From Niabella sp. 22666 (GTDB lineage Bacteria > Bacteroidota > Bacteroidia > Chitinophagales > Chitinophagaceae): DNA of 64,000 nt. The stretch lies in assembly GCF_052044285.1 (NCBI RefSeq), contig NZ_JBQEMT010000001.1. One strand, 5' to 3'. A model generated the notes under the pieces. The model was not told where the DNA came from. It worked only from the letters and a program-made list of their open reading frames with translations, and did no database searches. The translations under genes and the position numbers were made by a program. Positions 1-64,000 of this stretch are shown piece by piece (within the stretch, counting starts at the first letter, position 1; every line of letters starts with the position of its first letter).

Positions 1-364
1 CACATATCAATTTCCGCCGTTCTTTTAAAATTACATCGGCTGCACGTGTAATAAGATCATTGGAAATACCGTTAGCAATACGCCCTAATGTACCCATAGA
101 GCAGGGAGCAATGATCATGGTATCATACTGGCCGCTACCTGATGCAAAGGGCGCCGAGAAATCATTCTTGCCAAAGTAGTGTACTCCCTCTTTTTCTTTA
201 AAGGGTTCCTGCATTTCAACCTGCCATACATCCATAGCATTATCTGTAGCCACTACTGCAAGCGCCTCCCATTGATCTTTTAGTTGCAAAAGCTTATCAA
301 TCATTTGAGCAGGGTATATAGATCCGCTTGCTCCTGTTATTGCTATCAGTATTTTTCTTCCCAT
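1..364 (-). CDS. ubiX: Flavin prenyltransferase UbiX (N-terminal part; the C-terminus runs off the window start)
   Basis: Reverse translation from an ATG near 362-364 gives MGRKILIAITGASGSIYP...LTRAADVILKERRKLIL, which matches the UbiX/Pad1 flavoprotein family. The gene is truncated by the window edge. Confidence 0.75.
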   Translation of the reverse strand, partial: MGRKILIAITGASGSIYPAQMIDKLLQLKDQWEALAVVATDNAMDVWQVEMQEPFKEKEGVHYFGKNDFSAPFASGSGQYDTMIIAPCSMGTLGRIANGISNDLITRAADVILKERRKLIC

Positions 365-375
365 ACAATTACAAA

Positions 376-966
376 CTAACTTTCTACCACGCCGCCTGTT
401 ACCGTATATTTCATGGCATCACCAGCGGTAAGGTTTTCTATTGGTTTCACCCGCTCTTTGGGTAAAATATACAATTGTCCGGCGAAATTATAAGCCTGGG
501 GCACATAAACGCCTACCATCTCATGCCCCATGTTAAACTTCTCCATTTCATCATCGGTCAAAAACCCCACTATCCACACATCATTATTAAACACATTAGC
601 CAACACAGCCTTGGTGAATTTTTTCTTATCGCCCGCAAAAGCCTGGAAAAAGTCTTTTATTGATTTATAAATTAATTTAATACCAGGCGTTCGCTCCAGC
701 CAGTGGTCAAAAAAATTAATCATGCTTTCCATGATAAAATAACTGCTCAGCCAGCCTATAAAGATGATGAAAGCAATAATGAGCACGAATCCGACCCCGG
801 GCGTGGTAAAGACCGGTCTTAACAGGCTGTCAATCCAATCAAACACAACGTACAATATATAGGCTGTAATGGTAACGGGAGCTAATATAATCACCCCCTG
901 AACAAAATAACGAAATAGGGTTTTCAGCACTGTATCCTTGGGAGTATGTGGAAGATATTTAGGCAT
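376..966 (-). CDS. DUF502 family membrane protein
   Basis: 196 aa with an N-terminal TM region (VQGVIILAPVTITAYILYVVFDWIDSLL) typical of DUF502. Confidence 0.65.
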   Translation of the reverse strand: MPKYLPHTPKDTVLKTLFRYFVQGVIILAPVTITAYILYVVFDWIDSLLRPVFTTPGVGFVLIIAFIIFIGWLSSYFIMESMINFFDHWLERTPGIKLIYKSIKDFFQAFAGDKKKFTKAVLANVFNNDVWIVGFLTDDEMEKFNMGHEMVGVYVPQAYNFAGQLYILPKERVKPIENLTAGDAMKYTVTGGVVES

Positions 967-1173
967 TTGAGGCGCAAGATACTATATCTTTTATTGATAT
1001 CAGATTGACCTTATTCTGCTATCCACCCCTTTTTTATTGCTATTCGCCTAAAAAATATTTCCCGTCTTTTAAGGTATTTTACTTTTGAGTCCGTTTTCAA
1101 AACCAGTGCTTTAAAAAATAATTCCTTTTGGAAACTCTAGACCCCGAAAAAGTTTCCTTAGTTTCGCGATGCA

Positions 1174-1818
1174 ATGGCAATGGTGGTTGACAATAAAACA
1201 AGGATAAGAGAAAAAGCGAAAGAGCTGTTTATGCAGTTGGGCATGCGACGGGTGAGCATGGATGATATAGCGGCTGAAACCGGGATGAGTAAAAAAACGC
1301 TTTACCAGTATTATACCGATAAAGAAACCCTGGTTGCAGATACTATTGGAGTGATACTGGAGACGAATCACGCTAACTGCGAAAGCTGTAGAGAGAAAGC
1401 TAAAAATGCAATTCATGAAGGTTTTTTAGCTACGGCTTCGGTATCTGAAATGATGCGGCGGTTAAATCCCATATTGCTGTTTGATATGCAGAAGTATTAC
1501 CCGGCAGCATACCGGAAGTTCTTAAAATTCAAGGAAGATTTCCTGTATAAGTTCATCTACCACAGTATTGAATGGGGTATTAAAGATGGATTATTCAGAG
1601 CAGATGTGGATGTGGCGCTGGTGAGCCGCCTGCGAATTGAAAGTATTAACCTGCCTTTTCAACGCAATTTTTACGATGCGATGAAGACAGACCTGGGTAC
1701 GTTACAAAAAGAAATATTCATCCTTTTCCTTTATGGAATTGCAACTCCGAAGGGAACGCGGATGATCAATAAATACAGAACCGAACAGATAAAACCACTT
1801 ACTGATGATACGAACTAA
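1174..1818 (+). CDS. TetR/AcrR family transcriptional regulator, likely regulating the downstream efflux operon
   Basis: N-terminal HTH (RVSMDDIAAETGMSKKTLYQYYTDKETLV). Its 3' end overlaps the TolC start by 14 nt. Confidence 0.85.
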   Translation: MAMVVDNKTRIREKAKELFMQLGMRRVSMDDIAAETGMSKKTLYQYYTDKETLVADTIGVILETNHANCESCREKAKNAIHEGFLATASVSEMMRRLNPILLFDMQKYYPAAYRKFLKFKEDFLYKFIYHSIEWGIKDGLFRADVDVALVSRLRIESINLPFQRNFYDAMKTDLGTLQKEIFILFLYGIATPKGTRMINKYRTEQIKPLTDDTN

Positions 1819-3208
1819 AATAGCGACGGTAGCCCTGCTGCTTTTCGCTTTTACACAAACCACCTTTTCCCAGCAAACCCATCAATTTACCCTTCAGCAG
1901 GCTTTAGAGTATGCACAAAAAAACAATGTGCAGGTTAAAAACGCATTGCTGAATGTACAATTACAACAGCAGGTAAACCGGGAAGTTACCGGAAGCGCTT
2001 ACCCGCAAATTAGCGCTAACGGTGGCATTGTTTTTAACCCTAATGTTGCTACCCAAAGGCTACCTAACTTTCTTTCTCCAGCGGTTATTGCTACGCTTCA
2101 ACAATTAGGTGTAACCGATGGCAATGGTAACCCCGTAGAATATGATCCAAGCGCAGACTATGGCTTCATTGATGCTCAGTTTGGAACCAAATGGAACTCC
2201 AACGCCGGGGTTTCATTAAACCAGCTTTTGTTCGATGGACAGGTTTTTACCGGCTTGAAGGCAAGAGGCACGCTAATTGAGTACCAAGAAAAAACAGCTG
2301 AAGTTACAGCGGAGCAGATTCGATTGAATGTATCCAAGATTTACTACCAGTTAGTATTGAGTAAAACCCAGATTGCCCTTTTGGACTCGAATCTTGCATT
2401 ATTGGAAAAAAATAAGCATGATACAAAAATAATGTTTGATAATGGATTCGTAGAAAAACTGGAAATAGATAAACTGGATGTGCAAATCACCAACCTAAGA
2501 TCGCAAAGAACCAAGATTATTAATGATGTAAATAATGGATATCTGGGTCTGAAAGTACTGATGGGAATGCCGGTTAAAGATCAACTTATCTTAACAGATG
2601 AATTAAGCGATGAGAATATAAAGGAAGGTATTTTAGAAGTGTTTACATCTGACTACAGTCAAAGAAGAGATTATCAGGCTGCATTACTAGGTGAGAAACT
2701 TAACCAATTCGATGTTCAAAGATACCAGTTAAGCAAAATTCCAACGTTAAGTCTTGGAGGTAATTACAGCAAAATGGCCATGGACAATACTTTTGGTGCA
2801 CTATGGAAGAATAGTTGGTTTACGGCAAGTTCCATTTCATTAAATCTCAGTATTCCTATTTTTAAAGGCTTTGCCACCAATGCAAAGATCGAGCAATCCC
2901 GTATCAAGCTTCGTCAAACCCAAAATCAAATTGAAGCATTAAAATTAAGTATAGAGCAGGAGCAGCAGTCTGCCATAAATACATTTAAAGCGGCAATTGT
3001 TGATATGGATTATCAAAAGCAAAATATGGCTTTGGCAGAACGTGTATACCAGCAAACCAAGAAAAAATTTGAAGTAGGTACCGGAAGCCAGCTAGAGATT
3101 GAAAATGCAAGAGTACAATTGCAAAGTGCTCAAACCAATTACTTCAATTCTTTGTATAACGCCGTTATTGCGAAAACTGATTTCCTGAAAGCATCCGGCA
3201 AACTATAA
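1805..3208 (+). CDS. TolC-family outer membrane efflux protein
   Basis: 467 aa with a signal peptide and a long coiled/beta architecture. It is the first gene of a TolC-MFP-RND operon, as is typical in Bacteroidota. Confidence 0.85.
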   Translation: MIRTKIATVALLLFAFTQTTFSQQTHQFTLQQALEYAQKNNVQVKNALLNVQLQQQVNREVTGSAYPQISANGGIVFNPNVATQRLPNFLSPAVIATLQQLGVTDGNGNPVEYDPSADYGFIDAQFGTKWNSNAGVSLNQLLFDGQVFTGLKARGTLIEYQEKTAEVTAEQIRLNVSKIYYQLVLSKTQIALLDSNLALLEKNKHDTKIMFDNGFVEKLEIDKLDVQITNLRSQRTKIINDVNNGYLGLKVLMGMPVKDQLILTDELSDENIKEGILEVFTSDYSQRRDYQAALLGEKLNQFDVQRYQLSKIPTLSLGGNYSKMAMDNTFGALWKNSWFTASSISLNLSIPIFKGFATNAKIEQSRIKLRQTQNQIEALKLSIEQEQQSAINTFKAAIVDMDYQKQNMALAERVYQQTKKKFEVGTGSQLEIENARVQLQSAQTNYFNSLYNAVIAKTDFLKASGKL

Positions 3209-3239
3209 ACCATAAACCCCAAACTATAAATCAATTTAT

Positions 3240-4451
3240 ATGCAGTATATATTAAAACTAACATCGATAGTAGCCTTCACGGCCATCTTAGCATCCTGCG
3301 GTGGTGGTAAAAAAGAGCAAAACAGCGCCCTGAACGATAAAAAAGTGGAGCTGGAAAAACTGAAAGGCGAGCAAAAAAAGATATCAGACCAGATCAATAA
3401 ACTCAATGATGAAATTGCTGCTTTAGACCCCAGCTTTGTAAAAGCTAAGCTAGTATCCGTTGAAAAAATCGGCAGCGATAATTTTGATCATTTTATCGAC
3501 CTACAAGGAAAAATTGACGCCCGTAAAAATGCTTATGTAGCGCCACGTAACGGGCAGGGCGGTATTGTTCGTGCCTTATATGTAAAACAAGGCGATCGTG
3601 TTCGCCGCGGTCAGACCCTTTTAAAGTTAGACGATGCTCTACTTCGCCAGCAATTGACAGGAGCTCAACAGCAGGTTGCAACCGTTAAGGCACAGTTGGA
3701 ACTGGCTAAAACAACTTACCAGCGTCAGAAGAATCTATGGGATAATAATATAGGTGCCGAAATGCAGGTGATACAGGCTAAAGCCAATGTTGATCAGCTA
3801 ACAGCACAGGTACAGGCAGCAGAAGCACAGGCCGGTGCTGTACGCGAGCAGTTAAGCTTCTCCAATGTTACTGCAGATATCGATGGTACTATTGACCAAT
3901 TGAATATAAGAGTAGGTGAAATGTTTACGGGCATGAGCGCAACAGGTCCGCAGATATCTATTGTAAACACCTCTCAATTAAAGCTACTGGTAAATGTTCC
4001 CGAAAATTACCTGGATCGTGTAAATGTAGGTTCTTCTATGACGGTTACATTGCCTGAGGCTAACGATAAGAAAATTCAAACTAAAGCCTCAGTTGTAAGT
4101 AAGCTGATCGATCCATCTACACGCAGCTTCTATGTTGAGGCTAATGTACCTTCTGATCCGGCTATCCGTGCCAACCAGATTGCCAGAGTACAAATTGAAG
4201 ACTACTCCAGGCCAGACGCCATCACGGTTCCCGTAAATACTTTACAAACCGACCAGCAGGGCAAGTTTGTTTTGGTTGCTGTTACTGAAAATAAAAAACT
4301 GGTAGCGCGCAAGAAAAGGGTTATTCCTGGTGAACTGTACAAAGACAGACTGGAGATTAAATCCGGGCTTGCTAATGGCGATCAGCTGATTACTGAAGGC
4401 TTCCAGAGTGTTTACGATGGTCAGGTAATTACTACCACGCCAGTTAAGTAA
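3240..4451 (+). CDS. Efflux RND transporter periplasmic adaptor subunit (HlyD/MFP)
   Basis: 403 aa with a lipoprotein-like N-terminus (ILASCGG), coiled-coil hairpin and beta-barrel regions. Confidence 0.85.
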   Translation: MQYILKLTSIVAFTAILASCGGGKKEQNSALNDKKVELEKLKGEQKKISDQINKLNDEIAALDPSFVKAKLVSVEKIGSDNFDHFIDLQGKIDARKNAYVAPRNGQGGIVRALYVKQGDRVRRGQTLLKLDDALLRQQLTGAQQQVATVKAQLELAKTTYQRQKNLWDNNIGAEMQVIQAKANVDQLTAQVQAAEAQAGAVREQLSFSNVTADIDGTIDQLNIRVGEMFTGMSATGPQISIVNTSQLKLLVNVPENYLDRVNVGSSMTVTLPEANDKKIQTKASVVSKLIDPSTRSFYVEANVPSDPAIRANQIARVQIEDYSRPDAITVPVNTLQTDQQGKFVLVAVTENKKLVARKKRVIPGELYKDRLEIKSGLANGDQLITEGFQSVYDGQVITTTPVK

Positions 4452-4531
4452 GCTGATCGTAAACAGATGACGGTTGACAGCAGAAGCAGCTGCCGGTTAA
4501 ACATAACTTCAAACTTCAAACAAACTCTGAT

Positions 4532-7500
4532 ATGAGTGTTTTAGAAAATTTCAACGAAAAATTCAAAGAGTTTAAGCCCACCTCCTGGTCGGTAAAAAAC
4601 CGTACCACGGTGTACCTGCTTATACTTTTTGTATCAATATTCGGGGTAACAACCTTTGTTACGCTCCCGAAAGAAAGCTTTCCCGATGTAGTCATTCCAA
4701 CGGTGTATGTCTCCACTATTTACGTGGGTAACTCGCCGAAGGATATGGAAAACCTGGTTACCCAGCCTATTGAGAAACAGATCAAGGGCATTACCGGTGT
4801 TAAAGTATCTAAAGTAACCAGTACTTCGGTTCAGGATTATTCTGCGATACAGGTAGAATTTGGCACCGATGTAAAAGTAGATGTGGCAGTACAAAAAGTG
4901 AAAGATGCGATTGATAAAGCCAAGCAGGATTTACCAACTGATCTTACGCAGGAACCAACAGCCCTTGAAGTAAGCCTTTCGGAAATGCCCATTATGTATG
5001 TAAATCTTAGCGGCGATTACGATGGGGTAAGGCTGAAAGAATATGCCGACAAAATGCAGGATCGCCTGGAAGAACTGCCACAAATTACCCGGGTAGATAT
5101 GGTAGGTGCTCCTGAAAGAGAGTTCCAGGTAAATGTGGACAACGCCCGTATGCAAGCTGCCGGTATCACTTTTGATGACATTGCCAATGCTATCAAATAT
5201 GAGAACATGGATATTAGTGGTGGTTTGCTTGAAGTAGGAAATATGAGGCGTAACCTGCAATTGAAAGGTCAGTTTAAAACAGCCTATGATATTGAGAAGG
5301 TAATACTCCGCAACACCAGTGGCAATCCTGTTTATTTAAAAGACATTGCGTCGATAAAAGATACCATTAAAGAAACGGAGAGTTATGCACGCCTGGATGG
5401 CAAAAACGTAGTTACCTTAAACATCGTAAAACGTTCGGGCGAAAACCTGATTGAAACCAGCGACGCCGTTAAGAAGATTACTGAAGAGATGAAGGCGGAT
5501 CTTTTTCCAAAAGATCTGAATGTAGTGATCACTGGTGACCAGAGCATCTCTACACGTACATCCTTTAACGACCTGGTTAACTCCATTGTAATCGGGTTTA
5601 TATTAGTATTGGTAATCCTGATGTTCTTCATGGGATTAACTAATGCCTTCTTCGTGGCATTGAGCGTACCACTGAGTATGTTCGTAGCCTTTATGTTTAT
5701 CCCTTTAGGGGAAATTATTATCGGTGGTAGTATTACCCTCAACTTTATGGTACTCTTTGCCCTGCTGTTCGGTTTGGGTATTATTGTGGATGATGCGATT
5801 GTGGTAATCGAAAACACACACCGCATATTCGTGGAAGCAAAAGGCAAGCTGGATTCTCAAAAATCTGCCATGATGGCCGCAGGCGAAGTATTCGTGCCTG
5901 TATTAGCCGGTACATTAACTACGTTAGCACCATTCTTCCCGCTACTATTCTGGCCGGGTATTATTGGTAAGTTCATGGTGTACCTGCCGCTGATGCTCAT
6001 ATTTACTTTAGCAGCATCATTATTAGTAGCCTTTATCATGAACCCGGTATTTGCCGTAGACTTCATGAACCACGCAGAAGATCATCACGAAAAGAAAAAG
6101 TCAGATGTATTTAAGTCAAGGGCATTTCTTGTAATGATTGTGCTAGGTGTCTTATTCGACCTGTTGGGTTTTGCTTCAAGGCCTGAGGGCAGCATGTTCT
6201 TCTTCGTAGGTAACCTATCGTTAGCTTTAGCAATATTAACTGTATTAAATGCTTATTTCTTTGACGGATGGATACATAGTTTCCAAAACAGGGTACTTCC
6301 CTGGATCATGGATCACTATGAATCGCTATTAAAATGGGCTGTAAATGGATGGAGACCCGTGTGGCTATTAGTTGGTGCATTTGGATTGTTAATAGTGTCG
6401 GTGGTTTTATTTGGAATATCTAGCGCAACAGGGAGAACACAAGTAGTATTCTTCCCCAGCTCTGACCCCAATTTTATTTATGTTTATTTAAAGCTGCCCA
6501 CAGGTACTGATGTAGAGTATACTGATTCCGTTACCAAATATCTGGAGTCTAGAGTAAACCAGGCATTGGAGATTGATCCGGCAAAAAATAAAAAGAATAC
6601 TATTGTAGAAAGCGTGATTGCCAACGTTGCTGTTGGCGCTGCTGACCCTAACAGTGGAGACAGAAGCACCAGGAGTGAGCTGGGACGTGTACAGGTGTCA
6701 TTTGTAGAATATGAAAAAAGACACGGTGTAAAAACAGGCCCTTACCTGGACAAAATACGTGCTGCGATTAAAAATATCCCTGGCGCAGAAGTATCGGTTG
6801 AGCAGGAACAGAATGGTCCGCCCACTGATCCTCCGGTGAACATTGAGGTGGCCAGCGAGCAGTTTGACGATATGATCAAGACAGCCGTTGATTTGAAGAA
6901 CTTCCTGGATAGTGTACAGGTTCCGGGTGTGGAGGAGTTAAAGATGAACGTGGATCTGGCCAGTCCTGAGATTGCATTAACCGTAAATCGTGAGCGTGCA
7001 TTAAGCGAAGGTGTATCTTCTGCACAGATAGGTATGCAATTACGTACTGCTTTATTTGGTAACGAAGCCAGTAAAATAAAAGACGGAGAAGACGAATATA
7101 AGATCTATGTACGTAGCAACGAAGTACAGCGTAAGAGTCTTACGGATCTTTTAAACATGACCATCCGCTTTAGAGATATGGCAACCGGCCAGGTAAAAAG
7201 CGTTCCTATCAGTTCATTGGTAACGGTGGATTACTCTAATACCCTGGGAAGTGTTCAACGTAAAAACCAGAAACGTGTGATCACTTTAAGAAGTAATGTA
7301 CTTTCCGGCTATACACCAACGGCTGTAAATGCAGACATCGCTAACGCTATTGAAAGCTTTAGAAAAACAGGAGACGATGTTACTATTAAACAAACCGGTG
7401 AAGGTGAACAACAAGCCGAAACGGGAGCTTTCTTAGGGAAAGCCCTGGTAATTGCCCTGGGGCTTATCCTGATCATATTAGTTATGCAGTTCAACTCTAT

Positions 7501-8212
7501 GAGTAAATCGGTGATTATCTTAACAGAGATTATCTTTAGTGTTATTGGAGTTTTACTTGGATTCACTTTCACAGGTATGACAGTATCTGTAGTAATGACC
7601 GGAGTGGGTATATTGGGTCTGGCAGGTATCGTTATCAAGAACGGTATCCTGGTAATTGAGTTTGCTGATGAGCTAAGATCGCGTGGTATGAAGACCCGTG
7701 AAGCCGTGATAGAAGCAGGTAAGACCCGTATTATCCCGGTATTACTTACAGCGTTGGCGGCTATTTTAGCATTGATTCCGTTAGCTGTTGGTTTCAACAT
7801 CAACTTCGTTACTTTATTCTCCGAATTGAATCCGAGAATCTTCTTCGGAGGAGACAACGTAACGTTCTGGAAACCGTTATCATGGACCATCATATTTGGT
7901 TTGATCTTCGCGTTCTTTATGACATTGTTTATGGTACCCAGCATGTACCTGATAGCAGAACGTTTAAAACGTCCTATGACCCGAATCTTTAATGGTAAAT
8001 GGATAAGTTTTGGGGCAATCTTCATCCCTGCTATAGGAATGGTGAATGCAATAATGGGCGGTAATGGCCTTGTTACAGTCCTCCTGATTTTTGGCTTCCC
8101 GATACTCATGCTTGTAACTATGTTTAAGCAGAGAAAGAAAACAAGAATGAGAAGGCGCAAATTAGCCAACGACACTAAATCAAGTGAAGCCTTTGTTGGA
8201 AGCTGGTTCTAG
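4532..8212 (+). CDS. Efflux RND transporter permease (AcrB/HAE1-like), unusually long at 1226 aa
   Basis: 12-TM RND architecture with large periplasmic loops. It has a C-terminal basic tail (KQRKKTRMRRRKLAND...). Confidence 0.85.
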   Translation: MSVLENFNEKFKEFKPTSWSVKNRTTVYLLILFVSIFGVTTFVTLPKESFPDVVIPTVYVSTIYVGNSPKDMENLVTQPIEKQIKGITGVKVSKVTSTSVQDYSAIQVEFGTDVKVDVAVQKVKDAIDKAKQDLPTDLTQEPTALEVSLSEMPIMYVNLSGDYDGVRLKEYADKMQDRLEELPQITRVDMVGAPEREFQVNVDNARMQAAGITFDDIANAIKYENMDISGGLLEVGNMRRNLQLKGQFKTAYDIEKVILRNTSGNPVYLKDIASIKDTIKETESYARLDGKNVVTLNIVKRSGENLIETSDAVKKITEEMKADLFPKDLNVVITGDQSISTRTSFNDLVNSIVIGFILVLVILMFFMGLTNAFFVALSVPLSMFVAFMFIPLGEIIIGGSITLNFMVLFALLFGLGIIVDDAIVVIENTHRIFVEAKGKLDSQKSAMMAAGEVFVPVLAGTLTTLAPFFPLLFWPGIIGKFMVYLPLMLIFTLAASLLVAFIMNPVFAVDFMNHAEDHHEKKKSDVFKSRAFLVMIVLGVLFDLLGFASRPEGSMFFFVGNLSLALAILTVLNAYFFDGWIHSFQNRVLPWIMDHYESLLKWAVNGWRPVWLLVGAFGLLIVSVVLFGISSATGRTQVVFFPSSDPNFIYVYLKLPTGTDVEYTDSVTKYLESRVNQALEIDPAKNKKNTIVESVIANVAVGAADPNSGDRSTRSELGRVQVSFVEYEKRHGVKTGPYLDKIRAAIKNIPGAEVSVEQEQNGPPTDPPVNIEVASEQFDDMIKTAVDLKNFLDSVQVPGVEELKMNVDLASPEIALTVNRERALSEGVSSAQIGMQLRTALFGNEASKIKDGEDEYKIYVRSNEVQRKSLTDLLNMTIRFRDMATGQVKSVPISSLVTVDYSNTLGSVQRKNQKRVITLRSNVLSGYTPTAVNADIANAIESFRKTGDDVTIKQTGEGEQQAETGAFLGKALVIALGLILIILVMQFNSMSKSVIILTEIIFSVIGVLLGFTFTGMTVSVVMTGVGILGLAGIVIKNGILVIEFADELRSRGMKTREAVIEAGKTRIIPVLLTALAAILALIPLAVGFNINFVTLFSELNPRIFFGGDNVTFWKPLSWTIIFGLIFAFFMTLFMVPSMYLIAERLKRPMTRIFNGKWISFGAIFIPAIGMVNAIMGGNGLVTVLLIFGFPILMLVTMFKQRKKTRMRRRKLANDTKSSEAFVGSWF

Positions 8213-8239
8213 TAATCTTAACCATTAATTATCATATAA

Positions 8240-8275
8240 AAAGAGGAGTTTTCGAACTCCTCTTTTGCGTTTATA
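8240..8275 (+). terminator. Rho-independent terminator after the RND operon
   Basis: A GC stem (aagaggagtt / aactcctctt) is followed by a TTTTGCGTTTAT tail. Confidence 0.5.
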
Positions 8276-8573
8276 TATTGGGCAATATTCTTATCTTTTT
8301 AGAATACTTAACTGCGTTTTAGTTCGATCCAACAAATACAAACAGGCTTCATTTTCCGTTTCAAATATCTTATGATCTAGCCTATCCCCTTATTCGCTCT
8401 AATAAAAAAATTCCCAATACCTATAATTTTCATAGAGCACTAATGCATATACTTTTACCCATCATTTATAGAGTACCACCGATCGGGTACTGCCATGGAC
8501 TCCATTACTTCCTTCAATTTTCTTATATTCATATTATCCATCTGCCGATACTGTTCACTTTTCAGTTTAGGTT

Positions 8574-8840
8574 CTAATCATATCCAAGAGGGAACCAAAT
8601 GCCTATATAAACAGGAGGTTTCATATTGGAGATAACATGTCCCTGGTCCAAGGTTTTTATATTGACATTGTTTATACACTTAGAAATTCTTGGTAAAACT
8701 TCATCTTTAAACACTTTACTTTTCAATAATGCTAGCACATGCTCACTACTAAATGCAGTTATACCGCAACCTAAATGTAGTCCTGGCGGGATAGCGCCCA
8801 TGTAATCATTAAAATCAAATTCAAACCAGTATCTGATCAT
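8574..8840 (-). CDS. Hypothetical small protein (88 aa)
   Basis: This is only an ORF and I recognise no family. It lies downstream of the rplQ terminator. Confidence 0.25.
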   Translation of the reverse strand: MIRYWFEFDFNDYMGAIPPGLHLGCGITAFSSEHVLALLKSKVFKDEVLPRISKCINNVNIKTLDQGHVISNMKPPVYIGIWFPLGYD

Positions 8841-8950
8841 GTTATCACTAAGTTACTCTACCTAACCAATATATAGCTTACAAAAGCTTAGCTGACATCT
8901 TGATCAATAATTGCTGTTAGCGGTAATCTCAGGACTCCTATCTTCCGGCA

Positions 8951-8990
8951 ATAAAAAATGCCCCGTTCCGATAGTTATCAGAACGGGGCA
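8951..8990 (-). terminator. Rho-independent terminator closing the rpoA-rplQ operon
   Basis: The stem gccccgttc / gaacggggc is followed on the minus strand by a U-run (the plus-strand aaaaaat). Confidence 0.55.
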
Positions 8991-9016
8991 CTAAACTTTA
9001 TAAAGTCCGTCTACAA

Positions 9017-9607
9017 TTAAGCTTTCGCTTCTTCGCTACCTTCTTCTTTTGTTTCCTGAGCCGGAGCTTCTTCTACTGCAGGTGCAGCAGCTACCACTTC
9101 TTCAGCTTTTGCTTCTTCAGCTACTGGAGCTTCTGCAACTACCTCAGCATTTTCAGCTGGAGCTGCTGTAGCTTTTTTACCACTACCACCACGACGACGT
9201 GTTTTCTTAGCAGCAGCTTTTTCTTCGCCTACGTTGTTTCCGTAAATTTCGTTGAAATCTACTAACTCTATCATTGCTTTTTCAGCAGCATCACCAGGAC
9301 GAATGCCTAATTTAATGATACGAGTGTAACCACCAGGACGACCGCCTACTTTTGGAGCAATATTGTCAAACAATTCTTTTACAGTTTCTTTGTCCTGTAA
9401 GTGACCGAAAACAATACGACGTTGGTGTGTAGTGTTCTCTTTACTTTTAGTGATCAAAGGCTCAACAAACACACGTAATGCTTTAGCTTTAGCCAAAGTA
9501 GTTACAATACGTTTGTGCTCGATTAACTGGTTAGAAAGATTAGCTAATAATGCTTCTCTGTGCGCTTTAGTGCGGCTTAAATTTTTGATTTTGTCTCCGT
9601 GACGCAT
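9017..9607 (-). CDS. rplQ: 50S ribosomal protein L17 with an Ala/Glu-rich C-terminal extension
   Basis: [24 protein letters not shown]... plus a low-complexity [18 protein letters not shown] tail. Confidence 0.9.
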
Positions 9608-9768
9608 GACATTTAATTTTAGATTTGAGATTTGAAGTTTAAGATTTCAAATCCAAACCGGTTAATGAATTCAGCTATACCGTGTCAGGAATTATAGCCT
9701 ACTATTTAATATGCCAATGTGATAATGTGCTAATTAGCTAATTGGCTCATCAGCACATTGGCTAATTG

Positions 9769-10770
9769 TTAATAATCGTCTTTATCGATACCTAACTTCT
9801 GAAGGTCCATTCCAAAACCAAGACCTCTTTCGTTTAATACCTGCTCAATTTCAGAAAGAGATTTCTGACCGAAGTTTCTGAACTTCATCAGGTCTTCCTG
9901 CTCGTACTGTACCAGCTCGCTTAAAGAATTGATCTTAGCAGCTTTCAGGCAGTTGAATGCACGTACAGAAAGATCCAGGTCTTCTAATGGAGTTTTCAAT
10001 ACTTTGCGTAATTGCAATGTATTCTCATCCACTAAATCTTCTTTCTTCTCTTCTTTATTATCGAAAGTGATGTTCTCATCAGTGATGATCATCAGGTGCT
10101 GAATTAAAATACGGCTTGCTTGCTTTACCGCATCTTCAGGATGGATGGTACCATCTGTAGCAACTTCCATAACTAATTTTTCATAGTCAGTACGCTGCTC
10201 CACACGGGTATTTTCGATGCTGTATTTTACATTCTTAATAGGAGTGTAAATAGAGTCGATAGGAATTAAACCAACTGGTGCATCTTTAACTGCATTTTCT
10301 TCTGCAGGAACATAACCGCGACCTTTACCGATCGTCAATTCGATGTCCAGTTTAGCAGAAGAATCTAAAGTACAGATCAACAGTTCGGGGTTCATGATCT
10401 GGAATGACTGAGTGCCATCTGCGATCATACCGGCAGTAAACTGTGCCTGATTTTTAACTGACAATGAAATCTTCTCGTTAGCTACTTCATGATCAACCAG
10501 TTTCTTAAAACGAACTTGTTTTAAGTTAAGGATGATCTCAACCAGGTCTTCGCTGATACCTTTAATGGTAGCAAATTCATGGTCAACACCTTCTATTTTA
10601 ATAGCAGAGATAGCATATCCTTCCAAAGAGCTCAATAAAACCCTGCGAAGTGCATTACCAATGGTTACGCCATAACCAGGCTCCAAAGGTGCGAACTCAA
10701 ACTGGGCTTCAAAATCAGAAGCTTTTTGCAGGATGATTTTATCCGGCTGCTGAAAATTCAAAATTGCCAT
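9769..10770 (-). CDS. rpoA: DNA-directed RNA polymerase subunit alpha
   Basis: 333 aa with conserved N-terminal dimerisation and C-terminal domains. Its position between rpsD and rplQ fits. Confidence 0.95.
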   Translation of the reverse strand: MAILNFQQPDKIILQKASDFEAQFEFAPLEPGYGVTIGNALRRVLLSSLEGYAISAIKIEGVDHEFATIKGISEDLVEIILNLKQVRFKKLVDHEVANEKISLSVKNQAQFTAGMIADGTQSFQIMNPELLICTLDSSAKLDIELTIGKGRGYVPAEENAVKDAPVGLIPIDSIYTPIKNVKYSIENTRVEQRTDYEKLVMEVATDGTIHPEDAVKQASRILIQHLMIITDENITFDNKEEKKEDLVDENTLQLRKVLKTPLEDLDLSVRAFNCLKAAKINSLSELVQYEQEDLMKFRNFGQKSLSEIEQVLNERGLGFGMDLQKLGIDKDDY

Positions 10771-10846
10771 ACCTATTTTAGATTTAAGATTTTAGATTTA
10801 AGATTGCTAGTTGCATTAACTATGAACCATAAACCATGAACTATTA

Positions 10847-11452
10847 TTACTTATTGTACAATTCAACAATCAGTTGTTCCTTAATGTTCTCAGGAACGCT
10901 TTCCCTTTCAGGATAAGTGATGAAAGTACCGGTAAGAGTAGTCTCGTTAAAATCTATCCAGCTGTATTTAGGATTTTTAGGAGTAACCACGCTTGTAATA
11001 GAAGTGCGGCTTCTGCTTCCTTCTTTAATAGTGATGATATCACCAGCTTTCAATAAATAGCTGGGAATGTTCACTACTTCGCCGTTTACTTCGATGTGCT
11101 TGTGGCTCACCAACTGGCGTGCTGCAGGGCGGCTAGGCGCAATACCCATGCGGAATACAGTGTTGTCTAAACGAGATTCAAGTAATTTGATAAGGTTTTC
11201 ACCGGTAACACCTTTACGACGGTTTGCTTCTTCGTAAGTTTTGCGGAATTGTTTCTCTAAAACACCGTAAGTGTATTTAGCTTTTTGTTTTTCGCGCAAC
11301 TGCAAAGCGTATTCACCTAAAGTTTTACGTTTGCGTTTTTCACCGTGCTGACCGGGAGGGTTACTGTTTTTACCCAACCATTTACCATTACCTAAAATAG
11401 GCTCTCCGAAAATACGGGAGATTTTGGTCTTAGGACCATTGTAACGTGCCAT
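10847..11452 (-). CDS. rpsD: 30S ribosomal protein S4
   Basis: [19 protein letters not shown]... with an S4 domain. Confidence 0.95.
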
Positions 11453-11634
11453 AATATACTTTCATTTAAGCTTTTTTAGAAACCGGTACTACAATCGATA
11501 AAAAGCTTTGTAAAAAATTAATTGCGTACCCTTTTTAAAAATGAAACCGAAATGGCTCAAAAATATGTAGGATGTACGATGTGAGATGTTTGATATACGG
11601 ACCGTACAGCGTACATCTCACACCGTGCATAAAA

Positions 11635-12036
11635 TTAAACTCTTCTCTTTTTAGGAGGACGGCATCCGTTGTGCGGAAGCGGCGTTACGTCTTTAATAGT
11701 AACGATCTCGATACCAGACTGAGATAAAGAACGGATAGCACCTTCTCTACCAGAACCCGGACCTTTAACGAAAACGTCTACTCTTTTCAAACCTGCATCC
11801 AGCGCTACTTTCGCAGCGTCTGCAGCAGCCATCTGAGCCGCGTAAGGAGTGTTCTTTTTAGAACCACGGAAGCCCATTTTACCGGCACTGCTCCAGGAAA
11901 TAACCTGGCCTGTTTTGTTGGTAAGGCTGATGATGATGTTGTTGAATGTTGCGGAAATGTGTGCATCGCCGAAGGCATCTACTTTTACGATCCTTTTCTT
12001 TGCGGCGGCTTTCGCGCTTAATTGTGCTTTTGCCAT
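11635..12036 (-). CDS. rpsK: 30S ribosomal protein S11
   Basis: 133 aa; ...[39 protein letters not shown]. Confidence 0.95.
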
Positions 12037-12247
12037 GAGAACTGAGGTAATCTTTAAATTAAATAATAAAATTCCGTTCCGAAGCTTCGAAACAGAACCC
12101 CCAACCTACCCTCCTGCAGGCCCCGGTGCGATCCGGAGAGGTTGAGTAATAAGAAGCCATGTATAGTAAAAAAGTTAACAAGTTGATATGTTGATAAGGA
12201 AGCATAACCTCCTCGTCAACCTGCCAACCTATTAACCTGTTAACTAA

Positions 12248-12628
12248 TTATTTCTTAGCAGCTTTCTTCTTACCGGCAACTGTCTTACGTTTACCTTTAC
12301 GAGTACGGCTGTTAGTTTTTGTGCGCTGACCACGAACTGGTAAACCTTTTCTGTGACGAAGACCACGGTAGCAAGCGATATCCAATAAACGTTTGATGTT
12401 CATTTGAGTTTCGCTACGCAGTTGTCCTTCTACTTTCAGCTCTTCAGTAATGGTGGTACGAATGGCGTTAAGGTCCTCATCGTTCCAATCATTTACTTTT
12501 TTGTTACGGTCAATGTTATTCTTATCCAGAATATATTTAGCCGTAGAAGGGCCAATTCCGTAGATATAGGTCAAACCTATTTCGCCCCTTTTATTTTTTG
12601 GTAAGTCTACACCGGCAATACGTGCCAT
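12248..12628 (-). CDS. rpsM: 30S ribosomal protein S13
   Basis: [26 protein letters not shown]... Confidence 0.95.
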
Positions 12629-12735
12629 AATTTTTACTTGTTATTTTATGTTTAACGTTCAATGTTCTAACTACTTGGCTTAAGAATCGCAGTTAATAAC
12701 ACTAAACTTTTGAACCTTAAACCTTGAACTTCTTC

Positions 12736-12852
12736 TTATCCTTGTCTTTGCTTGAAGCGAGGATTCTTTTTGTTAATGATATACAGCTTTCCTTTACGGC
12801 GTACAATTTTGCAATCCGCGCTGCGTTTTTTTATGGATGCTCTTACTCTCAT
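12736..12852 (-). CDS. rpmJ: 50S ribosomal protein L36 (38 aa, below the ORF-track length cutoff)
   Basis: Reverse translation gives [38 protein letters not shown], which has the L36 zinc-ribbon signature and sits in the expected slot between infA and rpsM. Confidence 0.85.
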
Positions 12853-12953
12853 CTTTATAAATTTAAATGTTCAATGTTTAACATTCAATGTTCAGGTTTA
12901 AAATTTTGGGACAACCTTAAAATGTTGAACCTTTGAACTTTAAACTTTTGAAC

Positions 12954-13175
12954 TTAGTTTTTATACCTAAAATTGATGCGCCCGCGGGTTAAATCGTAAG
13001 GCGACATTTCTAATCCTACTTTGTCACCAGGTAAAATACGGATGTAGTGCATCCTCATCTTTCCTGAAATGGTCGCTAAAATTTCATGTCCATTGTCCAG
13101 TTTTACCCTGAACATTGCGTTGGACAAGGCTTCCAAAATGACTCCGTCTTGCTTTATTAAGGGTTGTTTCGCCAT
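12954..13175 (-). CDS. infA: Translation initiation factor IF-1
   Basis: [53 protein letters not shown]... Confidence 0.95.
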
Positions 13176-13209
13176 AAAAATTTTAGGGGTGCAAAGATAC
13201 GGAGATTCT

Positions 13210-13217
13210 GTTAATAA
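13210..13217 (-). promoter_or_regulatory. Candidate Bacteroidota sigma-A -7 box (TAnnTTTG) for an infA-led transcription unit
   Basis: The minus-strand sequence TATCTTTG lies about 30 nt upstream of the infA ATG, directly after a terminator hairpin. Confidence 0.4.
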
Positions 13218-13231
13218 AAAAAACCTGTTCC

Positions 13232-13268
13232 GAGAAATTTCAGAACAGGCAATTCGCTATTGCAAAAT
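13232..13268 (-). terminator. Rho-independent terminator for the upstream 129-aa gene
   Basis: The minus strand reads cctgttc-tgaaatttctcg-gaacagg followed by tttttttt. Confidence 0.55.
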
Positions 13269-13349
13269 AGTGAAAAAGTTGATAGGTTGATACGTTTACA
13301 GGAACTTCCTCCTGGCATCAGCCTACATTTTTTATTTAACAGCTGATAA

Positions 13350-13739
13350 TCAGGCTTCTAACTGCACTTTAGTCATATCCAGGTGAATGTTTTGCAACTG
13401 GTGTACATAAATGGGATGGTCGAAAAACCTTCTGTCTTCCCGGTACCAGGCTTCTACTTTTGAAAAATCAGTTTCGGATGGTACATGCACCCTAAAAGCG
13501 CCTTTGCCATATTTTACCCCGTTTCCTGTTTCCAGCTTCTCAAAGCCCAGGTTGATCAGTTGTTGCTCATTGAGCGGAAGCGGTTTAATATTCTCCAGCT
13601 CATACCAAAACTCCTGTATGCCATTATCCACACACACTTTATTGTCTTCGTTGCTTACGCGTAAAACAGTGCCTTCCCTCTCAACGCCATTGTCGTTTAA
13701 TAAAATCCAGTCGCCGGTTTTCAGTTCAGATAATTTCAT
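13350..13739 (-). CDS. Hypothetical protein (129 aa)
   Basis: The ORF fills the position that secY/map normally occupy upstream of infA. I recognise no family. Confidence 0.45.
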   Translation of the reverse strand: MKLSELKTGDWILLNDNGVEREGTVLRVSNEDNKVCVDNGIQEFWYELENIKPLPLNEQQLINLGFEKLETGNGVKYGKGAFRVHVPSETDFSKVEAWYREDRRFFDHPIYVHQLQNIHLDMTKVQLEA

Positions 13740-13945
13740 GCGATATATTTTTTATAGTTTTTCAATTGCCAGATAAGGAAACGATAGTGTTCGCTTTTCA
13801 GTTGAATTTAAATGGCTTAACAATAGTATTCCTATTTAAATTTATGCCAAACCGGTTATTTGAGCAAACATTTTTTCTTAGCAAACCTATTTAATTAAAT
13901 AGATACCATTTATTTATCTTGCGCAGCAAATCAAACTAACAGGTT

Positions 13946-14608
13946 ATGAAAAAAATTTTATTGCTGACCGCAGGTGTTATTATTAGCAGCATGAGCTTTG
14001 CTCAAAAAGGAACTGTTTTAGTAGGTGGAAATGTTGAGTTTAAGAAAACAGACAACTTATTGATACTAGCCTTAACTTCCGAAACTAATGGCACCAGTCG
14101 TTCAAGCGAATTAGCGCCATATATCGGTTATCAGTTTAGCGAAAAGCTAACAGCGGGCGCTACACTTTCGGTTATATCAAGCAAGTACGAAAATGTAAGG
14201 GATGTTTACTACCCGGGAGTTGGATATATGAACTTTGAAACAACCTCCAAAGGGAAAGATTGGGTTATGGGACCTTTTTTAAGATACACTGAAAAACTAT
14301 CAGATATTTTTTCAGTATTCGGTCAGCTGGAAGGCCTTTATATGAGTGGCAAGAGAGATTGGGGTACGAAAACCAGTTCTCCGGAAAGTCCAACTCAACT
14401 GGTTAGGGAAGAAACCTCTTTTAATGGTGTACGTTTAAGATTGTTCCCGGCTGTATTTGTCAATGTGAAAAAGAACTTTGGTTTAAATTTATCTATCGGA
14501 GGTATAGAGTATCAAAAATATGGTCAAAAAGATAGCGATAAAAAGCCCAGTTCTTTTAGCCTTTCCTTCGGGAAAACTGCCAGCATAGGTATTTCTAAGA
14601 ATTTTTAA
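13946..14608 (+). CDS. Outer membrane beta-barrel protein (porin-like, small OMP family)
   Basis: Signal peptide MKKILLLTAGVIISSMSFAQ, alternating amphipathic strands and a C-terminal aromatic residue (..ISKNF). Confidence 0.65.
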   Translation: MKKILLLTAGVIISSMSFAQKGTVLVGGNVEFKKTDNLLILALTSETNGTSRSSELAPYIGYQFSEKLTAGATLSVISSKYENVRDVYYPGVGYMNFETTSKGKDWVMGPFLRYTEKLSDIFSVFGQLEGLYMSGKRDWGTKTSSPESPTQLVREETSFNGVRLRLFPAVFVNVKKNFGLNLSIGGIEYQKYGQKDSDKKPSSFSLSFGKTASIGISKNF

Positions 14609-15099
14609 TCGCCAGTTAACGCAATTGTTGCAGCGTGCATTATCAGCTTTTTAAGAAAATCGATGTGCCTGAATATAGTTACAGCAGATAATTCATCGGC
14701 CACCGAACTTTTCGAAAGGACTGCATAGGTAAAAGTATGATGCCGTTTTTTCCATTTCGCTAATGACGCATAATTGAAAAAGGATTGCAACGTTTCTATT
14801 AATACCTTATCTAGCTTATCCTTGCGTTGAGACTCCTGATACAACAGGTAAGCGGCTTCTATCAATAGCTCCAGTTGTTCGCTATAATACAGTGCGTTGC
14901 CCGGGCTACCCCTGCGCCACCGGTATTGATCATACAGCGCAGCCAGGCAAAATTCATCAAAGGCTTTTATATGCTCCGCTGGTTGGGCATAGGTAAAGAA
15001 ATCTTTAATTACCTGTAGCGGTGGTACTTTTAAAGGGTTGCCTTTATAAGTGATGGCGATGCGGTTGAGGAAGTAACCGGGATATAGATGTTTGTTCAT
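14605..15099 (-). CDS. Hypothetical protein (164 aa)
   Basis: ORF only. Confidence 0.4.
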   Translation of the reverse strand: MNKHLYPGYFLNRIAITYKGNPLKVPPLQVIKDFFTYAQPAEHIKAFDEFCLAALYDQYRWRRGSPGNALYYSEQLELLIEAAYLLYQESQRKDKLDKVLIETLQSFFNYASLAKWKKRHHTFTYAVLSKSSVADELSAVTIFRHIDFLKKLIMHAATIALTGD

Positions 15100-15535
15100 G
15101 GGAAGATATTTTATTAATTATAAGGTGTAAGAACATACACTATCTCCATATTCTGTCAAAGAACATAGAGCTTAAATCTTTTTTCCACGTTTTTTGCTTG
15201 CCCAAAAAAGTGGAGCAAAAAAGGGCACCGCCAATCGGTTGCCAGGGCGATTGGCGGGGGAATATCTATTAAGCGGTGTGCTTGGCAAATGATCTATTAA
15301 TATTTGCTTACGCACGCCGGCTTTCTACCAGTACTTGCAACTAAAACACATTTAAGCCAAACGGATGCCAAGCGGCCTTGATGCATGAGCGTAAAGAAAA
15401 TGAAGGAAGTGGAGCGTCAAAAATGCCTGCTGTCCGAGCCCGTGGAGACTAAGTAACTGCCGGTAACTCCGCGGCGAGTTTGGCGGGTTTAGGCTTACAA
15501 AATTGTTTTTAGCCAATTTTTTCACAGCCTTGATT

Positions 15536-15575
15536 TTTTTCTCCACCTTTTTATCAAGAAAAAGGTGGAGAAAAG
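15536..15575. repeat. Perfect 16-bp-arm inverted repeat (hairpin) in a 530-bp intergenic region
   Basis: ttttctccaccttttt-atcaag-aaaaaggtggagaaaa. It has no 3' U-run in either orientation, so it is not a canonical terminator. Confidence 0.5.
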
Positions 15576-15631
15576 CAAATATTGATCAACAAAGCCATTA
15601 GCATGCATACTGCTTTATCTCATTTAAGGCT

Positions 15632-16129
15632 TTAAAGAGAGGCTTCTAAAATTACTCCCGGAAACGCCGTAATGATCCGCCCCGCAGCATCTGCAATAAC
15701 CGTAACTAGTTGCGTAGCATTCCCCTCCACATCGTAGCCAATAATACTCCCCACATCCCAAACCCTTTGCTGGTAGCAGCTCTGCGGCACTGGCTTTGCC
15801 TCAGCGGCAAAAGCCTCTTTGATAATGGAAACAATGAGCCCCACACTAATGGTAAATTTACCCGCGCCGGGGTGGCGGGCCATGGGGGCATAATGGCGCT
15901 CCAGTATATGCGCCAATACCGAAGCGCTCAAATACCAGTTATTACGCAATAGCTTTTTATGCTGCTTGAGTGGTAGCTGGTAAAAGATATCTTTATGCAA
16001 TTGCTGTAGCCATTGCTCGGTATCGGCAATGAGAAATAAAATACGCAGCCATTGGGCTTCGTTAAACGGATGGTGTGGGGTAGGTGTAGTAACGGCGTTC
16101 ATAACAGGTGGTTTTAAAAGCACCCGCAC
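15632..16129 (-). CDS. Hypothetical protein (up to 165 aa), divergent from a small XRE regulator
   Basis: ORF only. An alternative start at MNAVTT is possible. Confidence 0.4.
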   Translation of the reverse strand: MRVLLKPPVMNAVTTPTPHHPFNEAQWLRILFLIADTEQWLQQLHKDIFYQLPLKQHKKLLRNNWYLSASVLAHILERHYAPMARHPGAGKFTISVGLIVSIIKEAFAAEAKPVPQSCYQQRVWDVGSIIGYDVEGNATQLVTVIADAAGRIITAFPGVILEASL

Positions 16130-16351
16130 AAAAAAGGCGTGGCGCTCAACTTACCGCATTAGAGGCCGTCGGAGCCCTGCACAGATAAGAGAGCTCACGC
16201 CTAGGTTCGTGAGCTATTCTACTTATCATCTCGTGCAGTTTGAAATTTCCGACGTTTCTAATGCGAGAATCAAAGCGAATTGCTTCAAATTAGTTTATGA
16301 AGAATCGCAAATATATTTTTATCTACCCCAAATATAAACAAATATTTTAAT

Positions 16352-16369
16352 CACGTCAAATTTGACGTG
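16352..16369. promoter_or_regulatory. Perfect 18-bp palindrome CACGTCAAATTTGACGTG, a candidate operator for the adjacent XRE regulator
   Basis: It lies about 60 nt upstream of the XRE ATG, in the divergent promoter region. Confidence 0.55.
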
Positions 16370-16430
16370 GTATTTTTTTTCATTACATCGCACCTTCACA
16401 TGAGTGAGCGTTAGAAATCCCAAATATGAT

Positions 16431-16643
16431 ATGGCTTTCGGCGAAAACCTGAGAAAGGTTAGAACTGCAAAAAAGCTGTCGCGCGAGACGCTTGGTGCCA
16501 TGGCTGGCGTTGAGCCAAAACAAATTTATTTAATCGAAGTAAAAGGGCAAAGCCCTACTGTAGCAACGCTTGTTGCTTTGGCATTAGCGATGAAACTGCA
16601 TCCCAAAAAGCTACTTGATTTTGAGTTCGAATTTGAGGAGTAA
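16431..16643 (+). CDS. XRE-family helix-turn-helix transcriptional regulator (70 aa from the ATG at 16431)
   Basis: MAFGENLRKVRTAKKLSRETLGAMAGVEPKQIYLIE is an HTH_3-type motif. The ORF-track start at 16404 is a GTG. Confidence 0.7.
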   Translation: MAFGENLRKVRTAKKLSRETLGAMAGVEPKQIYLIEVKGQSPTVATLVALALAMKLHPKKLLDFEFEFEE

Positions 16644-16780
16644 GCGCAATTAAATTTAAAGATAGTGTTATTACATTTTCGCCCCCGCTGATGTTTCTCA
16701 CCAGCAAACTCCTCACAGGTGGACAAGTTGCCAGGTTTAATCGGTTGGTGAAAAACATCCAACCACGGCAGGAGACTAAT

Positions 16781-17236
16781 TCAGGGATATTCTATTTTGT
16801 TGTTTAGAACCCTTATTAGCTGTATTGCTGGATCGTTTTCCGGTGTCAGAATCACAGGCTTGCCTAATATCTGAGATAAATTAATCATGTATTTAATAAT
16901 ACTTTCATGGTCTTCCATTGAATTTATTTCTCTGGGGTCAATATCATTTTCAATTTCTGCATCGCCGTAAAAGTGATTATTGATTCGGATTTTACCCAAA
17001 AGAATACTTGCGCTTGAACATAAGTCATGGTCTCCATTCAAATACCCCTCAACAACTTCAAAATCAATTTGTCTTTCGTTAGTTTGTGTGAGGCCGTTGA
17101 ACCACTCTATTACATAGTGTTCATTTACAAAATCAACCCACTTTTTATTGTCTTCAATATTGGTTTTAAGTACATAGATATCCCTTAAAGACCCGTCGCA
17201 ATAATATACTTTGTCTTTTAATTCTGTCCAATTCAT
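16781..17236 (-). CDS. Hypothetical protein (151 aa) immediately downstream of the antitoxin-like gene
   Basis: Its start abuts the stop of the upstream 82-aa gene with a 0-nt gap. I recognise no family. Confidence 0.45.
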   Translation of the reverse strand: MNWTELKDKVYYCDGSLRDIYVLKTNIEDNKKWVDFVNEHYVIEWFNGLTQTNERQIDFEVVEGYLNGDHDLCSSASILLGKIRINNHFYGDAEIENDIDPREINSMEDHESIIKYMINLSQILGKPVILTPENDPAIQLIRVLNNKIEYP

Positions 17237-17485
17237 TTATTCGAATATTGGTTTAGCGCCATCAGATAATACCCTGTAAAAACCTGGTCTGCGCATTCCG
17301 TTTTGTTCGGCTATTTTAGTCATACCAATTGCTTTAGCCACATTGCCGATCGCCGTTACAATTTCAGTATCATTTCCTTCTTCCAAAGCAGTATTCAGAT
17401 ACTCCGCAATCATTTCACTGCTGTCTAAATAGTCTGCTATATCAAATTTTGATGTTCCCATTTTTACTTTTTTAATCGCTCCCAA
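17237..17485 (-). CDS. Addiction-module antidote protein homolog (HigA-like, dnstrm_HI1420 / TIGR02684-type)
   Basis: FDIADYLDSSEMIAEYLNTALEEGNDTEIVTAIGNVAKAIGMTKIAEQNGMRRPGFYRVLSDGAKP aligns closely, from memory, with HI1420-family antidote proteins (Y-D/L-sxEexxaYLxxalEeGD...G.vAkAkGM...A...G..R..LYkaLS..g.P). Confidence 0.65.
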   Translation of the reverse strand: MGAIKKVKMGTSKFDIADYLDSSEMIAEYLNTALEEGNDTEIVTAIGNVAKAIGMTKIAEQNGMRRPGFYRVLSDGAKPIFE

Positions 17486-17505
17486 ATCTCTTTGCCTTTA
17501 TAAAG

Positions 17506-18147
17506 CTACTCAATTGACCTTGAATCACGATAGAGTTGTATACATATACCACAAAGCCACAACAAAAAAGCGGCGAAACTTATCTTCTGAATCACCGGCA
17601 GGTATATAATCAGTTCGTCGGTATAATAAAAATAGTTATTCAACCCTACTAATACAACATTGAAAAGACCGAATACAAAAAGGCCGTACCATTTGGCTTT
17701 ATACAATCCAATAAAAGTTCCAATGGTTGCAATAAGGCCGAAGAATGATGCGAGATTGATTACCAGGTCGTGATTTATATCCCAAAATAAAAAGAAAGCA
17801 ATGGCCATAGCTATGGCTCCCGAAACCTGTATTAAAAGCTGAAGCCTTTTGCCAACATTTATATGCCCGGGAAATAAAAACCAAAAAAGGGCGAGCGTTA
17901 CACAAAGCACCAACATGCCTGATATAGCAACCGGCTTCGCAGGATTGGGGTTACCGTTGATCGCATACTCATTTAGCAAATTACACCAGTAATTATGCCG
18001 CCAACTAAAACCAACAGCGTTTTTATCAAACTGTGATCCTCCCGGGTACAATAACGTTGCAATAAAATACAGCAAAGCAAAAATGATGACACCTGCAACT
18101 GGAGCCAATAGCAGTAGGCGTTGCGACTTATTGATCGGGTTCGTCAA
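17506..18147 (-). CDS. Polytopic membrane protein, hypothetical
   Basis: 213 aa with about 6 predicted TM helices. Confidence 0.5.
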   Translation of the reverse strand: MTNPINKSQRLLLLAPVAGVIIFALLYFIATLLYPGGSQFDKNAVGFSWRHNYWCNLLNEYAINGNPNPAKPVAISGMLVLCVTLALFWFLFPGHINVGKRLQLLIQVSGAIAMAIAFFLFWDINHDLVINLASFFGLIATIGTFIGLYKAKWYGLFVFGLFNVVLVGLNNYFYYTDELIIYLPVIQKISFAAFLLWLCGICIQLYRDSRSIE

Positions 18148-18156
18148 GCTTTAGGT

Positions 18157-18804
18157 TTATAGCGTATCGATGTTCGTTTTCTTTTTAGCTACCAATATGG
18201 TATGTATGTCAAACTCTGTTACTGATGTTTTATAAGGCACCTTAAATGTTTCTATGGCTCCAAATCCTGTTTTTGTTAATTGCGCTTTTAAGTTATCTAA
18301 ATTATGATAATTGAAATAAACCCGTCCATACCCACACGTTTTAAAGCCGGACTGAGCCGGTTCGCCTTCTACAAAACTCAGGTAGATCAAGCCCTCCGCG
18401 TTCAACATTACATAAGACTGCGATATCAATTCATCGCTTTCACTTTGTGATAAATAGGGTAAACAAAATCCACCAATAATAGCATCGTATTTGGTATCAA
18501 GCGATTTAATATCACGGGTGTCCATCACTGCAAAGCTGGCGGCAGGGTTGTTGGCTTTTGCCCGCTCAATCATATTGGGCGCGATATCAATTCCAAAAAT
18601 GTCAAAGTCGGGCCTCTTAGATAAAAGATACTTCGTGATGTTTCCCGGCCCGCATCCGATCTCTAACAATTTTGCCTGAGGCTTAATTACCGCCTTGCAG
18701 ATATAATCATAGGTTTCGTTATACAGATCAAGATTCATAAACTTGTCCTGGTAAACAGAAGCTAGGTTATTCCATGTGTCGAATGTTTCCTGGTTGTTGT
18801 CCAT
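18157..18804 (-). CDS. Class I SAM-dependent methyltransferase
   Basis: Motif I LEIGCGPGNITKYLL. Confidence 0.75.
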   Translation of the reverse strand: MDNNQETFDTWNNLASVYQDKFMNLDLYNETYDYICKAVIKPQAKLLEIGCGPGNITKYLLSKRPDFDIFGIDIAPNMIERAKANNPAASFAVMDTRDIKSLDTKYDAIIGGFCLPYLSQSESDELISQSYVMLNAEGLIYLSFVEGEPAQSGFKTCGYGRVYFNYHNLDNLKAQLTKTGFGAIETFKVPYKTSVTEFDIHTILVAKKKTNIDTL

Positions 18805-18872
18805 TGTATAGTATCTTGAAATTTAGTCTAACTTTTTTATACCAAGTAAAGATGTATAAAGTTTCGGTTCAC

Positions 18873-19715
18873 TTAGCTTCCACTCTTATCTTCCGTTTTC
18901 ACCAGTTTCCCCTTTTTCCAGGTTTCTACTTTCGTAACGGTGCCTTTGTCATTTAAAAAGTATTGTTGGTTTTGTGGAATGTTATTTTTTATTATGCCTT
19001 CAAAGCGGGTATTGCCGTTTTCATAGTATTCTCTAAAAACTCCTTCTTTTTTCCCGGCCCTGTAATTGCCCTCCATTTTTACAAACCCGTTGGCCCAGTA
19101 TTCCACGTATCTACCGGTTGGCAGCCCGGCCTCATTAACGGTTTTTAAACATCTAAGAATTCCTGTCTCATAATACTCCGAAATATTTTCTTTAAATGCA
19201 TTCGTTTTACGACCCTTGTCATCTATTTCCTCCACTCTTGTGGTGCTCATTTTCAAAGTTCCGCCAGGGTAGTATTCCTGTAGTTGGATTAAAGTGCCGG
19301 CATTATAAAATGCACGCTCCAGTAGCCTGCCTGCAGAATCATAGACGAGCTCCTGCCCTACATTAATACCACAATGAAAGTTTTCAATATTTTTAACCGC
19401 CCCATTAGCGTAATAACATTTCCACTCTCCGTTTTTAATGCCTTTAAGAGGCTTCGTTGCATTGGCACCTACATCACAAAATGGAGCTCGCACAATCGCT
19501 ATAGAACTGGTACGGTAACTGCAATTTTTAAAGATACCTTCCGACGCTTTATTGCCGTTTTCATAGTACGAAATAAATGTACTATCATACCGGTCGCCCT
19601 TTACAAAGCCGCGCGAAGCAATCTTACCATTATCGTAATATTTAACCAGGGGTGTTTGTGCCAGACCCTCTGTCGCTAAAAATATAAATGTGGGTAGTAA
19701 AAGCAGCAACTTCAT
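18873..19715 (-). CDS. Secreted MORN-variant repeat protein (YwqK-like family)
   Basis: Signal peptide, then repeated YYENGNKASEG / YYANGAVK / YWANGFVKMEGNY / YYENGNTRFEG units. Confidence 0.6.
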   Translation of the reverse strand: MKLLLLLPTFIFLATEGLAQTPLVKYYDNGKIASRGFVKGDRYDSTFISYYENGNKASEGIFKNCSYRTSSIAIVRAPFCDVGANATKPLKGIKNGEWKCYYANGAVKNIENFHCGINVGQELVYDSAGRLLERAFYNAGTLIQLQEYYPGGTLKMSTTRVEEIDDKGRKTNAFKENISEYYETGILRCLKTVNEAGLPTGRYVEYWANGFVKMEGNYRAGKKEGVFREYYENGNTRFEGIIKNNIPQNQQYFLNDKGTVTKVETWKKGKLVKTEDKSGS

Positions 19716-19899
19716 ATGATAGCAATTGATAGTTTAGAAATTTTGGCAGCGTATAGCCAAAAACAGATTTGCTAATATAGCCATTTTCCTGCTTTAATAA
19801 TCCTGGCGGTGAATGCTATACCTATTTAATAAAGTTCTTTTATACCTGCGCCATACAGAACATTTATCGGAATATACACGCAACCGCTCAGGCGGGTTG

Positions 19900-20391
19900 G
19901 GCACCTGTCCATTGAGACTGTGTAACCCACCCATTGGAGTATCTAAACCCGGTAGCGAATTTAGACATCTATGCTACCAAGTTCATTACCATTTCGCATA
20001 TGTAAAACATATATCCAGACAGGCCTGGAATCACTTCGGGCCGGTTCAGCACCCATCGTTTTGGGTTGCCTAACCTATCGGGTGCGGTTTGCAACCATAG
20101 CAGTGAGGTTCAACACCTATCCGGAGGAGCTTATTATACTTCCGGATATATAAAACATATGTCCCGACCGGTCTTTTATTGGTCCATTGGAGTTGTACAA
20201 CCTCGTTTTTGCGGTTTCAAACATCAATTTTGAGGTTCCGGACGCCGAATTCGAGGTTATACAACCCCAAATTACAAGTCACCAACCCCAACGGAGGGGT
20301 TCAGAACCCCGCGCGAGGGTTTTACAACCGCGACAGACCTATTGATAACCCCGCCGGATAGGTTGAACAACCGCAAACGCCGCCATCCAAA
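19900..20391. repeat. Repeat-dense intergenic region with at least 8 degenerate GGTT-N3/4-AACC palindromic motifs and two ATATnTAAAACATAT elements
   Basis: Instances are ggttcagcaccc, ggtttgcaacc, ggttcaacacc, gttgtacaac, ggtttcaaaca, ggttatacaacc, ggttcagaaccc, ggttttacaaccgc and ggttgaacaaccgc. There is no coding potential. Confidence 0.5.
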
Positions 20392-21150
20392 TCAACAGAC
20401 CTTTCCAACTCTCAGCAATAATGGGAACACCACTTCTTTTTCTGCCGCATTGCCCCAATATGATTCGATCTGAGGTCTTAATGGTTCAACCGGGTTATAG
20501 CCATTTTTCTTTATAAAATGTTTTACTGCACTCCAGGTATTTAAATAACCGATCAAATGCTCCAAACTCCATTGATGCCGGTTTTCAAATTGGGACGTTT
20601 GTATTTCATCAAACGGGAATGGAATGGTTTTATAGTCTTCGTCTACATACCGCCGCTCCTTGTCCCAATATTTGCCGATGACATTGGTATAAAAATTTGT
20701 GATAAGCGCGTCGATTGTTTCTGATATCTGAATGCGGCCATAGCCGATTACACAGAATAAAGCATGCTCTTTTGCTGTACGCCTCGCTTCGGCATAAAAC
20801 CTGTCAAAGTCGAACCAATGGATAGCCTGCGCTACAATTACCAGGTCAAACAGATTATTGTTGAAGCGTGTGCTTTCGGCTGGCTGTACAGAATAAGAAA
20901 TATTGTCCGCCTGCAAGGCATTGTCGATTTGCGATTGGCTTATGTCGGTTGCAAAAACGTTATCAAAAATCTTTGCCAGCTCATACGCTACCTGGCCGTT
21001 GCCGGTGCCGCAATCCCAGGCATTTTGCTTACCGGGAACAATAGAATTCAGGTAATTAAAAAATTCTTTAGGATAAGTGGGGCGATATTTCGCGTATTGG
21101 TCTGATTGGGATGAAAAGTTATCTTTTGCAGGCATGGTGCAAAAATACAA
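20392..21150 (-). CDS. Class I SAM-dependent methyltransferase (Methyltransf_11-like)
   Basis: WDCGTGNGQVAYELAKIFDNVFATDISQSQI. Confidence 0.75.
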   Translation of the reverse strand: MYFCTMPAKDNFSSQSDQYAKYRPTYPKEFFNYLNSIVPGKQNAWDCGTGNGQVAYELAKIFDNVFATDISQSQIDNALQADNISYSVQPAESTRFNNNLFDLVIVAQAIHWFDFDRFYAEARRTAKEHALFCVIGYGRIQISETIDALITNFYTNVIGKYWDKERRYVDEDYKTIPFPFDEIQTSQFENRHQWSLEHLIGYLNTWSAVKHFIKKNGYNPVEPLRPQIESYWGNAAEKEVVFPLLLRVGKVC

Positions 21151-21588
21151 CAGGGCATTTTAAAGTTGCGTACCTACGGCACGCTGAATATATAGGCTAC
21201 CAACATATCGTCCCTACGGGACGTGTACATGAATAGAAGTCATGCAAACTTTTGTTACATCTGTATATTGACAGAGATGAGGCGCGTATCTATAACATAC
21301 AGAATATTTATCGAATTATTATCTACCAATATGCGGCACGCGGAGCATCCGGTTCTATTCGCCTATAAATATACTGTCCCTACAGGACAGGACATGGCAC
21401 GGCAAGAACAACTAATATTTATGCTGTCTAACAGCAAGCTGTGCTGTTGTAAGGAAAATGAAAAATACGAATAGCCTATTCATAGATTTAGAATGTAATA
21501 ATTTAAAATGCTACAGCCGCTTCAATAGTATATATAAGTCAACTACTTTAGCCAACTAGCCGCAGTTTCAACTAAAAGACTTCCTTGT

Positions 21589-22515
21589 TCAGCTAAACGA
21601 TTGCCTGAACTCCAATGGTGACAATTTTGTTTTTGTTTTGAATAGTTTACTAAATGATTGGGAATGCTCAAAGCCCAATTCGTAAGCAATTTCGCTAACC
21701 GATAAATGGGTGGTGGATAATTTCTCTTTGGCTTTTTCTATCAGCTTGTCGTGTATATGCTGCTGTGTACTTTGGCCCGTAAGCACTTTCAACAAGCCGC
21801 TTAAATACTTGGGCGATACGTTTAAGGTTTCTGCAATATGCTGCACTGTCGGCAGGCCTTTTGATAGCAGCTCTTCGTTATCAAAATAGCTGGTAAGCAA
21901 ATCCTCCAATCTTTCCAAAATCTGGTGATTGGCTTTTTCTCTTACAATAAACTGCCGGTGATAAAATCTTTCAGAATAATTAAGTAAGGCTTCAATATGT
22001 GAAACAATGATCTGCTTACTAAATTGGTCAATATTGGAATGATACTCCTGCCGGATATTTTCAATAATTCCATTCAACGTTTTTTCTTCCTTATTTGAAA
22101 GAAACAAGGCTTCGTTTACCGAGTAATCAAAAAATTCATATCGCTTGATATTTTTAGCTAATGAGGTATTCCAAAAGAAATCCGGGTGAATAAGCAACAT
22201 CCACCCGGAACGTTCTGTTGTGGCATGATTGCCTACCTGTATTTTAAAAACCTGGTTAGGTGCAATAAAAAACATAACACCCTCGTTAAAATTAAAAGCA
22301 TACTCCTGCTGCCCATACTTCATAGTGCCCTCAATGCCCCGTTTAACAGAGATCTGGTAAAAATCGAAAATCCAGTTTACTTCGCTGGTATCAGCAGCAC
22401 GTTTTATAGAAGCATAATCAACAATACTGATCAGCGGATGATCGGGCTTGGATAATCCTCTTAATTGATGAAATTCGCTGATGGTTTTTATGCGTATTGT
22501 TTGACTTTGCTCCAT
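21589..22515 (-). CDS. AraC family transcriptional regulator
   Basis: C-terminal dual HTH (IAETLNVSPKYLSGLLK...SVSEIAYELGFEHSQSFSKLFK) with an N-terminal cupin-like domain. Confidence 0.85.
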   Translation of the reverse strand: MEQSQTIRIKTISEFHQLRGLSKPDHPLISIVDYASIKRAADTSEVNWIFDFYQISVKRGIEGTMKYGQQEYAFNFNEGVMFFIAPNQVFKIQVGNHATTERSGWMLLIHPDFFWNTSLAKNIKRYEFFDYSVNEALFLSNKEEKTLNGIIENIRQEYHSNIDQFSKQIIVSHIEALLNYSERFYHRQFIVREKANHQILERLEDLLTSYFDNEELLSKGLPTVQHIAETLNVSPKYLSGLLKVLTGQSTQQHIHDKLIEKAKEKLSTTHLSVSEIAYELGFEHSQSFSKLFKTKTKLSPLEFRQSFS

Positions 22516-22643
22516 AATACCGTTTTAGAATAATTGAATTGATTCAAACACATATCCAGGCTCTAAGTGTTACCATCTCACGTTTAGCTATTAAGCCATC
22601 CGCTACCACTTGCTGTTGCTTAAATGTATGCAACGCTTTCACA

Positions 22644-23519
22644 CTAAAAATAATTTTGTTCCATATCCTCCAACAATCCTATGTGTTGGGGCCGCCAGCC
22701 TAACTGCTCCTGTGTTTTGATACTGGTAGCAGGATTGTCAAACATTATAAAGCGGCTCATCCATTCAAAATGTATTGCGGTTTCCTCTTCTGATAAAGAT
22801 ACTACGGGCAGGTTCAGCCTTTCGCCAATCAACTCAGCTATTTTTTTTATTTCAATGCCGGTATCTCCTACTGCATTATATAAAGCGCCTTTTGCCGCTT
22901 TTTCAGCCGCTAAGCGAAATAATTTTGCAGCATCTAAGCGGTGTACGGCAGACCAACGATTAGCACCATTTCCGGGATAGGCCGAAACACCATGTTTACG
23001 GGCCTGCGCAATAATGAACGGGATAAATCCATGATCACCTTTATCATGTACAGATGGGGACAAACGAACAACTGAAGCATTGACGCCTTTTTCAGCCAGG
23101 GCTAAGGCCGCCGCCTCCGAAAAACGAATGGAATACTTTGCTACACTTTCTTCGGTTACAAATCCATCGTGAAGGGGTAAACCTAAAATACCGGCCGATA
23201 CTACTATGGGTTTATCTGTACCTATTAAAGCTTCTCCCATAGTATTAATAGCATTTTGATCTATTGCCGCCGCTTTTTCATATTGGGCAAAGTCATGGAA
23301 AAAACCTGTGTGTATAACACCATCGGTGTTTAATGCGCCTTGTTTCAAAACTTCCAGATCAGTGAGGTCGCCCATCAAAATTTCTGCTCCTGTATCCTGT
23401 ATTTTTTTTGCTGATTCGTCTGAGCGTGCTAAACCTACTACCTGGTGTCCTGCACTTATCAGTTCCCTGGTTACGGCAGAACCAACGAAGCCTGAAGCTC
23501 CTGTTACAAATACTTTCAT
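22644..23519 (-). CDS. NAD(P)-dependent oxidoreductase / epimerase (SDR, NmrA-like)
   Basis: MKVFVTGASGFVGSAVTREL is a Rossmann motif. This is the usual AraC-SDR gene pair. Confidence 0.8.
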   Translation of the reverse strand: MKVFVTGASGFVGSAVTRELISAGHQVVGLARSDESAKKIQDTGAEILMGDLTDLEVLKQGALNTDGVIHTGFFHDFAQYEKAAAIDQNAINTMGEALIGTDKPIVVSAGILGLPLHDGFVTEESVAKYSIRFSEAAALALAEKGVNASVVRLSPSVHDKGDHGFIPFIIAQARKHGVSAYPGNGANRWSAVHRLDAAKLFRLAAEKAAKGALYNAVGDTGIEIKKIAELIGERLNLPVVSLSEEETAIHFEWMSRFIMFDNPATSIKTQEQLGWRPQHIGLLEDMEQNYF

Positions 23520-23643
23520 TTTTAACTGTTTTTATTGAAGCAAAATTGCGCAGCTTTCAAAAAACAGTTGTAGCCGAAGTTCAGAATATTGTAGGCAAAA
23601 AAGAAAGGTGCGAATTACCGGGCTGTGAACCAGTTCGTTTTTG

Positions 23644-24522
23644 TTAGTTGCATTTTACCCGCTTAAAGTCTTGAAGCTTTTCATCGTACTCCAGGCATAC
23701 CTTTTTAACTAAAACCATCTTGTTTTTCACAACTTTATATTCGGCATTCATATGGCTATTACCCGCGCAACATTGATTATGTTCGTAAATTCTTTTTTTA
23801 TCTTTATCAAAAGATAACGAAGTACCACTGAAACCACTATTAAAATATTTGCGTGTTTTAGGATTATAAAGGAAATATAAGCTTGATGTATTAGGCCCTG
23901 CATAACTCTGCTCAAAAACTGAAAAGTCTCCGATACCGTCGAAGTTATAATCTCCAACACTTACATTGTCCAATCCCCAAAGCTGGCACTCAAAGTTTAT
24001 TTGCTGAATTAACTTATCCGTTTTCTTTTCCATGATCTTCATCCCGGTCACTTTTGCGTAAAAATCACCCTTTTCTTTAGAGATAATCAATTTGAAATAC
24101 CGATCCTTTAAAGATTCGGATTGAATAATTTCCCGGTTTGCCCATCCGACACTCTCCCCGTAGTCTATGTCAAAAGTTTTTGTAAGAGTAATTTTAAACT
24201 GTTTATCAGATCTTAGATCTTTCCATACGCCTTCTAACAGCACGTTTTTTGCATCAAAATTTATGAAAGTCAGGGTTGCTTTGTTTTTACCGGCGCTATC
24301 TTTCTCATACAGTACCAACTGCTTTTGTTTAAGTGTGCCGTTAATTACGATAGGTTCATCATAATTAGTATAGGCATAAATGGCTCTTGCATCCCCATCA
24401 GAGAAAATATGAGTTACTAACTCAATGGGATATTTATCAATACATCCCGAATAACTCGTTTGTGCTGATGCGTGGAGCGAAACCAAAAGCAATAATACTA
24501 AGTACCCTTTCATCATGGTCAT
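23644..24522 (-). CDS. Secreted hypothetical protein (292 aa, Cys-rich C-terminus)
   Basis: Signal peptide MTMMKGYLVLLLLVSLHASAQ. I recognise no family. Confidence 0.45.
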   Translation of the reverse strand: MTMMKGYLVLLLLVSLHASAQTSYSGCIDKYPIELVTHIFSDGDARAIYAYTNYDEPIVINGTLKQKQLVLYEKDSAGKNKATLTFINFDAKNVLLEGVWKDLRSDKQFKITLTKTFDIDYGESVGWANREIIQSESLKDRYFKLIISKEKGDFYAKVTGMKIMEKKTDKLIQQINFECQLWGLDNVSVGDYNFDGIGDFSVFEQSYAGPNTSSLYFLYNPKTRKYFNSGFSGTSLSFDKDKKRIYEHNQCCAGNSHMNAEYKVVKNKMVLVKKVCLEYDEKLQDFKRVKCN

Positions 24523-24539
24523 GTTTATATGGAATGGTT

Positions 24540-24794
24540 CTATTTCAAATTCCGCTCTTTTAAAAGCTGCTCCACCTCTTGTTTATTATATTTTGGTTTA
24601 TTATTGATCAGTTTGTATATGAGAAACAACGGTATCAATAAAAAGAAGCCAAAGCCATTTTTCATAACGCTGTAAAAAACGACACCTATTAAGAAGCCTA
24701 TAAATCCTGCATTGATGACTGCATCGGATTTCATTTTTTTGGCAGCTTGTAATAGCTCCTCATCGGTTAATGCAGCCAGTTCTTTTTGATCCAT
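24540..24794 (-). CDS. Small membrane protein (84 aa)
   Basis: Two TM helices. ORF only. Confidence 0.35.
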   Translation of the reverse strand: MDQKELAALTDEELLQAAKKMKSDAVINAGFIGFLIGVVFYSVMKNGFGFFLLIPLFLIYKLINNKPKYNKQEVEQLLKERNLK

Positions 24795-24935
24795 TTTAAA
24801 TATCTTTTATGGTTAAGTTGGTTTATCTTAAAGTTTCTGTCAATGATTGGACTTACGTTAGTCGAAGATTTAGAAAGTTCCCCGGAGCCACATCTTCACT
24901 GCCAGGCTTTACAATGCGTCCCCGTCATAAGCAAT

Positions 24936-25748
24936 TTATTTAAAGTACTCCACAATTTCATAGCTGCCATCATAATACTTATGAAGCAATTCCTTTAAAT
25001 AGTATTTATGCTGTACACCTGTAAGAATGGCTATTTTTTTGCCTTTGTGCTCGTTTGCCTTTTTAATAATGTTTATCGCCATAGTATTATTTCTCAAGTC
25101 CCAGAAATTACACCAAAGCTGATACCCCTCCTTAAATGAAATCTTTTCGCCGTTAGGTTTCAGTACAAACCTTTTAGAAAAGATCTCCTCTGAACCGGTT
25201 ATTGCTGGTAATTCATGATGTTGTATATATTGCCTGTTCCTGTTGGCCGCTTCAAACTCATCTGAATTTAAAGCCCGGATACCTTTTTTAGAAAACTCAA
25301 TCAATGCTTTATTTGCTTCCTTGTATTTTTCGAAAATTTTTGTATTCGCCGGACTAAGTAAGTTCTTTTTATACAAACTGTCAATAAGGGCTATGGTAAG
25401 ATTATCTGTTGGAACCATTCCATTATTTCTTCGATATTGATTTCTTCCTTCGAACTCAAAAGGCAGGTTTAATGTTCCAGGATACTTTTTTAAGTACATC
25501 AAAGAAGCATTCTGTTCATTCGATTGAGGGCTGATATCTTTAAAGTAGCTTGAAATTTGTTCGCTGTCATTCTCCTGCAACAAAATATCCGGTTTTATAT
25601 GATCCAATATTTCAAATAGCATTTGTGGATTTAGGATAGCAGACGATTCGTGAACGGTTCCAATGATATATAGTCTCGTTTTTTTTGTCTCCTGGCAATG
25701 ACCTATTTTAAAAGAAAGAAAAAGGGAAAAGAATAGTAAATATTTCAT
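24936..25748 (-). CDS. Secreted hypothetical protein, possibly TraB/GumN-like (DUF5694-type)
   Basis: There is a signal peptide from the internal Met (MKYLLFFSLFLSF) and a YIIGTVHES motif resembling the GTxH of the TraB/GumN family. The start is taken at Met19 of the ORF-track ORF. Confidence 0.4.
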   Translation of the reverse strand: MKYLLFFSLFLSFKIGHCQETKKTRLYIIGTVHESSAILNPQMLFEILDHIKPDILLQENDSEQISSYFKDISPQSNEQNASLMYLKKYPGTLNLPFEFEGRNQYRRNNGMVPTDNLTIALIDSLYKKNLLSPANTKIFEKYKEANKALIEFSKKGIRALNSDEFEAANRNRQYIQHHELPAITGSEEIFSKRFVLKPNGEKISFKEGYQLWCNFWDLRNNTMAINIIKKANEHKGKKIAILTGVQHKYYLKELLHKYYDGSYEIVEYFK

Positions 25749-25890
25749 CTTTATAACGTAATTCTGATCAAAAATACAAGTATCCCTCCAGCCTAAATAC
25801 AACCACTGAATTCCTAAACCAGAAAATTTAGCCTGTATTCTGTGGGAGGTTCACTATTAAATTTTCGGTTATCCGTATTCCAAAGAAATA

Positions 25891-28800
25891 CTATTTCCCC
25901 CGCAATACTTCTTTAATCCCCTCCAGCCCATCCACAAACTGGTTCATTTGTGCAATGATCTGTGAAAACTTATCCTGGTCGCCCAGGCCCTTTAGCATAC
26001 GATATTTTTTAAACTCCTTTTTAATATCCTCCCAACGACTGCGCTCCTCTTCAGTAAGGAGCCCCATAATTTCTTTTAGTTTTAATAGATTGGCTTCCGC
26101 ATCTTTAGTAAGCGTTTGCGACTCGTTCTTATAATGGGTTGACACCAGTTCGGTCACTTCGCCTTCGGTCATAATAGGAATGATAGATGACAATATCTTA
26201 TTCATATTACGATAAGAACCCTGTAATTTAAACGGCGGCTCTTCTCTGAACGTATCCATTATCCCGGCGGATTGTATATAGGTTTCATTCACTTTTAATA
26301 CCGTTGCTCTTACCTGCAATGCATGTTTTACCACCTGTATAAAATCCTGTATTTCAGAGGCTGTAAAATTACCATCCAAATTGGGTAGATTCCGTTCAGG
26401 ATCCTGCACATAGGCTACTAATTTATACAGGTTTTCCATACCACTTTGAGACAATTTTCGCAAATGCGTATTCGCCATCAAAGCGTTCTCCAGCATACTC
26501 ATTTCAAACTGGGCTTTATTTACCGATGTCATATCACCCAGGTTATAAATATCGGCCCGGTTGGATAGCATATCCGGGATCTTAAATATCTCGCCTGACT
26601 CTGTGTAAGGGTTACCGGCCATTACTAAAGCAAATCGCTTGCCTCGCAGGTCATAGGTTTTAGGCTCATTATTAAACACGCCATCCATCCGGCGCTGGCC
26701 GTCTGCCAATGAAATGAATTTCTGCAGGAACTCTGTATTGCAATGCTGGATGTCATCGATATACAGCATAACGTTATCGCCCATTTCCAAAGCCAGGTTC
26801 AGTTTGCGCAACTCACTTTTAGCAGCCGCATCCTTTGCCTCCCCGGGATCTACAGAAGTAATAGTATGCCCCAAAGAAGGACCATTGATCTTAATAAATA
26901 CCAGTCCCAGCCTGTCGGCTATATATTCCATCAACGTTGTTTTTCCATAACCCGGAGGAGATACCAGCAACAACAAGCCACTTCTATCACTTCGCTTGGC
27001 ATCGCCAGACTCTCCTATTTGTTTTGAAAAATTGGCACCGATCAACGGAAAATATACCTGGTTAATCAATTGATTCCTTACAAAAGAAGTTAGTACTTCG
27101 GTTTTGAAATTTTCCAGGTTTAGTTGCCTACTCTTTTGTAACAACAACTCTTTCTTGAGTTGCTGCAAACGCAAAAACTGTGGAACAATATGTGCGTCAT
27201 GATCTTTCAGTAATCTCACCCAATGATAATGATCGAGCACAAATACATTACCATCCTGTTGCACCGATTGAAGACCTGTAATTTCGATCACATGATGATC
27301 ATCGTCGGTTTCAATACGGGTATTGCCTTCGGTGATCAACATAGCTGTCAGCTCCATCATCAAATCTGAAGGAATATCGATCTGCGTTTTTACCGCGAAC
27401 CGGTATAACCAGCTTTCTACCAGGGCCCAGAGCATGGCAGGCTTATCTTTCAGCTCCTGCATGTACTCTTGGTATTTCTTATCTATAAAATCGGCTTTCA
27501 GGTGTTTTTTAAACGCAATGAATATATCGTTGTCGGCATGCGAAACCATTGTAACACCCGCCGGGCTTCCGTATAAATAAGCTGCCGCAGCCTGCACATC
27601 CAAATCGACGTATGGAAATTCTTTTTGAATAAAAGCTGCTACTCCTTCTGCCGCCTCCTTTATGAAGAGCTCAATCTCTTTTTGCTGACTATAATGTGTT
27701 TTTAAGAATTTCACCGCCGTAATTTTACGGGTGAGATCTTCTTTTTCTGCTGCCGGCAGGTAATGCCAGAACATATGCGCGAGTGCCCGCTCTTCAGGCA
27801 GGTAGCTCAATATACCCAGGCCCATTCTTAACTGCAGCCAATGCGTTGCCAATAACAAGGCATCTTTATCGTGCACCCCCTTTACATAACCTTCAGACGG
27901 ATGAGCAGTGAGGTAGACATTTACCTGGTGCTCCAGTTCGGCCGCAGCAGGATTAACATCAGCTGTATATTGCTGCAAAATACGCCAGGCCAGGTATACA
28001 GCCCGTGGAACCGCTTTGCTTTCAGATCCATACTCCTGGTCCATCACCGCTTTCAGCGTTTCCAGTTCCGGGTGATGAATGGGCTCAAAATAGGAAGTGC
28101 CCGTAATATGATAATTATAAACACCGTCCCTGTTCGTCAGCGTCAGGGCTACGTTCTGCGACTGAATGGCAAACCGGTGCTTACCCATTGCCAGTATTTG
28201 CGCCCCATCAACATACAGTTCCTTCCTGTCTTTCAGATTACGAATAGCTTCCTGCTGTACTACCAGCAATTGCTGTAAAATTTCTTCACTTTTGGTGGCA
28301 TCTTCCATCGCAGCCAGCTCCTGCGCCATCTGCCTTGCCCGGTCTACCATCAGGTCTGATGAGAAGAAGGCATTGATCTCCGATTCGCTTTCCAAATTCT
28401 TTGCCTTATTTTTTACGCCTGTGATGATACGCTCAGCGGCCTGCTGCAACTGGCCTGCCTTTTTATTTTTTTGTTCGAGTAATTGAACTTTCCTCGCTTC
28501 AAAACTATCATACAGCATCTGCCGCTTTTCCGAAGTATGCACCTGTACTTCATCCCAGTCCGCAAAACGCATTTCGATCTCCTCTAATTGTATCGTCAAT
28601 TTAGATAAATACTCGTTAACCTTTTCGGTGCTATCCGCCATGTCGAGGAAGTTAATAATAGACTGATCTAACAAGGTCATTTGCGCCTGAAACTCTGCCT
28701 GTGATTCTTTCTTGTTAAGCTCACTACGTTGGTTTTGTATCTGCGTGCGCAGTTGATTTAAGCTGGAAAACAACTGCGATATGTTTTCAATAATTTTTGC

Positions 28801-30729
28801 AGACTGTGAAGCATCATCAATTTTTAATTGATTGATGATATCAATCAACATTTCCAACGCGCCGGCGATATCCGTACTTTGCTGTTCCAGTGCTTTTACT
28901 TCCACCACTTTTACAGCCTGCGGTAAGGCTTCCCGCAATTGCTGTATCTGCAACTGGTAGGGCTGCAGCGCATCGTCGCGGAGCAGGAATTCGACACAGG
29001 CGTTAGACAGTTCATCCGATTTTTCGGTCAGTGTCTTTTCATGTGCCGTTAATACCGCCTCATCGGTATAAGCTACTTTTTTTAAAGTGATCAATTCTCC
29101 CTTCAACAATCGCAGGGCCGACAATAGCTTTACATAGTCCTGTAATGTTTCTTTCTTTGAAGTGCGCACATCAAACACCAGCTTCGAAACTTTTTCTTCA
29201 GCATCTGCCATCAATTTAGCAGCGTTGGAACGCATCTCCACTACTTTCTTGAACTCATCAATGGCATTCGTAGCTATTTGTTTCAAATCGGTTAGCGCTG
29301 CTGCAAACTGGTAATGACCATTATCCTGCATCCAGAAATAGGAGTCGTAAATGTCCCGGCTTTTATCCAGTATATCATCATACAGTCCTTCGTAATTATC
29401 CGGCTGATCGAGCAATACCAGCAATTCTCTTACTTCTGCCATTGCCTGAACAATCGGCTTGTTGCCTATCTTATATAAGTGATGCTGGCTCAGGGTTTCA
29501 TTCAGTACCATTTCTTTGGTGAAAGGCGTTTGCCATACCTGTATCAGGTGATGGCGTGTAGGATCTTTCTCAGCAATGAAATACAGCAACTGCCCGTTCT
29601 CAAAAATGGTAAACCCATTACAAAGAATAGGCGTTTGTACCTGCTGTTCAATTACATTGTAGGAAAGCAGGATATAGCTATGGCTATTCTCCTGGTAAAA
29701 CACATACAAAAAATCCTCCCCATTAGGTGCATCAATGCGACCGCTGAACTTTACCTGCTCCAGCTTACGGTCAAATATCTTATGCTCTCCATTCTGAAGA
29801 TAGTAGCCATTAGATAGTAGTAAGCCCTGCGCTTCGGGCAGCAATAAACCCGCATCAGCTAAAGTTTCCGCCCGAACAACTGTCTTTAAACGGTCATTAA
29901 AAATAAAATACCGATCATCTTCGAGATAAGGCTTAATACGTAACAAAATGATGTTGCCTAGATCAGCATAGTAGATCTCGCCGTCATCCAATGTCTGGTC
30001 CTTCTGCTCTACATCCTCGTGATAAATACCTTTACCCGTGTCCGTATTATCTTCTATCTTAATTGACAGATCACCATTAATGGTCTCTACAAAAACCCGG
30101 TCGAGTATGGATACATGCGGATTTTTACCGGTGCGCTGCATATCGCGCGTAGCTTTCGTCCACTCAAAATCATGTTGCGACGGATACTTGATTTCGTGAG
30201 CGCTACGGCCGTCCATAAACTGCAGGCTCTCGCCTTCTATCAGCCATTTAAAAGCCTTTATATCCTGTACATTGGCAGTCTGCTGAAAAACCATGTACAA
30301 CAAGTTACCTTTTACATGAAAGCGGGAAAAAGAAGCATTGCGATAATACTTATACAGGTTTTTAAACTCGATCACGAACTCTTCCTGCTCCAGCAACGAA
30401 AGGTTTTGTGAAACGAACTCTTTCCCGTCAAAACGGTAAATGCTGAATACATCAGCGATACCGATATCCTGCTTTAAGCCAAACTGCACATTGTAGCCCA
30501 ATATGCAAAGATTGCCAAGAGCCAGAATATCCTTGGCTATACAATTATTGGTGGTATTAATTCTGAGGTTAGCTAACAGTTCAAATGCTGTTGCACCAAA
30601 CACTTCCTTACGTTCCTTATTCAGCAACGCAACATTATCCAGTATTTTATTTTTCTGTACCTGCAGCCTTTGAAGAATGACTTCATAGGCGCCGGAGTCC
30701 ATTTGTATTTCAGTAGTATTTTCTGACAT
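25891..30729 (-). CDS. Giant (1612 aa) coiled-coil protein with a C-terminal AAA+ (AAA_5 / MoxR-dynein-McrB-like) ATPase domain; no family recognised
   Basis: Walker A VSPPGYGKTTLMEYIA sits near residue 1255-1265 (about 26.93-26.96 kb). Walker B is VMLYIDDIQHCN, and FALVMAGNPY is a sensor-1-like motif. Roughly residues 480-830 are a heptad-rich coiled-coil block, and the N-terminal 470 aa or so have no motif I recognise. Confidence 0.7.
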   Translation of the reverse strand: MSENTTEIQMDSGAYEVILQRLQVQKNKILDNVALLNKERKEVFGATAFELLANLRINTTNNCIAKDILALGNLCILGYNVQFGLKQDIGIADVFSIYRFDGKEFVSQNLSLLEQEEFVIEFKNLYKYYRNASFSRFHVKGNLLYMVFQQTANVQDIKAFKWLIEGESLQFMDGRSAHEIKYPSQHDFEWTKATRDMQRTGKNPHVSILDRVFVETINGDLSIKIEDNTDTGKGIYHEDVEQKDQTLDDGEIYYADLGNIILLRIKPYLEDDRYFIFNDRLKTVVRAETLADAGLLLPEAQGLLLSNGYYLQNGEHKIFDRKLEQVKFSGRIDAPNGEDFLYVFYQENSHSYILLSYNVIEQQVQTPILCNGFTIFENGQLLYFIAEKDPTRHHLIQVWQTPFTKEMVLNETLSQHHLYKIGNKPIVQAMAEVRELLVLLDQPDNYEGLYDDILDKSRDIYDSYFWMQDNGHYQFAAALTDLKQIATNAIDEFKKVVEMRSNAAKLMADAEEKVSKLVFDVRTSKKETLQDYVKLLSALRLLKGELITLKKVAYTDEAVLTAHEKTLTEKSDELSNACVEFLLRDDALQPYQLQIQQLREALPQAVKVVEVKALEQQSTDIAGALEMLIDIINQLKIDDASQSAKIIENISQLFSSLNQLRTQIQNQRSELNKKESQAEFQAQMTLLDQSIINFLDMADSTEKVNEYLSKLTIQLEEIEMRFADWDEVQVHTSEKRQMLYDSFEARKVQLLEQKNKKAGQLQQAAERIITGVKNKAKNLESESEINAFFSSDLMVDRARQMAQELAAMEDATKSEEILQQLLVVQQEAIRNLKDRKELYVDGAQILAMGKHRFAIQSQNVALTLTNRDGVYNYHITGTSYFEPIHHPELETLKAVMDQEYGSESKAVPRAVYLAWRILQQYTADVNPAAAELEHQVNVYLTAHPSEGYVKGVHDKDALLLATHWLQLRMGLGILSYLPEERALAHMFWHYLPAAEKEDLTRKITAVKFLKTHYSQQKEIELFIKEAAEGVAAFIQKEFPYVDLDVQAAAAYLYGSPAGVTMVSHADNDIFIAFKKHLKADFIDKKYQEYMQELKDKPAMLWALVESWLYRFAVKTQIDIPSDLMMELTAMLITEGNTRIETDDDHHVIEITGLQSVQQDGNVFVLDHYHWVRLLKDHDAHIVPQFLRLQQLKKELLLQKSRQLNLENFKTEVLTSFVRNQLINQVYFPLIGANFSKQIGESGDAKRSDRSGLLLLVSPPGYGKTTLMEYIADRLGLVFIKINGPSLGHTITSVDPGEAKDAAAKSELRKLNLALEMGDNVMLYIDDIQHCNTEFLQKFISLADGQRRMDGVFNNEPKTYDLRGKRFALVMAGNPYTESGEIFKIPDMLSNRADIYNLGDMTSVNKAQFEMSMLENALMANTHLRKLSQSGMENLYKLVAYVQDPERNLPNLDGNFTASEIQDFIQVVKHALQVRATVLKVNETYIQSAGIMDTFREEPPFKLQGSYRNMNKILSSIIPIMTEGEVTELVSTHYKNESQTLTKDAEANLLKLKEIMGLLTEEERSRWEDIKKEFKKYRMLKGLGDQDKFSQIIAQMNQFVDGLEGIKEVLRGK

Positions 30730-30968
30730 AGTATTGTGCTTCGAAAACGATGAAACAGGGCTAACAATTTTTAATACAAGAAGAAATAGGCTCGCGGTGT
30801 TTTACCTTCCCTGATTAATTTCAGGATACGGACCAGCCAGCTATTTCGTCTTTTCGACGATTGTTTCTGAAAGAAACAGAGGAGAAATCTCCCTCTTTTG
30901 AGAGATTTCTCCCTCATAGCCTTTGGCTAAGATGGTCGAAATGACGTCTTCATTTTACATCCGTAAAC
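30730..30968 (-). promoter_or_regulatory. Structured spacer between flotillin and the giant ATPase gene (three hairpins)
   Basis: ggagaaatctc-cctctttt-gagagatttctcc is an 11-bp stem. tgtttctgaaagaaaca and cgtcttttcgacg are also inverted repeats. Confidence 0.4.
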
Positions 30969-33032
30969 CTACCCCTTCAGCTGCTGTATTTTTTTATTCT
31001 CAATACCCAAACCTTTGGCAAAGCTGAGGAGGTTGTTTAAAAAGCCTTTGTCTGATCCTGTTGCTGATGTTTGAATACGGGCTACTAATGCTGCAATAGA
31101 AAGATTCTTGATATCCTCGCTGCTTACATCATATTTATCAGCCAGGTTGCGGATCTTACCAATGATGTTTTCTTCACCATCACCCTGCCCCAGAAGATTA
31201 TCGGATAGTTGTGATAAATGATACGAGTTATCGATCAGCTTATCCAGGCCTTTACCATTCGACACCTGGCGCACCACGTTATCAAAGAAAGTATTATCAC
31301 CACCCACAATATCGATCTTCGCATTCCTGAACGCCTCACCTAATACGCTGGCCTGTGCTTCAGCAATATCTTTCTGGATATGGATCTCAGCCAATGCAAT
31401 TTCTTTATCCTTCTGCAAGGTAAGACGGAACTCCTCGTGCTCTTTACCTGCATCATTCAGCTTTTTAATGGCCAGTGATTTTTCATCGATACCTTTTGCT
31501 TCCGCTACAATTTTTTCACGGATCACTTCAGCTTCTGCCAGCCCTTCTTTACGTTTGGCTTCTGCCCTGGCTTCTATACCGGCCGCTTCAGCAATAGCGG
31601 TTTTTTCAATCACTGCTGCGTCCACCAAACCTTGTCTTTCCAATGCCTCAGCCTTAGCCAGCATTACCTGCGCCTCAGACATACCTACTGTAGCTTCTTC
31701 TTTGGCCTTAGCATCAGCAATTACTTTACGCGCCTCCGCTTCTTTGCCTGCAGCTTCTTTGCGGGCATTCGCTTCAATCAATACTTTCTGCGCTTCGTGA
31801 GCCGCCGCTTTTTCCTGTGATTCAGCTCTCTTTACTTCTTCAATCAACTTAGCTTCTGCATCCTGGCTCGCTTTGATCACCGCTGCCTCTTTTGAACGAT
31901 TAGCTTCTTTCAACACCTGAACGTCTTTTATTTTCTCCTGCTCTTCTACCACTGTTTTTTCTAATGCCACCCTTTCACGAATAGCATCCTGTATGTTTTT
32001 CTTTTCGATCTCAACGGCCTTATCTTTTTCAATACTGGCTAATGCTACCACACGCTCACGCTCGGTTAACTCCAGGTATTTATCTTTTAATACACGTTCT
32101 GTTTCTACCGCTTCTGCACGCTCTTTGTTTTTAGCTGCAATAATCACCTGCCTCAATTTGTTTTCTTCCTGTATCAGCAATTGCTCCTCTGTTTGTATCC
32201 TTATCCTTTCTGAACGCAGGCGCTCCGTTTCTTTCACCGAATCAATTTCGGCCTGCTCACGCGATTTTATATTTTCAATTTCCCTGCGCTGCGATTCTTC
32301 TTTCTCTTTTAACTGGCGCTCTAATTCCAATATAGCTTCCCGGGTTTCCACATCCTGCTTTTTTATAGTACGCTCTTCATCCCTGCGGATCTGGTTCGCT
32401 TTTATATTTTGCACCGCGGTTAACTCGGTAATTTTCTTGATACCTTCTGCATCCAGGATATTCTCCCTGTCCAATAGTTCTACACGGGTTTGCTCCAGGT
32501 AATCTATGGCACAATCATCCAATACATATCCGTTCAAATCGGTACCTATGATATTAATAATCTCTTCTCTAAACTCGCGACGAGCTTCATACAGTTCAAT
32601 GAAATCAAATTTCTTACCAACTGTTTTTAATGCCTCCGAAAATTTAGATTCAAAGAGATCCGTTAAAGTTTCATGCGAAGACGCCCTGTCTGTGCCAATA
32701 GTTTGCGCTACGTTGATGATATCATCTACCGATTTATTAACACGCACGAAAAAGGCCACTTTGATATCTGCTCGCATATTGTCTTTACAGATCAACCCCT
32801 CACGGCCCATGCGCTCTATATCCAGCTTTTTTACAGAGATGTCCATCACTTCTTGTTTGTGTAAGATGGGAATGACGAGGCCTGCATTGAAAAATACTTT
32901 TACGCCACCCTGGCCGGTACGGATGAGCACTTTACCCTGACTTACTTTTTTGTACATCGAAATGAGCCAGAAAATAAGCCCGATAACGACAAGCACTAAG
33001 AAAGCAGCAGTAATGTAGAACGAGTAATTCAT
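30969..33032 (-). CDS. Flotillin family protein (SPFH/band-7, YqiK-like) with a long coiled-coil C-terminus
   Basis: An N-terminal TM helix, an SPFH domain (GKVLIRTGQGGVKVF...) and about 400 aa of EA/KE-rich coiled coil. Confidence 0.85.
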   Translation of the reverse strand: MNYSFYITAAFLVLVVIGLIFWLISMYKKVSQGKVLIRTGQGGVKVFFNAGLVIPILHKQEVMDISVKKLDIERMGREGLICKDNMRADIKVAFFVRVNKSVDDIINVAQTIGTDRASSHETLTDLFESKFSEALKTVGKKFDFIELYEARREFREEIINIIGTDLNGYVLDDCAIDYLEQTRVELLDRENILDAEGIKKITELTAVQNIKANQIRRDEERTIKKQDVETREAILELERQLKEKEESQRREIENIKSREQAEIDSVKETERLRSERIRIQTEEQLLIQEENKLRQVIIAAKNKERAEAVETERVLKDKYLELTERERVVALASIEKDKAVEIEKKNIQDAIRERVALEKTVVEEQEKIKDVQVLKEANRSKEAAVIKASQDAEAKLIEEVKRAESQEKAAAHEAQKVLIEANARKEAAGKEAEARKVIADAKAKEEATVGMSEAQVMLAKAEALERQGLVDAAVIEKTAIAEAAGIEARAEAKRKEGLAEAEVIREKIVAEAKGIDEKSLAIKKLNDAGKEHEEFRLTLQKDKEIALAEIHIQKDIAEAQASVLGEAFRNAKIDIVGGDNTFFDNVVRQVSNGKGLDKLIDNSYHLSQLSDNLLGQGDGEENIIGKIRNLADKYDVSSEDIKNLSIAALVARIQTSATGSDKGFLNNLLSFAKGLGIENKKIQQLKG

Positions 33033-33052
33033 AAATTGAGTTGTTTTAATAG

Positions 33053-33682
33053 TTATAGGTTGTAAGATTGTACTAAATAAAATTTTTCGTCAGATGAGGC
33101 TTCTAATATAATCACCTGTTCCCCGGTTTTATATTCTTCATCGGTCATCGATTTGGCATATACCCTTATCACATCACTTTCATGTTTTATTTCTATCTGC
33201 CCGATTTTGTTTTGCCTGATGCCCGCCACTACGGTACCTACTTTACCAATGAAGTCAATGCTCTGCTCGCCCTTATGATTGAACATCCGGTAGAGCTTTA
33301 AAAAGGGCATGGCCACTACCTTTGTTAATAAAAGCCCCACAATAAACGCAGGCAGGTATAATACAAAACCAATCCATTTATCCTCCCATCCCAGTAAAGG
33401 CGTAACGTTTACCAAAATAAGCCACATAAAAATGCTTACTAATGACAGGATAAACAGGATAGGCAGCTCGCCAATATAAAAGAATTTCAAAACGCTGTCC
33501 CAGGCACTGTCTCCGCTATGTTGCGTTTCGGGGTGATCATGATCTAAATCAGCGTCCGCATCAGTCACGTCTAAATCGAGACCCGTAAAAATGGTAATGA
33601 TCCAGTAAATAGCAAACAATATAGCAAACAGTGTTGCTATAAAATTTACTTTGGAAAAAGCGATGTGAAAAAACTCCTGCAT
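33053..33682 (-). CDS. YqiJ-like / NfeD-family membrane protein (flotillin partner)
   Basis: 209 aa with TM helices plus a C-terminal OB-like domain (GKVGTVVAGIRQNKIGQIEI...). It sits in the canonical position upstream of flotillin. Confidence 0.6.
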   Translation of the reverse strand: MQEFFHIAFSKVNFIATLFAILFAIYWIITIFTGLDLDVTDADADLDHDHPETQHSGDSAWDSVLKFFYIGELPILFILSLVSIFMWLILVNVTPLLGWEDKWIGFVLYLPAFIVGLLLTKVVAMPFLKLYRMFNHKGEQSIDFIGKVGTVVAGIRQNKIGQIEIKHESDVIRVYAKSMTDEEYKTGEQVIILEASSDEKFYLVQSYNL

Positions 33683-33717
33683 GTTGGTTTGGGTTTGATG
33701 TTATGATTTATTGATGA

Positions 33718-34155
33718 TCAGCTTTTCATATACATGCCGCGGGACCAGTCACTCTGTTTTTCATGATTCAATGAATTACCGATGACCGGTGCAGGCCTTT
33801 TGTGTCGTATTTCGAGAAGCCAATAAATAAAATTACCAATGCCGCTTAATAATATGATGATCAAAATCCATACAATCCGCATATTCCCATTTTCCAGCAA
33901 TGGATTTTGAGCGGCATGCAACACAAAGTAAACAGTACTTATTATAAAAAACGCCGATACTCCCAGGGACAAGACAAGAAACAAATTGACATTATCAAAC
34001 CCATCAGCTAACCATGATTGCAAAGGCTCTATTTTATAAGTACCGCTGACTGCTGAAACGAAAAACGCTAAATAAACCATAAAGCTAAGCGCAAACAGTA
34101 TCACTGGCACCACAGCCAAAAGGGTTTGAACCGGTTTATTGTTAAGTAGTCTCAT
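33718..34155 (-). CDS. Small 4-TM membrane protein, PLDc_N-like (PF13396-type)
   Basis: MRIVWILIIILLSGIGNFIYWLLEIRHKR resembles the cardiolipin-synthase N-terminal small membrane domain. Confidence 0.4.
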   Translation of the reverse strand: MRLLNNKPVQTLLAVVPVILFALSFMVYLAFFVSAVSGTYKIEPLQSWLADGFDNVNLFLVLSLGVSAFFIISTVYFVLHAAQNPLLENGNMRIVWILIIILLSGIGNFIYWLLEIRHKRPAPVIGNSLNHEKQSDWSRGMYMKS

Positions 34156-34183
34156 TGTTTAAACTTTTTTGAGAAAACAGTAA

Positions 34184-34909
34184 TCAGGATGATGCACCGT
34201 TTTGCCCTTTGTCATTATCAATGCCCAACTGGCTTTTTAATTGAGCTAATTCATCTTCCACAGAAATCTCTTCAATGATCTTGTTTACTTTTTCATCGTT
34301 GCTTTCTTCTTTCTGGTTCATTTCTCCATAAGCCTGGGCCAGCGCTTCCTCATCCAGTACTTTATCTTTCATACGCTCCAGCATAGATGCCACACTATTG
34401 GAATCCATCTTCATCAGCTGTTTGTTGATCTGCTGCGTAGCGTTACTAACTTTAACCCTGGCTTTCAGTGTTTTCAATTCGCTCTCCCATTGGGTAATGC
34501 TCAGTTTGATCTTGGTAACATTGCCTTCCAGCGCGGTTACCTGCTGTTGTAAAGATGCTACCTGTTGATCAGCCTCGGTTATTTTCCGGGTGATATCCGC
34601 TTTCTTCCTTAGGTTTTCTTTTACTAACTGGTCAGCTTCTTCACTTTGTACCGCACCTTCCTGCGCTTTCTTCAGCAATAATACTGATTTGTTATGTATA
34701 GTTTCCTGCTCTCCGCGATATTGTTTCAACTCATTTCCGCGACGGATATGCATGGCCTTTACTTCAGCCAAAGCCCTGTTAGCCTGGTCCAGTTCGGTGT
34801 GCAGATCCCTGAGGCCCTGTTCAATCATTTTAATGGGATCTTCCAGCTTATCGATGGCCGAATGGGTTTCAGCCTGTCCTATTTTAAAAAGTCTTTGAAA
34901 AATATTCAT
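34184..34909 (-). CDS. pspA: PspA/IM30 (Vipp1/ESCRT-III-like) family protein
   Basis: MNIFQRLFKIGQAETHSAIDKLEDPIKMIEQGLRDLHTELDQANRALAEV... is an all-helical coiled coil of 241 aa. Confidence 0.85.
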   Translation of the reverse strand: MNIFQRLFKIGQAETHSAIDKLEDPIKMIEQGLRDLHTELDQANRALAEVKAMHIRRGNELKQYRGEQETIHNKSVLLLKKAQEGAVQSEEADQLVKENLRKKADITRKITEADQQVASLQQQVTALEGNVTKIKLSITQWESELKTLKARVKVSNATQQINKQLMKMDSNSVASMLERMKDKVLDEEALAQAYGEMNQKEESNDEKVNKIIEEISVEDELAQLKSQLGIDNDKGQNGASS

Positions 34910-34935
34910 GGCATTCTTTTTTTAATGATGATTAA

Positions 34936-35322
34936 TTATTTGCTGAACTTCATTATTTCATTAGAATATTCTGAAAGTAACAGCGATAACGAATTAATGG
35001 TGGTTTCCAGTTCGCGTTTGTCGAGCGATTCTACCTGTAAGGTGTTACGGAAGATCACTTTTTCACCGGTTTCATCCAGTACAAAAGCGCCGTGCACAAT
35101 GTCCCTGTTCTTGATCAGCAGCTCACGGTAAACGGAGTCGCTATTGCAATTAAACAGGTACTGCTCAACAATTAAAATAGGGTTAGCAACGCCCAGTACC
35201 ATATTTCTGATTCCATATTCCTGCTTGTCTATAACGATGATGCCATCGTTTTCATTTTCGTATAAGACTTCATAGTCAAGCTCGGTAACATAGTTTTTTA
35301 CTTTACTAAAAAAACTCTCCAT
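34936..35322 (-). CDS. Hypothetical cytoplasmic protein, possibly YbjN-like
   Basis: 128 aa and the first gene of the cluster. The YbjN-like call is weak. Confidence 0.3.
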   Translation of the reverse strand: MESFFSKVKNYVTELDYEVLYENENDGIIVIDKQEYGIRNMVLGVANPILIVEQYLFNCNSDSVYRELLIKNRDIVHGAFVLDETGEKVIFRNTLQVESLDKRELETTINSLSLLLSEYSNEIMKFSK

Positions 35323-35477
35323 TCAGTGTGTTTTAAGTTTTTTACAAATAGATTGCGCAACCTGAAAACAAATCTAATACGAAATTTTCAATTATGCAAA
35401 TATTATTAGCAATATTTTTATAAATTGTTATTTTTATTTGCAATAATGTTACCTATTTTTGCTAAAACGGAACAACC

Positions 35478-36095
35478 ATGTCGAATTTTGGTTCTAATAT
35501 TAAAAAGATACGTAGCTTAAAGAACTATACGCAACAGCATTTGGCAGATATTCTGGGCTTAACCCGCGCCGCTGTAAGTTCTTATGAAGAAGGAAGAGCA
35601 GAACCTAAAATAGAAACGCTGATGCGGGCTTCGCAGATATTTGGTGTAAGCGTAGATGATTTTATCAATAAAAAATTAACGGTTAACGAGGTATCGCACT
35701 TTAAAGTACCTGAAATTGCTCCCAAAATAGCCCCAGATGAAAAACCAGAAACATTCTTCCCTGAAAATGCCAATTGGGTTAGCATCAGAAATGCTACTAT
35801 TATTGACAACAGGTTTCATGAAAATCAAATATTATTAGCAAAAGAAGATGAAATAAGCACATCGCAGCCACAAATTATTTATACGGATAATACTGTTTTT
35901 ATCGCTTCGGCTAAAAAGATAGAGAGCAGTAACCTTATAGCCGGAAACTATACGATTGCTTTAAATGACATCACCCTTACGAAAACGATCCTGGGCTGGT
36001 ATCAGCCTTTAAGTCAGGAAGGAAGCGGAAATATTTTTGAGGAGTTGGAAACCATAAAAAGCAGGCTCTTAGCTTTAGAACAAAAAATCGGATAG
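35478..36095 (+). CDS. XRE-family HTH regulator with a 130-aa C-terminal domain of unknown function, divergent from the pspA/flotillin cluster
   Basis: IKKIRSLKNYTQQHLADILGLTRAAVSSYEEGRAEPKIETLMRASQIFGVSVDDFI is an HTH_3 motif. The C-terminal domain has no S24 peptidase signature. A TAttTTTG -7-like box lies 17 nt upstream of the ATG. Confidence 0.7.
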   Translation: MSNFGSNIKKIRSLKNYTQQHLADILGLTRAAVSSYEEGRAEPKIETLMRASQIFGVSVDDFINKKLTVNEVSHFKVPEIAPKIAPDEKPETFFPENANWVSIRNATIIDNRFHENQILLAKEDEISTSQPQIIYTDNTVFIASAKKIESSNLIAGNYTIALNDITLTKTILGWYQPLSQEGSGNIFEELETIKSRLLALEQKIG

Positions 36096-36161
36096 TATAG
36101 CAAAACTGCAAGAACGTTACAAAATTGTGCAGCAAGTTGCTGCGCAAATGCAAACAAAGCG

Positions 36162-38186
36162 TTAGGATATCTTGCTCCAGATCGTCTTTCCTTTTTGTGA
36201 CTGCAGGAACTCTTTTAAGGGCGCATTTTCGGGCTTAGAAAGATCAGGATCATCGGTTAGTATTTCTTCGGTTACTTTTTTTGCAGCATCAACCATGGCC
36301 CGGTCGTTTACAATATTAGCCAGCTTGAAATCTACGACACCGCTTTGACGGGTACCTTCAATATCGCCGGGGCCACGTAGTTCGAGGTCTTTTTCGGCTA
36401 TTACAAAACCATTGTTGGTAGAGGTCATGATCTTCATACGTTCACGCGCCACATTGCCGAGTTTTTTACCCGTAAGCAAGATACAATAGCTCTTCTCAGC
36501 GCCGCGTCCTACCCTGCCTCTTAACTGGTGCAATTGCGACAACCCGAATTTTTCTGCGCTTTCAATAACCATTACCGACGCATTAGGCACATTTACCCCC
36601 ACTTCAATAACCGTGGTGGAAACCATGATCTGCGTATCATGCTCCACAAAGCGCCGCATATTCTCTTCCTTCTGTATGGCAGGCTGTTTCCCATGCACCA
36701 TACTGATCCAGTATTGGGGCTCAGGAAAATAGGTTTTGATCTCATCATATCCCCTCATCAGGTTTTCATAATCGAGCTTATCACTCTCTTCAATTAAAGG
36801 GAAGATCACATATACTTGCCGGCCCAATGCTATCTCTGCCTTTAAAAAGTCCATCACATTGCTGCGATCATTGTCGAGCCGGTGCACTGTTTGTATGGGT
36901 TGCCTGCCCGGTGGTAATTCATCAATTACACTATAGTCTAAATCGCCATAGGCAGTCATCGCCAGGGTGCGGGGTATCGGCGTTGCCGTCATTACCAATA
37001 TATGCGGCGGCACCTGATTCTTCTCCCATAGCCGGGCCCTTTGCGCTACACCAAAGCGATGCTGTTCGTCTACAATTACCAATCCGAGGTTTTGAAATTG
37101 AACGGAGTCTTCAATTACCGCATGCGTGCCGATCAGCAATTGGATCCGCCCTTCAGCAACGCCGGGTAAAATCGTCTTCCTTTCTTTTGTCTTCACCGAG
37201 CCGGTAAGCAGAGCCACTTCGATGTCCATATCTTTTAAAAGAGATGCAATACCCTGGAAATGCTGTCGGGCAAGGATTTCCGTAGGCGCCATCAATACCG
37301 ACTGATAGCCATTGTCTGCGGCCAGCAACATACAAAGCAGGGCCACTATAGTTTTTCCGCTGCCCACATCTCCCTGCAGCAAACGGTTCATTTGTTTTCC
37401 GCGGGCCGTGTCGTTTCTTATTTCTTTGAGTACCCTTTTTTGTGCCCCCGTTAGTTCAAAGGGCAGATACCGGTTATAAAAGGTATTGAAATGATCGCCC
37501 ACCGCATCAAAAACAACGCCTTTCGAAAACCGGTGCCGTTGAGAACGCAACAGGTTCATACGCATCTGTGCCAGGAAAATCTCTTCGAATTTCAACCGGC
37601 GTAACGCGGCTTCATAGTGCTTTTGTGTTTGGGGAAAATGGATCTGCTGGTAAGCATCAAACCGTGGCATGAGCTTCAACTCTTCCATCATTTTTTGAGG
37701 AAAGTTCTCTGGAATATCCTGTGGTTTAACATGAGGCAACAATAACTGTGTAAGTTTGCCGATCTGTCTCCCGCCCAGGTTTTTAGCCTTGAGCTTTTCG
37801 GTAGAGGGATAGATCGGTTCAAGATAGGCCTTACCTTCAATTTTCTCCGGCGACCATCCTTCAATTTCAGGATGCACCAGCTGCGGCTTACTCATAAACC
37901 AGGACAGTTTACCATATACGATATAGGCCTGCCCTGGCTGCAGCATTTTTTGAATCATATTAACGGCACTAAACCAAACCAGCTCTACCGTTCCTGTTTT
38001 ATCACGAAGTTGTGCAACCAGCCGCCGTGCCCTGTTTTGCCCAATAACCTGGAAAGGTTTCAGTATGCCCGCAAACTGCAGGTATTCGTCCGCAGGAGTA
38101 GCCTCACCAATAGGTGTAAACTTTGTTTTATCTACATGCCGGAAGGGAAAATGTTGCAGCAAATCGTTAAACGTAAAAATTCCCAA
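36162..38186 (-). CDS. recG: ATP-dependent DNA helicase RecG
   Basis: Wedge domain, Walker A GDVGSGKT, DEQH box VIVDEQHRFG and helicase C motifs. Confidence 0.9.
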   Translation of the reverse strand: MGIFTFNDLLQHFPFRHVDKTKFTPIGEATPADEYLQFAGILKPFQVIGQNRARRLVAQLRDKTGTVELVWFSAVNMIQKMLQPGQAYIVYGKLSWFMSKPQLVHPEIEGWSPEKIEGKAYLEPIYPSTEKLKAKNLGGRQIGKLTQLLLPHVKPQDIPENFPQKMMEELKLMPRFDAYQQIHFPQTQKHYEAALRRLKFEEIFLAQMRMNLLRSQRHRFSKGVVFDAVGDHFNTFYNRYLPFELTGAQKRVLKEIRNDTARGKQMNRLLQGDVGSGKTIVALLCMLLAADNGYQSVLMAPTEILARQHFQGIASLLKDMDIEVALLTGSVKTKERKTILPGVAEGRIQLLIGTHAVIEDSVQFQNLGLVIVDEQHRFGVAQRARLWEKNQVPPHILVMTATPIPRTLAMTAYGDLDYSVIDELPPGRQPIQTVHRLDNDRSNVMDFLKAEIALGRQVYVIFPLIEESDKLDYENLMRGYDEIKTYFPEPQYWISMVHGKQPAIQKEENMRRFVEHDTQIMVSTTVIEVGVNVPNASVMVIESAEKFGLSQLHQLRGRVGRGAEKSYCILLTGKKLGNVARERMKIMTSTNNGFVIAEKDLELRGPGDIEGTRQSGVVDFKLANIVNDRAMVDAAKKVTEEILTDDPDLSKPENAPLKEFLQSQKGKTIWSKIS

Positions 38187-38615
38187 TTCTTTTTGCAGCA
38201 GTTCCGCACGCTGAGGCCCTACTCCTTTCAGGTAAGCGATCGGGCTGGATAATATTTGTGAATGCTGCGTAATACTACAAAAGTTATGACCGCGAATTTA
38301 AATGGTATGCCTGATAAAAAGTACGGGAGGTTTTATCTTTGCCGACGATTGCACCAGGAAAATAGCTCCCATCTATTATCTTACGGATCAGGCGCCGTTA
38401 TATCAGGTATAGGTATTGAAATTTGTTAGGTGTCAGGTTTGCCAGGGTGGATTTTAGGTATCATCTTAATTGCCGGGATGTAGATAGTAACGGCAAGAAT
38501 ATGAAACTGCCCGCCTGGCTACGTCATTGCGGCTGATTCAGCACGCAGAACTTCGGAAACTAGTAAAACAGTAAATAGCTTCGCAATAAAAAGCTTCCAG
38601 GCTTTGCCTGCTTAA

Positions 38616-38646
38616 AACAAATACAAAAAATCCCGCATGACGCGGG
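38616..38646 (-). terminator. Rho-independent terminator downstream of the ECF sigma gene
   Basis: The stem atcccgc-atga-gcgggat is followed on the minus strand by a tttttt run. Confidence 0.6.
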
Positions 38647-38654
38647 ATTTGTAT

Positions 38655-39158
38655 TTAATATCGGTTAATCTGCTCTTTTAATAACTTGCGCGCAAAGTGA
38701 ATCCTGCTCTTGATGGTACCCAATGGTTCATCTAAGTATTCAGAAATTTCCTGGTACTTATATCCCTCGAAATACAATTTAAAAGGCACTTTAAAGGTTT
38801 CCGGAAGCGCTTCAACTGCTGCTTCAATTTCCTTCTGCCTTAAACTGCTTTCTGCAGAATTAGATACAGATACCTGCCTCAGGTTGATCAGGTAATCCTC
38901 GGGTGTATTATCGAAAACCGTTCTGCGCTTAGCATTACGACGATAATCGTTAATGAATATATTACGCATGATCGTAAATAACCATGCCTTGATATTAGTA
39001 CCCGAATTGTACTTTTCTTTATTTGCCAGCGCCTTGTACAGGGTTTCCTGATAAAGGTCATTTGCTGTTTCGTTATTTTTTGTAAGGTTAACAGCGAAAG
39101 GTTTTAAAAACCCTGCGTTGTCAACCAATAAATCGCTGAACTCTTTTTCCTTTTCCAT
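38655..39158 (-). CDS. RNA polymerase ECF-type sigma-70 factor with no adjacent anti-sigma gene
   Basis: Region 2 (LYQETLYKALANKEKYN...WLFTIMRNIFINDYRR) and region 4 (YKYQEISEYLDEPLGTIKSRIHFARKLL). Confidence 0.85.
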   Translation of the reverse strand: MEKEKEFSDLLVDNAGFLKPFAVNLTKNNETANDLYQETLYKALANKEKYNSGTNIKAWLFTIMRNIFINDYRRNAKRRTVFDNTPEDYLINLRQVSVSNSAESSLRQKEIEAAVEALPETFKVPFKLYFEGYKYQEISEYLDEPLGTIKSRIHFARKLLKEQINRY

Positions 39159-39427
39159 ACTGCCCGGGGTTTATTCTTGTGAAGAAATGTGACCAAAATT
39201 AATGCTTAAACATCAATCCTTTCTGGCCTGCGGAAAATATTACAAAAACTTTACCGAACACGATTGCGTGACAATACTACAGTTTACACATTTGAATCTT
39301 CCGTAAATGGCAGTTTTGAACTGCTATACTGCCACTTGAGCCTTCAAAATCAGGTCGTCGGGATATAGACGTATTAGGTACCTTAAAAGTTCGCTCTCTC
39401 TAAAATATTAATTATGAGACCTATTAA

Positions 39428-40408
39428 TTATTTGGACGATGCAAATTCTTTGGGTTGTTTAAACCATTCTTCGGGTGGTAACGACTTGAAATAATTATAA
39501 GTATCCTTCAGTCCTTCGGCCCGGTTTACCTTAGGCTCCCAATTGAGGATAGCTTTAGCCTTGGTAATGTCCGGTTTCCTTTGCTTGGGATCATCCACCG
39601 GCAGTGGTTTATAAATAATTTTTACCGCATTACCCGTTAAAGACAATACTTCTTCAGCAAAATCCTTAAGCGAGATCTCGTCAGGATTACCAATATTAAC
39701 CGGGTTCACATAATCACTTAATAATAAACGATATATACCTTCTACCAGGTCACTTACATAACAAAAGCTACGAGTTTGAGACCCATCGCCAAAAACAGTA
39801 ATATTTTCACCTCTTAATGCCTGGCCAATAAATGCCGGAAGTGCACGCCCATCGTTAAGCCGCATGCGCGGGCCATAGGTATTGAAAATTCTGATTATAC
39901 GTGTTTCAACTTTATGAAAAGTATGGTAAGCCATGGTGATTGACTCCATGTACCGTTTGGCCTCATCATATACCCCTCTCGGACCTACAGGGTTTACATT
40001 TCCCCAGTATTCCTCTGTTTGAGGATGAACCAATGGGTCTCCATACACCTCACTGGTAGAAGCCACCAGGATTCGGGCACCTTTAGCCTTGGCCAGGCCC
40101 AGGCAATTGTGTGTACCCATTGCACCCACTTTCAAAGTTTGAATGGGTATTTTGAGATAGTCTATCGGGCTGGCCGGAGACGCAAAATGAAGAATATAGT
40201 CTAGGCTACCAGGAATATGAATATACTTGGTAACATCGTGATGATAAAATTCAAAATCCGGATTAGGAAAAAGATGTTCCAGGTTTTTCAGATCGCCGGT
40301 GATCAGGTTGTCCATTGCTATTACATGATAGCCTTCTTTCATAAACCGGTCGCACAGGTGAGAACCCAAAAAACCGGCAGCTCCTGTAATTAATACTCTT
40401 TTCTTCAT
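39428..40408 (-). CDS. UDP-glucuronate decarboxylase (UDP-xylose synthase) family NAD-dependent epimerase/dehydratase
   Basis: [22 protein letters not shown]... with a YxxxK catalytic motif. The sequence is UXS-like throughout. Confidence 0.8.
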
Positions 40409-40411
40409 TTC

Positions 40412-41734
40412 TTAGTTTTTACCGTTGACAATTTTACGCCCGATGCTATTGTAATAAAATCCCAGCTCTTCCATTTTTTCCAGGCTGTACACGTTTCTTC
40501 CATCAAATACCACTTTAGACTTCAGATTTTTTACCATACGCTCAAAATCAGGATTTCTAAATTCACTCCATTCTGTAACAATCAATAAGGCATCTGCCTC
40601 TTTCAAGCCCACATACTGGTCTTTCGCATACTTGATTTTGTTACCGAACAAAGCTTTCACATTTGTCATTGCTTCCGGGTCAAAAACAGTAACCTCAGCG
40701 CCGGCATTTAAAAGCTCATTGATCAATTCTAAAGCAGGAGCATCTCTGATATCATCTGTTTCCGGTTTAAAAGCTAAGCCCCACATGGCGAATTTTTTGC
40801 CCTTCAGGCTATTTTTATAAAACCTTTTTATTTTTCCAAACAGTACCTTTTTCTGGTTTTTGTTCACCTTCATTACAGTGTCCAGCAATTTAAACTCGTA
40901 TTTATTTTGTTTTGAAGTATGGTGCAAGGCCAGTACATCTTTGGGGAAGCAGCTTCCACCGTAACCAATACCGGGGAACAGGAAACGCTTACCAATACGA
41001 CTATCGCTTCCGATACCAATACGAACCAGGTCAACATTAGCTCCTGTTAACTCGCATAGATTGGCGACTTCGTTCATATAAGAAATACGCATAGCCAGGT
41101 AAGAATTGGCAACATACTTGGTCATTTCTGAGCTGCGTTCATCCATAAAATATATAGGATTGCCCTGGCGTACAAATGGCTGGTATAGCTCATTCATTAC
41201 ATCCCGCGCTCTGTCAGAAGAGGTACCAATTACTACTCTATCAGGTTTTAAAAAGTCGTCAACAGCAATACCTTCCCGTAAAAACTCGGGGTTAGACACC
41301 ACATCAAAAAGTTCAGGAGCAAGCTTTCTTCCCAGAACTTCTGCTACCTTTTCGGCAGTACCAACAGGAACCGTGCTTTTATTAACGATTACTTTATATT
41401 CCCTGATGATCTTTGACAGGTCTTCGGCTACATTCAAAATGTATTTCAAATCAGCAGAACCATCTTCCCCCGGAGGAGTAGGTAATGCTAAAAAGATAAT
41501 ATCCGATTTATCTACTGCGGCTTTTAAATCTGTAGTAAACAGAATTCGTTTCTCTTTAATATTTCTCTGAAGCAGTACATCTAAACCGGGTTCATATATG
41601 GGGCATTTCCCCTTTTTTAACTGTTCTATTTTCGCTTTGTTCACATCTACGCAGTTTACAACATTCCCGGTTTCGGCGAAACAGGTACCGGTTACTAATC
41701 CAACATAACCTGTTCCGACTACAGCTATTTTCAT
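40412..41734 (-). CDS. ugd: UDP-glucose 6-dehydrogenase
   Basis: MKIAVVGTGYVGLVTGTCFAETGN and the catalytic GGSCFPKD motif. Confidence 0.9.
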   Translation of the reverse strand: MKIAVVGTGYVGLVTGTCFAETGNVVNCVDVNKAKIEQLKKGKCPIYEPGLDVLLQRNIKEKRILFTTDLKAAVDKSDIIFLALPTPPGEDGSADLKYILNVAEDLSKIIREYKVIVNKSTVPVGTAEKVAEVLGRKLAPELFDVVSNPEFLREGIAVDDFLKPDRVVIGTSSDRARDVMNELYQPFVRQGNPIYFMDERSSEMTKYVANSYLAMRISYMNEVANLCELTGANVDLVRIGIGSDSRIGKRFLFPGIGYGGSCFPKDVLALHHTSKQNKYEFKLLDTVMKVNKNQKKVLFGKIKRFYKNSLKGKKFAMWGLAFKPETDDIRDAPALELINELLNAGAEVTVFDPEAMTNVKALFGNKIKYAKDQYVGLKEADALLIVTEWSEFRNPDFERMVKNLKSKVVFDGRNVYSLEKMEELGFYYNSIGRKIVNGKN

Positions 41735-41880
41735 ATTAAAATTTTATTGATAAATATTGCCGCTATTGTTATATCGGCAATTTAGAAGGCTTTTATTAAT
41801 TTGGTTTATTACCAGCAAATGTATCCTTAAAATAAGAATTTATGACCTTTGAATACTTAAATCAGGAAAATCTTTATAGG

Positions 41881-42735
41881 TTACAGCCTTTTCAGATACT
41901 CTCCATACCCACTTTTAATCAACTCATCACCTAATACATGCAGCTGCTCTTTGTTGATAAACCCGTTACGCCAGGCGATTTCTTCAATACATCCTATTTT
42001 AGTTCCCTGCCTCTTTTCAATCACCCGTACAAATTCAGCAGCATCTGTCAGTGAGTCGAAAGTTCCCGTATCCAGCCAGGCAGTGCCCCTGTCTAAAACC
42101 GCAACATGCAGTTTCTCGTCCTTCAAATAAATTTTATTGACATCTGTAATTTCATACTCACCGCGGGCTGAAGGTTCTAACTGCCGCGCGATATCTACAA
42201 CAGAATTGTCATAAAAATAGAGTCCCGGAACGGCAAAATTAGATTTAGGTTGTTGAGGCTTTTCTTCTATGGAAATGGCCTTACTGTTTTCATCAAACTC
42301 AACTACGCCGTATCTCTCCGGATCACTTACCTGGTAGGCAAAAACATATCCTCCATCTACATCCGTTAATTTTTTCAGCTGGGTTCCCAAACCAGAGCCG
42401 TAAAAAATATTATCTCCTAAAACAAGCGCTACTTTATCGTTCCCTATAAATTCGGCACCAATAACAAAAGCTTGCGCCAGGCCGTTGGGAACTTCCTGCA
42501 CTGCATACTCAAACCTGCAGCCAACGCGTGACCCATCTCCCAATAGTCTTTGAAAACCTGCATTATCCTCCGGTGTGGTGATGATCAACACCTCGTTGAT
42601 ACCCGCCATCATCAATACAGACAAAGGATAATAGATCATCGGTTTATCGTAAATGGGCATTAATTGTTTGCTGATCGCCTTCGTAATAGGATACAAACGC
42701 GTACCGGATCCGCCGGCCAGGATAATTCCTTTCAT
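41881..42735 (-). CDS. rfbA: Glucose-1-phosphate thymidylyltransferase
   Basis: [38 protein letters not shown]. Confidence 0.9.
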
Positions 42736-42803
42736 TGTTCGTGATTTTAGACGTTAGATATTAGATGCCAGACTTTAGATAGTGGGAAAGTAAATAATTA
42801 TCA

Positions 42804-43163
42804 TTAAAGAGAAGTTGCAAGCGTTTGTTGCAAACCGCGATTCATTTTTTGAATTTCATCAAGCTGACTTAATAAGTCCTCGGTAAGACCATCATTAAGT
42901 AATGCCACTCTATTTGCAATAACTATGTGTGTTTGTAATTCGTAAGATGATCCGTTGGCAATTGCCAGAAAATGTATAAATTCTTTATTTGAATTTCTAC
43001 CAGCACCCTCTGATATATTAGCAGCTACAGACACTGCAGAACGCTTCATCTGTGTATTCAATCCAAATAGTTCATCTTTAGGAAACGAAGTAGTAGCCTT
43101 GTACACATCCACACAAACGTCAATAGCTTTCTGCCAAATCTTTAATTCTTTGAAATTATGCAT
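42804..43163 (-). CDS. Four-helix-bundle protein (TIGR02436 / 23S rRNA-IVS protein family) inserted between rfbA and rfbB
   Basis: KELKIWQKAIDVCVDVYKATTSFPKDELFGLNTQMKRSAVSVAANISEGAGRNSNKEFIHFL is the classic signature. Confidence 0.8.
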   Translation of the reverse strand: MHNFKELKIWQKAIDVCVDVYKATTSFPKDELFGLNTQMKRSAVSVAANISEGAGRNSNKEFIHFLAIANGSSYELQTHIVIANRVALLNDGLTEDLLSQLDEIQKMNRGLQQTLATSL

Positions 43164-43244
43164 AGTTGCGGTTTATATTAATTGGGAAAAATATGGGTTA
43201 GAAGACGCCATTCCATATAGCGTCTAATGTCTAACTTCTATAGT

Positions 43245-44312
43245 CTAATGCTTAGCATCTTCCGCATACTGTTTTTCATAATATTTCTGATAATCACCAC
43301 TGGTTACATTTTCAAGCCATTCTTTATTGCTTAAAAACCAGTCGATGGTTTTGGACAAACCTTCTTCAAAAGTTACGGAAGGAGACCAGCCCAATTCTTT
43401 ATTGATTTTAGTAGCGTCGATCGCATATCGTAAATCATGACCGGGACGGTCTTTTACGAAAGTAATCAGTTGCTCACTGGTGCCAGATTCACGACCCAAT
43501 TTCTCATCCATTTGCTTGCAAAGCAGCTTTACCAAATCAATATTCTTCCATTCATTAAATCCGCCTACGTTGTATTTTTCGCTGTCTTTCCCTTCATGAA
43601 AAACTAAATCGATTGCTCTTGCATGGTCAATTACATACAACCAGTCGCGGGTATACTTACCATCTCCATAAACCGGAAGCGGTTTATTATTGATGATATT
43701 GTGAATCATCAGCGGAATTAACTTCTCGGGAAAATGATTGGGCCCATAGTTATTGGAACAGTTGGTTAAAACCACAGGGAGACCATAAGTATCGGCATAA
43801 GCATATACAAAATGATCTGAAGAAGCTTTAGATGCAGAATAAGGGGAATGAGGATCGTAGGAAGTTTCTTCTGTAAAAAAACCGGTATCTCCTAAAGCGC
43901 CATATACCTCATCGGTTGAGACATGATGAAATCTTTTACCCTCGTAATTATCCTTCCACAATTCTTTGGCTGCGTTCAGCAGGTTTACTGTACCGATTAC
44001 GTTCGTATATACAAAATCTAATGGAGAGGTGATTGACCTGTCTACATGACTTTCAGCAGCAAGGTGAATAACCCCATCGGGATTATGCTTTTGAAAAACC
44101 GCTTTCACTGCTTCAGCGTCTACAATATTGGCTTTTTCAAAAATATAGTTTGGCTCGTCCTGAATATCTTGCAGATTTTCAAGGTTACCCGCATAAGTAA
44201 GGGCATCAAGGTTCACTATTTTATAGTCAGGGTACTTATTTACAAATAATCTCACCACATGTGAGCCAATAAAACCAGCTCCACCAGTAATAACAATGGT
44301 CTTTTTAGCCAT
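43245..44312 (-). CDS. rfbB: dTDP-glucose 4,6-dehydratase
   Basis: MAKKTIVITGGAGFIGSHVVRLF... with a YSASK catalytic motif. Confidence 0.9.
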   Translation of the reverse strand: MAKKTIVITGGAGFIGSHVVRLFVNKYPDYKIVNLDALTYAGNLENLQDIQDEPNYIFEKANIVDAEAVKAVFQKHNPDGVIHLAAESHVDRSITSPLDFVYTNVIGTVNLLNAAKELWKDNYEGKRFHHVSTDEVYGALGDTGFFTEETSYDPHSPYSASKASSDHFVYAYADTYGLPVVLTNCSNNYGPNHFPEKLIPLMIHNIINNKPLPVYGDGKYTRDWLYVIDHARAIDLVFHEGKDSEKYNVGGFNEWKNIDLVKLLCKQMDEKLGRESGTSEQLITFVKDRPGHDLRYAIDATKINKELGWSPSVTFEEGLSKTIDWFLSNKEWLENVTSGDYQKYYEKQYAEDAKH

Positions 44313-44467
44313 AGATTTCTAATATTTTTTTATATAAACCGAATAGTGTGCAAATATAACAGTATGGTCGTTTACCATGAAATTCATGTTTCTCCGCTGT
44401 TGATTGTTAGTTTTATCCTATTTCCTCCCTTTAAATAGTATATTTATAGCTCTTATCATATTAAATA

Positions 44468-45628
44468 ATGAAGACACGCTACCGTTCTTTAGATATTTTC
44501 AGAGGTGCTACTGTATGCCTCATGATTCTTGTAAATAACCCTGGCAGCTGGTCACAGATTTTTGCTCCGCTAAAACATGCACCCTGGCATGGTCTTACGC
44601 CTACCGACCTGGTTTTTCCCTTTTTTCTTTTTGCAGTTGGCAACGCTATGGCATTTGTATTACCCCGGTTAAAAGAGCAAGGCCCCGGTGTATTCTGGCG
44701 CAAAGTAATGAAACGTTCCATCCTCATTTTTGCTATAGGTCTTTTTTTGAACTGGTACCCATTTGTAAGATGGCATGAGGGCAGCCTGGAATTTATTGGC
44801 TGGGTAAATCAACACAACAATGAAAAAGGCGTGCGCATTTTCGGCGTTTTGCAACGTATTGCCGTATGTTACCTTTTTGCATCAATTATCGTTTTTTATC
44901 TGAAACCCAAAGCTGCCTGGTTTTTCTCGCTGGTGCTCTTGCTGGCATACTGGGTCATTTGTCTGCTGGGCAATCCAACAGATCCCTATAGCTTAGAAGG
45001 TTGGTTTGGCACCAATATAGACAAAGCTATTCTTGGTATTTCGCACATGTATAAAGGAGAAGGTGTGCCCTTTGATCCCGAAGGGTTATTAAGCACCATA
45101 CCCGCTATTGTCGAGGTTATTTTTGGCTTTTTTGTAGGGTCATATATTAAGAATACCGCGAGTTCAACAGAGCCTTCGTCTATTTATAAAATGCTGACCG
45201 GGTTATTTGTTGCAGGAGTAGCATTGTTGCTTACCGGGTTTTGCTGGGATATGGTTTTTCCTATTAATAAAAAGATATGGACCAGTTCCTATACCGTGTA
45301 TACGGTTGGGTTGGCAATTATTACCTTAAGCACTATGATCTATTTGATCGAAGTGAAAAACTACAAAGGCTTTCCTACCCGTTTTTTTGAAGTATTTGGC
45401 AAAAATGCCTTGTTTATTTTTTCCCTGAGCGCCTTTTTACCCAAAACTGCTGGTCTTTTTACTTCGGATGAGGGCGTTAATTTCTGGAATTTTCTTTACA
45501 AGAAGATTTATATCAATATCCCGGGTGATCCTAAATTTGGGTCATTGATGTATGCATTAACAGTTATTCTTTTTATGTGGGCAATTTGCTGGTGGCTGGA
45601 TAAAAAGAAGATCTATATAAAAGTCTAA
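44468..45628 (+). CDS. HGSNAT-like / DUF5009 (DUF1624) family membrane acyltransferase-like protein
   Basis: RSLDIFRGATVCLMILVNNPGSW...HAPWHGLTPTDLVFPFFLF and about 10 TM helices. Confidence 0.6.
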   Translation: MKTRYRSLDIFRGATVCLMILVNNPGSWSQIFAPLKHAPWHGLTPTDLVFPFFLFAVGNAMAFVLPRLKEQGPGVFWRKVMKRSILIFAIGLFLNWYPFVRWHEGSLEFIGWVNQHNNEKGVRIFGVLQRIAVCYLFASIIVFYLKPKAAWFFSLVLLLAYWVICLLGNPTDPYSLEGWFGTNIDKAILGISHMYKGEGVPFDPEGLLSTIPAIVEVIFGFFVGSYIKNTASSTEPSSIYKMLTGLFVAGVALLLTGFCWDMVFPINKKIWTSSYTVYTVGLAIITLSTMIYLIEVKNYKGFPTRFFEVFGKNALFIFSLSAFLPKTAGLFTSDEGVNFWNFLYKKIYINIPGDPKFGSLMYALTVILFMWAICWWLDKKKIYIKV

Positions 45629-46200
45629 TAGGTCATAACAAGATTCTGAAATGTCATTCTCTTTAATATCTGCCAGCTAGTAAACCCTTCCATGCGTTTA
45701 AGCAGCAACATTTCGTTGGCTATGAAAGTAGCGGAAAAGCTCTTTTTCTCATACTCCTCCCAGCTTTTAATAAATTGAAAAGCCTGAAGGCCTTTAGCCA
45801 AAGTCACACGAGGTATTTTATTAATCCGAACCTGGGGTACCTGAGAGAGCACTGCCCCGATCTGATCTGATAAAAGCTGGAGCGGTATTAGGTTTTCGAT
45901 TCCTATGTAAATTTCCCTTTGCTCGTGTTCACCAAAATTTTTAAGATGCAATTTAAAGGGCATTGATCCTAAAGCAATTCGGTCCACCTGATCAATGGTG
46001 GCCTGTTCGTTGGATTCGTAATCACTAAACTCAGCCAGATAAATAAACGGCTGTCCGCCTGCAATCACCATTCCCTTATACTGTTCATCAAACAGTGTCT
46101 TTGCCTCTGCAATTTTCTTCTTGACTGCTGGCGTGGGATCAATAATTAACCGGTAATCATTTAACGGATTATATGTGGTTATCAATTCCTGCATAATCAT
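45625..46200 (-). CDS. Hypothetical protein; possible 2H-phosphoesterase/LigT-like fold (weak)
   Basis: 191 aa with one clear H-x-K/T-like motif (KLHLKNF). The second motif is degenerate. Confidence 0.3.
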   Translation of the reverse strand: MIMQELITTYNPLNDYRLIIDPTPAVKKKIAEAKTLFDEQYKGMVIAGGQPFIYLAEFSDYESNEQATIDQVDRIALGSMPFKLHLKNFGEHEQREIYIGIENLIPLQLLSDQIGAVLSQVPQVRINKIPRVTLAKGLQAFQFIKSWEEYEKKSFSATFIANEMLLLKRMEGFTSWQILKRMTFQNLVMTY

Positions 46201-46298
46201 TTATACATAGTAATATAACAATACTTATGCCATCTGCCAATTAAAAAAATACTAAAATCATAAGCCAAACCGTTGCTAAACCTATTTTTGCAGCAATT

Positions 46299-47183
46299 AT
46301 GAACAGTCAGAATAATTACAACGGTCCGGATAAAACAGGTAGTCTAAAGAGAAATCACTTCTCATTCTTATTCATAGGGTTAGCGCTGGTAATGATGCAG
46401 GCTTCATGCACCCAGAATAATGTGAAGGAAGACAATACCCCTAAGAAGTATTTTGATGCGCATCAGCTGAATGGCTGTTTTGCGCTATATAATAATGGTA
46501 CCGGGCTATTTACAGTTTACAACCTGAAACGCTACCGGGACAGCACTTATTTACCCGCTTCTACTTTTAAGATCATCAATTCTTTAATAGGCCTGCAAAC
46601 AGGTAAGATCTCGAGCGATAGTATGGTGATTCCGTGGGACGGCATTACACGCAATATACCCGATTGGAACAAAGATCTGAATATGTACCAGGCGTTTAGA
46701 GTTTCGGCAGTGCCTTATTACCAGGAGGTAGCCCGCCGGATTGGAAAGGACACCATGCAATTCTGGCTGGATTCTTTGAAATATGGTGCCGGTAAGGACA
46801 AGAAAACTTACAAAATTTCAAAAATAGATAGCTTCTGGCTTGATAATACTGTTAAGATAACGCCCGATCAAAATTTGGGAATCGTAAAAAAACTATATTT
46901 TGATGAGCTTCCCTTTTTTAAGGTATACCAGCAAAAAGTAAAGCATGCCATGTTATTTGAAGACAACTCTAATTACAGACTGGGCTATAAAACCGGTTGG
47001 GGTACAACTGACAAAGGGCATGCCTTAGGCTGGATTGTAGGCTGGATTGAGGAGAATAAACATCCTTACTTCTTTGTACTAAACGTAGAATCTGCTGACC
47101 CTAACTATGATATGAAGGATGTGCGGCTTAAAATTCTTAAGGATATTTTAAAAGAATACGGCTTTTTCCAAGGCGCAATGTAA
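46299..47183 (+). CDS. Class D (OXA-type) beta-lactamase-fold lipoprotein (a BlaR1 sensor-like penicillin-binding domain is also possible)
   Basis: Motifs STFK (PASTFKIINSL), SxV (SAVPYY) and KTG (YKTGWG), with a lipoprotein-like N-terminus ...QASCTQ. Confidence 0.7.
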   Translation: MNSQNNYNGPDKTGSLKRNHFSFLFIGLALVMMQASCTQNNVKEDNTPKKYFDAHQLNGCFALYNNGTGLFTVYNLKRYRDSTYLPASTFKIINSLIGLQTGKISSDSMVIPWDGITRNIPDWNKDLNMYQAFRVSAVPYYQEVARRIGKDTMQFWLDSLKYGAGKDKKTYKISKIDSFWLDNTVKITPDQNLGIVKKLYFDELPFFKVYQQKVKHAMLFEDNSNYRLGYKTGWGTTDKGHALGWIVGWIEENKHPYFFVLNVESADPNYDMKDVRLKILKDILKEYGFFQGAM

Positions 47184-47258
47184 AAGCCTGTTTCTTAATT
47201 TTGTAGAACCCTGTGTTATTGGCAGGAAAGTTGAATCATTGGGATAAACTCAAATATA

Positions 47259-48266
47259 TTGGGCTTTCAATTTCAATATACCATTTTTGTTTGGCTGTTT
47301 GCAGTGTTGCTCATTTTTGCGCTTCTTTTCTGGGGTGTAAAAAAGTGGAAGAAACGCATCGTAAAAAATATAGGCAATCCATCGCTGGTGAAGTCGTTAA
47401 TACACCGGTACAGCCCGAAACGTTTTACATTAAAATTCTTGTTGGTTTGCGTCGCTTTTGCCATGGGTGTGCTGGCGGTAATGAACCTGCGCAAACCAGG
47501 GGGTAACGATGGCGTTACCCGAAAAGGCATTGACATCGTTTTTGCCCTGGATGTAAGCCGTAGTATGCTTGCGGAAGACATTGAGCCCAACAGGCTCGAA
47601 CGCGCCAAGCAATTTATCAGCAAAATGATGGATGCGATGCCTGACAGCCGGGTAGGCCTGATTTTATTTGCAGGAAAGGCTTATGTACAAATGCCACTGA
47701 GTGCAGATCATGGAGCTGCTCAAATGTTTGTAAACGAAGCCTCGCCTGATGCGGTACCCATGAAAGGCACTGTAATCAGCGATGCCTTGCAGGAAAGCCT
47801 GAAAGCCTTTGGCGACAGAGATGCTAAATACCGGACTGTTGTTTTAATTTCTGATGGGGAAGATCACGATGAAGAAGCCATTGATCTGTCAAAAGAGCTA
47901 TCCAAACGCGGCTTGATGGTTAATACAGTAGGTATTGGTTCCCCTACAGGTAGTTTTATTCCTGACGACTCTACCAAAGGTCATAAAATTGATGAAGAAA
48001 CGGGTGTTGAAATTGTATCCAAACTCAATGAACAGGAGTTAAAACAAATTGCGGCAAATACCAGTGGCGTATATGTTCATTTGGAAAATAGCGATGCTGC
48101 TGTTAAGCAGATTTCGGCGAACCTCGCGCAGATAGACAAAAAAGTAACCGGCGACACCAGTCTTATGAGCTTCTCTTACTATTTCTGGGTATTTGTAGCT
48201 GTTATGATTGTATTGTTGATTGGGGAACAATTATTGCCGGAAGGAAGAAAGCCTGCGGCCAGGTAA
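47259..48266 (+). CDS. VWA domain-containing protein (BatA-like aerotolerance protein)
   Basis: N-terminal and C-terminal TM helices with a VWA MIDAS motif (DIVFALDVSRSM). Confidence 0.75.
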   Translation: MGFQFQYTIFVWLFAVLLIFALLFWGVKKWKKRIVKNIGNPSLVKSLIHRYSPKRFTLKFLLVCVAFAMGVLAVMNLRKPGGNDGVTRKGIDIVFALDVSRSMLAEDIEPNRLERAKQFISKMMDAMPDSRVGLILFAGKAYVQMPLSADHGAAQMFVNEASPDAVPMKGTVISDALQESLKAFGDRDAKYRTVVLISDGEDHDEEAIDLSKELSKRGLMVNTVGIGSPTGSFIPDDSTKGHKIDEETGVEIVSKLNEQELKQIAANTSGVYVHLENSDAAVKQISANLAQIDKKVTGDTSLMSFSYYFWVFVAVMIVLLIGEQLLPEGRKPAAR

Positions 48267-48299
48267 GTGCTGCAGCCCTGTGCATTAATAGAAATAAAC

Positions 48300-48896
48300 A
48301 TGCGAAGAGCTATTTTATCTATATCATTTTTTATTGTTGTTTTGTCGTGCAAAGCTCAAAATCAGCAAAGCTTTATTAAGGAGGGGAACGATTTCTTTAA
48401 AAAAGGGCAGCTTGCAGAAGCTGTAGCCAGTTACAACAAAGTAACCGAAGAACCGTACAAATACACTGCCCTTTTAAATAAAGGCACTGCGTTGTATAAA
48501 CAGAAAAAGATGGATGAGGCATTAAAAGCTTACAACCAGGTTAGCGTATCGCCCAACGCCACCAATTTATTAAAGTCGGGCGCACACTATAATGCAGGAG
48601 TAGTTTACAGTAATCAAAATAAGGTGGAAGAAAGCATTGAAGCCTATAAAAAAGCGCTTCGTTTAAACAGCCAGGACAACAATGCCAGGGAAAATTTACA
48701 AAAAGCTTTATCAGAATTGAAGAAAAGCGGTGGCGGAGGCGGTAGCGACCAAAAGCCCCAGCAATCTCCATCCAAACTTAACAAAAGCCAGGCGCAGCAA
48801 CAATTAGACAGGCTGGAACAAAAAGAAAAAAATACACAGAGTAAGGTCTCCAACAAAAAAACACAATTTGGAGGCAGTGTCGGAAAGGACTGGTAA
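48300..48896 (+). CDS. Tetratricopeptide-repeat protein (BatC-like)
   Basis: Signal peptide from MRRAILSISFFIVVLSC, TPR units, and a C-terminal low-complexity KKSGGGGGSDQKPQQ...QQQLDRLEQKEK region. The start is taken at Met12 of the ORF. Confidence 0.55.
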   Translation: MRRAILSISFFIVVLSCKAQNQQSFIKEGNDFFKKGQLAEAVASYNKVTEEPYKYTALLNKGTALYKQKKMDEALKAYNQVSVSPNATNLLKSGAHYNAGVVYSNQNKVEESIEAYKKALRLNSQDNNARENLQKALSELKKSGGGGGSDQKPQQSPSKLNKSQAQQQLDRLEQKEKNTQSKVSNKKTQFGGSVGKDW

Positions 48897-48946
48897 CGAA
48901 AAAGAGTGCTTGCAGGCACTCTTTTTACTTCATATAAAATAATCTC

Positions 48947-49387
48947 TTATTGTACGGGAGGTTTAACCGCCTGCCGGGCCAGTAATACCCATTTAGTGCC
49001 CTGCTTTTGCCAAACGGTCATTACTTTTAAAGTAACATGCCCAGGTTTGTTGTTATCATTAGTATCTGCATCAAAGAGATGTCTTACAATTGCTGTGGTT
49101 CCGGCAATATCTATTGTTTGATCTGTAATATTGATCTTTACAAAATCTGATGCGCCGGTTTTAAAGGTTTGAAGGAACTGCTCTTTAGTCTCTATTTTTC
49201 CGCTGGAGTGCCCATAAGTTAATTTGGGCACGGTGAGATTGCTAAGAGTTTTAAGATCGCTATCTTCTAATGCTTTAACAAACTGGGTTACGGTTTTCTG
49301 AACCTGTTCCTCGTAGCTGCGCTGTGCCTGGGCAGTTATACAAAAAGCCAATGCGGCTACTAAAAAGATATGCTTCATTTTGTTCAT
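48947..49387 (-). CDS. Nuclear transport factor 2-like (DUF4440/SnoaL-like) secreted protein
   Basis: Signal peptide plus an NTF2-like fold signature (..KQGTKWVLLARQ..). Confidence 0.55.
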   Translation of the reverse strand: MNKMKHIFLVAALAFCITAQAQRSYEEQVQKTVTQFVKALEDSDLKTLSNLTVPKLTYGHSSGKIETKEQFLQTFKTGASDFVKINITDQTIDIAGTTAIVRHLFDADTNDNNKPGHVTLKVMTVWQKQGTKWVLLARQAVKPPVQ

Positions 49388-49411
49388 TTTAATGATTCAA
49401 TCAGTGCTCTG

Positions 49412-50071
49412 TTACCAACGGGCAACCTCCGTGATGCCACCTACGGCAATATCGCCAATCTTTACTTTTATATCTGCATCAAGGGGGAGCAATAAATCTA
49501 CCCGGGAACCAAATTTAATGAATCCCATTTCCCCCGCCTGTTCTACCTTGTTCCCCACCGACAGATAGTTTACAATACGTTTGGCTAATGCACCCGCTAT
49601 TTGCTTGGTTAATACTTCTTTTCCGTTTGCAGCCCTAAACACATTAGAATGTCGTTCATTCTCTGTAGAAGATTTGGGATGCCAGGCCACCAGGTACTTT
49701 CCTTTATGATACTGATTATATACCACTTCACCACTTACGGGATTACGATTTACGTGTACATTTAAAGGGCTCATGAATATAGACACCTGTATCCTTCTAT
49801 CTTTAAAATACTCATCAGCTTCTACTTCTTCAATTACTACTACCTTGCCATCGCAGGGCGCCAAAACAGTGTCTGTACCTAAAGTATAGCTTCTGTTGGG
49901 TATCCTGAAAAAAGATACCACCAATACCAGCAGTACAAAAGTCACCAATAACAATAAGTAGAAAATAGCCGGGTAAGCAAGAAAAAGATATTTGTAACTA
50001 ATAAAATTGATTAATAGAAATAAAATAACTGCAATGGCAATAGAGCCTTTTCCCTCACGATGAAGCGTCAT
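49412..50071 (-). CDS. psd: Phosphatidylserine decarboxylase family protein
   Basis: Small bacterial PSD with C-terminal FGSRV, a variant of the LGST self-cleavage motif. Confidence 0.8.
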   Translation of the reverse strand: MTLHREGKGSIAIAVILFLLINFISYKYLFLAYPAIFYLLLLVTFVLLVLVVSFFRIPNRSYTLGTDTVLAPCDGKVVVIEEVEADEYFKDRRIQVSIFMSPLNVHVNRNPVSGEVVYNQYHKGKYLVAWHPKSSTENERHSNVFRAANGKEVLTKQIAGALAKRIVNYLSVGNKVEQAGEMGFIKFGSRVDLLLPLDADIKVKIGDIAVGGITEVARW

Positions 50072-50197
50072 GTACGATTGTTTTTTTGTGCTGCGAAATT
50101 ACAGCTTATTGCCTAAAAAGATGGCCACAGGCGCACAAATTAAAGTATTTGTACACCCGCAGCCTTTAGAAAGAAGAAGAAAAAGTTGTAATTTTTT

Positions 50198-51031
50198 TTA
50201 TTGTTCTAATACCTGGAAAGTAATGGGTTGTTTGCGATAAGCTTTTACTTCCTTACCATTCTGTATAGCTGGCTTCCATTTGCCCGATTTTTTGATAACC
50301 CGCATGGCTTCCTGTTCCATACCATGACCAAAACTGGTAAGGGGTTTAATATCGCTGACATTACCACCGGCATCTACTATAAACTGAATAATTACCGTAT
50401 AGATTCCCGGCGCAGCCCCATTATCTACAGGTACTTCACCCACCAGGTTACGTTCTAAAAATCGTTTCCAGTCGCCCATATATGAAGCGTCAATTTCAAC
50501 TTTGATGAAAGTTTTGTCTGCATCGAAATCATCTTTTACCCTTTCTACCCTAAGCCCCTTTCCGTCCCCATCTGATGGTGGCGTTACAATAATCCCCAAA
50601 TCCTTCACTCCTTCCTGGGATATATTACTAATCCGTGTGTCGTCAAGTTGCTCCTGAGTAGGCGGAGGATCCACAATATCTTTATCTGTAATAACCGGTG
50701 TAGTAAAAGCAATCGTCTGTATTTTAGGCACTTCTACTTTAGGTGCAGGTGGTGGTGGCGGTGGTTCCGGAATTTCTTCTTCAATTGGTTTAATTTCTGA
50801 TATCGTAAGCTCGGGGCTTATTTTTACTATATTCTCATCTACAGTTTTGGCAAACGTATTGGTCAGCCATGCTCCTCCCCCAATGGCAATACAAATACCC
50901 GCCGTTACTAAGAGTGCCTTTGTCATGCGCTGGTGATAATTTCTGCGAAGCTCATAGGCTCCGTAATTTTTGTTTCTTCCATCAAAAACGATGTCGAGCA
51001 TATCTGCCCGTAAAATAGCTGCTGTTTCCAT
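50198..51031 (-). CDS. Energy transducer TonB
   Basis: An N-terminal TM helix, a Pro-rich spacer (PEPPPPPPAPKVEVP) and a C-terminal TonB domain. Confidence 0.8.
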   Translation of the reverse strand: METAAILRADMLDIVFDGRNKNYGAYELRRNYHQRMTKALLVTAGICIAIGGGAWLTNTFAKTVDENIVKISPELTISEIKPIEEEIPEPPPPPPAPKVEVPKIQTIAFTTPVITDKDIVDPPPTQEQLDDTRISNISQEGVKDLGIIVTPPSDGDGKGLRVERVKDDFDADKTFIKVEIDASYMGDWKRFLERNLVGEVPVDNGAAPGIYTVIIQFIVDAGGNVSDIKPLTSFGHGMEQEAMRVIKKSGKWKPAIQNGKEVKAYRKQPITFQVLEQ

Positions 51032-51149
51032 AATTGTTTATTTAAAATTGTGATTTGAATGTTTTGCTACGTGTCCATGCGCCCGTTATTTGCATACCTC
51101 TCCCATTACCCAACCGGGTTTACTTTTTTAAGAAAGTTTAGCGCCTGGA

Positions 51150-51734
51150 TTACTTTGTAGATTGAAGTAGCGTAAGATCTCTTGCGTCAGGTTCTGTTAA
51201 AACATAGCGGGCAATTTTGTTAATCGTCATCTCATCCAGCATGGCAACAATGGCCTTATAACTGGCATCTTTAGTTGGTTTGATCATAACGGTCAGCGCT
51301 TTTTGCCGGCAGTCGTCGATAGTAGTTTGGTTAGCAACGGCCTTTTCTTCGCAAGCCTTATCCGGCTTATAGTTTTTGATCACTTCCTGCTTTTTACGGA
51401 TCAGCTCTTTGCGTATTTCCGAAAGCGAGCTTTTTTTTATCTCTACGTTACTGTTGTCTGGCTGGCCTTCGTAATAATAAATACCAGCATCTTTATCCAG
51501 GAGTATAGTAAATGCCCCCGATTCAGCAGTTGTTGTTTCAGGACCATCTTCAGGCATAAACAGGTCCATGGCTTTGGGCTCATTCATCGATGAGGTGAAA
51601 ATGAAAAAGGTAATAAGTAAAAATCCCAGGTCCACCATAGGTGTCATGTCTATTCTTAATGATAGTCTTTTTTGTTTCCTGGCAAAGCCACGCTGTACAC
51701 GGCTTTGGCTTTGGTTTGTTTCTATGTTTGCCAT
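51150..51734 (-). CDS. exbD: Biopolymer transporter ExbD/TolR (long form, 194 aa)
   Basis: RIDMTPMVDLGFLLITFFIF signature. No exbB gene is adjacent. Confidence 0.75.
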   Translation of the reverse strand: MANIETNQSQSRVQRGFARKQKRLSLRIDMTPMVDLGFLLITFFIFTSSMNEPKAMDLFMPEDGPETTTAESGAFTILLDKDAGIYYYEGQPDNSNVEIKKSSLSEIRKELIRKKQEVIKNYKPDKACEEKAVANQTTIDDCRQKALTVMIKPTKDASYKAIVAMLDEMTINKIARYVLTEPDARDLTLLQSTK

Positions 51735-51821
51735 AGTTGTGCTTTTGTTAATAAGATACAGATCGTAATTTTTTCCATAAACATTTTTAGTTCAATGATG
51801 TTAGCCGGCAAATAAAAAACC

Positions 51822-51860
51822 TCACAGGCGAAGCCTGCGAGGTCTACGATCATTGCTGGA
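51822..51860 (-). terminator. Rho-independent terminator after the M1 peptidase gene
   Basis: The minus strand reads cctcgcaggc-ttcg-cctgtgagg followed by ttttttattt. Confidence 0.6.
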
Positions 51861-51885
51861 ATCAGCTCCTTTATATACTAAAGAA

Positions 51886-53820
51886 CTACTTTTTCAACCA
51901 GGTATTATTAACACGGTTCCAATCGGGAAGCTGGTTATCCGGGTCTATTTTCACTTCCTTCAATTCGCTGGTAGTAGGTACAGTAAATGTGTACGAACTT
52001 CCGCGCTGCCAGATCTCAACCGGTAGTTTTATTGTTTGTTGCTTGCCGTTTGTTTCTGTAACCAGTATTTTAACCGGCATAGGCATCTGCTCCAGGTTTT
52101 CGATGGTAATAGCTGCGCCATTAGCCGGTAAATTATCCCGGTAGGTTACACCCTTAACGGCCTGGTCAATCTTCCAGGTATTGAATACCCAGCCTCTCCA
52201 AAACCAGGAAAGATCTTCACCTGCCACATTTTCCATAGTATGAAAAAAGTCCCAGGGAGACGGATGTTTAAACGCCCAGCGATTGATATATTCTTTAAAA
52301 GCTATATCAAACCGCTCTGCACCTAAAACATTGTCCCGTAGTGCATGCAGCATTTGCGAAGGTTTGTAGTAAGCCGTTACACCCAGGCTTCTCTGTTGCA
52401 CCGCATCGGGTATGGTATATAATCCATCTACGTTTTCGCTAAACGAGCCCCTGCCTTCATCACCGTTTGATGGCGTATGAAACTCTCCTTTATTAAAAGC
52501 CTCTGTAGAGAAATCATTAATAAAAGTATTGAATCCCTCATCCATCCAGGCGTATTTTCTTTCATTGCTGCCTACAATCATAGGAAACCAGCTATGGCCG
52601 AATTCGTGATCTGTTACACCCCAAAGCCCGGCACCTTTTGCCCGGTATCCACAAAATACAATGCCCGGATACTCCATGCCGCCAACAATGCCCGCCACGT
52701 TGGTTGCGGCCGGATAAGGAAACTCAAACCACTTATGAGAGTAATGTTCTATGGAGGCTTTGGTAAATTCGGTACTGCGCTGCCACCCGTTGGTACCGAT
52801 CGACTCTACCGGATAAGCGCTTAACGCTACACATTTTTTGCCGCTGGGTAAATTTATTTTGGCTCCATCAAAAACAAAAGCTTTGGAAGCCGCCCAGGCT
52901 GCATCTCTTGTATTCTGAATTTTAAACTTCCAGGTATTCGTTTTCTTAGCCGTTTTGATACCCGCATTCACTTCATCAGCACTACGGATCGTTACAGTTT
53001 TTTCACTGGTTTTGGCGTTCGCATACCGGGTGGCCTCAGCAGGAGAAAGACATTCGGAAGGATTTAATAATTCCCCTGATCCAACAATAATCATGTCGGC
53101 AGGAGCAGTTACTGCAAAGTCGATATCTCCATACTCCAGGTAAAACTCACCCTGCCCTACATAAGGTAGTACATTCCACCCCTGAAGGTCATCGTATACA
53201 CACATACGTGGAAACCATTGCGCTATTTCATATACCCAGCCGTTTTTTGTTTGCAGGCGCCCCATGCGATCCGTTCCATATATAGGAACTTCAAAAGACC
53301 AGTCTATAACCAGCTTAACCTTGCCCGCATTTTTTAGCGATTCCTGTAGCCATACCTGCATACGGGTATCTGTAATCGTAAACTTCGGCGTGTATTTCTT
53401 CCCGTTTACCTCAATGGCAACTGACTTAATCACCTGGCCCTGTGTAAACCCGGTATTAGCCCATCGCCCGCCGGAAGCAGTGGTAGTTGCTGACCCACGG
53501 GAATCTTTACGATAAATATTCTGGTCTAATTGTAACCATAAAAATTTAAGGTTATCCGGACTGTTGTTTGTATACACCAACTCCTGCGATCCTGTAACAG
53601 TATGGTTCGCGGTGTCGATAGAGCAATTGATTTTATAATCTGCCCTGTTCTGCCAGTACTTCACACCCGGCTCGCCGGATGCGCTACGGTATTCATTTCC
53701 AGGATAAGGGTAAAACTGTGGGTTAAATGCTTCTTTAGCATTGTATACCGATGTTGTTTGAGAGAAAGCCGGAGTGACCAGCAAAGCCAACACAAAAGAA
53801 TAAAGGAATTGATGTCTCAT
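51886..53820 (-). CDS. Secreted M1-family zinc metallopeptidase (aminopeptidase N-like)
   Basis: Signal peptide, a GxMEN-like GGMEYP motif, HEFGHSWF (HExxH) and WMDEGFNTF as the third zinc-ligand Glu. Confidence 0.75.
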   Translation of the reverse strand: MRHQFLYSFVLALLVTPAFSQTTSVYNAKEAFNPQFYPYPGNEYRSASGEPGVKYWQNRADYKINCSIDTANHTVTGSQELVYTNNSPDNLKFLWLQLDQNIYRKDSRGSATTTASGGRWANTGFTQGQVIKSVAIEVNGKKYTPKFTITDTRMQVWLQESLKNAGKVKLVIDWSFEVPIYGTDRMGRLQTKNGWVYEIAQWFPRMCVYDDLQGWNVLPYVGQGEFYLEYGDIDFAVTAPADMIIVGSGELLNPSECLSPAEATRYANAKTSEKTVTIRSADEVNAGIKTAKKTNTWKFKIQNTRDAAWAASKAFVFDGAKINLPSGKKCVALSAYPVESIGTNGWQRSTEFTKASIEHYSHKWFEFPYPAATNVAGIVGGMEYPGIVFCGYRAKGAGLWGVTDHEFGHSWFPMIVGSNERKYAWMDEGFNTFINDFSTEAFNKGEFHTPSNGDEGRGSFSENVDGLYTIPDAVQQRSLGVTAYYKPSQMLHALRDNVLGAERFDIAFKEYINRWAFKHPSPWDFFHTMENVAGEDLSWFWRGWVFNTWKIDQAVKGVTYRDNLPANGAAITIENLEQMPMPVKILVTETNGKQQTIKLPVEIWQRGSSYTFTVPTTSELKEVKIDPDNQLPDWNRVNNTWLKK

Positions 53821-53932
53821 GCAAAAATTTTAAACGCTGAATTTAATACAATTTTTGCGTGCAGATCGTTAACAGAAGTAAAATGTGATAAACGGTAGTT
53901 TAGATTATCAAGATCAGCGATTAGCCAACTGC

Positions 53933-54436
53933 CTAAAACGCCAAGGACAGTTTGGTTTCAGGATAAACCAGCTTGGCGCTTTTACGATTTCCTTTATAAA
54001 TAAAATGCACAATATTCACCTGGTCGTCAAACAGATCATACAGTACTTTATTCTCGACCATAATGCTTTTAATATTAAACGCCGGGGCTTCAGCAATGGC
54101 ATATACATACACTGCCTCATGGTCGATTTCCCAGTCATAGAGTTGGAGAGGCAATATCTTATCACCCGTCTTTAATGTAAGGTGCGTAGTAATATACTTA
54201 TTTACCAACACCGTCATCTGTGTTTTCAGTTTAGGATTGGAAAGATCCGTCTTTTGTTTGTATACCTTCGCCAATACAGTCTCGAAATCGTCAGTAAAAA
54301 TTTTTGTGCTGATCTCCACCCTTTTGCTTTTTGCATCGTACTCCATTTCAGTAGCACTTACATGATAGGGATGTACATTTGCATTGAACAAAAAAAAGCC
54401 CAACAACCATTTATTGAGTAATAATACCACCGACAT
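53933..54436 (-). CDS. Hypothetical secreted protein (DUF6702-like; usual neighbour of HupE/UreJ in Bacteroidota)
   Basis: N-terminal hydrophobic segment and an HPYHVS motif. The family call is from memory. Confidence 0.35.
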   Translation of the reverse strand: MSVVLLLNKWLLGFFLFNANVHPYHVSATEMEYDAKSKRVEISTKIFTDDFETVLAKVYKQKTDLSNPKLKTQMTVLVNKYITTHLTLKTGDKILPLQLYDWEIDHEAVYVYAIAEAPAFNIKSIMVENKVLYDLFDDQVNIVHFIYKGNRKSAKLVYPETKLSLAF

Positions 54437-54508
54437 ATTTTGCGAAAATAGTATTAAGACAAAACTTTAGCTTTAGAAGTTGTACAGGTGCATGAGAAAT
54501 GACGGTTT

Positions 54509-55084
54509 ATGAACGATTTTAGTTTTTATTTTATTGAGGGATGGAGGCATATCATTAGTACTGATGCGCTGGACCATCAACTATTTATTCTTGCATTAGC
54601 TGTTGTGTATACCTTCAGCGACTGGAAGAAAGTGTTGATCCTGGTAACCGCATTTACGATAGGTCATTCATTAACTTTGGCGCTAAGCGTGTTAGATCTG
54701 ATCAGGGTTTCGTCGCCCTGGGTAGAGTTTTTAATTCCGGTAACTATTGTATTAACCGCTGCATGGAACATTTTTAATGGCAAACCGGTTAAAAATGTGA
54801 ATACCAATTATTTTCTGGCCCTGGGTTTTGGTTTGATACATGGATTGGGATTTGCCAATTCCATACGTATGATGTTGGCCAGCGACCAGTCTTTGGGCAT
54901 GGGTCTGTTTGGTTTTAATGTTGGACTGGAAGCGGGCCAGGTGGCAGTAGTGCTCATCATCCTTTTATTGGGCAAAGTTTTACTGGAGCTGGTAAAAGTT
55001 CCTCAAAGAATTTATATATTCGTAGTATCACTGGCTGTTTTATTATTTGCAGCCAAAATGGCTATAGATAGAGTTCCTTTTTGA
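54509..55084 (+). CDS. HupE/UreJ family metal transporter
   Basis: 191 aa, 6 TM helices, with HSLTLALS and IHGLGFANS motifs. Confidence 0.7.
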   Translation: MNDFSFYFIEGWRHIISTDALDHQLFILALAVVYTFSDWKKVLILVTAFTIGHSLTLALSVLDLIRVSSPWVEFLIPVTIVLTAAWNIFNGKPVKNVNTNYFLALGFGLIHGLGFANSIRMMLASDQSLGMGLFGFNVGLEAGQVAVVLIILLLGKVLLELVKVPQRIYIFVVSLAVLLFAAKMAIDRVPF

Positions 55085-55176
55085 TTTTGTATCAAAATAT
55101 ATCGTGCAACTATTTTCTGCACCTCATATTAACTTGTGACGCATAAGTTGGTTTAAAAGATCTGTAATAAAAAAGT

Positions 55177-57546
55177 ATGTCAAAGCTATCATGTATCATC
55201 GCTGGTCTCGCGTTTTGTATAACCGCAGCGGCGCAGGATATTCAAAACAATCCAACCAGTAATCACGGCAATAAATTTGAGCAGTTGGGCACCATTTTAC
55301 CCACTCCCAACGAATACCGAACGGCAAGCGGCGCCCCAGGTCCAAAATACTGGCAGCAACGTTGCGACTATACCATAAAATGCGAGCTGGATGAGGCTAA
55401 TAATATCCTGACAGGTAGTGAAACCCTGAATTATTTCAATAACTCCCCTGATCAGCTCACTTATATCTGGTTCCAGTTAGACGAGAATGAGCATAGCAAT
55501 ATCAACAATGCCAATTATCAAACATCCTCTCGTATGCCGCAGGTGATGACTGATAACATGCTGGCAACACAGGAGGAAGATGCAGCAAAGACAGATAATG
55601 GCTATGGCGTAAAAATAAAAAAGCTCACCGACCTGAATGGCGCGGCACTAAAATATACCATTAATAAAACCATGATGCGGGTAGACCTGCCTACTCCTTT
55701 AAAGCCAGGTCAGAAATATATCATCAAAATTGACTGGTCTTACAAAATTAGTGACCGGATGAAATACGGCGGTCGAGGTGGCTATGAGCATTTTGCAGAA
55801 GATGGTAATAACCTGTATACCATGGCGCAGTGGTTTCCCAGGGTTTGTGTGTACAGCGACTTCCAGGGCTGGCAAAATCATCAATTTACAGGACGTGGAG
55901 AATTTGCCCTGACTTTTGGAAATTATGATGTGCAAATTACGGTTCCTGCCGATCATATAGTAGGCGCTACCGGTGAGTGCCAGAACTATGCACAGGTGCT
56001 GACTGCCGCGCAGCTGGGGCGTTATAACCAGGCCCGCAATGCAAAAGAACCTGTAGAAATTGTGACCCTTGCCGAAGCCACTACAGCAGAAAAAAACAAG
56101 AGTGCTCAAAAAAAAACCTGGTCTTTCAAGGCTGATAATGTGAGAGATTTTGCCTGGACGGCATCCAGGAAATTTGTATGGGACGCCATGCCTCAACTGA
56201 TCAACGGGAAAAAAATAATGTGCATGAGCTTCTACGGCAAGGAGGCTTATCCACTTTATAGAAAATTCTCCACCCGTGCAGTAGCACATACCATCAAAAC
56301 ATATTCTGATTTCACCTTCCCTTATCCTTACCCGGTAGCGCAAAGTGTAGAGGCTGCAAACGGTATGGAATATCCAATGATCTGCTTTAACTACGGCCGT
56401 GCAGAAAAAGACGGCACCTACAGCGAGAGTGTGAAAAATGGTATGCTGGGCGTGGTCATACACGAGGTAGGTCATAACTTTTTCCCGATGATCGTTAACA
56501 GTGATGAGCGCCAGTGGACATGGATGGATGAAGGACTGAATAGCTTTGTTGAATACCTTACAGAAGAGCTATGGGATAACAAATTTCCAACTAAGAAAGG
56601 GTGGGCAGGCGCTATTGTAGATTACATGAAGTTACCAAAAGAACAATTGGAGCCCGTGATGAGCAATTCTGAAAACATTATCGGGTTTGGCCCGAATGCT
56701 TACACCAAGCCGGCTACCGCATTAAACATCCTCCGCGAAACGGTAATGGGACGCGAACTGTTTGATTTTTCTTTTAAAGAATACGCGCGCCGCTGGGCTT
56801 TTAAACATCCTACTCCAGCCGATTTATTCCGCACGATGGAAGACGCGAGCGGCGAGGACCTCGACTGGTTCTGGCGTGGGTGGTTTTATGGTATTCAGCC
56901 CGTAGACATTTCGCTGGATACGGTAAAATATGCAAAAGCAGATTTAAACAGCGAATTGCCCCAAGGCCGCTCTAGTCAGAAAAAAGTGGATGGACCAGTA
57001 ACGAACCCTTATGATGATATTTCTAAGATCCGCAACCGGGAAGATAAAAATATTAAGTTCTATACGGATCTGAATCCGGAAGCAAGAGATTTTTACTGGC
57101 AATATGCAAGAGGGCAGGTAAAAGTAGATACTGCACAAACCTTTACGGTAGAAATGCCGATGACCGTAACCGCATTAACGCCCCAGGCCAAAGAAAAATT
57201 TGCCAACAGTTATTTTTATGAATTGAGTTTCTCCAACAAAGGCGGGTTGGTTATGCCCATTATTATTGAATGGACTTATAAAGATGGCAGCAAAGAGATC
57301 GATCGTATTCCGGCCCAGATATGGCGCTACAATGAACAGAACGTAAAAAAATTCTTTGTAAAGAATAAAGAAGTAGCTTCAATACAGTTAGACCCGCTCA
57401 AAGAAACCGCTGATATTGATGTAACCAATAATGTATGGGGCACCATGCCGGCCCCTACCAGGTTTAAAGCATTTTCGCAAAAGACAGATGGAGGTCCGCG
57501 CCGTGGCCAGAGTGTAGGCAAGAACCCGATGCAGGCAGCGATGTAG
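55177..57546 (+). CDS. Secreted M1-family zinc metallopeptidase, a paralog of the 51886-53820 gene
   Basis: Signal peptide, NGMEYPMICF, VIHEVGHNFF (HExxH) and WMDEGLNSF. Confidence 0.75.
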   Translation: MSKLSCIIAGLAFCITAAAQDIQNNPTSNHGNKFEQLGTILPTPNEYRTASGAPGPKYWQQRCDYTIKCELDEANNILTGSETLNYFNNSPDQLTYIWFQLDENEHSNINNANYQTSSRMPQVMTDNMLATQEEDAAKTDNGYGVKIKKLTDLNGAALKYTINKTMMRVDLPTPLKPGQKYIIKIDWSYKISDRMKYGGRGGYEHFAEDGNNLYTMAQWFPRVCVYSDFQGWQNHQFTGRGEFALTFGNYDVQITVPADHIVGATGECQNYAQVLTAAQLGRYNQARNAKEPVEIVTLAEATTAEKNKSAQKKTWSFKADNVRDFAWTASRKFVWDAMPQLINGKKIMCMSFYGKEAYPLYRKFSTRAVAHTIKTYSDFTFPYPYPVAQSVEAANGMEYPMICFNYGRAEKDGTYSESVKNGMLGVVIHEVGHNFFPMIVNSDERQWTWMDEGLNSFVEYLTEELWDNKFPTKKGWAGAIVDYMKLPKEQLEPVMSNSENIIGFGPNAYTKPATALNILRETVMGRELFDFSFKEYARRWAFKHPTPADLFRTMEDASGEDLDWFWRGWFYGIQPVDISLDTVKYAKADLNSELPQGRSSQKKVDGPVTNPYDDISKIRNREDKNIKFYTDLNPEARDFYWQYARGQVKVDTAQTFTVEMPMTVTALTPQAKEKFANSYFYELSFSNKGGLVMPIIIEWTYKDGSKEIDRIPAQIWRYNEQNVKKFFVKNKEVASIQLDPLKETADIDVTNNVWGTMPAPTRFKAFSQKTDGGPRRGQSVGKNPMQAAM

Positions 57547-57755
57547 GTTTTTAGTTGACTGGTCGCCTATTGGCAGGGTTGATAATAAACAGGTATCAAA
57601 ATTATTATTACATATAGTTTACCTTTCCCTTCCTGCCAGTGGAGACACTGGCCAGGCTATGCTGAGGTTTGTGTCTCACAAACCAGTCGGATGCATTTCA
57701 ATAAAGTCTTGCCGGTTTGTTATGAAAAGTTTAAAGCCTGCCTGGCGGCAGGCAA

Positions 57756-57800
57756 GGTTGATAAGTTATTTACTTATCAGCCTTTTTTATTATGACGTTG
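57756..57800 (+). terminator. Rho-independent terminator after the M1 peptidase gene
   Basis: The stem tgataagt / acttatca is followed by gccttttttatt. Confidence 0.5.
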
Positions 57801-57802
57801 GT

Positions 57803-58567
57803 TTAAGCAATATTCAACGGCCTTTTATTGCTTTTGGCTACCTGTTTTAACTCGTTCCACCTCCGTAACATTAAAACAGAAGTAATAGCAACCAGAGAAA
57901 ATAAAGCAATAATTAGTTTTTCAGTCTTTGCCGGCGATGAGGCAACTGCAAATCCGAGCATCATTACCAATGCCAGGGTGGTATAAAGTCCTGCCTTACT
58001 CGAAAGGAAACTGGGCGTTCTTTCAATGAATGCCGGGCTGCCCTGTTGATTAAAAGCAGCTATTTTTCCCAGTACTCCATCAATAATTTCAGTAGTTTGT
58101 AATTCAACACCCTTTACCCTCTTTTTGTGCACCAGCGTCAGTTTAGTCACGGATCCAGATGATCTGAAAATAAACCTGGTTCGGGTCAAAACCTGGCTGG
58201 AGTGATCGAAGCAAGAGAAGCTAATAAGATCTTTCAGATCGATTTTCTCTATCCGTTGAACCGCATTGTACTTATTCAGATACTCCAAATCGAAGCCCAT
58301 CTCTGTTTCAACCACTTTGATAAAATAACCAAAATAGGTTGGGAAGCATACAGCATAAACAAACATAAATACTATACCAGCGGCTGCAATGATGATGAGC
58401 GCGATTCTCAGCTGATCCATATCTTTCGCACACTTGGCGGCAACCAAACTTGCGATGGTTAGCGCGGCTACTCCTAAAATAAATTTATGTGTTGTAGAAT
58501 AGGTGATCATAGCTATTCCACTAATATACGAAAAATCAGCCAAACATCGCTTCCGCAATGGCCACAC
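57803..58567 (-). CDS. Hypothetical membrane protein
   Basis: Several TM helices. I recognise no family. Its 5' end overlaps the downstream ORF by about 30 nt, so the true start may be internal. Confidence 0.4.
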   Translation of the reverse strand: MWPLRKRCLADFSYISGIAMITYSTTHKFILGVAALTIASLVAAKCAKDMDQLRIALIIIAAAGIVFMFVYAVCFPTYFGYFIKVVETEMGFDLEYLNKYNAVQRIEKIDLKDLISFSCFDHSSQVLTRTRFIFRSSGSVTKLTLVHKKRVKGVELQTTEIIDGVLGKIAAFNQQGSPAFIERTPSFLSSKAGLYTTLALVMMLGFAVASSPAKTEKLIIALFSLVAITSVLMLRRWNELKQVAKSNKRPLNIA

Positions 58568-59243
58568 TTTCCGGCTTACCTACATCTACCCAGCGATCGC
58601 CGCTATGTTCAAATCCGGCAATTTTATGTGTCTTTGCCAGATCCAGGTATAGATCAATTAAAGAGAACTTCCCGTTGAATTGAATATGATCAAATACTTC
58701 ATACTCAAATATCACTACACAGTCATAGGCTTTCGCCACCAAATTGTCTTTAGGCACCGATATACGTTCTTCTCCCGTTGCATTATTTCTCCAACCACAA
58801 AGAACATTATGTTCATCAAACAGCAGGTTACGTGATGTTTTTCGATTACTGACTGCAAATGAAATTAACGGCTTTTCCTGCTCGTGGAAACGCAAGAGTT
58901 CGTTTATATCAAGATCGGTTAAGATGTCTGCATTACAGGTAATAAAACGCTCACCGGGTTTGAAGAGATTTTTAGCATGGAGTAATCCACCACCGGTTTC
59001 CAACACATAATCGCGTTCATCACTAATAATAATATTAGAACCCCACCCATTATTTGCATGCAAGGCCTCTTCTATCTGATCAGCAAAGTGATGCACGTTT
59101 ACAACAACATCTTTAATACCATACAGCTGCAGATACTCAATATTGCGTTGCAGCAAGGGTTTGCCATTAACGGGTGCCAAAGCCTTGGGGTGGTTGTCCG
59201 TCCAAGGTTTAAAACGGGTGCCGAGGCCGGCACAGAAGATCAT
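58536..59243 (-). CDS. MurU-like sugar-1-phosphate nucleotidyltransferase (N-acetylmuramate alpha-1-phosphate uridylyltransferase family)
   Basis: From the internal Met: MIFCAGLGTRFKPWTDNHPKALAPVNGKPLLQRNIEYL is the NTP_transferase G-loop. The ORF track merges this gene in frame with an upstream DUF559 relic. Confidence 0.7.
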   Translation of the reverse strand: MIFCAGLGTRFKPWTDNHPKALAPVNGKPLLQRNIEYLQLYGIKDVVVNVHHFADQIEEALHANNGWGSNIIISDERDYVLETGGGLLHAKNLFKPGERFITCNADILTDLDINELLRFHEQEKPLISFAVSNRKTSRNLLFDEHNVLCGWRNNATGEERISVPKDNLVAKAYDCVVIFEYEVFDHIQFNGKFSLIDLYLDLAKTHKIAGFEHSGDRWVDVGKPESVAIAEAMFG

Positions 59244-59290
59244 TCCGCGCGCGCCCCCAGCCCCTGAAGGGGAGGGCTCAGCTGCAATTT

Positions 59291-59594
59291 CCGACTGTAA
59301 TTGATTATTCGTACTTATACTCATTACAATAAAATCTTCGATTTTTTTAATTACGCTTTCTAAATGCTTTTCAACTTCGCTGTTTGTAAACCTCAATACC
59401 CGTAAACCGTCTGCCTCTAATAACTCTTGCCGAATGATATCATTGGCCCTCACATCTTCTTTCAAATGTATACTACCATCCACTTCTATAACCAGTTTTA
59501 ATGCATGGCAATAAAAATCAAGAATGTAGATTGAGTAGGGATGTTGCCTTCTAAATTTTATCCCCAGAGGTTTTGTTCTCAAATATCCCCACAA
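59291..59594 (-). pseudogene. N-terminally truncated DUF559 endonuclease-domain relic (TTG start, no stop before murU), flanked by CCCCT..AGGGG..GGGCT repeats
   Basis: LGIKFRRQHPYSIYILDFYCHALKLVIEVDGSIH...LRVLRFTNSEV matches the DUF559 (Vsr-like) core. The usual 30-aa N-terminus or so is missing. It reads through into the MurU-like ORF. Confidence 0.55.
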
Positions 59595-59697
59595 AATCTC
59601 TTCTGCATAAGTGCACTGATTACGTAGCTCCCTTGCCCGCTAAAATAAAAATCTTCCGGCACCAGCATGCATTTTTCGTTTCATAGATTTTAATGTT

Positions 59698-61194
59698 TTA
59701 GCAGCGCTGGCCTCCCCTTTTAGGGGTTGGGGCTTGCGCTGGCTCATTTATCCAATTCTTCGCATCCTGCACATAATGGCATAGTTCAATTTTTACCTTG
59801 AACTTATTCTTCAAATGTCTTACCAATGCATCGGCTGCATATACACTTCGATGCTGACCACCGGTACATCCGAAACTCACGTAAAGGCTGTCAAATCCAC
59901 GTTTAATATAATCTTCCACACTTATATCTACTACATCAAAAACGCTGTGCAAAAACTCGGGCATCTTTGTTTGTTGCTCCAGGTATTGAATTACTTCTTT
60001 ATCGCGCCCTGTCTGGCATTTCATACTTTCTACACGACCCGGATTCAGGATACCCCGGCAGTCAAAAACAAAGCCACCACCATTCTCTTCGTCATCTATA
60101 GGCAACCCTTTTTTAAAAGAGAAACTGCAAATTTTCACTATCAAAGGTGTGTCTTCCGTGGCTTGCACAGGCGTAAATTGTTGTATAATGCTATCGTCCA
60201 CGCATAATTGCAACACCTTTTCAAACTCAGGTAAAGCAATACCCATCGGGTGGGTTTGCAGGAAAGACTTTAAATTTCTAAGCGCTAACGGAATACTGGT
60301 GAGGAAGTGCGCTTTTCTTTCAAACAGCCCCCTGAATCCATAAGCGCCTAAAACCTGTAACAGTCTTATCAATACATAACCATTATATTGGCTTATAAAA
60401 TTCAATGTATTCAGCGGCTTGTCGAGTAAAGGTTCCAATGCATTCATATAGTCCTGCAGCAGGTTGCGCTTCCAGTCATCGGGTAGAGCAGCACGTGCCT
60501 GCCAAAGCAAGGATGCCACATCGTACTGGGGAGCGCCCTTCATGCCTCCCTGGTAATCGATGAAATGAACTGAATTATCTTTCATTACCTGGATATTCCG
60601 GCTTTGAAAATCGCGGAACATAAAAAACTTATGGTCGGTATGCGTCAGGTAATTACTCAACGCCTCAAAGTCGTCGATCAGCTTTTGCTTGTCGTAAGGC
60701 TTGCGCAAGGCATCCAGAAAATAATATTTAAAATAAAGCAAATCAGCCATAATAGCCTGTTTGCCAAATTCGCTATTGGTCAAACATTTGCTATAATCCA
60801 GGTCTTTATCGCCTTCTACCTGCAAGCGGGCTAACTGTTGCAGGCTTTCTTTAAAAAGATCATAAATCGCCGGTGTGTAGCCTTCGCTTTCCAGGCGATT
60901 GATCAGGGAAACATCTCCAAAGTCCTCCTGTAAATAAAACTGGCGGTCTTCGCTTATGGCATAAATATTCGCGATCGGTAAGTTTTTCTGAGAAAAATTT
61001 TCTGAGAAATATAAAAAAGAATTGTTCTCCGGCACATTAGCGCCATAGGTCCCGATCACCGAACCACCCTCTTTGTCCCAGATACGGAAGTAGCGTCGCT
61101 CGCTACCTGCCTGTTGTAATACATCGATAGAAGCGGGTTCATTCCCGCTCCAGCTTTTATAAAGATCCTGTATGGCTTCAATTTTTTCCTGCAT
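59698..61194 (-). CDS. Bifunctional protein with an N-terminal AmgK-like anomeric sugar kinase (APH/phosphotransferase fold) fused to a RapZ C-terminal domain
   Basis: The N-terminus has the FRDFQSRNIQV catalytic-loop and IDYQGG motifs, which are AmgK/MurK-like. The C-terminus has GLPIDD...FVFDCRGILNPG...TGRD...SFGCTGGQHRSVY, which closely matches the RapZ C-terminal domain (GCTGGxHRSV). Confidence 0.75.
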   Translation of the reverse strand: MQEKIEAIQDLYKSWSGNEPASIDVLQQAGSERRYFRIWDKEGGSVIGTYGANVPENNSFLYFSENFSQKNLPIANIYAISEDRQFYLQEDFGDVSLINRLESEGYTPAIYDLFKESLQQLARLQVEGDKDLDYSKCLTNSEFGKQAIMADLLYFKYYFLDALRKPYDKQKLIDDFEALSNYLTHTDHKFFMFRDFQSRNIQVMKDNSVHFIDYQGGMKGAPQYDVASLLWQARAALPDDWKRNLLQDYMNALEPLLDKPLNTLNFISQYNGYVLIRLLQVLGAYGFRGLFERKAHFLTSIPLALRNLKSFLQTHPMGIALPEFEKVLQLCVDDSIIQQFTPVQATEDTPLIVKICSFSFKKGLPIDDEENGGGFVFDCRGILNPGRVESMKCQTGRDKEVIQYLEQQTKMPEFLHSVFDVVDISVEDYIKRGFDSLYVSFGCTGGQHRSVYAADALVRHLKNKFKVKIELCHYVQDAKNWINEPAQAPTPKRGGQRC

Positions 61195-61342
61195 CGGGCA
61201 AATGTAAACAGGATTTACAGATTTCTTTACCCTTTTTTTGAAAGTACAGACCGGCTTATTATAAAGCCCGATCCTGCATTAATCCCTTCGAAACCTATAT
61301 ACACAAAGAGCGATTTTGCTATCTTAGCCCAAACAATACTAT

Positions 61343-61855
61343 ATGCCTGTAATATTACCCGTAGAAGGAAAAGAGCCTCAATTTGGAAATGACTGCTTTA
61401 TTGCGCCCAACGCTACCATTGTGGGTGATGTGGTAATGGGCAGCCAATGCAGTGTTTGGTTTAACGCGGTATTGAGGGGAGATGTAAACTATATAAAAAT
61501 GGGCAATAAGGTAAATGTGCAGGATGGGGCCTGCATTCATTGCACCTACCAGGGGGCCAGCACCACCATTGGTAATAATGTTTCCATAGGGCATCATGCC
61601 ATTGTGCACGGTTGCACTTTACACGATAATGTATTAATAGGTATGGGCGCCATTGTAATGGACAATGCGGTAGTGCATAGCAATACCATTATCGCTGCGG
61701 GCGCCGTAGTATTGGAAAACACCATCTGCGAAGCGGGCAGCATTTATGCCGGGGTTCCCGCTAAAAAAGTAAAAGATATTTCTGAGGAGCTGGTGAATGG
61801 ACAGATCAACCGGATTGCTAATAATTATGTGAAATATGCGGGATGGTTTAAGTAA
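61343..61855 (+). CDS. Gamma-class carbonic anhydrase family protein (hexapeptide-repeat, PaaY/YrdA-like)
   Basis: Left-handed beta-helix hexapeptide repeats with His ligands (HCTYQG...GHHAIVHGC). Confidence 0.8.
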   Translation: MPVILPVEGKEPQFGNDCFIAPNATIVGDVVMGSQCSVWFNAVLRGDVNYIKMGNKVNVQDGACIHCTYQGASTTIGNNVSIGHHAIVHGCTLHDNVLIGMGAIVMDNAVVHSNTIIAAGAVVLENTICEAGSIYAGVPAKKVKDISEELVNGQINRIANNYVKYAGWFK

Positions 61856-62268
61856 GTATGCCGAAGTTATTATAATAAATAAATTGTTCGATCTCCAAAA
61901 AGTCGTTTTCTTATATTAGTAGTTTTTATTTAAAGGATTTTATTATTGAAGTATATTTTGACAGCTATTCATTGAGCAAGAAACAATACAATCTTGACCA
62001 TCAATCGCTACACACGTTACCTTGTTGGCTACGCTTCTTGCCAGGATTTTTGATCATTTTTGTCTTAGGCTTTTGAATTAATTGGTGAGTAAAATTAAAA
62101 GATAGCCGATCGGCCTCTCCTAATTGTCATTAGCCAACACAAACTAAAGGCTTTGTATGCATGCCTAGGTTGAGAAGACACCTATTTACTCCATCAATTA
62201 GGTTTAAATGTGCCTAACATACCACATTCATTATTATTCTCATCAATAATCCTAATCTCTCACTCCGC

Positions 62269-63294
62269 CTAATTTGCGGTAAAAACAGCATTTACTACTT
62301 CATTTCCCCGCTTATCATACGCAACAAAGTCTACCTTAAACCCAGACGCATTTTTTTCAACACTTTTTGCTATCAGGTAATGTGTTTTTAATTTGGTTGC
62401 CAATGCGATTACATTAGCGTTTGTATTAGCATTGTAAGTAAATGGATAAAATGAAATTGCATTGTGCCCCAGCATCGGGATGGTAACAATTAATGTTGTA
62501 TTGGTAAAATTTGGCGCTAATTCGTAGTATCCTACATAAAAGGGGTACATGGTTTTAAACCCTTTAGCTGAAATATTACCCACAAACGGATCCCTCGCAA
62601 TTGGCGTGCTAAAAGCAATCACTTGGGCGTCAGAATAATAGTTAAGGGTAGTTCTCAATTTAAGCTCAGGGGCCCCTGTTTTGTACTTAAGCGTAAGGTC
62701 TCCGGGCCTGCCCGAAAGATCCAGTCGACCTTCTGAAGAACTCATATCAAAATACCTTTTTGCATCAGCCCAGGTCCAATCTGCGGGTCTTTTAAATAAA
62801 CTGTACACTACTCCCCCCTCTTTCGAATAGACTCTTCCACTCCTATATGGCTGAATCTTAATTGTGTCTGAACTAACACTAATTACCTTAAAAATATGGT
62901 CAGTTATATCCGAAGCTAAAGCTCCAATCCTAAAAAATGAGCTAATAATCGATCCTGTCGAAAAGGTTAACAATGGACTTCCGGTACCTGAACTTATTTC
63001 GAAAAAAGTAGGAACTGAATCAGTAATACCATAGGTACTGGTGATACCAACCCTATTTTGCAGGGTATCAAATTTTAAAACAACCGGGGAAGCTACATCT
63101 TTACTTAAGGTGCTGGATACCATCATTACCCACCCCCTTTCTGATGAATGTAAATTTTCCTTTAGCGTCTTTACTAATTCAATGTTCCTTTGCTTTGCCT
63201 CATCCAGCGAAATGGCAATATTATTTTTTTCACAAGAGTTGAAGAAAATAATAAGTAACGCACCCAGGAAAAGATATACGATTCTTTTTTCCAT
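62269..63294 (-). CDS. Lipoprotein, probably DUF4302-type (SusCD-locus accessory)
   Basis: Signal peptide and lipobox (..IIFFNSC). It sits downstream of a zinc-metallohydrolase lipoprotein, as in Sus-like loci. Confidence 0.4.
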   Translation of the reverse strand: MEKRIVYLFLGALLIIFFNSCEKNNIAISLDEAKQRNIELVKTLKENLHSSERGWVMMVSSTLSKDVASPVVLKFDTLQNRVGITSTYGITDSVPTFFEISSGTGSPLLTFSTGSIISSFFRIGALASDITDHIFKVISVSSDTIKIQPYRSGRVYSKEGGVVYSLFKRPADWTWADAKRYFDMSSSEGRLDLSGRPGDLTLKYKTGAPELKLRTTLNYYSDAQVIAFSTPIARDPFVGNISAKGFKTMYPFYVGYYELAPNFTNTTLIVTIPMLGHNAISFYPFTYNANTNANVIALATKLKTHYLIAKSVEKNASGFKVDFVAYDKRGNEVVNAVFTAN

Positions 63295-63312
63295 TATGTA
63301 ATTTTTATTGTA

Positions 63313-64000
63313 TTAATAACTGGTTTTATAAACTACAGAGTCCAACACTTTATTCAGCTCATGCAGATCCATCCCCTTTTCTAAATAATAAGTATGCACC
63401 ATCCTGTATTTTGTGGCCAGTTTTGTATTTTTTGTGATGGTTGTATCAATTGTATATTTGGGATATCTTGCCATAGACTCTACTGTAGTGGCAAAGTCCT
63501 CTTCAGGCGCATATCCCCCGTAGGGAGTAAAAAAGCCATCCAAATTTGCTTGCGCAATCGATCTGGAATTATAGGTTAATCCGTAATAATCTGCCTGCGA
63601 GACCCGGTCGTACAAGTAGCCTCTTCCATATTTATGATCCTGCTGATGGGCATGCTCGTGATAGAGCGTCACAATATGATCAAATAGGGCTGCCTTGTTA
63701 GCTTTATCGAAGTTATTAATACCTCCCATACCCAACCGATAAAACTGAGCGTTAAGACCGGCCCCTGCTGCAGCCCCGGCCGATGTAATATCATTAAAAT
63801 GTACAAACCCTCCTACTATAATGAACTCCCTTGGTGTCTCTTTTGAGAAGTATTGGGGAAAGCGGGCTTTTAAAGGTTTTAGCCAAAAGCCCTCTAACAT
63901 CACTTTAGTATATTGCAACGCCTTATCATAATTTGCCGGTACAAAAAAAGTAGTACCGGTAACAATTCTCGGCGTAAACTCATAAATAATTTTCACGCCA
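63313..64000 (-). CDS. Substrate import-associated zinc metallohydrolase lipoprotein (partial; the N-terminus lies beyond the window end)
   Basis: HEHAHQQDH is an HExxH motif. The family is typically encoded after susC/susD. The ORF-track start at 63996 is likely not the true start. Confidence 0.5.
   Translation of the reverse strand, partial: GVKIIYEFTPRIVTGTTFFVPANYDKALQYTKVMLEGFWLKPLKARFPQYFSKETPREFIIVGGFVHFNDITSAGAAAGAGLNAQFYRLGMGGINNFDKANKAALFDHIVTLYHEHAHQQDHKYGRGYLYDRVSQADYYGLTYNSRSIAQANLDGFFTPYGGYAPEEDFATTVESMARYPKYTIDTTITKNTKLATKYRMVHTYYLEKGMDLHELNKVLDSVVYKTSY

Follow-up and report, generated by a model that had tools for sequence, protein, structure and literature searches.

The segment at positions 59244–59745 (502 nt) of the window, the 64-kb stretch of Niabella sp. 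22666 DNA analysed here, is best explained as an inserted Vsr-like nuclease gene cassette that is bounded by inverted palindromic repeats and was freshly inactivated (probability about 0.7). It fills the junction between an amgK-like and a murU-like gene, at the very point where the two share an ATGA overlap in the ancestral arrangement. In Niabella, the ORF of the nuclease lacks a stop codon of its own and is read in frame into murU; MurU would most likely be made alone, from an AT-rich internal ATG at 59324 or from the ATG at 59243. The encoded DUF559 protein may be an active DNA nickase or endonuclease, by analogy with Vsr, VsrA and homing-type nucleases. Its cuts could fall in the palindromes, close to them or in empty alleles, and the ensuing repair by homologous recombination could account for gain, retention or loss of the cassette at this permissive site.

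A complete nuclease gene with one nonsense mutation

All genes at the locus lie on the minus strand. The features are as follows:

59698–61194, minus strand: AmgK-like kinase ORF, 498 aa, PF01636 (APH phosphotransferase) fused to PF22740 (RapZ C-terminal domain)
59701–59739, no strand: upstream (left) terminal inverted repeat, palindromic core CCCCTTTTAGGGG at 59714–59726, translated as the AmgK C-terminal tail
59331–59684, minus strand: DUF559 (Vsr-like PD-(D/E)xK nuclease) pseudogene, ATG at 59684–59682, domain at about codons 15–118
59640–59642, minus strand: TAG at codon 15, the sole disabling lesion of DUF559, from the DNA alignment and the proteins
59592–59594, minus strand: TTG, first start codon past the TAG, codon 31 (Leu) of the original DUF559 frame
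59244–59330, minus strand: DUF559 C-terminal extension, the linker into MurU, holding a conserved internal ATG at 59324–59322
59247–59285, no strand: downstream (right) terminal inverted repeat, palindromic core CCCCTGAAGGGG at 59261–59272
58536–59243, minus strand: MurU-like sugar-1-phosphate nucleotidyltransferase, 235 aa from the canonical ATG at 59243, PF00483

Profile matches agree with the first-pass annotation in placing a DUF559 domain between AmgK-like and MurU-like ORFs. The kinase reaches 49 bits with the NCBIfam profile of AmgK, the MurNAc/GlcNAc anomeric kinase, far below the equivalog cut-off of 550; judged from its sequence, with an APH domain and a fused RapZ C-terminal domain, it is safely labelled only AmgK-like. 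The nucleotidyltransferase, in which the general NTP_transferase domain was found, scores 122.5 bits with the profile of MurU, the MurNAc-1-P uridylyltransferase (NF045761; equivalog cut-off 250), and MurU-like is its safe label.

When the stop is read through, the nuclease gene matches Pfam DUF559 (PF04480) over profile positions 5–107 of 109 (E = 1.5e-30; 105.7 bits against a curated cut-off of 20.6) and aligns with PDB 3HRL (E = 3.5e-13). In an alignment of 12 sequences, it keeps every one of the 19 invariant columns, and the conserved core residues RRQH, the D in LDF and ExD(G)xxH are present. The gene had been described as an N-terminally truncated relic, the footprint of a small selfish element, that starts at a TTG. 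The frame is not truncated; it opens at the ATG at 59684 and is broken by one TAG (59642–59640), and the TTG at 59594, which does exist, is a mechanical start of a 352-aa ORF, being the first start after that stop. Nor is the gene a relic, since the ORF, interrupted at codon 15 and classed for that as a pseudogene, is otherwise complete, carries one recent nonsense mutation and is intact in Niabella sp. CJ426. Codon 15 is CAG (Gln) in CJ426 and at locus L001 (L-numbers denote relatives' loci). The TAG of the window is, by this alignment, a C>T change of that codon, and the nuclease of Niabella sp. 22666 is predicted to be newly dead through this single change. No second DUF559 copy was found in the 64-kb window.

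The lesion is a single base, as might arise if an error of sequencing or assembly had created a stop or hidden one, but such an error is barely credible here. The stop-free in-frame arrangement is common to independent assemblies, and the public 262-aa MurU call begins at the internal ATG instead of the DUF559 ATG, which fits the TAG being in the deposited assembly. Furthermore, other relatives carry different, independent lesions; DUF559 has been disabled independently in the window and at L001, L007, L009, L050, L051, L035 and L013. The dN/dS of intact copies is 0.08–0.19, against 0.04–0.06 for MurU. As far as comparison of coding sequences goes, intact copies are thus shown to be under long-term purifying selection and yet to decay repeatedly and independently. 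This selection could equally reflect a host-beneficial function.

The amgK–murU junction in relatives

The junction was surveyed at 84 loci with both genes (78 of the 80 loci that represent species, five loci of DUF559 homologues and the window), which span about 80 Chitinophagaceae species. It is most often empty (39 loci), and is otherwise filled by DUF559 (23 loci, 13 of them species representatives), by a four-helix-bundle protein (six) or by something else (16). In the empty state, AmgK ends in NWxNPLPEKK and overlaps MurU, which begins with MKAMIFS, by an ATGA stop/start; this arrangement is probably ancestral. Filled and empty loci are interleaved over the host tree, sister pairs included, and cassettes of the four-helix-bundle 23S rRNA IVS protein (PF05635) occupy the identical site in sister Niabella species. 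Since the junction is empty in some relatives and variously filled in others, the DUF559 segment is an insertion. The earlier proposal of an insertion into a conserved amgK/murU pair therefore holds, with the terminal inverted repeats as a further support. Moreover, the presence of ancestral-type empty junctions next to filled sister loci implies that gains or allele replacements happened several times.

The loci form a natural series of empty junction, intact cassette, murU-fused cassette, freshly killed cassette (the window), decayed cassette and repeat-only remnant. No stretch examined holds more than one copy of the cassette, and all six sampled closest DUF559 homologues sit at the amgK–murU junction. 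The JGI names "HisF/cyclase" carried by many homologues are mislabels, the sampled contexts all being amgK–murU. No target-site duplication is visible between filled and empty junctions, whose boundaries vary slightly between lineages. Comparing DUF559 distance with host distance as a test of horizontal transfer revealed no discordant close pairs; DUF559 divergence follows host divergence over short distances and levels off beyond them, and there are no near-identical copies in distant hosts. Active homing would fit this pattern, and so, equally well, would long vertical residence combined with loss, or the replacement of alleles. The element may be selfish, as first supposed, although its intact copies are under purifying selection and show no sign of recent horizontal spread.

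Inverted repeats, their translation and their dispersal

The two GC-rich repeats noticed earlier are present: CCCCTGAAGGGG and CCCCTTTTAGGGG are the only CCCCT(N2-5)AGGGG sites in the 64 kb, where 0.14 would be expected and none of 100 shuffles reaches two. They had been taken for direct repeats and are in fact the palindromic cores of two inverted arms (59247–59285 and 59701–59739) of 39 nt that are 72% complementary. In relatives, the family consensus is ACCCCCARCCCCTAAAGGGGAG for the left arm and AACTCCCCTTTAGGGGYTGGGGGT for the right arm, and the terminal inverted repeats are nearly identical between hosts with a MurU identity of only 63–70%. The upstream repeat does supply the tail of AmgK, as suggested: the last ~15 codons (59745–59701; EPAQAPTPKRGGQRC, then a stop) and the stop TAA (59700–59698) lie within insert-derived sequence, whereas AmgK ends in NWxN or NWxNPLPEKK at loci without the DUF559 cassette. 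The downstream repeat is translated as AEPSPSGAGGARG directly ahead of the canonical MurU Met. Besides the AmgK tail and this MurU N-terminal extension, translated repeats form a MurU loop at L034 and L047, linkers in IcmF-like proteins and the NSPLG(A/V)GG N-terminal extensions of many genes.

A scan of 58900–60000 against Rfam gave chance-level matches only and no family for the repeats, and a scan for sigma-70 promoters and intrinsic terminators found nothing at them and no T tail. The local fold of the upstream arm is stable relative to shuffles (z = -3.8), and those of the downstream arm and of the L078 arms are no better than shuffles. A reading as two terminator hairpins is not supported, only the upstream arm folding well. 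RNA covariation between the arms was also considered, and the signal is too weak: a variable dinucleotide is complementary at ~8 of 14 loci by eye, against ~5 expected.

These observations bear on whether DUF559 is a Vsr-type mismatch or damage-response nuclease residing in the amgK–murU operon, with the repeats being unrelated structural or RNA elements. Purifying selection on DUF559, a position and orientation that do not vary, its translational coupling to murU, and a whole-element RNA fold that pairs both repeat arms (z = -3.4) would all suit a host repair gene, as would the precedent of Caulobacter VsrA, a DUF559 protein of the SOS response (PMC12907096). We nevertheless consider it unlikely. 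Presence is very patchy in close relatives, unrelated cassettes replace DUF559 at the site, and pseudogenisation is frequent. No cytosine methyltransferase gene occurs among the adjoining genes examined, the repeats are neither intrinsic terminators nor an Rfam family, and repeats bracket DUF559 genes in different phyla.

An inserted, repeat-bounded cassette could also belong to a wider system, in which DUF559 is the cognate enzyme of the GC-rich palindromic repeats, as an autonomous partner or a domesticated helper. The repeats would spread as oriented doublets (MITE- or REPIN-like), and the gene would lie between inverted copies of its own substrate, much as in REP/RAYT systems. This is possible, and several results point to it. 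At least 120 metagenome contigs contain the 21-mer CTCCCCTTTAGGGGYTGGGGG, and among the matches listed almost none is near DUF559, amgK or murU. An inverted partner lies within 250 nt upstream at 51 of the 105 scorable listed sites and downstream at none of the 105 (about 5% of random windows match by chance), and the doublet polarity equals that of the DUF559 cassette. The remnants at L013 and L035 resemble cassettes shrinking to a doublet. Other DUF559 clades lie within clade-specific GC-rich palindromic repeats (L150, L177), and one DUF559 copy is found in frame inside an IcmF-like gene amid such repeats. All seven IMG/VR DUF559 loci checked have inverted repeats of 25–65 nt (74–100%). By domain coordinates, the best inverted-repeat score has a median of 19.5 around DUF559 against 8 in random intervals, with 92% of DUF559 loci above the control 99th percentile. 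E. coli ycjD, also a DUF559 gene, abuts a repeat with a median count of 19 sites per genome. Furthermore, extra repeat copies are present at five of 22 cassette-bearing loci and at none of 59 others (p = 0.001).

On the other hand, there are no extra repeat copies in the 85 kb sampled from two Niabella genomes (64 kb of Niabella sp. 22666 and 21 kb of CJ426), and the polarity of gene and repeats varies by clade, being L...R at the amgK–murU junction and R...L at L177 and in GC-rich contigs. No transposition chemistry is known for a Vsr-like nuclease of ~120 aa, the lodging of such genes in repeat-rich junk spots could produce the association, and the loci are phylogenetically dependent on one another. 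We tentatively suggest that DUF559 nucleases may be partners of GC-rich palindromic repeat families in several phyla, as a second REP/RAYT-like system. The families would include the Bacteroidota CCCCTAAAGGGG doublets, the long hairpin repeats that surround DUF559 in proteobacteria-like contigs rich in GC and, possibly, the repeats of BoxC-like type beside E. coli ycjD. The cassette at the amgK–murU junction would then count as a coding member of the system.

REP/RAYT (TnpA-REP) systems and REPINs likewise have a single-copy gene between two inverted copies of a short palindromic repeat that is also dispersed as singlets and oriented doublets (here in metagenomes), with mostly vertical descent and frequent loss. 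They differ in that their enzyme is an HUH/Y1 (IS200/IS605-type) transposase instead of a Vsr-like PD-(D/E)xK nuclease; here, moreover, dispersed copies are lacking from the sampled Niabella DNA and the link between enzyme and repeat is predicted. Terminal inverted repeats also recall IS/MITE-type elements, but the coding unit is not multi-copy, its close homologues being at one locus and only the repeats being dispersed. Rickettsia palindromic elements can be inserted in frame in genes, and like these and MITEs the present repeats are short palindromes tolerated and translated within coding sequence; the repeat family and phylum are different, and a protein-coding version of the unit exists here. 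The 23S rRNA IVS protein cassettes share a small ORF in its own inverted repeats, the identical site and the donation of a MurU start codon, but have an unrelated protein and an unrelated repeat (of the CCATAGTCGATAG type).

As with free-standing homing endonuclease genes, a small nuclease ORF lies between conserved genes, is present or absent at one precise site and degenerates recurrently. The cassette differs from these by its terminal inverted repeats, by the long-term purifying selection on intact DUF559 and by showing no sign of recent horizontal spread. I-Bth0305I (PDB 3R3P), a Vsr-like homing enzyme, has been listed with Vsr and DUF559 (PMC3424549). Vsr and Caulobacter VsrA are of the same Pfam family and fold class as the DUF559 of the window, and VsrA has a DNA-damage phenotype in vivo and can damage DNA (PMC12907096). 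In contrast to them, the present DUF559 has no linked or known cognate cytosine methyltransferase, and it is optional, repeat-bracketed and located in a cell-wall recycling operon.

We found no description of such an architecture in the literature on DUF559 with inverted repeats, on the repeat sequence or on ycjD. To our knowledge, hardly any biology has been assigned to the very large DUF559 family, and the junction series shows that its small nuclease genes act as cassettes that are optional and bounded by repeats. Action of the nuclease on the repeats, if it occurs, would account for how a widespread class of short palindromes arose, and also for the odd Pro/Gly-rich tails and N-terminal extensions of Bacteroidota proteins. 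The repeats of such cassettes are written into neighbouring proteins, and cassettes even supply the start codon of MurU.

Read-through into MurU

ORF reading bears out that no stop codon closes the DUF559 frame, which continues in frame into the MurU ATG at 59243. The fusion reported earlier is real, but it is no local accident of the window, for it is found throughout the Niabella lineage. The same ORF is intact in Niabella sp. CJ426 as a 382-aa DUF559–MurU fusion (WP_427860453.1), as are those of N. yanshanensis (WP_114791816.1), L004 and L005, these four measuring 382–390 aa, and intact fusion ORFs of 381–390 aa exist in at least six Niabella sequences. Outside Niabella, a stop of the cassette's own closes the DUF559 ORF, and the MurU start lies in a different frame.

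In the public annotation, MurU of Niabella sp. 22666 is WP_440752258.1, an exact sequence match of 262 aa that starts at the ATG at 59324–59322, and this internal Met ahead of MurU is conserved in relatives at all fusion loci. CTC or CTT stands in place of the canonical ATG of MurU at the DUF559 loci L004, L007 and L009, and also at the four-helix-bundle loci L006, L017, L021 and L053. Therefore, MurU must start in cassette-derived sequence at these loci.

The intact ORFs, together with the missing canonical ATG at the three DUF559 loci, might be read as a genuine bifunctional DUF559–MurU protein, of which the window carries a broken version. This is highly improbable, given the separate stop and frame outside Niabella and the conserved internal Met at the fusion loci. 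MurU also stays intact where DUF559 is broken (the window, L001, L009 and L050), and the two activities have no plausible biochemical link. Entries of about 382–390 aa named "DUF559 domain-containing protein", as seen in Niabella, conceal a MurU-like enzyme and should be read with caution.

Architecture of the DUF559 cassette in strain 22666

The minus strand is the coding strand of every gene in this region, in which three features form the locus (window coordinates):

61194..59698, minus: AmgK-like ORF, 498 aa, with an APH domain and a RapZ C-terminal domain by profile search
59684 (ATG), minus: DUF559 frame between the AmgK-like ORF and the MurU-like gene, with a TAG at 59642-59640
59243..58536, minus: MurU-like nucleotidyltransferase, 3' of the DUF559 frame

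When extended in the 5' direction, the DUF559 frame starts at ATG 59684 and reads MKRKMHAGAGRFLF, one in-frame TAG (59642-59640), then RARELRNQ. With the TAG read through, the Pfam DUF559 match spans profile positions 5-107 of 109 (E 1.5e-30), and all 19 invariant positions of the DUF559 alignment are kept. Because only one nonsense codon interrupts a near-complete profile match, the gene is full length and not N-terminally truncated, as the first-pass annotation had described it from the 352-aa ORF that the window's ORF list opens at TTG 59594. That TTG is indeed the start of the fused ORF and lies downstream of the TAG, and the nuclease frame does lack a stop of its own, running on until the canonical MurU Met (59243) is read as its codon 148. 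By every sequence test except pseudogene status, the locus belongs to DUF559. Against the NCBIfam cut-offs, its neighbours earn no more than the labels "AmgK-like" and "MurU-like". The AmgK equivalog score of the kinase is far under the cut-off; its fusion (59698-61194) to the RapZ C-terminal domain (PF22740, E 4e-32) is common to all Chitinophagaceae loci examined. Directly 3' of murU, a 254-aa ORF without a Pfam match (57803-58567, minus) overlaps the murU 3' end by about 30 nt, and a 235-aa gene, also lacking a Pfam match, is called at the matching position in Niabella sp. CJ426.

The nuclease gene is bracketed, as first noticed, by the GC-rich motifs CCCCTGAAGGGG (59261) and CCCCTTTTAGGGG (59714), the only such motifs in 64 kb (2 observed vs 0.14 expected). 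The repeats are inverted and not direct, pairing 59247-59285 with 59701-59739 (39 nt, 72% complementary). The copy near 59714 supplies the C-terminal tail of the AmgK-like protein, where the left arm is translated as EPAQAPTPKRGGQRC followed by a stop, in agreement with the initial reading.

Translation from the internal ATG 59324 gives a 262-aa product that matches WP_440752258.1 (Niabella sp. 22666) exactly; the 90% cluster of that protein includes proteins of 381-382 aa from CJ426 and N. yanshanensis; DUF559-MurU fusions are already public under the label "DUF559 domain-containing protein". Two related loci, L004 and L005, carry intact fusion ORFs of 390 and 388 aa. Since stop-free fusions occur in several Niabella relatives, the missing stop and the in-frame reading into murU are a lineage-wide state, and sequence error as their source is set aside. 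The CJ426 protein has Gln at codon 15 and is otherwise almost identical to the conceptual translation of the window; the DNA alignment gives TAG in the window vs CAG in CJ426 and L001, a single C>T. The nuclease of strain 22666 therefore died very recently, and its lesion is established as a recent nonsense mutation.

Occupancy of the amgK-murU junction

A MurU scan yielded 80 species-representative loci with flanks of 3-10 kb, from Chitinophagaceae or unclassified Bacteroidota MAGs plus one mislabelled MAG, the best match being a Niabella MAG with 94% MurU identity. Junction states were counted in 84 loci with both genes (78 of the 80, five reached through DUF559 homologues, and the window). 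The junction is empty in 39, holds the DUF559 cassette in constant orientation in 23 (13 of them species representatives), a different small gene in six and other inserts in 16. At empty loci AmgK ends in NWxNPLPEKK, the amgK stop and murU start codons share an ATGA, and MurU begins MKAMIFS; this comparison bears out the proposed insertion into a conserved gene pair. The other occupants among the loci fetched for comparison (L-numbers) are as follows:

Site where amgK abuts murU: gene for a four-helix-bundle 23S rRNA IVS protein (PF05635, E 1e-28), carrying inverted repeats of its own, of the CCATAGTCGATAG type
L002, L003, L018, L006, L021, L053 (sister Niabella species), about 3530-4001: four-helix-bundle cassette
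L017, L011: remnants of the four-helix-bundle cassette
L033 2897-3982: YhcG/DUF1016 PD-(D/E)xK nuclease gene
L030 3139-3960, L031 3134-3991: ORF of ~280 aa (no match in a Pfam scan of the L030 copy)
L040, L080, L028, L054, L061, L060: short inserted hairpins belonging to other repeat families (GAACCACATAGACACATAGG...CCTATGTG..., GGATAATTGATAATG...)

Hairpin inserts of the CACATAG type are among the occupants, and L011 has a fragment of the four-helix-bundle gene together with the DUF559 cassette's right GC-rich repeat. As an insertion hot spot, the junction has received palindromic elements of several kinds.

On the host tree of AmgK and MurU, filled and empty loci are interleaved even within sister pairs (L047/L052, L034+L078/L040+L080, L064/L028, L051/L057), and the window with L001 is sister to L002 and L003, which hold the four-helix-bundle cassette. 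Ancestral-type tails beside filled sisters rule out one ancient insertion followed by simple deletions; the pattern calls for several gains or for homologous recombination that replaced alleles. Tails of the form ...ACCCCCTAAATAG suggest that the empty loci L037, L049 and L057 lost the cassette secondarily and retained a piece of the left repeat.

The cassette flanks, left ACCCCCARCCCCTAAAGGGGAG and right AACTCCCCTTTAGGGGYTGGGGGT, are mutual reverse complements and almost invariant across hosts whose MurU proteins are only 63-70% identical. In relatives the left arm is read as an AmgK tail, NTPPAPKGEQ or NTPNP before the stop. Outside Niabella, DUF559 has its own stop, the right arm is translated as MNSNDRNSPLGVGGAMIFS, and MurU is called as 249-261 aa from an upstream ATG overlapping the DUF559 end; in Niabella the two frames are merged. 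The canonical MurU ATG has become CTC or CTT in L004, L007 and L009 (DUF559 cassette) and in L006, L017, L021 and L053 (four-helix-bundle loci), so that MurU initiation there now depends on cassette-derived sequence. Several four-helix-bundle loci place the MurU start codon inside the right repeat (MDHRLSTIDISQALIF), and N. aquatica MurU starts MDNRQWTMDY within the repeat of this cassette. The window keeps both candidate ATGs, 59324 (AT-rich, the annotated start) and 59243 (within the GC-rich hairpin). It is established that a nuclease gene bounded by repeats was inserted where amgK and murU are translationally coupled, and that its repeats were co-opted into both neighbouring genes. Separately, a solo CCCCTAAAGGGGAG inside murU (L034 about 4518, L047 about 3891) lies within an in-frame insertion of ~18 codons in a MurU loop (...DAPKGEILKP...).

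Constraint and decay of the nuclease gene

Intact DUF559 copies evolve under purifying selection, with dN/dS of 0.08-0.19 vs 0.04-0.06 for MurU, dS being saturated in most pairs; L085/L089, where saturation is lowest (dS 0.66), has a ratio of 0.107. Independent lesions are common all the same: the window has a nonsense codon, L001 a ~137-nt insertion with indels, L007, L009 and L051 frameshifts, L050 a 5' deletion, L035 an internal deletion, and L013 a near-complete deletion that retained both repeats. Long-term constraint of intact copies alongside frequent loss is established. A plain housekeeping-repair gene would be consistent with the purifying selection but fits poorly with how patchily the gene occurs, with the exchange of cassettes and with the repeats on either side.

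DUF559 distance tracks host distance for close pairs (0.13-0.29) and reaches a plateau at 0.30-0.40; this comparison contained no near-identical copies in distant hosts. The best 120 database homologues are 61-73% identical over ~125 aa, and all six sampled (P0093, P0057, P0099, P0013, P0118, P0007) sit at the amgK-murU junction. The JGI names "HisF" and "cyclase" on many ~126-aa homologues (P0002, P0006, P0007 and others) are mislabels, as the sampled contexts are all this junction.

Dispersed repeats and a candidate mechanism

The right-arm 21-mer is present in at least 120 metagenome contigs and, among the matches listed, almost never lies close to DUF559, amgK or murU. An inverted partner occurs 7-168 nt upstream at 51 of 105 scorable sites and downstream at none (among the matches listed; about 5% of random windows match), so the repeat exists as oriented left-right doublets with the polarity of the cassette. 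Downstream of the listed sites, the SPLG(V/A)GG frame stays open over 100 codons or more at 25 of 108, vs 8 and 0 in the remaining frames, and 12 listed sites are N-terminal extensions of ordinary genes, e.g., MnmE-like MNTNKIISNETNSNSPLGAGGTIAAISTAPG. Many unrelated genes (MnmE-like, MurC-like and others) with a repeat-encoded start are found in metagenome contigs L169, L155, L168, L187, L205 and others, their proteins starting with M, an N/K/S-rich stretch and NSPLG(A/V)GG. In some Bacteroidota the repeat thus provides genes across the genome with start codons and N-terminal extensions, the taxonomic origin of metagenome and IMG/VR contigs being judged from base composition and gene content only. 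Among the species loci, extra copies off the junction occur in 5/22 cassette- or remnant-bearing loci vs 0/59 others (p=0.001), counts that, like the other locus counts, overstate independence because the loci are phylogenetically related; none lies in the window (64 kb) or CJ426 (21 kb).

Further DUF559 clades also sit within GC-rich palindromic repeats of clade-specific sequence, as in L150 and L177. One clade lies inside a divergently transcribed IcmF-like gene with B12-binding, MeaB and mutase domains:

L013 1000-1720, L035 1040-1560, L088 288-644, minus: in-frame DUF559 domain in the IcmF-like mutase gene

This domain is bracketed by the stop-free GC-rich inverted repeats CCCCCGGTGGGGG / CCCCCACCGGGGG; at the corresponding site of L025, L042 and L049 (about 1700-2000) the pair occurs without DUF559 and encodes Pro/Gly-rich linkers on both sides of the MeaB N-terminal helix. 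Among 16 IMG/VR loci (L211-L226, 59-73% GC), inverted repeats of 25-65 nt and 74-100% identity lie tight around the ORF in 7/7 checked. They contain hairpins, and where the arms of a locus differ, the changes can be compensatory and preserve the local hairpin; contigs often terminate within the hairpin, which suggests a multi-copy repeat. With intervals placed by DUF559 domain coordinates, the median of the best inverted-repeat scores is 19.5 around DUF559 vs 8 at random 350-nt intervals (99th percentile 12, exceeded by 92% of 26 DUF559 loci). In E. coli K-12, the 3' end of the DUF559 gene ycjD (L228, NC_000913.3 1351200-1351800) lies in a CCCTCTCCC...GAGGGGG repeat that is followed 154 nt downstream by an inverted partner. 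E. coli genomes have this repeat at a median of 19 places; by count and length it is probably the BoxC family (PMC2267715).

One family covers Vsr, the homing enzyme I-Bth0305I and DUF559 (PMC3424549), and the Caulobacter DUF559 protein VsrA inflicts damage that induces the SOS response if its motif lacks methylation (PMC12907096). By analogy, we infer that the intact protein is an active nickase or endonuclease. In the reading that we favour, it would cut at or near the palindromes or at empty alleles, recombination repair of the cuts would lead to gain and retention of the cassette at the permissive amgK-murU site, and loss of function in strain 22666 would be the usual next step of this cycle. 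The cassette resembles free-standing homing endonuclease genes, and it is similar to REP-RAYT pairs and to palindromic elements translated inside genes. The locus itself is not a RAYT, the enzyme being the wrong one, nor a classical IS, as it is single-copy in the stretches examined, has no transposase and shows no target duplication when filled and empty junctions are compared. A bolder alternative, consistent with the oriented doublets and the cross-phylum association, is that DUF559 might be the cognate enzyme of these repeat families, as RAYT is of REP. A literature search of limited reach found no description of a DUF559 gene bounded by such repeats, of the polymorphic junction or of this repeat family. 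The dispersed repeat also forms tandem arrays with a 41-nt period in L102 (2332-2434) and L198, and a LexA-box-like GAAC-N7-GAAC lies upstream at the IMG/VR DUF559 loci.
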